Shown here in pieces: positions 1-5,645 of a stretch of DNA of 5,645 bases. Source of the stretch: Amoebophrya sp. A120 (lineage: Eukaryota; Protista; Dinoflagellata); contig CAJINV010000117.1 in the NCBI GenBank assembly GCA_905178155.1, positions 1 through 5,645 on the forward strand. The letters run 5' to 3'. How positions within the stretch are numbered: the first letter of the stretch is position 1; every line of letters starts with the position of its first letter. The notes beneath the pieces are model-generated. The model searched no databases, was not told the DNA's origin, and saw only the letters and a program-made list of their open reading frames with translations. A program made the translations under genes and the position numbers.

Positions 1-19
1 GCGTAGTCGACTTTTTCAG
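1..19 (-). CDS. Putative exon (AEKVDY...), continues past the window edge
   Basis: Removing 20-1189 joins GAT G to CT GAA AAA GTC GAC TAC in frame with exon 1190-1253. Very short, so weakly supported. Confidence 0.45.
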
Positions 20-145
20 CAGGGTATGCATTTGCAAAAGTCGTATCGCACTAGAAATTAGTACTGCGATTGAAAATTTTTGCAGAAGTAAAAATGAAAT
101 TACTATTTAAACTGCAGCAACTGCCCAAAAATGAGTTTTCGGGGG

Positions 146-527
146 GTGTTCCGGGGTATGTTCCGACCCCTGTTCCGGGGTATCAAACACGACCTAACTC
201 GGCCATTTCCTCACGCACCCCCCAAAACATACCCCACACCTGACTCGGCAAAAGTGACACCCGGCCCCGGAGGTCACTTTTCGAGAGTCTGGCCCGACCC
301 CGGACCTGACTGTCGGAAAGTGGCTTTCGGGGCATGGTCTGGGGTGTGTTTCGGGGTGTGTTCTGGGGTGTGTTCCGGGGTATGTTCCGACCCCTGTTCG
401 GGGGTATCCAACACGACCCGAATCGGCAAAAACCTCCTGCACAACTCAAAACATGCTCCCCACCTGACTTCGGAAAAGGAACACCCGACCCCGGGGGCCG
501 CTTTTCAAGAGTCAGGCCCGACCCCGG
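146..527. repeat. Two diverged ~158-bp direct copies (146-303 and 370-527), period 224 bp
   Basis: gtgttccggggtatgttccgacccctgttc at 146 and 370; ggcccgaccccgg at 291 and 515; constant 224-bp offset. Confidence 0.9.
328..387. repeat. 12-bp minisatellite, 5 copies, consensus YGGGGTGTGTTC
   Basis: cggggcatggtc tggggtgtgttt cggggtgtgttc tggggtgtgttc cggggtatgttc. Confidence 0.9.
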
Positions 528-554
528 GGGCCAAAGATTGGCTGCCTATTCATT

Positions 555-931
555 GGGGGGGGGGCGCCCCGCCCAGGGGCGCAGAAACAGGTCCGCGCGG
601 CCTGATTCGGGAGTGCGAAGCGAACTAACAGCCCCCAGGAAGGCCGCGCCCCCCCCTCACTTGGTCGTGGGTAGTCCTGCTGGGGGGGCCCCGCCAAGGG
701 GCGCAGAAACAGGTCTGTGCGCCCTGGTTCGGAGAACAGGCTCCAGGAAGGTGGCCGCGCCCCCCCTCGCATGGTCGGGGGTAGTCCTTTGGGGGGGGCG
801 CCCCGCCCAGGGGCGCAGAAACAGGCCCGCGCGCCCTGGTTCGGGAAAACAACCTCCCGGACGGCCGCGCCCTCGGTTGGTCGTGGGTAGTCCTTTGGGG
901 GGGGCGCCCCGCCCAGGGGCGCAGAAAAAGG
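555..931. repeat. GC-rich tandem repeat, about 3.3 copies of a 106-127 bp unit
   Basis: Units start at 555, 682, 791 and 897 with a poly-G run then (cg)ccccgccMaggggcgcagaaa; the full units end in ggtcgKgggtagtcct. Confidence 0.92.
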
Positions 932-1189
932 CGCATTTTTCCAGGGGGGGCGCCGGCACCACGAGCGCCAAGCTACCCCGTTCTGTCGCAAAAAAAAAAC
1001 CTGCCGCATCATGGGCAAGAAAAGCCGCCGCGGGTGGCCCTTCTTCGCCGCAAGGTCGCAGCGCGGGGACTCTGTCCCCGCGCCATGACCTTGTTTCTCA
1101 TGCAGATTCAGACATAGAAAGCAAAAACTTGTCATGCGACATTGCAGAACTTCTCGCCCCAGCACGATAAAAAACTTTCACTCTGCATA

Positions 1190-1253
1190 CATCCGCAGGG
1201 TCGACTTCAATATCAAAAAGCACTTCATATTGCCCCTGGGCATTCTCCTTCTC
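1190..1253 (-). CDS. Putative exon fragment (EKENAQGQYEVLFDIEVDPAD), 5' part lost in the gap
   Basis: Open, protein-like frame that ends exactly at the TATGCA inverted-repeat end at 1189. Link to the Cys-rich gene across the gap is assumed. Confidence 0.5.
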
Positions 1254-1770
1254 NNNNNNNNNNNNNNNNNNNNNNNNNNNNNNNNNNNNNNNNNNNNNNN
1301 NNNNNNNNNNNNNNNNNNNNNNNNNNNNNNNNNNNNNNNNNNNNNNNNNNNNNNNNNNNNNNNNNNNNNNNNNNNNNNNNNNNNNNNNNNNNNNNNNNNN
1401 NNNNNNNNNNNNNNNNNNNNNNNNNNNNNNNNNNNNNNNNNNNNNNNNNNNNNNNNNNNNNNNNNNNNNNNNNNNNNNNNNNNNNNNNNNNNNNNNNNNN
1501 NNNNNNNNNNNNNNNNNNNNNNNNNNNNNNNNNNNNNNNNNNNNNNNNNNNNNNNNNNNNNNNNNNNNNNNNNNNNNNNNNNNNNNNNNNNNNNNNNNNN
1601 NNNNNNNNNNNNNNNNNNNNNNNNNNNNNNNNNNNNNNNNNNNNNNNNNNNNNNNNNNNNNNNNNNNNNNNNNNNNNNNNNNNNNNNNNNNNNNNNNNNN
1701 NNNNNNNNNNNNNNNNNNNNNNNNNNNNNNNNNNNNNNNNNNNNNNNNNNNNNNNNNNNNNNNNNNNNNN
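1254..1770. other. Assembly gap, 517 N
   Basis: Run of N, directly adjacent to a near-identical 144-bp coding tandem repeat. Confidence 1.
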
Positions 1771-2052
1771 TGAGCCATCGTCTTCGAAGTGATGCCCCGA
1801 GTTGCAAGTGCCTTGCTGACAGCCAGCCGTCGTCTGATGGTCGACGCACGTCGGCGGCCCGGTTAACGGCGTTCCGTGCTCGCATTTGCAGGTATTCACG
1901 ACGCAGTTTTTGGCTGAGCCATCGTCTTCGAAGTGATACCCCGAGTTGCAAGTGCCTTGCTGACAGCCAACCGTCACATCGTCGTTTACGCACGTCGGTG
2001 GCCCCGTTAATGCTGTTCCGTGCTCGCATTTGCAGGTATTCACGACGCAGTT
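1771..2052 (-). repeat. 144-bp (48-aa) coding tandem repeat, about 2 copies visible
   Basis: tgagccatcgtcttcgaagtgat at 1771 and 1915; NCVVNTCKCEHGTxLTGPPTCV...GCQQGTCNSGxHFEDDGS occurs twice. Confidence 0.95.
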
Positions 2053-2272
2053 TGCAGCGTCTAGGTGGTATCCAGCATCGCAATCGTGGCAAATCTCCGT
2101 ATTATGCGAGGTGCAGGCCGCCCCCGTCGCCTCATTGCCGTGCGGGCAAGTGCAGTCGTTCTGCACGCAGTTGTTCCCGCTTTTGTGATAGCCGGCCGTA
2201 GTGCAAGCAGTGCAGATCACCGCATCACGCGAGGTGCAAGCGGTGCCAGTCGCCTCCTCGCCGTGCTCACAT
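1771..2272 (-). CDS. Exon encoding cysteine-rich repeats (N-x-C-x-C-x-H-G...G...C...C...C...GYH...NC), runs into the gap
   Basis: Stop-free frame with four regularly spaced 6-Cys units: CEHGEEATGTAC..., NDCTCPHGNEATGAAC..., and NTCKCEHGT twice. Confidence 0.9.
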
Positions 2273-2277
2273 TTCAA

Positions 2278-2549
2278 TATGAGGGTGTCAGGTTTGAACA
2301 AATCGACAGAGCAGTAAGTCGTAATGCGTAAAGAGGACTGTTTGGGGCTAGAGATACTAGAGCTGCTCAAGTAGCATGACAGAGACAGTCTTCTTTGCCC
2401 ACCAAACAGCGCGGCAAACTACATTTAGGTGTTGCCAACATTTGTGATGCGCCGCTTAGAAATTGGGGGCCAAACTGGTGGCATCATCGTCTTTATGCGT
2501 GACAAAAAAATGCTGCAACTTTGTCGATTCCGCACCTGACGCTTCCATA
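2278..2549 (-). mobile_element. Inverted-repeat intron/introner, 272 bp, degenerate TIR of a distinct family
   Basis: Left tatgagggtgtcaggtttgaacaaatcgacagag vs reverse complement of right end tatggaagcgtcaggtgcggaatcgacaaag; flanks ttcaa/gtgca (2/5). Removing 2273-2549 gives NVC-T-CEHG, matching the repeat consensus. Confidence 0.8.
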
Positions 2550-2588
2550 GTGCAGACATTCTGCGTGCAAGTGCCTGCAGCGGTGTCC
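2550..2588 (-). CDS. 39-nt exon (E)DTAAGTCTQNVC(T)
   Basis: Lies between two TIR elements, is in frame on both sides, and supplies the C-x-x-N-x-C part of the Cys repeat. Confidence 0.82.
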
Positions 2589-2593
2589 TCGTG

Positions 2594-2807
2594 TATCCAA
2601 GACAAAAATTGTGCTCGTGTAACTTTCTTTGGCTGACAGCATCACAAGTTTGCTCTACATGACAGAGAAAACCTGTCATGCGTGGCTCTACATGTGAGGG
2701 AAAACACACATGAAAAGAGGACTTCACGCTTGTCTGGCATGACAGGTGTAACTCTGTTGCATGCTCTGCGTCTGCATTACAGAGTTACACAGTTTTTTTC
2801 TTGCATA
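2594..2807 (-). mobile_element. Inverted-repeat intron/introner, 214 bp, 20-bp TIR
   Basis: tatccaagacaaaaattgtg vs reverse complement tatgcaagaaaaaaactgtg (17/20); flanks tcgtg/tcatg (4/5). Removal gives GYH-E-DT. Confidence 0.85.
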
Positions 2808-2836
2808 TCATGGTATCCGGCTTTATCACAAGGACA
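2808..2836 (-). CDS. 29-nt exon CPCDKAGYH(E)
   Basis: Encodes the C..AGYH motif seen in the downstream repeats; in frame with both neighbours. Confidence 0.82.
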
Positions 2837-2841
2837 CTCAA

Positions 2842-3082
2842 TATGGATTGCAAACATGTCTGGGTGTAATGCCAAAAGTGAATGAGAGACGCACTACAAT
2901 ACGCAGCTATGCATGGCAAATTTTTTGGGTGCCATGTCTTACGTATTCCGCATGGCAAACTGCGTTTTTGCATGACAGGTAAGAGGGCCGTATCGCGCCT
3001 ATGCAACACAGATTCTCGAGTCATGCCAGACAAGCATGACAAACTTGCATTCTTCCAGACCCAGACATTTTTGCATTTGATA
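2842..3082 (-). mobile_element. Inverted-repeat intron/introner, 241 bp, TATCAAATG TIR family
   Basis: Right end 3052-3082 is an intact family TIR; left tatggattgcaaacatgtctgggtgt matches it 21/26; flanks ctcaa/cttca (3/5). Removal of 2837-3082 gives SLK-CPC. Confidence 0.85.
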
Positions 3083-3465
3083 CTTCAAACTGCTCTCAGC
3101 TCCGTCTGCGGCCTCGCAGGGGGCACCGCCGTTTGCCGCGGCTTGGGTCTGCGTGTACTTGCGCGTGAGGGTCTCTCCCGTGCCGGTGCACTGTTGCTCC
3201 AACTCCGCGTCCGAAGCTGCTACACTCCATGACCCCGTGCAGTCTTGCGGGGGCTCCATTTCGGGCACGCCACCGGGACGGCCGAACCGCACGTAGGAGG
3301 TGAGGAGAAGTGCGATTGGTGTCGCATCGTTGAACACGCAGCTGCCGTCGTCACAAACCAGTCCGGGCACGGTTTCGAAAAACTCGGGTTTGTATTGCCT
3401 GTCCAACCTTTTAGGCTCGCATTTGCTGTACAGAATGCACGCGCCAGTCAAATAGTTTGCCAAGC
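3083..3465 (-). CDS. 383-nt exon containing a thrombospondin type 1 (TSP1)-like module
   Basis: Stop-free frame. PQDCTGSWS...C...TLTRKYTQTQAAANGGAPC resembles the DC.GxWS...R...NGG.xC TSP1/spondin pattern (recognised by eye, no HMM run). Bounded by TIR elements on both sides. Confidence 0.85.
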
Positions 3466-3470
3466 AGTCC

Positions 3471-3753
3471 TATCACATGCAAAAATGTCTGGGTCTGGAA
3501 GAGTTCTAGATTTATGGTCATGCATATCTTAAATAACATGAGCCATGATGTCTGTGATGCATGCCGCAGCATCAGAGATTTTTAGAAAGCTTTGTGATAT
3601 AATCTCTACCGCATGAGAGATGCCCTCGTCCTTAAGTGGGACTACCAGCCCGGCCCCTATTGCGGGTCATGCAATACAAAGTGTTTTGGAATCTTCCACG
3701 GACAGCATCACAAGTTTAGAATCTTCCAGACCCAGACACTTTTGCATTTGATA
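3471..3753 (-). mobile_element. MITE-like intron/introner, 283 bp, TATCAAATG TIR family, 5-bp TSD agtcc
   Basis: TIRs 3471-3502 and 3722-3753 match 30/32; perfect agtcc at 3466-3470 and 3754-3758. Removal gives KED-CLANY. Confidence 0.93.
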
Positions 3754-3769
3754 AGTCCTCTTTCAGTAC
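3754..3769 (-). CDS. 16-nt micro-exon VLKED(C)
   Basis: In frame with 3083-3465 after TSD-aware removal and with 5096-5172 through the ctcca direct repeat. Upstream boundary has an alternative. Confidence 0.6.
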
Positions 3770-3774
3770 CTCCA

Positions 3775-5095
3775 TAACAGAAAAAAGCGTTCGCGTAAAG
3801 AACGGAATTTGTCATGAAGCGGAATGCATCACAAAAGAACGCGTCACAAAAATTGCCATGCACAGCATGTGCCTCCAATCTGTGAACATCAAAACCGTTC
3901 TCGCGGTAGGCGGCTACCACTCCCGGTGGCAGCGCCTTCGCGGCATTCCTTCGATGCACCGAGACAACCGAAGCTACGACTTCGAGCCGTAATAGGCCCG
4001 ACTCAGACTACATTATACTTCTCACACGAGCCTGAGCTCGTTGCTCAACCTCAATCCTCATTCGCCTCTGTCCCTACAGAGGCGTCGACTGGACCTGCAA
4101 GCTGTTTCTCGAACAGCTACCCCGAGCTTGCTTGCTTTCCACCAACGCACCGCGTTGGCACTTGTGCGAGCTTGTTGCAGTTCCCCGCTAGCTTGCACCA
4201 CCTGAGTGAAGTTTGTTAAGCGCCCCAGGGAGCAGATTCGAAATCTGTGCTACAGCTATTAAATAGCTTCTTACGAGAAACCTAATGTCGATCCTGAATT
4301 AAGATCAGGAACCTTTGGGCGCGTGAACCCAGAATTTGTAGAAGACCCCACGCTGATGAGATCTTCTCCACCACAGTGTAGAACTTCTTATGAGGACCCC
4401 AAGCAAAGATCTTAGTGAAACCAAGACCGTGACCAGATCCCCAGAAGATCTTTCTTCTCCAATCAGTGCGAGGGGACTTTTGCCCTTTCTAGCGCCTTGC
4501 GCTATTCTGGCACTCCAAGCGCGGCATAGCCACACAGGGAGGCGACTACAGCCCTGAGCATGGGTGGCTCGTCCGCTGCTCTTATGCAGGGACCTACGGG
4601 GGAAGGGGGCTAGTAGTTCTTACCTTTCCCACTTGGGGAATGGTTGGGCTCATAACTCTGTGGACGTCTCAAGCGTCAGGGACTAGGCATGCTCACTAGC
4701 ATGCTGTCCGAAGATAGAGAACAGAGTTACTATCTAAGCACCTACCTAGTAGGTACTACGGAGAGAAAGGGCTTTTTATTCTTCCAGCTACTGGCCCGTA
4801 GACCAGAAGCCATTCTGGCACTGTTGTGTGTACGTTGTTACCCTTGGTATGGATATCATCCTGTCACCATCATAGTGGTGTAGTGTGTGTGACCCATGTG
4901 GTCCTATTCATCCTAGTACCGTGATCCTACTCGTGTGACCCCTCTAGGCTAGTATTTGATCGTCTGCCTATCGGTATACTTAGAGCCTATCTCTTCGATC
5001 TCATTGATCTCAGGAGCATGCTAGCAACTGCTCTAGTCCGAGACAGGTTGCTGCGCAATCTGTGAACATCAAAACCGTTAACGTTAACACTTTTT
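3775..5095 (-). other. Intron flanked by 5-nt direct repeat ctcca, weak terminal IR, enlarged by a nested insertion
   Basis: ctcca at 3770-3774 and 5096-5100; agaaaaaagcgtt...aacgg vs reverse complement agaaaaagtgtt...aacgg; removal joins RLE-VLK in frame; 141 bp remain once the nested insertion and one 24-mer are removed. Confidence 0.6.
3876..5079. mobile_element. Unclassified 1156-bp insertion (3900-5055) between perfect 24-bp direct repeats
   Basis: caatctgtgaacatcaaaaccgtt at 3876-3899 and 5056-5079. No TIR, no TG..CA ends, no poly(A), no recognisable protein. Confidence 0.7.
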
Positions 5096-5172
5096 CTCCA
5101 ATCGCTTACCATCCTTTCGCTTACCGTCGGTTTGATATTGCAGCATAAACTCACAGCAGTTGTACGAGGGCG
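5096..5172 (-). CDS. 77-nt exon (P)PSYNCCEFMLQYQTDGKRKDGKRLE
   Basis: Open frame continuous with 5582-5606 after removing 5173-5581. Confidence 0.7.
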
Positions 5173-5177
5173 GCGGG

Positions 5178-5581
5178 TATCAAATGTAAAAATGTCTGGG
5201 TCTGGAAGAATGCAAGATTTGTGATGCAGGTTTTCCAGATAGCATGGCTGATGGCACTTAGGATGAAGGGGGCAGTCCTCAACCAATACACATTGGAAGA
5301 GGGGACCCCAACCCCCTGGGGGTGAAGAATCGAGGGTGGCATTGCCCTACAGAAAATGACCCATGAGGCAGGTTTTCCATGACCCATGAGGTCTGGAATG
5401 TGAGACCCAGCATGACAGATTTTGTGAGGTCTCTGTCATGCCTTTCCTGCATGAGAAACTCCCTCTCAACTGGGTCAAAAGCGGACAGCTTTTGGTACTC
5501 ACGCAACACAGATTTTTGCATCATTCAGATTTAGCATGACAAGTTCTAACCTTCCAGACCCAGACATTTTTACATTTGATA
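5178..5581 (-). mobile_element. MITE-like intron/introner, 404 bp, perfect 31-bp TIR, 5-bp TSD gcggg
   Basis: tatcaaatgtaaaaatgtctgggtctggaag at 5178-5208 and its exact reverse complement at 5551-5581; gcggg at 5173-5177 and 5582-5586. Confidence 0.95.
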
Positions 5582-5606
5582 GCGGGTCAAGCGTTCGATA
5601 AACGTG
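5582..5606 (-). CDS. ~20-25 nt micro-exon HVYRTLDP
   Basis: Sits between two TIR ends; frame joins to PPSYNCC. Confidence 0.6.
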
Positions 5607-5645
5607 TATCAACCGCAAATATGTCGTCTGGGTCCTCCACCTCTG
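5607..5645 (-). mobile_element. One end of a further TATCAA-family intron/introner, truncated by the window edge
   Basis: tatcaaccgcaaatatgtcgtctgggtc aligns to family TIR tatcaaatgcaaaaatgt---ctgggtc. Confidence 0.65.

Follow-up and report, generated by a model that had tools for sequence, protein, structure and literature searches.

Transposon-derived introns in an Amoebophrya sp. A120 gene and their likely 1+4 cut register

Elements and host gene

The window, the whole 5,645-nucleotide stretch of DNA analysed, holds a minus-strand gene for a Cys-rich repeat protein that is interrupted by six Amoebophrya A120-type introner elements with TAT...ATA ends. We re-found all six elements of the first-pass annotation and reproduced its counts of identity in the terminal inverted repeats (TIRs) and 5-nt flanks. 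That all six carry these ends follows from how they were picked: a seventh element, missed within the annotated span, reads TAA...ATG in the transcript. Features are described below on the minus strand and in transcript order. Predicted introns follow the 1+4 rule argued for in the next section, which places the cuts 1 nt upstream of TAT and 4 nt downstream of ATA.

An eighth element, present by its transcript 3' arm only (5607–5645, family D10), leaves the window and is followed by a short exon (5583–5602) with YRTLDP, as in P0001, a protein named in its source as Amoebophrya sp. A120. Next come the youngest element (5178–5581; arms 31/31, duplication 5/5; predicted intron 5174–5582) and an exon that is open in frame and whose 3' end is joined in a contig (5110–5173; PPSYNCCEFMLQYQTDGKRKD). 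The seventh element (3773–5108) is a decayed copy with flanks GATGG/GAGGT; its end-to-end alignment to a TAT...ATA element of locus L020 scores 122, against 59 for the best of 200 shuffles. An unstranded 1156-nt insert is nested in it (3876–5079), with 24-nt direct repeats at 3876–3899 and 5056–5079 and a longest open frame of 105 aa. The contig junction allows two placements of the seventh intron, 3769–5109 (GT..GG) or 3770–5110 (GG..AG). An alternative intron at 3774–5147, in frame and with flanks of 4/5, is contradicted by this probable-RNA junction, which shows that frame plus a near-repeat can mislead.

Further along lie a 14-nt mini-exon (3755–3768) contained in a probable-RNA contig, a main-family element with arms of 30/32 and a perfect 5-bp duplication (3471–3753), and an exon with probable-RNA contigs (3084–3466), 60% of which is 100% identical to P0001. 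These are followed by a main-family element with a common mismatched arm pair (2842–3082; 21/26, flanks 3/5; predicted intron 2838–3083), a predicted 29-nt exon (2809–2837), an element with arms of 17/20 and flanks of 4/5 (2594–2807; predicted intron 2590–2808) and a predicted 39-nt exon (2551–2589). The old element at 2278–2549 has gapped arms and flanks TGCAC/TTGAA (2/5); removing its predicted intron (2274–2550) would yield NVCKCEHG, as in two later repeats. The exon at 1771–2273, covered by probable-RNA contigs, encodes CxC.HG repeats of the host protein in a 144-nt tandem unit. After an assembly gap (N at 1254–1770) come an exon fragment (1190–1253) and another old TAT...ATA element (25–1189; flanks 2/5, gapped arms), whose length is swollen by internal GC-rich tandem repeats. 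Its predicted intron (21–1190) starts with GT, and only 24 nt of its downstream exon lie inside the window. Pfam gave no domain in two host exons or P0001, and a search of representative sequences returned 640 Cys-repeat homologs, none of them a copy of exon 1771–2273.

Family statistics rest on 135 loci from the assembly of a close relative, which is estimated to contain about 300 such stretches. Profile matches to three window elements reach E ≤ 5e-47, and sequencing depth on the element arms is very high. Among 148 elements from the related loci and the window, the direct repeat is perfect at 5 nt in 125, at 4 nt in one and at 6 nt in none; the 5-nt duplication is not due to chance. In the position table the arms read TAT, seven looser nucleotides and then AAA, a pattern from which the old copies at 2278 and 3773 deviate. 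The elements have the traits of MITEs or non-autonomous TIR transposons (TIRs, a target-site duplication (TSD) of fixed length, short size, no coding capacity, high copy number), and the annotated A120 families, in the rows listed, are TIR DNA with the superfamily given as unknown. Both insertion orientations occur (44 versus 32, p = 0.21). We found no insertion target bias and, in young duplications, no GT/AG bias. The six elements had been read as a decay series in which TIRs and TSDs erode. This holds only loosely: the correlation between the two identities is weak (rho 0.18, n = 148; rho 0.21, n = 264), and of the 125 perfect-TSD elements 11 have the mismatched arm pair of element 2842. 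As a clock of element age, repeat identity is poor.

Length removed and position of the cut

Let k be the number of nucleotides removed beyond the element. Values of 2, 5 and 8 each leave no stop codons for each of the six elements that lie within 1771–5600, so frame alone fixes only 5 mod 3, the value needed by 33 of 34 phased flank pairs in the close relative. The claim that each element is removed with 5 nt is borne out at 3471–3753, where exactly 5 nt beyond the element are missing from one probable-RNA contig (depth 3.3) that also spans the seventh intron (3773–5108). This contig is possibly not independent of the annotation behind P0001. Splicing of the remaining window introns is predicted from frame. 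Raw-read run X8 gave only another copy of an element and no reads across this gene, and runs X3 and X4 had no sequence over 3072–3488. None of the runs listed as containing this sequence is recorded as RNA.

That the joined contig derives from RNA is a guess, which counts in favour of removal at the DNA level, and TA-bearing inverted ends resemble ciliate eliminated sequences. Elimination of this kind, or a reading of the genes as dead copies, is nevertheless very improbable. Contigs of run X5 (all 30 bins; its kind, DNA or RNA, is not on record) cross element borders unaltered at 2024–2646, 3059–3499 and 3728–4495, and no precise-excision joint occurs among the 15 listed of 289 joints. The flanks remain open and nearly identical to orthologs, and such introns were validated by RNA-seq (Farhat 2021, PMC7789003).

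Let j be the number of nucleotides of the upstream duplication copy retained in the mRNA. The 1+4 register, laid out as exon/N-TAT...ATA-NNNN/exon, corresponds to j = 4. Most evidence on the register is protein homology, comparing the relative's DNA with annotated proteins, rather than cDNA; the contig of depth 3.3 is the sole transcript evidence. The 1+4 split fits eight of nine informative junctions. At locus L076, the introns 972–1167 (flanks 2/5) and 338–538 (flanks 0/5, gapped arms) agree with the A120 ortholog at j = 4 and at no other value, and in the latter any j ≤ 3 brings in a stop; the same residues are found in P0153, a second homolog. A third L076 intron (1937–2107) needs j = 3–4. 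At locus L017, 778–1081 needs j of at least 4, with Lys in the seven top homologs, and 2305–2560 needs at least 1. Within the window, element 2278 needs j of at least 3 and element 5607 at least 4, and the contig junction of the seventh intron needs 3–4, with j = 3 and j = 4 not separable. The junction against 1+4 is L076 1298–1559, where the ortholog is matched only at j ≤ 3 and j = 4 requires a Lys-to-Arg change in a protein 85–93% identical.

The first-pass annotation had started the intron at TAT and included the whole downstream copy (j = 5). This placement preserves the frame and the Cys at 2273–2277 that had been offered in its favour. It also has the top summed codon score, by a small margin; in scores summed over registers j = 4 is not favoured over it. 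The Cys, however, survives whether j is 3, 4 or 5, and j = 5 fits only four of the nine junctions. The contig junction of the seventh intron and all four informative L076 junctions contradict it. We consider it largely refuted.

We also weighed junctions that vary within the duplication, with any frame-keeping register usable. The preference of L076 1298–1559 for j ≤ 3 suits this, the Fig. 3 legend of Farhat 2021 calls the sites variable (PMC7789003), and of 30 mismatched duplications 16 are synonymous whichever register is used, a pattern that would follow if each of the two copies were exonic at times. Transition bias alone could yield about half synonymous differences, however, and the two old introns that permit j = 4 only, one with a stop at lower j, together with a directional G at duplication position 5, make variable junctions improbable. 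The 1+4 register is likely, even where the flanking repeat has fully decayed, judging from these sequence comparisons. They support the view that the TAT/ATA ends fix the junction at 5 nt in total, independent of GT-AG and of repeat identity. The earlier proposal of a fixed 5-nt ruler from TAT/ATA thus survives: at L076 338–538 the junction is set by the ends.

Splice-site letters and RNA structure

Under the 1+4 register, T is always at intron +2 and +1 drifts to G, which runs counter to the first-pass view that dinucleotides are irrelevant. At duplication position 5, among nine mismatches, the G lies in the upstream (intron +1) copy in seven and in the downstream copy in none (p = 0.016, uncorrected, one of 10 tests). 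G is found at +1 in 15/30 imperfect and 29/108 perfect duplications (p = 0.026). AG at -2/-1 is not gained (1/30 imperfect duplications). GT/GC...AG ends occur in none of the seven window introns in this register and in 6 of 108 perfect-TSD elements; the old copy at L076 972–1167, a single example, has turned GT-AG. In annotated A120 families gt and at outnumber gc and ga (e.g. 147/101/34/27 of 547). All nine predominant A120 non-canonical motifs in Table S4 of Farhat 2021 begin N-T (PMC7789003). The N-T bias of that table could partly reflect aligner preference.

TAT and ATA had been expected to outlast the inner TIR positions. This is true of the 5' TAT (0/138 changes, p = 0.017) but not of the 3' ATA (3/159 changes, p = 0.43). 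The non-TAT ends with clearly coding flanks are all at the 3' end (4/4) and keep A at -7, as does the seventh window element. Among canonical L017 introns one of four lacks this A. De novo canonical-intron calls have A at -7 in 20 of 55, a set in which both called L017 introns of known answer were given wrong 3' ends. Pairing with U2 is not evident, since the letters upstream of the -7 A vary.

The same register could be set by an RNA stem and cut by a structure-reading endonuclease with a ligase, a non-spliceosomal route of the kind proposed for euglenid nonconventional introns (PMC11282704). It equals the earlier stem-ruler idea with a corrected offset. AG is unneeded, elements sit in both orientations, U1 is undetected, and predicted folds of 2278 (z -1.09) and 2594 (z -3.51) pair the terminal UAU/AUA. 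We nevertheless find this route rather unlikely. G.U is not favoured over A.C in transcript orientation (100 versus 84, p = 0.27; also 59 versus 60), the predicted fold of the old L076 intron does not beat those of shuffled sequences (z +0.51), and the seventh element has lost two of its three terminal Watson-Crick pairs. Stem pairing carries no sign of RNA-level selection, and a role of the stem in setting the sites stays hypothetical. The drift of +1 to G and the GT-AG copy at L076 are what a spliceosome would select.

A candidate rule and its relation to known introners

We favour, at a probability of roughly 0.6, the reading that the elements are non-coding TIR transposons with a 5-bp duplication, lying in exons and likely removed by a modified spliceosome, with a likely 1+4 cut. 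The T at +2, the drift of +1 to G and the dispensable AG point to a likely relaxed spliceosome. In A120, nearly all spliceosomal proteins and all snRNAs except U1 were detected (Farhat 2021, PMC7789003).

In the proposed mechanism, a non-coding inverted-repeat transposon would insert into an exon in either orientation and duplicate a 5-bp target. Cuts in the 1+4 register, for which the orthologs argue strongly, would leave 4+1 nt of the duplication in the mRNA and so give back the exact gene sequence as soon as the element inserts, at any target sequence. The palindromic end would supply two letters of the 5' splice site, U at +2 and A at +3; this site probably tolerates any +1 and works best with G. 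The 3' site would be counted from ATA instead of found through AG. The first A of ATA (-7) is a candidate branch point. Arm pairing may only help to join the ends, putatively replacing U1 snRNA. More tentatively, a U1-less A120 spliceosome might read the palindromic end twice, once as an N/UAU 5' site and once as a branch A placed exactly 7 nt before a 3' site without AG. An element landing at any target, whichever way round, would then form a perfect intron from the start, and a single rule would cover the tens of thousands of non-canonical introns called 'variable'.

Transposon-derived A120 introns are already described (Farhat 2021), so the system is known; non-canonical introns make up about two thirds of those in A120, and their recognition is an open question (PMC7789003). 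The window elements resemble the published introners in their arms (TAT, 7 nt, AAA), short direct repeats, non-canonical ends, length of about 250–300 nt and repeated families, and a host exon is identical to an A120-named protein. The published account describes repeats of 3–5 nt and splice positions that vary, with 'no clear splicing signature' (PMC7789003), whereas we find a single 5-bp duplication and a probable fixed 1+4 cut, with T at +2 and a shift of +1 towards G. The available portions of the literature on these introns, which calls the sites variable, yielded no statement of a fixed 1+4 register.

TIR-DNA introners of Micromonas, Aureococcus, Symbiodinium and Polarella (PMC11282704, PMC9860276, bioRxiv 2020.10.14.339549) are likewise non-autonomous transposons: cutting them out together with as many bases as one duplication holds restores the gene, and part of the splice site comes from the duplication. 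Unlike the window elements, they need GT/GC/GA and AG from element or target; in the elements described here, the target gives +1 of the 5' dinucleotide and the element +2, AG is dispensable and no target bias is seen. Euglenid nonconventional introns share TIRs, duplication-like flanks, non-canonical ends and a fixed offset from a paired region, but have CAG/CTG at +4–6/-8–6 and circular excision products (PMC11282704). The window elements have TAT/ATA at +2–4/-7–5, and their ends lack the euglenid CAG/CTG pairing. Non-canonical U2 introns of Fritillaria borealis are also MITE-derived and handled by an adapted spliceosome (PMC11282704, PMC7789003); their ends are defined (AG-AC/AG-AT), whereas those of the window elements are free except for T at +2.

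A fixed 1+4 register would give a testable splicing rule without GT-AG: T is invariant at +2, +1 is unconstrained with a drift towards G, and the 3' site lies at a set distance from ATA. Such a register would explain harmless insertion in any orientation and target, suggest how old copies can turn into GT-AG introns (one case) and single out one candidate branch nucleotide, the -7 A. It also bears on gene-model repair, as the annotated P0001 is without 33 nt of mini-exon sequence at the window locus.

Excision in the window

The six elements of the window (25-1189, 2278-2549, 2594-2807, 2842-3082, 3471-3753 and 5178-5581) and their TIR and flank identities, as counted in the first-pass annotation, were all reproduced on recount. 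The gene that they interrupt codes for Cys-rich repeats and lies on the minus strand. Excising each element plus 5 nt, as had been proposed, leaves a 350-aa frame without stops (window 1771-5600), but removing 2 or 8 extra nt leaves it equally free of stops, so the frame sets the offset only modulo 3. Exons are covered by two runs of guessed RNA status, with zero depth at 3851-4500. One contig (depth 3.3) from a run guessed to be RNA has no differences over window 3237-3471, and the 18 letters that overhang this stretch fall first on 3760-3768/9 and next on 5110/1-5118, the latter a 9-mer unique on the window plus strand. The first step removes 3471-3753 with exactly one 5-nt copy; the second, from 3768/9 to 5110/1, implies an additional intron that had been overlooked.

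This seventh element (3773-5108) has transcript ends TAA...ATG. Minus its 1156-nt insert, it and a TAT...ATA element from L020, a locus in a close relative's assembly, align over their full lengths (score 122, against 59 for the best of 200 shuffles). Its flanks are GATGG and GAGGT and the contig reads GATGT, which is 3-4 nt of the upstream duplication copy plus 1-2 nt of the downstream copy, five in total. The insert lies between exact 24-nt direct repeats (window 3876-5079). It contains no long open frame, and none of the relative's loci obtained matches it clearly; so long a duplication suggests a retroelement-type insertion. An eighth element begins at window 5607. The annotated protein P0001 reads YRTLDPQDCLANY. 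Sequence that both the contig and the open frame locate between 5581 and 3471 is absent from it, which makes an alignment artefact the likely origin of the public gene model; the exon stretches concerned are 3755-3768 and 5110-5173.

One host exon matches a protein source-named Amoebophrya sp. A120 at 100% identity across 60% of the exon, and the repeat exon has 640 homologs at E<=0.001. The best homolog of the host protein, P0002, bears an M12B-like peptidase domain. The host, a long protein built of Cys-rich repeats (window 1771-2271, 3084-3240), has a stretch we take to be thrombospondin-like; a Pfam search with the two host exons and P0001 gave no match. The interior of element 25-1189 (window 141-932) consists of GC-rich tandem repeats with 12-nt, 106-nt and 224-nt spacings; both element ends are still present.

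Splice register

We define j as the number of nucleotides retained from the upstream duplication copy; at j=4 the intron is cut 1 nt before TAT and 4 nt after ATA (1+4). All 12 introns in the ortholog-matched parts of two of the relative's loci, L017 and L076, were taken: eight TAT...ATA elements and four GT-AG introns. Two old L076 elements were located through protein alignment, not through repeats. Only j=4 suits L076 972-1167 (flanks 2/5, now GT...AG) and L076 338-538 (flanks 0/5), where a stop arises at j of 3 or less. L017 778-1081 requires at least 4 (Lys in the 7 top homologs), L076 1937-2107 takes 3-4, L017 2305-2560 at least 1, and L076 1298-1559 prefers at most 3; the other two elements are uninformative. 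In the window, the seventh intron requires 3-4, 2278 at least 3, and 5607 at least 4, provided that its unseen upstream exon obeys the 5-nt rule. Of these nine informative junctions, j=4 fits eight, j=3 five and j=5 four. The proposal that the whole downstream copy is intronic (j=5) is not supported, while the idea of a ruler at a fixed offset from the element ends survives with real support, corrected to 1+4.

Independent evidence comes from 138 oriented, stop-free elements: duplication position 5 differs in nine, with G upstream in seven and downstream in none (p=0.016, uncorrected among 10 tests). No gain of AG at -2/-1 was seen in this set. Intron phases at j=4 are 65/37/36 (p=0.003), the usual phase-0 excess, though target choice may also yield it.

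The introner system itself is already known. The parts of PMC7789003 considered here describe A120 introners whose arms read TAT + 7 nt + AAA, with repeats of 3-5 nt, hairpins and splice positions that vary, and give U1 as missing. In Table S4 of that paper the nine predominant motifs of A120 all read N-T and the nine of A25 all read TT, a pattern that draws no comment in those parts. Strain A25 has different ends (TTA), yet its predominant TT- sites again give a T in position +2 followed by an A at +3. In 21 of the 58 A120 rows of one dataset, most families are classed as TIR DNA, with automated duplication lengths of 2-5 (PMC12130899). A fixed 1+4 cut is stated in no paper found, including passages of PMC11282704, PMC11453091, PMC9860276 and bioRxiv 2020.10.14.339549, in a search that covered few subscription papers. 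It is also absent from the text sections of PMC7789003 considered, whose Figures 3, S19, S21-S23 and S25 may already show the register.

Copies and termini in a close relative

A pattern scan of 26 of 64 parts yielded 135 loci (301 kb), out of an estimated total of about 300. In the main matches their exons share 82-93% identity with the A120 protein P0152 and 99-100% with P0154. Calling elements from inner arm positions only gave 148, of which 125 have a perfect 5-nt duplication, one a 4-nt and none a 6-nt duplication. A family-free call made without regard to the first three bases found 227 elements with perfect duplications. TAT/TAT ends account for 194; the other 33 include many that resemble chance registers. 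Both flanks could be phased independently in 40 of the 148: 33 require 5 mod 3, one another class, and six conflict in strand. Orientation was assigned for 87, and the 76 with clear internal direction occur both ways (44 vs 32, p=0.21). The 87 show no GT or AG bias in the duplication. AG at duplication positions 4-5 occurs in none of them (about 4 expected), possibly by chance, yet it is present in window element 2842. Several duplications (L006, L016, L027, L044, L057, L079) differ between copies by C/T in or beside CG, as CpG methylation would produce.

Terminal conservation was assessed leaving out ends that matched the search pattern exactly, with inner counts summed without the subfamily-variable positions 4-7, 14, 15 and 31. 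The 5' TAT is better kept than 21 inner positions (0/138 changes vs 28/966, p=0.017), whereas the 3' ATA shows no extra conservation (3/159 vs 28/1113, p=0.43). The reported persistence of ATA did not hold up, and the transcript ends of the seventh element, TAA...ATG, depart from the motif on both sides. A call that made no use of the initial bases at the two ends gave 258 elements, 19 of them with a non-TAT end. Four have clearly coding, stop-free flanks; in all four the change sits at the 3' end and the -7 A is retained, although one of the strand calls is weak. The remaining 15 are ambiguous, non-coding or miscalled. Transposase needs also predict conserved termini across families, so conserved ends by themselves are no proof of a splicing role. 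Of the proposed joint decay of TIRs and duplications, a loose correlation remains (rho 0.18 and 0.21). The unequal arms of 2842 recur in 11 of the 125 perfect-duplication elements.

Candidate mechanism

The +1 drift to G and the old copy turned GT-AG point to the spliceosome as what would remove these introns. Folding predicts a stem in two of the window elements (2278, 2594); the fold of the oldest L076 intron is no better than shuffles and the arms have no G.U excess, so the proposal that a stem sets the splice sites is unproven and we do not retain it.

In the 1+4 register the T of TAT falls at intron +2, and position -7 is taken by the first A of ATA. We favour a relaxed spliceosome that would read linear end motifs, with the -7 A as candidate branch point. 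Counting against this branch point, the letters preceding the A vary, and it is missing in one of four canonical introns. De novo calls of canonical introns, a noisy set that gave wrong 3' ends to both L017 introns of known structure among them, had A at -7 in 20 of 55. Branch-to-3'-site distances are fixed in Giardia and Trichomonas, and yeast has a 7-nt threshold. A very short such distance is reported for Yarrowia (PMC4022394). In L017, a peroxisomal beta-oxidation gene, two of the four canonical introns (2842, 3556) start with GTAT, the letters an element would supply under 1+4; they could be old elements that have lost the 3' arm.

Follow-up and report, generated by a model that had tools for sequence, protein, structure and literature searches.

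Inverted-repeat transposon-like elements as probable introns without GT-AG ends in a cysteine-repeat gene of Amoebophrya sp. A120

The window analyzed here, a stretch of 5,645 nt from Amoebophrya sp. A120, contains five inverted-repeat, transposon-like elements (E1–E5) with 5-nt duplications. It is likely, at a probability of about 0.7, that these elements are removed from the pre-mRNA of a cysteine-repeat gene, probably by a spliceosome that is guided by the paired element ends and not by GT-AG. E1–E5 are an ordinary example of an already known class, since a description of it for A120 appeared in 2021 and a finer classification followed in 2025. The class itself, its TAT ends, 5-bp repeats, MITE-like origin and Ginger-like link are all already in print. 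The elements of the window are as follows.

2278..2549, no strand assigned: E1, an old TIR element of 272 nt with a decayed inverted repeat and no AAA motif; flank repeats 2273-2277/2550-2554 match at 2 of 5 positions
2594..2807, no strand assigned: E2, a TIR element of 214 nt; flank repeats 2589-2593/2808-2812 match at 4 of 5 positions
2842..3082, no strand assigned: E3, a TIR element of 241 nt; flank repeats 2837-2841/3083-3087 match at 3 of 5 positions
3471..3753, no strand assigned: E4, a TIR element of 283 nt with a long terminal stem and a perfect 5-nt duplication, 3466-3470/3754-3758
5178..5581, no strand assigned: E5, a TIR element of 404 nt with a 31-nt perfect inverted repeat and a perfect 5-nt duplication, 5173-5177/5582-5586
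5607..5645, no strand assigned: one end of a further TIR element, the rest of which is cut off by the window edge; it has 28-nt matches to element ends in loci of a close relative

The first-pass annotation had described five TAT..ATA elements at these positions, and all five were recovered, with pairing at 13, 17, 16, 18, and 20 of the 20 outermost positions in E1 to E5, respectively. They are not the full set, as the left end of a further element begins at 5607. Pooled over the five elements, the 5-nt flanking repeats match at 19 of 25 positions (chance approximately 2.5e-7). The motif TAT + seven variable bases + AAA is present at both ends of E2–E5 and at the end at 5607, and is absent in E1. 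The fold of E4 is far stronger than that of shuffled sequence (z -8.8), whereas that of E1 is no better (z -1.09). None of the five contains a coding remnant, and their ends are repeated across the genome, with a summed contig depth far above single-copy and many different flanks in run X1. E1–E5 thus fit the description of MITEs: short, non-coding, with TIRs, a target duplication of fixed length and many copies.

Related elements were collected from a close relative, in which 431 elements were found in 128 loci (541 kb), making up 20.7% of these loci. Each of E1–E5 has between 5 and 181 relatives in this set; E1 has 5, the best at 70–73% identity, and E3 is 89% identical to an element in locus L001. 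TAT..ATA termini are present in 416 of the 431 and the TAT + seven + AAA motif at both ends in 341. A perfect 5-nt duplication flanks 157 of 188 copies, against 1 of 188 with shuffled pairings; perfect duplications of 3, 4, or 6–10 nt occur in at most 1 of 188, and those of 6 nt in none. Genes for ABCG proteins, kinases, and phosphomannose isomerase are among those whose long frames contain such elements, and 210 of the 431 have at least 60 stop-free codons on both sides after removal of the element plus 5 nt, compared with 129–135 for frame-shifting lengths. Element pairs are on opposite strands in 135 cases and on the same strand in 127, which shows that either orientation is found in genes. 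In one ABCG gene the ABC signature is interrupted by an element; the junction obtained by removing this element plus 5 nt occurs letter for letter in the A120 model CAD7957043.1, and 6 of 6 homologues align across it without a gap. Among the exon pieces from these loci, 8 of 130 matched Pfam, 8 of the original 138 having been dropped beforehand as duplicates from overlapping loci. No base bias was seen at the target or duplication, and no terminal dinucleotide pair dominated in any register. Where the two copies of a duplication differ, the mismatch falls at position 5 in 0 of 14 cases, a signal too weak to use. An apparent second class with 6-bp duplications (4 unique cases) proved to be internal palindromes of 5-bp elements. 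The 128 loci contain no autonomous element that encodes a transposase between such ends; three long TIR pairs were without matching duplications, and inspection of long pairs showed mispairings. Protein searches from the loci gave no named A120 protein directly, but the cluster look-up gave one, and the idea of a second, distant lineage sharing these ends was therefore given up.

Farhat 2021 (PMC7789003) has reported A120 introner elements with inverted repeats of 8–20 nt or more, TAT + seven variable bases + AAA at their ends, a length of approximately 240 nt and no GT-AG, bordered by direct repeats of 3–5 nt (5 bp in the legend of Fig. S19), and genes carrying both intron types; the accessible text leaves the border position open. 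Nothing of substance separates E1–E5 from these introners as described there: organism, repeats and lack of GT-AG are shared, and the assignment of the window to an Amoebophrya introner system made in the first-pass annotation therefore stands, the DNA being from A120 and its elements fitting the published signature. The present analysis adds to the accessible text of that report a duplication measured as strictly 5 nt and an inferred cut register of 0–2 nt before TAT. Gozashti 2025 (PMC12130899) has described TIR DNA introners of A120 of approximately 150–390 bp with mostly non-canonical ends, including family 38, annotated as "Ginger, 5-bp TSD, TA/TA termini". E1–E5 resemble these introners, family 38 included, but are without a coding remnant; the 28-nt element end of the window was not found in 12 of the 14 supplements of that paper. 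IS3EU/GingerRoot elements (PMC10045372) also have TIRs and TA..TA termini, the latter common to all five elements here, with duplications usually of 6 bp as opposed to 5 bp. In Micromonas-type introners, one splice site lies in the element and the other is created in the duplication, which gives normal ends; in contrast, GT-AG is possible in only 3 of 97 oriented elements of the relative, and their duplications show no base bias. Inverted ends, duplication-like repeats and absence of GT-AG are shared with the MITE-derived introns of Fritillaria borealis (PMC11282704) and with euglenid nonconventional introns (PMC13326754). The ends in Fritillaria are mostly AG-AC or AG-AT and euglenids have their own pairing consensus, whereas here the terminal dinucleotides are free and either orientation works. 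No later mechanistic study of A120 introner splicing was found in the openly accessible literature.

The host gene is on the minus strand, and its exons were mapped as follows.

5582..5606, minus: exon for YRTLDP in the annotated protein; 5602-5606 probably represents the copy of the next element's duplication that lies in the intron
5125..5173, minus: exon of 48-49 nt, skipped in frame by the annotated model
3760..5124, minus: GT-AG intron of 1365 nt, likely canonical; donor GTAAGC at 5124, acceptor AG ending at 3760
3876..5079, no strand assigned: low-copy insert of 1156 nt (3900-5055) nested in the canonical intron, with perfect 24-nt direct repeats at 3876-3899 and 5056-5079
3754..3759, minus: micro-exon of 5-6 nt that separates E4 from the canonical intron
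3083..3470, minus: exon of which 3233-3469 matches the end of CAD7933150.1
2808..2837, minus: exon of 29 nt with the C-x(2)-AGYH part of the cysteine repeat
2550..2589, minus: exon of 39 nt with the middle of the cysteine repeat
1771..2273, minus: exon of cysteine-rich repeats that enters an assembly gap (N 1254-1770)

Segment 3233-3469 encodes the C-terminus of CAD7933150.1 with 100% identity; this is a partial A120 protein with a weak PAN domain upstream of the identical part. The model, which is transcript-based, runs across E4 and E5 as well as the next element; it ends at 3233, and E1–E3 therefore lie outside its coverage. The protein of exon 1771..2273 has 640 matches at E<=0.001, and no A120 protein identical to 1771-2271 is among the 150 listed. 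Purifying selection is not evident from two 48-aa repeat copies, which differ by 5 synonymous and 8 non-synonymous codons. The six frames of the window gave nothing above the Pfam cut-off; searches of Rfam and of viral contigs gave no match, and the Atlas search no usable one.

Excision of the five elements had been proposed to restore a single minus-strand frame. By itself it leaves 29–33 stops in all three minus frames, because a 1.4-kb intron between E4 and E5 had been missed. When the five elements with 5 nt each and the GT-AG intron 5124-3760 are removed, 342 stop-free codons result, and retention of any single element truncates the protein. For the gap between E4 and E5, a sixth TIR element was also considered, spanning 3767-5137, in frame, with a duplication of 6 nt (5 of 6 matching). 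It was demoted because the in-frame GT-AG intron, whose acceptor is a junction in the annotated protein, reproduces that junction exactly; the terminal bases of the candidate pair at only 8 of 20 positions, and its removal with 5 nt gives an open but wrong upstream frame.

Taking out the element together with one duplication will automatically restore the frame at any insertion of this kind. As the first-pass annotation had maintained, removal of the element plus 5 nt rebuilds the cysteine repeat over three junctions: the solution for E1–E3 is joint first among 1331 combinations of removal lengths scored against the intact repeats of the window, and second of 1107 scored on a repeat HMM built from homologues only (32.1 bits, median 5.3). 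The three unspliced frames across E1–E3 reach at most 4.0 bits on that HMM. Divergence of the duplications in three elements removes the usual ambiguity of alignment, so that the place of the cut can be read. At E1, cuts 0–2 nt before TAT score 30.9–32.1 bits on the homologue HMM and cuts 3–5 nt before it 20.8–22.7. For the element from 5607, the annotated protein has YFYR, not the HVYR that the downstream copy of the duplication would encode, which indicates a cut at 0–1 nt if a 5-nt duplication outside the window is assumed. The upstream cut is thus likely 0–2 nt before TAT, and the downstream cut would accordingly fall 3–5 nt after ATA. The earlier statement that no frame-keeping GT..AG exists holds inside the duplications of E1–E5, where none is present in any register, and GT at 3083 with AG at 2837 does shift the frame (247 nt, where 246 are needed). 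It does not extend to related dinucleotides, as E4, alone among the five, allows an exact frame-keeping GA..AG at 3757/3470 and E1 has a GC..AG pair of the same length, shifted by 7 nt.

In the proposed mechanism, a cut-and-paste DDE transposase, possibly integrase-like, would insert the element via a 5-nt staggered cut. The symmetric ends would fold back and mark both boundaries in either orientation. Cutting would take place 0–2 nt upstream of TAT, most likely at 1 nt, and 3–5 nt downstream of ATA. With cuts at those positions, exactly one duplication's worth would leave and the insertion would be silent for the protein. The nine commonest types of A120 non-canonical introns in published Table S4 all have T at position 2. 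That the E1 hairpin does not exceed shuffled sequence makes a model based purely on hairpins less convincing. According to the accessible published data, U2, U4, U5, and U6 snRNAs and 83 of 89 spliceosomal proteins are present in A120, U1 was not found, and such elements are absent from A120 RNA genome-wide (RNA-seq). The earlier claim of spliced MITE-derived introns in a functional gene is thus supported genome-wide for the class and only indirectly for this gene. In runs guessed to be RNA, contigs lay on exons and none on 2291-2420 or 3851-4500, and one X6 contig departs from the genome exactly at 3471, with 18 letters beyond that are not aligned. No spliced junction at the locus was among the 15 joints listed, none of which came from X5, X6, or X10 (274 more existed), and X10, the only raw RNA run compared, had no reads on the exons.

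Several other explanations were weighed. Removal via nearby ordinary or dinoflagellate-type sites (GT, GC, or GA with AG), the non-canonical ends being only apparent, would suit the pairs in E4 and E1 and a GA..AG pair in E2 that is 3 nt longer. It is nevertheless very improbable: no G[TCA]..AG pair within 15 nt would keep the frame at E5, the nearest one in E3 costs 5 codons, the E1 alternative deletes a cysteine of a C-x-C motif, and such pairs occur in any register for only 8 of 97 oriented elements of the relative. Ciliate internal eliminated sequences may resemble such elements, and excision from the DNA in a transcribing stage would agree with TA-bounded ends and with independence from splice signals and orientation. 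This is scarcely to be expected in an organism with a near-complete spliceosome, for which one nucleus type is expected, and an X1 contig spans the whole of E1 without differences at single-copy depth (42.9 vs 47.6 on the exon).

A dead or silent gene, in which ordinary MITE insertions are never removed, would be compatible with the automatic restoration of the frame, the lack of X10 exon reads and the partial annotated model. We regard this as quite improbable in view of 342 codons without a stop or frameshift despite decay of three duplications and the E1 ends, a transcript-based model that crosses three elements, the share of such elements in the loci of the relative and their position inside long frames, and published RNA-seq that supports the class. 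A non-spliceosomal, end-recognizing nuclease that acts with a ligase at a fixed distance from the hairpin would account for removal independent of orientation and terminal dinucleotides, for the lack of a detected U1, and for the very strong terminal stems of young elements such as E4. It is rather unlikely, as the A120 spliceosome is otherwise well represented, a GT-AG intron seems present in the same gene, the E1 frame is intact though most of its stem is lost, and Fritillaria processes MITE-derived non-canonical introns by a modified spliceosome. It is likewise doubtful that A120 uses a machine, possibly other than the spliceosome, that takes no account at all of splice dinucleotides or orientation and places its cuts by distance from the paired ends, at 1 nt before TAT and at 4 nt after ATA.

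Overall, removal by a spliceosome guided by paired ends is the preferred reading, and the larger question is how tens of thousands of introns lacking GT-AG ends are spliced in A120, where U1 snRNA has not been detected. The E1 junction would report the register of the cut, with C-T-C-E for 0 nt, C-K-C-E for 1–2 nt, and loss of the cysteine for 3–5 nt. The gene would be a handy substrate, as it holds young elements, old elements, and a canonical intron in one transcript.

The five inverted-repeat elements that the first-pass annotation had recognized in the minus-strand cysteine-repeat gene (E1–E5) are all borne out in the sequence, each with a TAT start and an ATA end. They are genuine and plainly recognizable members of a published intron class, here in Amoebophrya sp. 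A120, the strain of its original description, and the class is already known.

Features within the minus-strand cysteine-repeat gene
E1, 2278–2549: TAT..ATA element; flanking 5 nt match at 2/5
E2, 2594–2807: TAT..ATA element; flanking 5 nt match at 4/5
E3, 2842–3082: TAT..ATA element; flanking 5 nt match at 3/5
E4, 3471–3753: TAT..ATA element; flanking 5 nt match at 5/5
E5, 5178–5581: TAT..ATA element; flanking 5 nt match at 5/5
Further element: starts at 5607
Probable ordinary GT-AG intron, 5124 (donor GTAAGC) to 3760 (end of acceptor AG): 1365 nt
Insert in the GT-AG intron, 3876–5079: 1156 nt between perfect 24-nt direct repeats

The GC content of E1–E5 is 43–47% vs. 59–62% in the larger exons, and 13–20 of the first 20 bases of each pair with the last 20. 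The flanking 5-nt matches sum to 19/25 (chance about 2.5e-7). E4 folds with a long terminal stem (z −8.8) and E1 folds no better than shuffled sequences (z −1.09), so that either a strong hairpin is unnecessary or E1 is dealt with in another way. Farhat et al. (2021; PMC7789003) have reported that 65% of 66,565 RNA-supported introns of A120 are non-canonical and that 29,850 introns are repeated. The introner elements described there are MITE-like, with no known transposase, average about 240 nt, carry 8–20-nt inverted and 3–5-nt direct repeats, and have at their ends TAT followed by seven bases and three or more A. Many of the A120 families have been assigned to the TIR DNA introners by Gozashti et al. 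(2025; PMC12130899); in their dataset family 38 bears a Ginger label along with a 5-bp TSD and TA/TA termini, and their main text describes it as without homology to known Gingers and without the termini and TSDs expected of them. IS3EU/GingerRoot elements resemble E1–E5 in their TA..TA ends but usually have 6-bp duplications (PMC10045372), which neither E1–E5 nor their sister elements show. Reviews cover the same class (PMC11282704; PMC11453091), and introns of another Amoebophrya genome are reported as mostly GT-AG (10.1101/2024.09.05.611473).

Sister elements were found through an exact 28-nt element end, which matches 128 loci. All lie in one metagenome assembly, indicating a single source, which is close to A120 judging from its ABCG gene (95–97% identical to CAD7957043.1). 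Among 191 unique end pairs, the 188 of 60–700 nt were examined for duplications; a 5-nt duplication was perfect in 157/188 and had at most one mismatch in 180/188. Perfect duplications of 3, 4 or 6–10 nt occurred in at most 1/188, those of 2 nt in 18/188, and shuffled pairings gave 1. A wider search requiring at least 4/5 duplication matches yielded 431 unique elements, compared with 10 in shuffled loci. The 431 make up 20.7% of the sister-locus DNA; 416/431 have TAT..ATA ends and 341/431 have TAT, seven bases and AAA at both ends. Among the 97 elements whose host strand was confident (see below), related cores face opposite ways in 135 pairs and the same way in 127. A subfamily of about 150 nt is almost wholly palindromic (L013:2775–2925, L034:3641–3785, L026:3064–3212) and is built of repeated internal motifs common with longer elements.

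Removal of an element plus one 5-nt duplication leaves at least 60 stop-free codons on each side in 210/431 sister elements, compared with 129–135/431 for frame-shifting lengths and 205–208/431 when 2 or 8 nt, which preserve the frame, are taken out instead of 5. The host strand was confident for 97 of them (4-nt and 6-nt versions of the rule pass 11 and 7), among which the duplication showed no base bias; 3 could be read as GT-AG and 8 as G[TCA]-AG. One sister element, L037:5001–5268, splits the ABC signature motif of the ABCG transporter gene; the junction left by removing it with 5 nt is present unchanged in the A120 model CAD7957043.1 and is ungapped in 6/6 homologues. This conserved gene offers a ready test case.

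At E1–E3, the same excision rebuilds the cysteine repeat as first proposed, ranking joint first among 1331 length combinations scored against the window's intact repeats. Against an HMM trained on 300 repeat units, out of 592 collected from 140 homologues, it reached 32.1 bits and ranked second among the 1107 combinations scored, whose median was 5.3 bits; no unspliced frame exceeded 4.0. The top combination differs solely at E3, by 3 nt, in a part of the profile that carries little information. Retention of any single element adds 2–15 stops. The claim that five excisions give one open frame stood only in part: the E1–E3 repeat is rebuilt, but the five alone leave 29–33 stops in every frame because the 1.4 kb between E4 and E5 is unaccounted for. 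This stretch is most plausibly an ordinary GT-AG intron of 1365 nt; once it too is removed, an open frame of 342 codons runs from 5601 up to the assembly gap (1770). Reading the stretch as a decayed sixth element, with a duplication of 6 nt, would preserve the frame as well, but the ends pair at only 8/20, and the GT-AG reading alone reproduces the annotated junction, in which a 48-nt exon is skipped. This in-frame exon (5125–5173) is missing from the NCBI model CAD7933150.1, through either exon skipping or an annotation miss. E4 lies about 1 nt into the exon that follows the canonical acceptor, so that a micro-exon of 5–6 nt (3754–3759), nearly all duplication, is left between them. The GT-AG intron contains one element-like remnant and the 1156-nt insert, whose first half is single-copy in depth and whose second half has a few related copies; its tested frames had no Pfam/Rfam match. 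With one repeat, the insert measures 1180 nt; Gozashti et al. (PMC12130899) list elements of this size beside A120 families 103 and 135, a possible link.

The exon at 3083–3469 matched a single protein among 287 candidates, the partial A120 protein CAD7933150.1 (100% identity over 60% of the query). The model extends upstream via YRTLDP (5583–5600). It thus spans E4, E5, the long intron between them and the element that begins at 5607; E1–E3 fall outside, since it ends at 3233. Gene models of A120 were derived by aligning transcripts and proteins. The product, inferred to be a secreted or surface adhesion protein, has a weak PAN match below cut-off (E 0.019), and its cysteine repeats recur in 640 proteins (E ≤ 0.001). 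Ten of these were checked for their source: two were from A120 and one from Gymnodinium. An N run (1254–1770, 517 nt), probably a collapsed 144-nt tandem array, conceals the 3′ part of the gene. Beyond it, 141–527 and 519–968 hold GC-rich tandem and inverted repeats with 12-, 106- and 224-nt spacings, with no match among the 128 sister loci.

Support from RNA is indirect here. Of twelve sequencing runs, four were compared, among them X5 and X6, which are only presumed RNA, and the raw RNA run X10. Low-depth X5/X6 contigs lie on exons (2071–2220, 3171–3367, 1802–1975, 3237–3471), with none on 2291–2420 or 3851–4500, and one X6 contig departs from the genome at the E4 border (3471), where its 18 further letters may cross a junction. 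X10 placed 217 reads on the window, none on exons and nearly all at 5495–5585. About 185 of these and one X5 contig carry an E5-like element end with flanks of another locus, an element fragment kept in an abundant RNA. A contig from run X1 covers E1 entirely at single-copy depth with zero differences.

Since any insertion of this kind restores the frame when removed together with one duplication, frame restoration establishes insertion and not splicing. The best reading is that a cut-and-paste transposase with a 5-nt stagger would insert the elements and that their paired ends would guide removal from pre-mRNA. The earlier statement that no frame-preserving placement within the flanks gives GT..AG holds for every register inside the duplications, but E4 allows an exact GA..AG; E1 has a GC..AG pair of the same length 7 nt away, and around E5 a search of 15 nt found no G[TCA]..AG pair that would preserve the frame. 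Our literature search found no paper that settles the splicing mechanism. Removal by a non-spliceosomal route is less likely; a modified spliceosome is favoured because A120 is reported to keep 83/89 spliceosomal proteins and U2, U4, U5 and U6, with U1 not found (PMC7789003). Cuts 0–2 nt before TAT at E1 keep the C-x-C motif (30.9–32.1 bits) and those 3–5 nt before lose it (20.8–22.7). At the element starting at 5607, the annotated protein reads YFYR, whereas HVYR would be expected from the downstream copy of the duplication. This suggests a cut 0–1 nt before TAT, provided that the element's unseen end bears a duplication of 5 nt. The nine commonest non-canonical intron types in Table S4 of Farhat et al. 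(PMC7789003) all have T second, as expected from a cut 1 nt before TAT, though aligner habits could shape that table. The worth of the locus lies in this inferred cut register and in its use as a test substrate.
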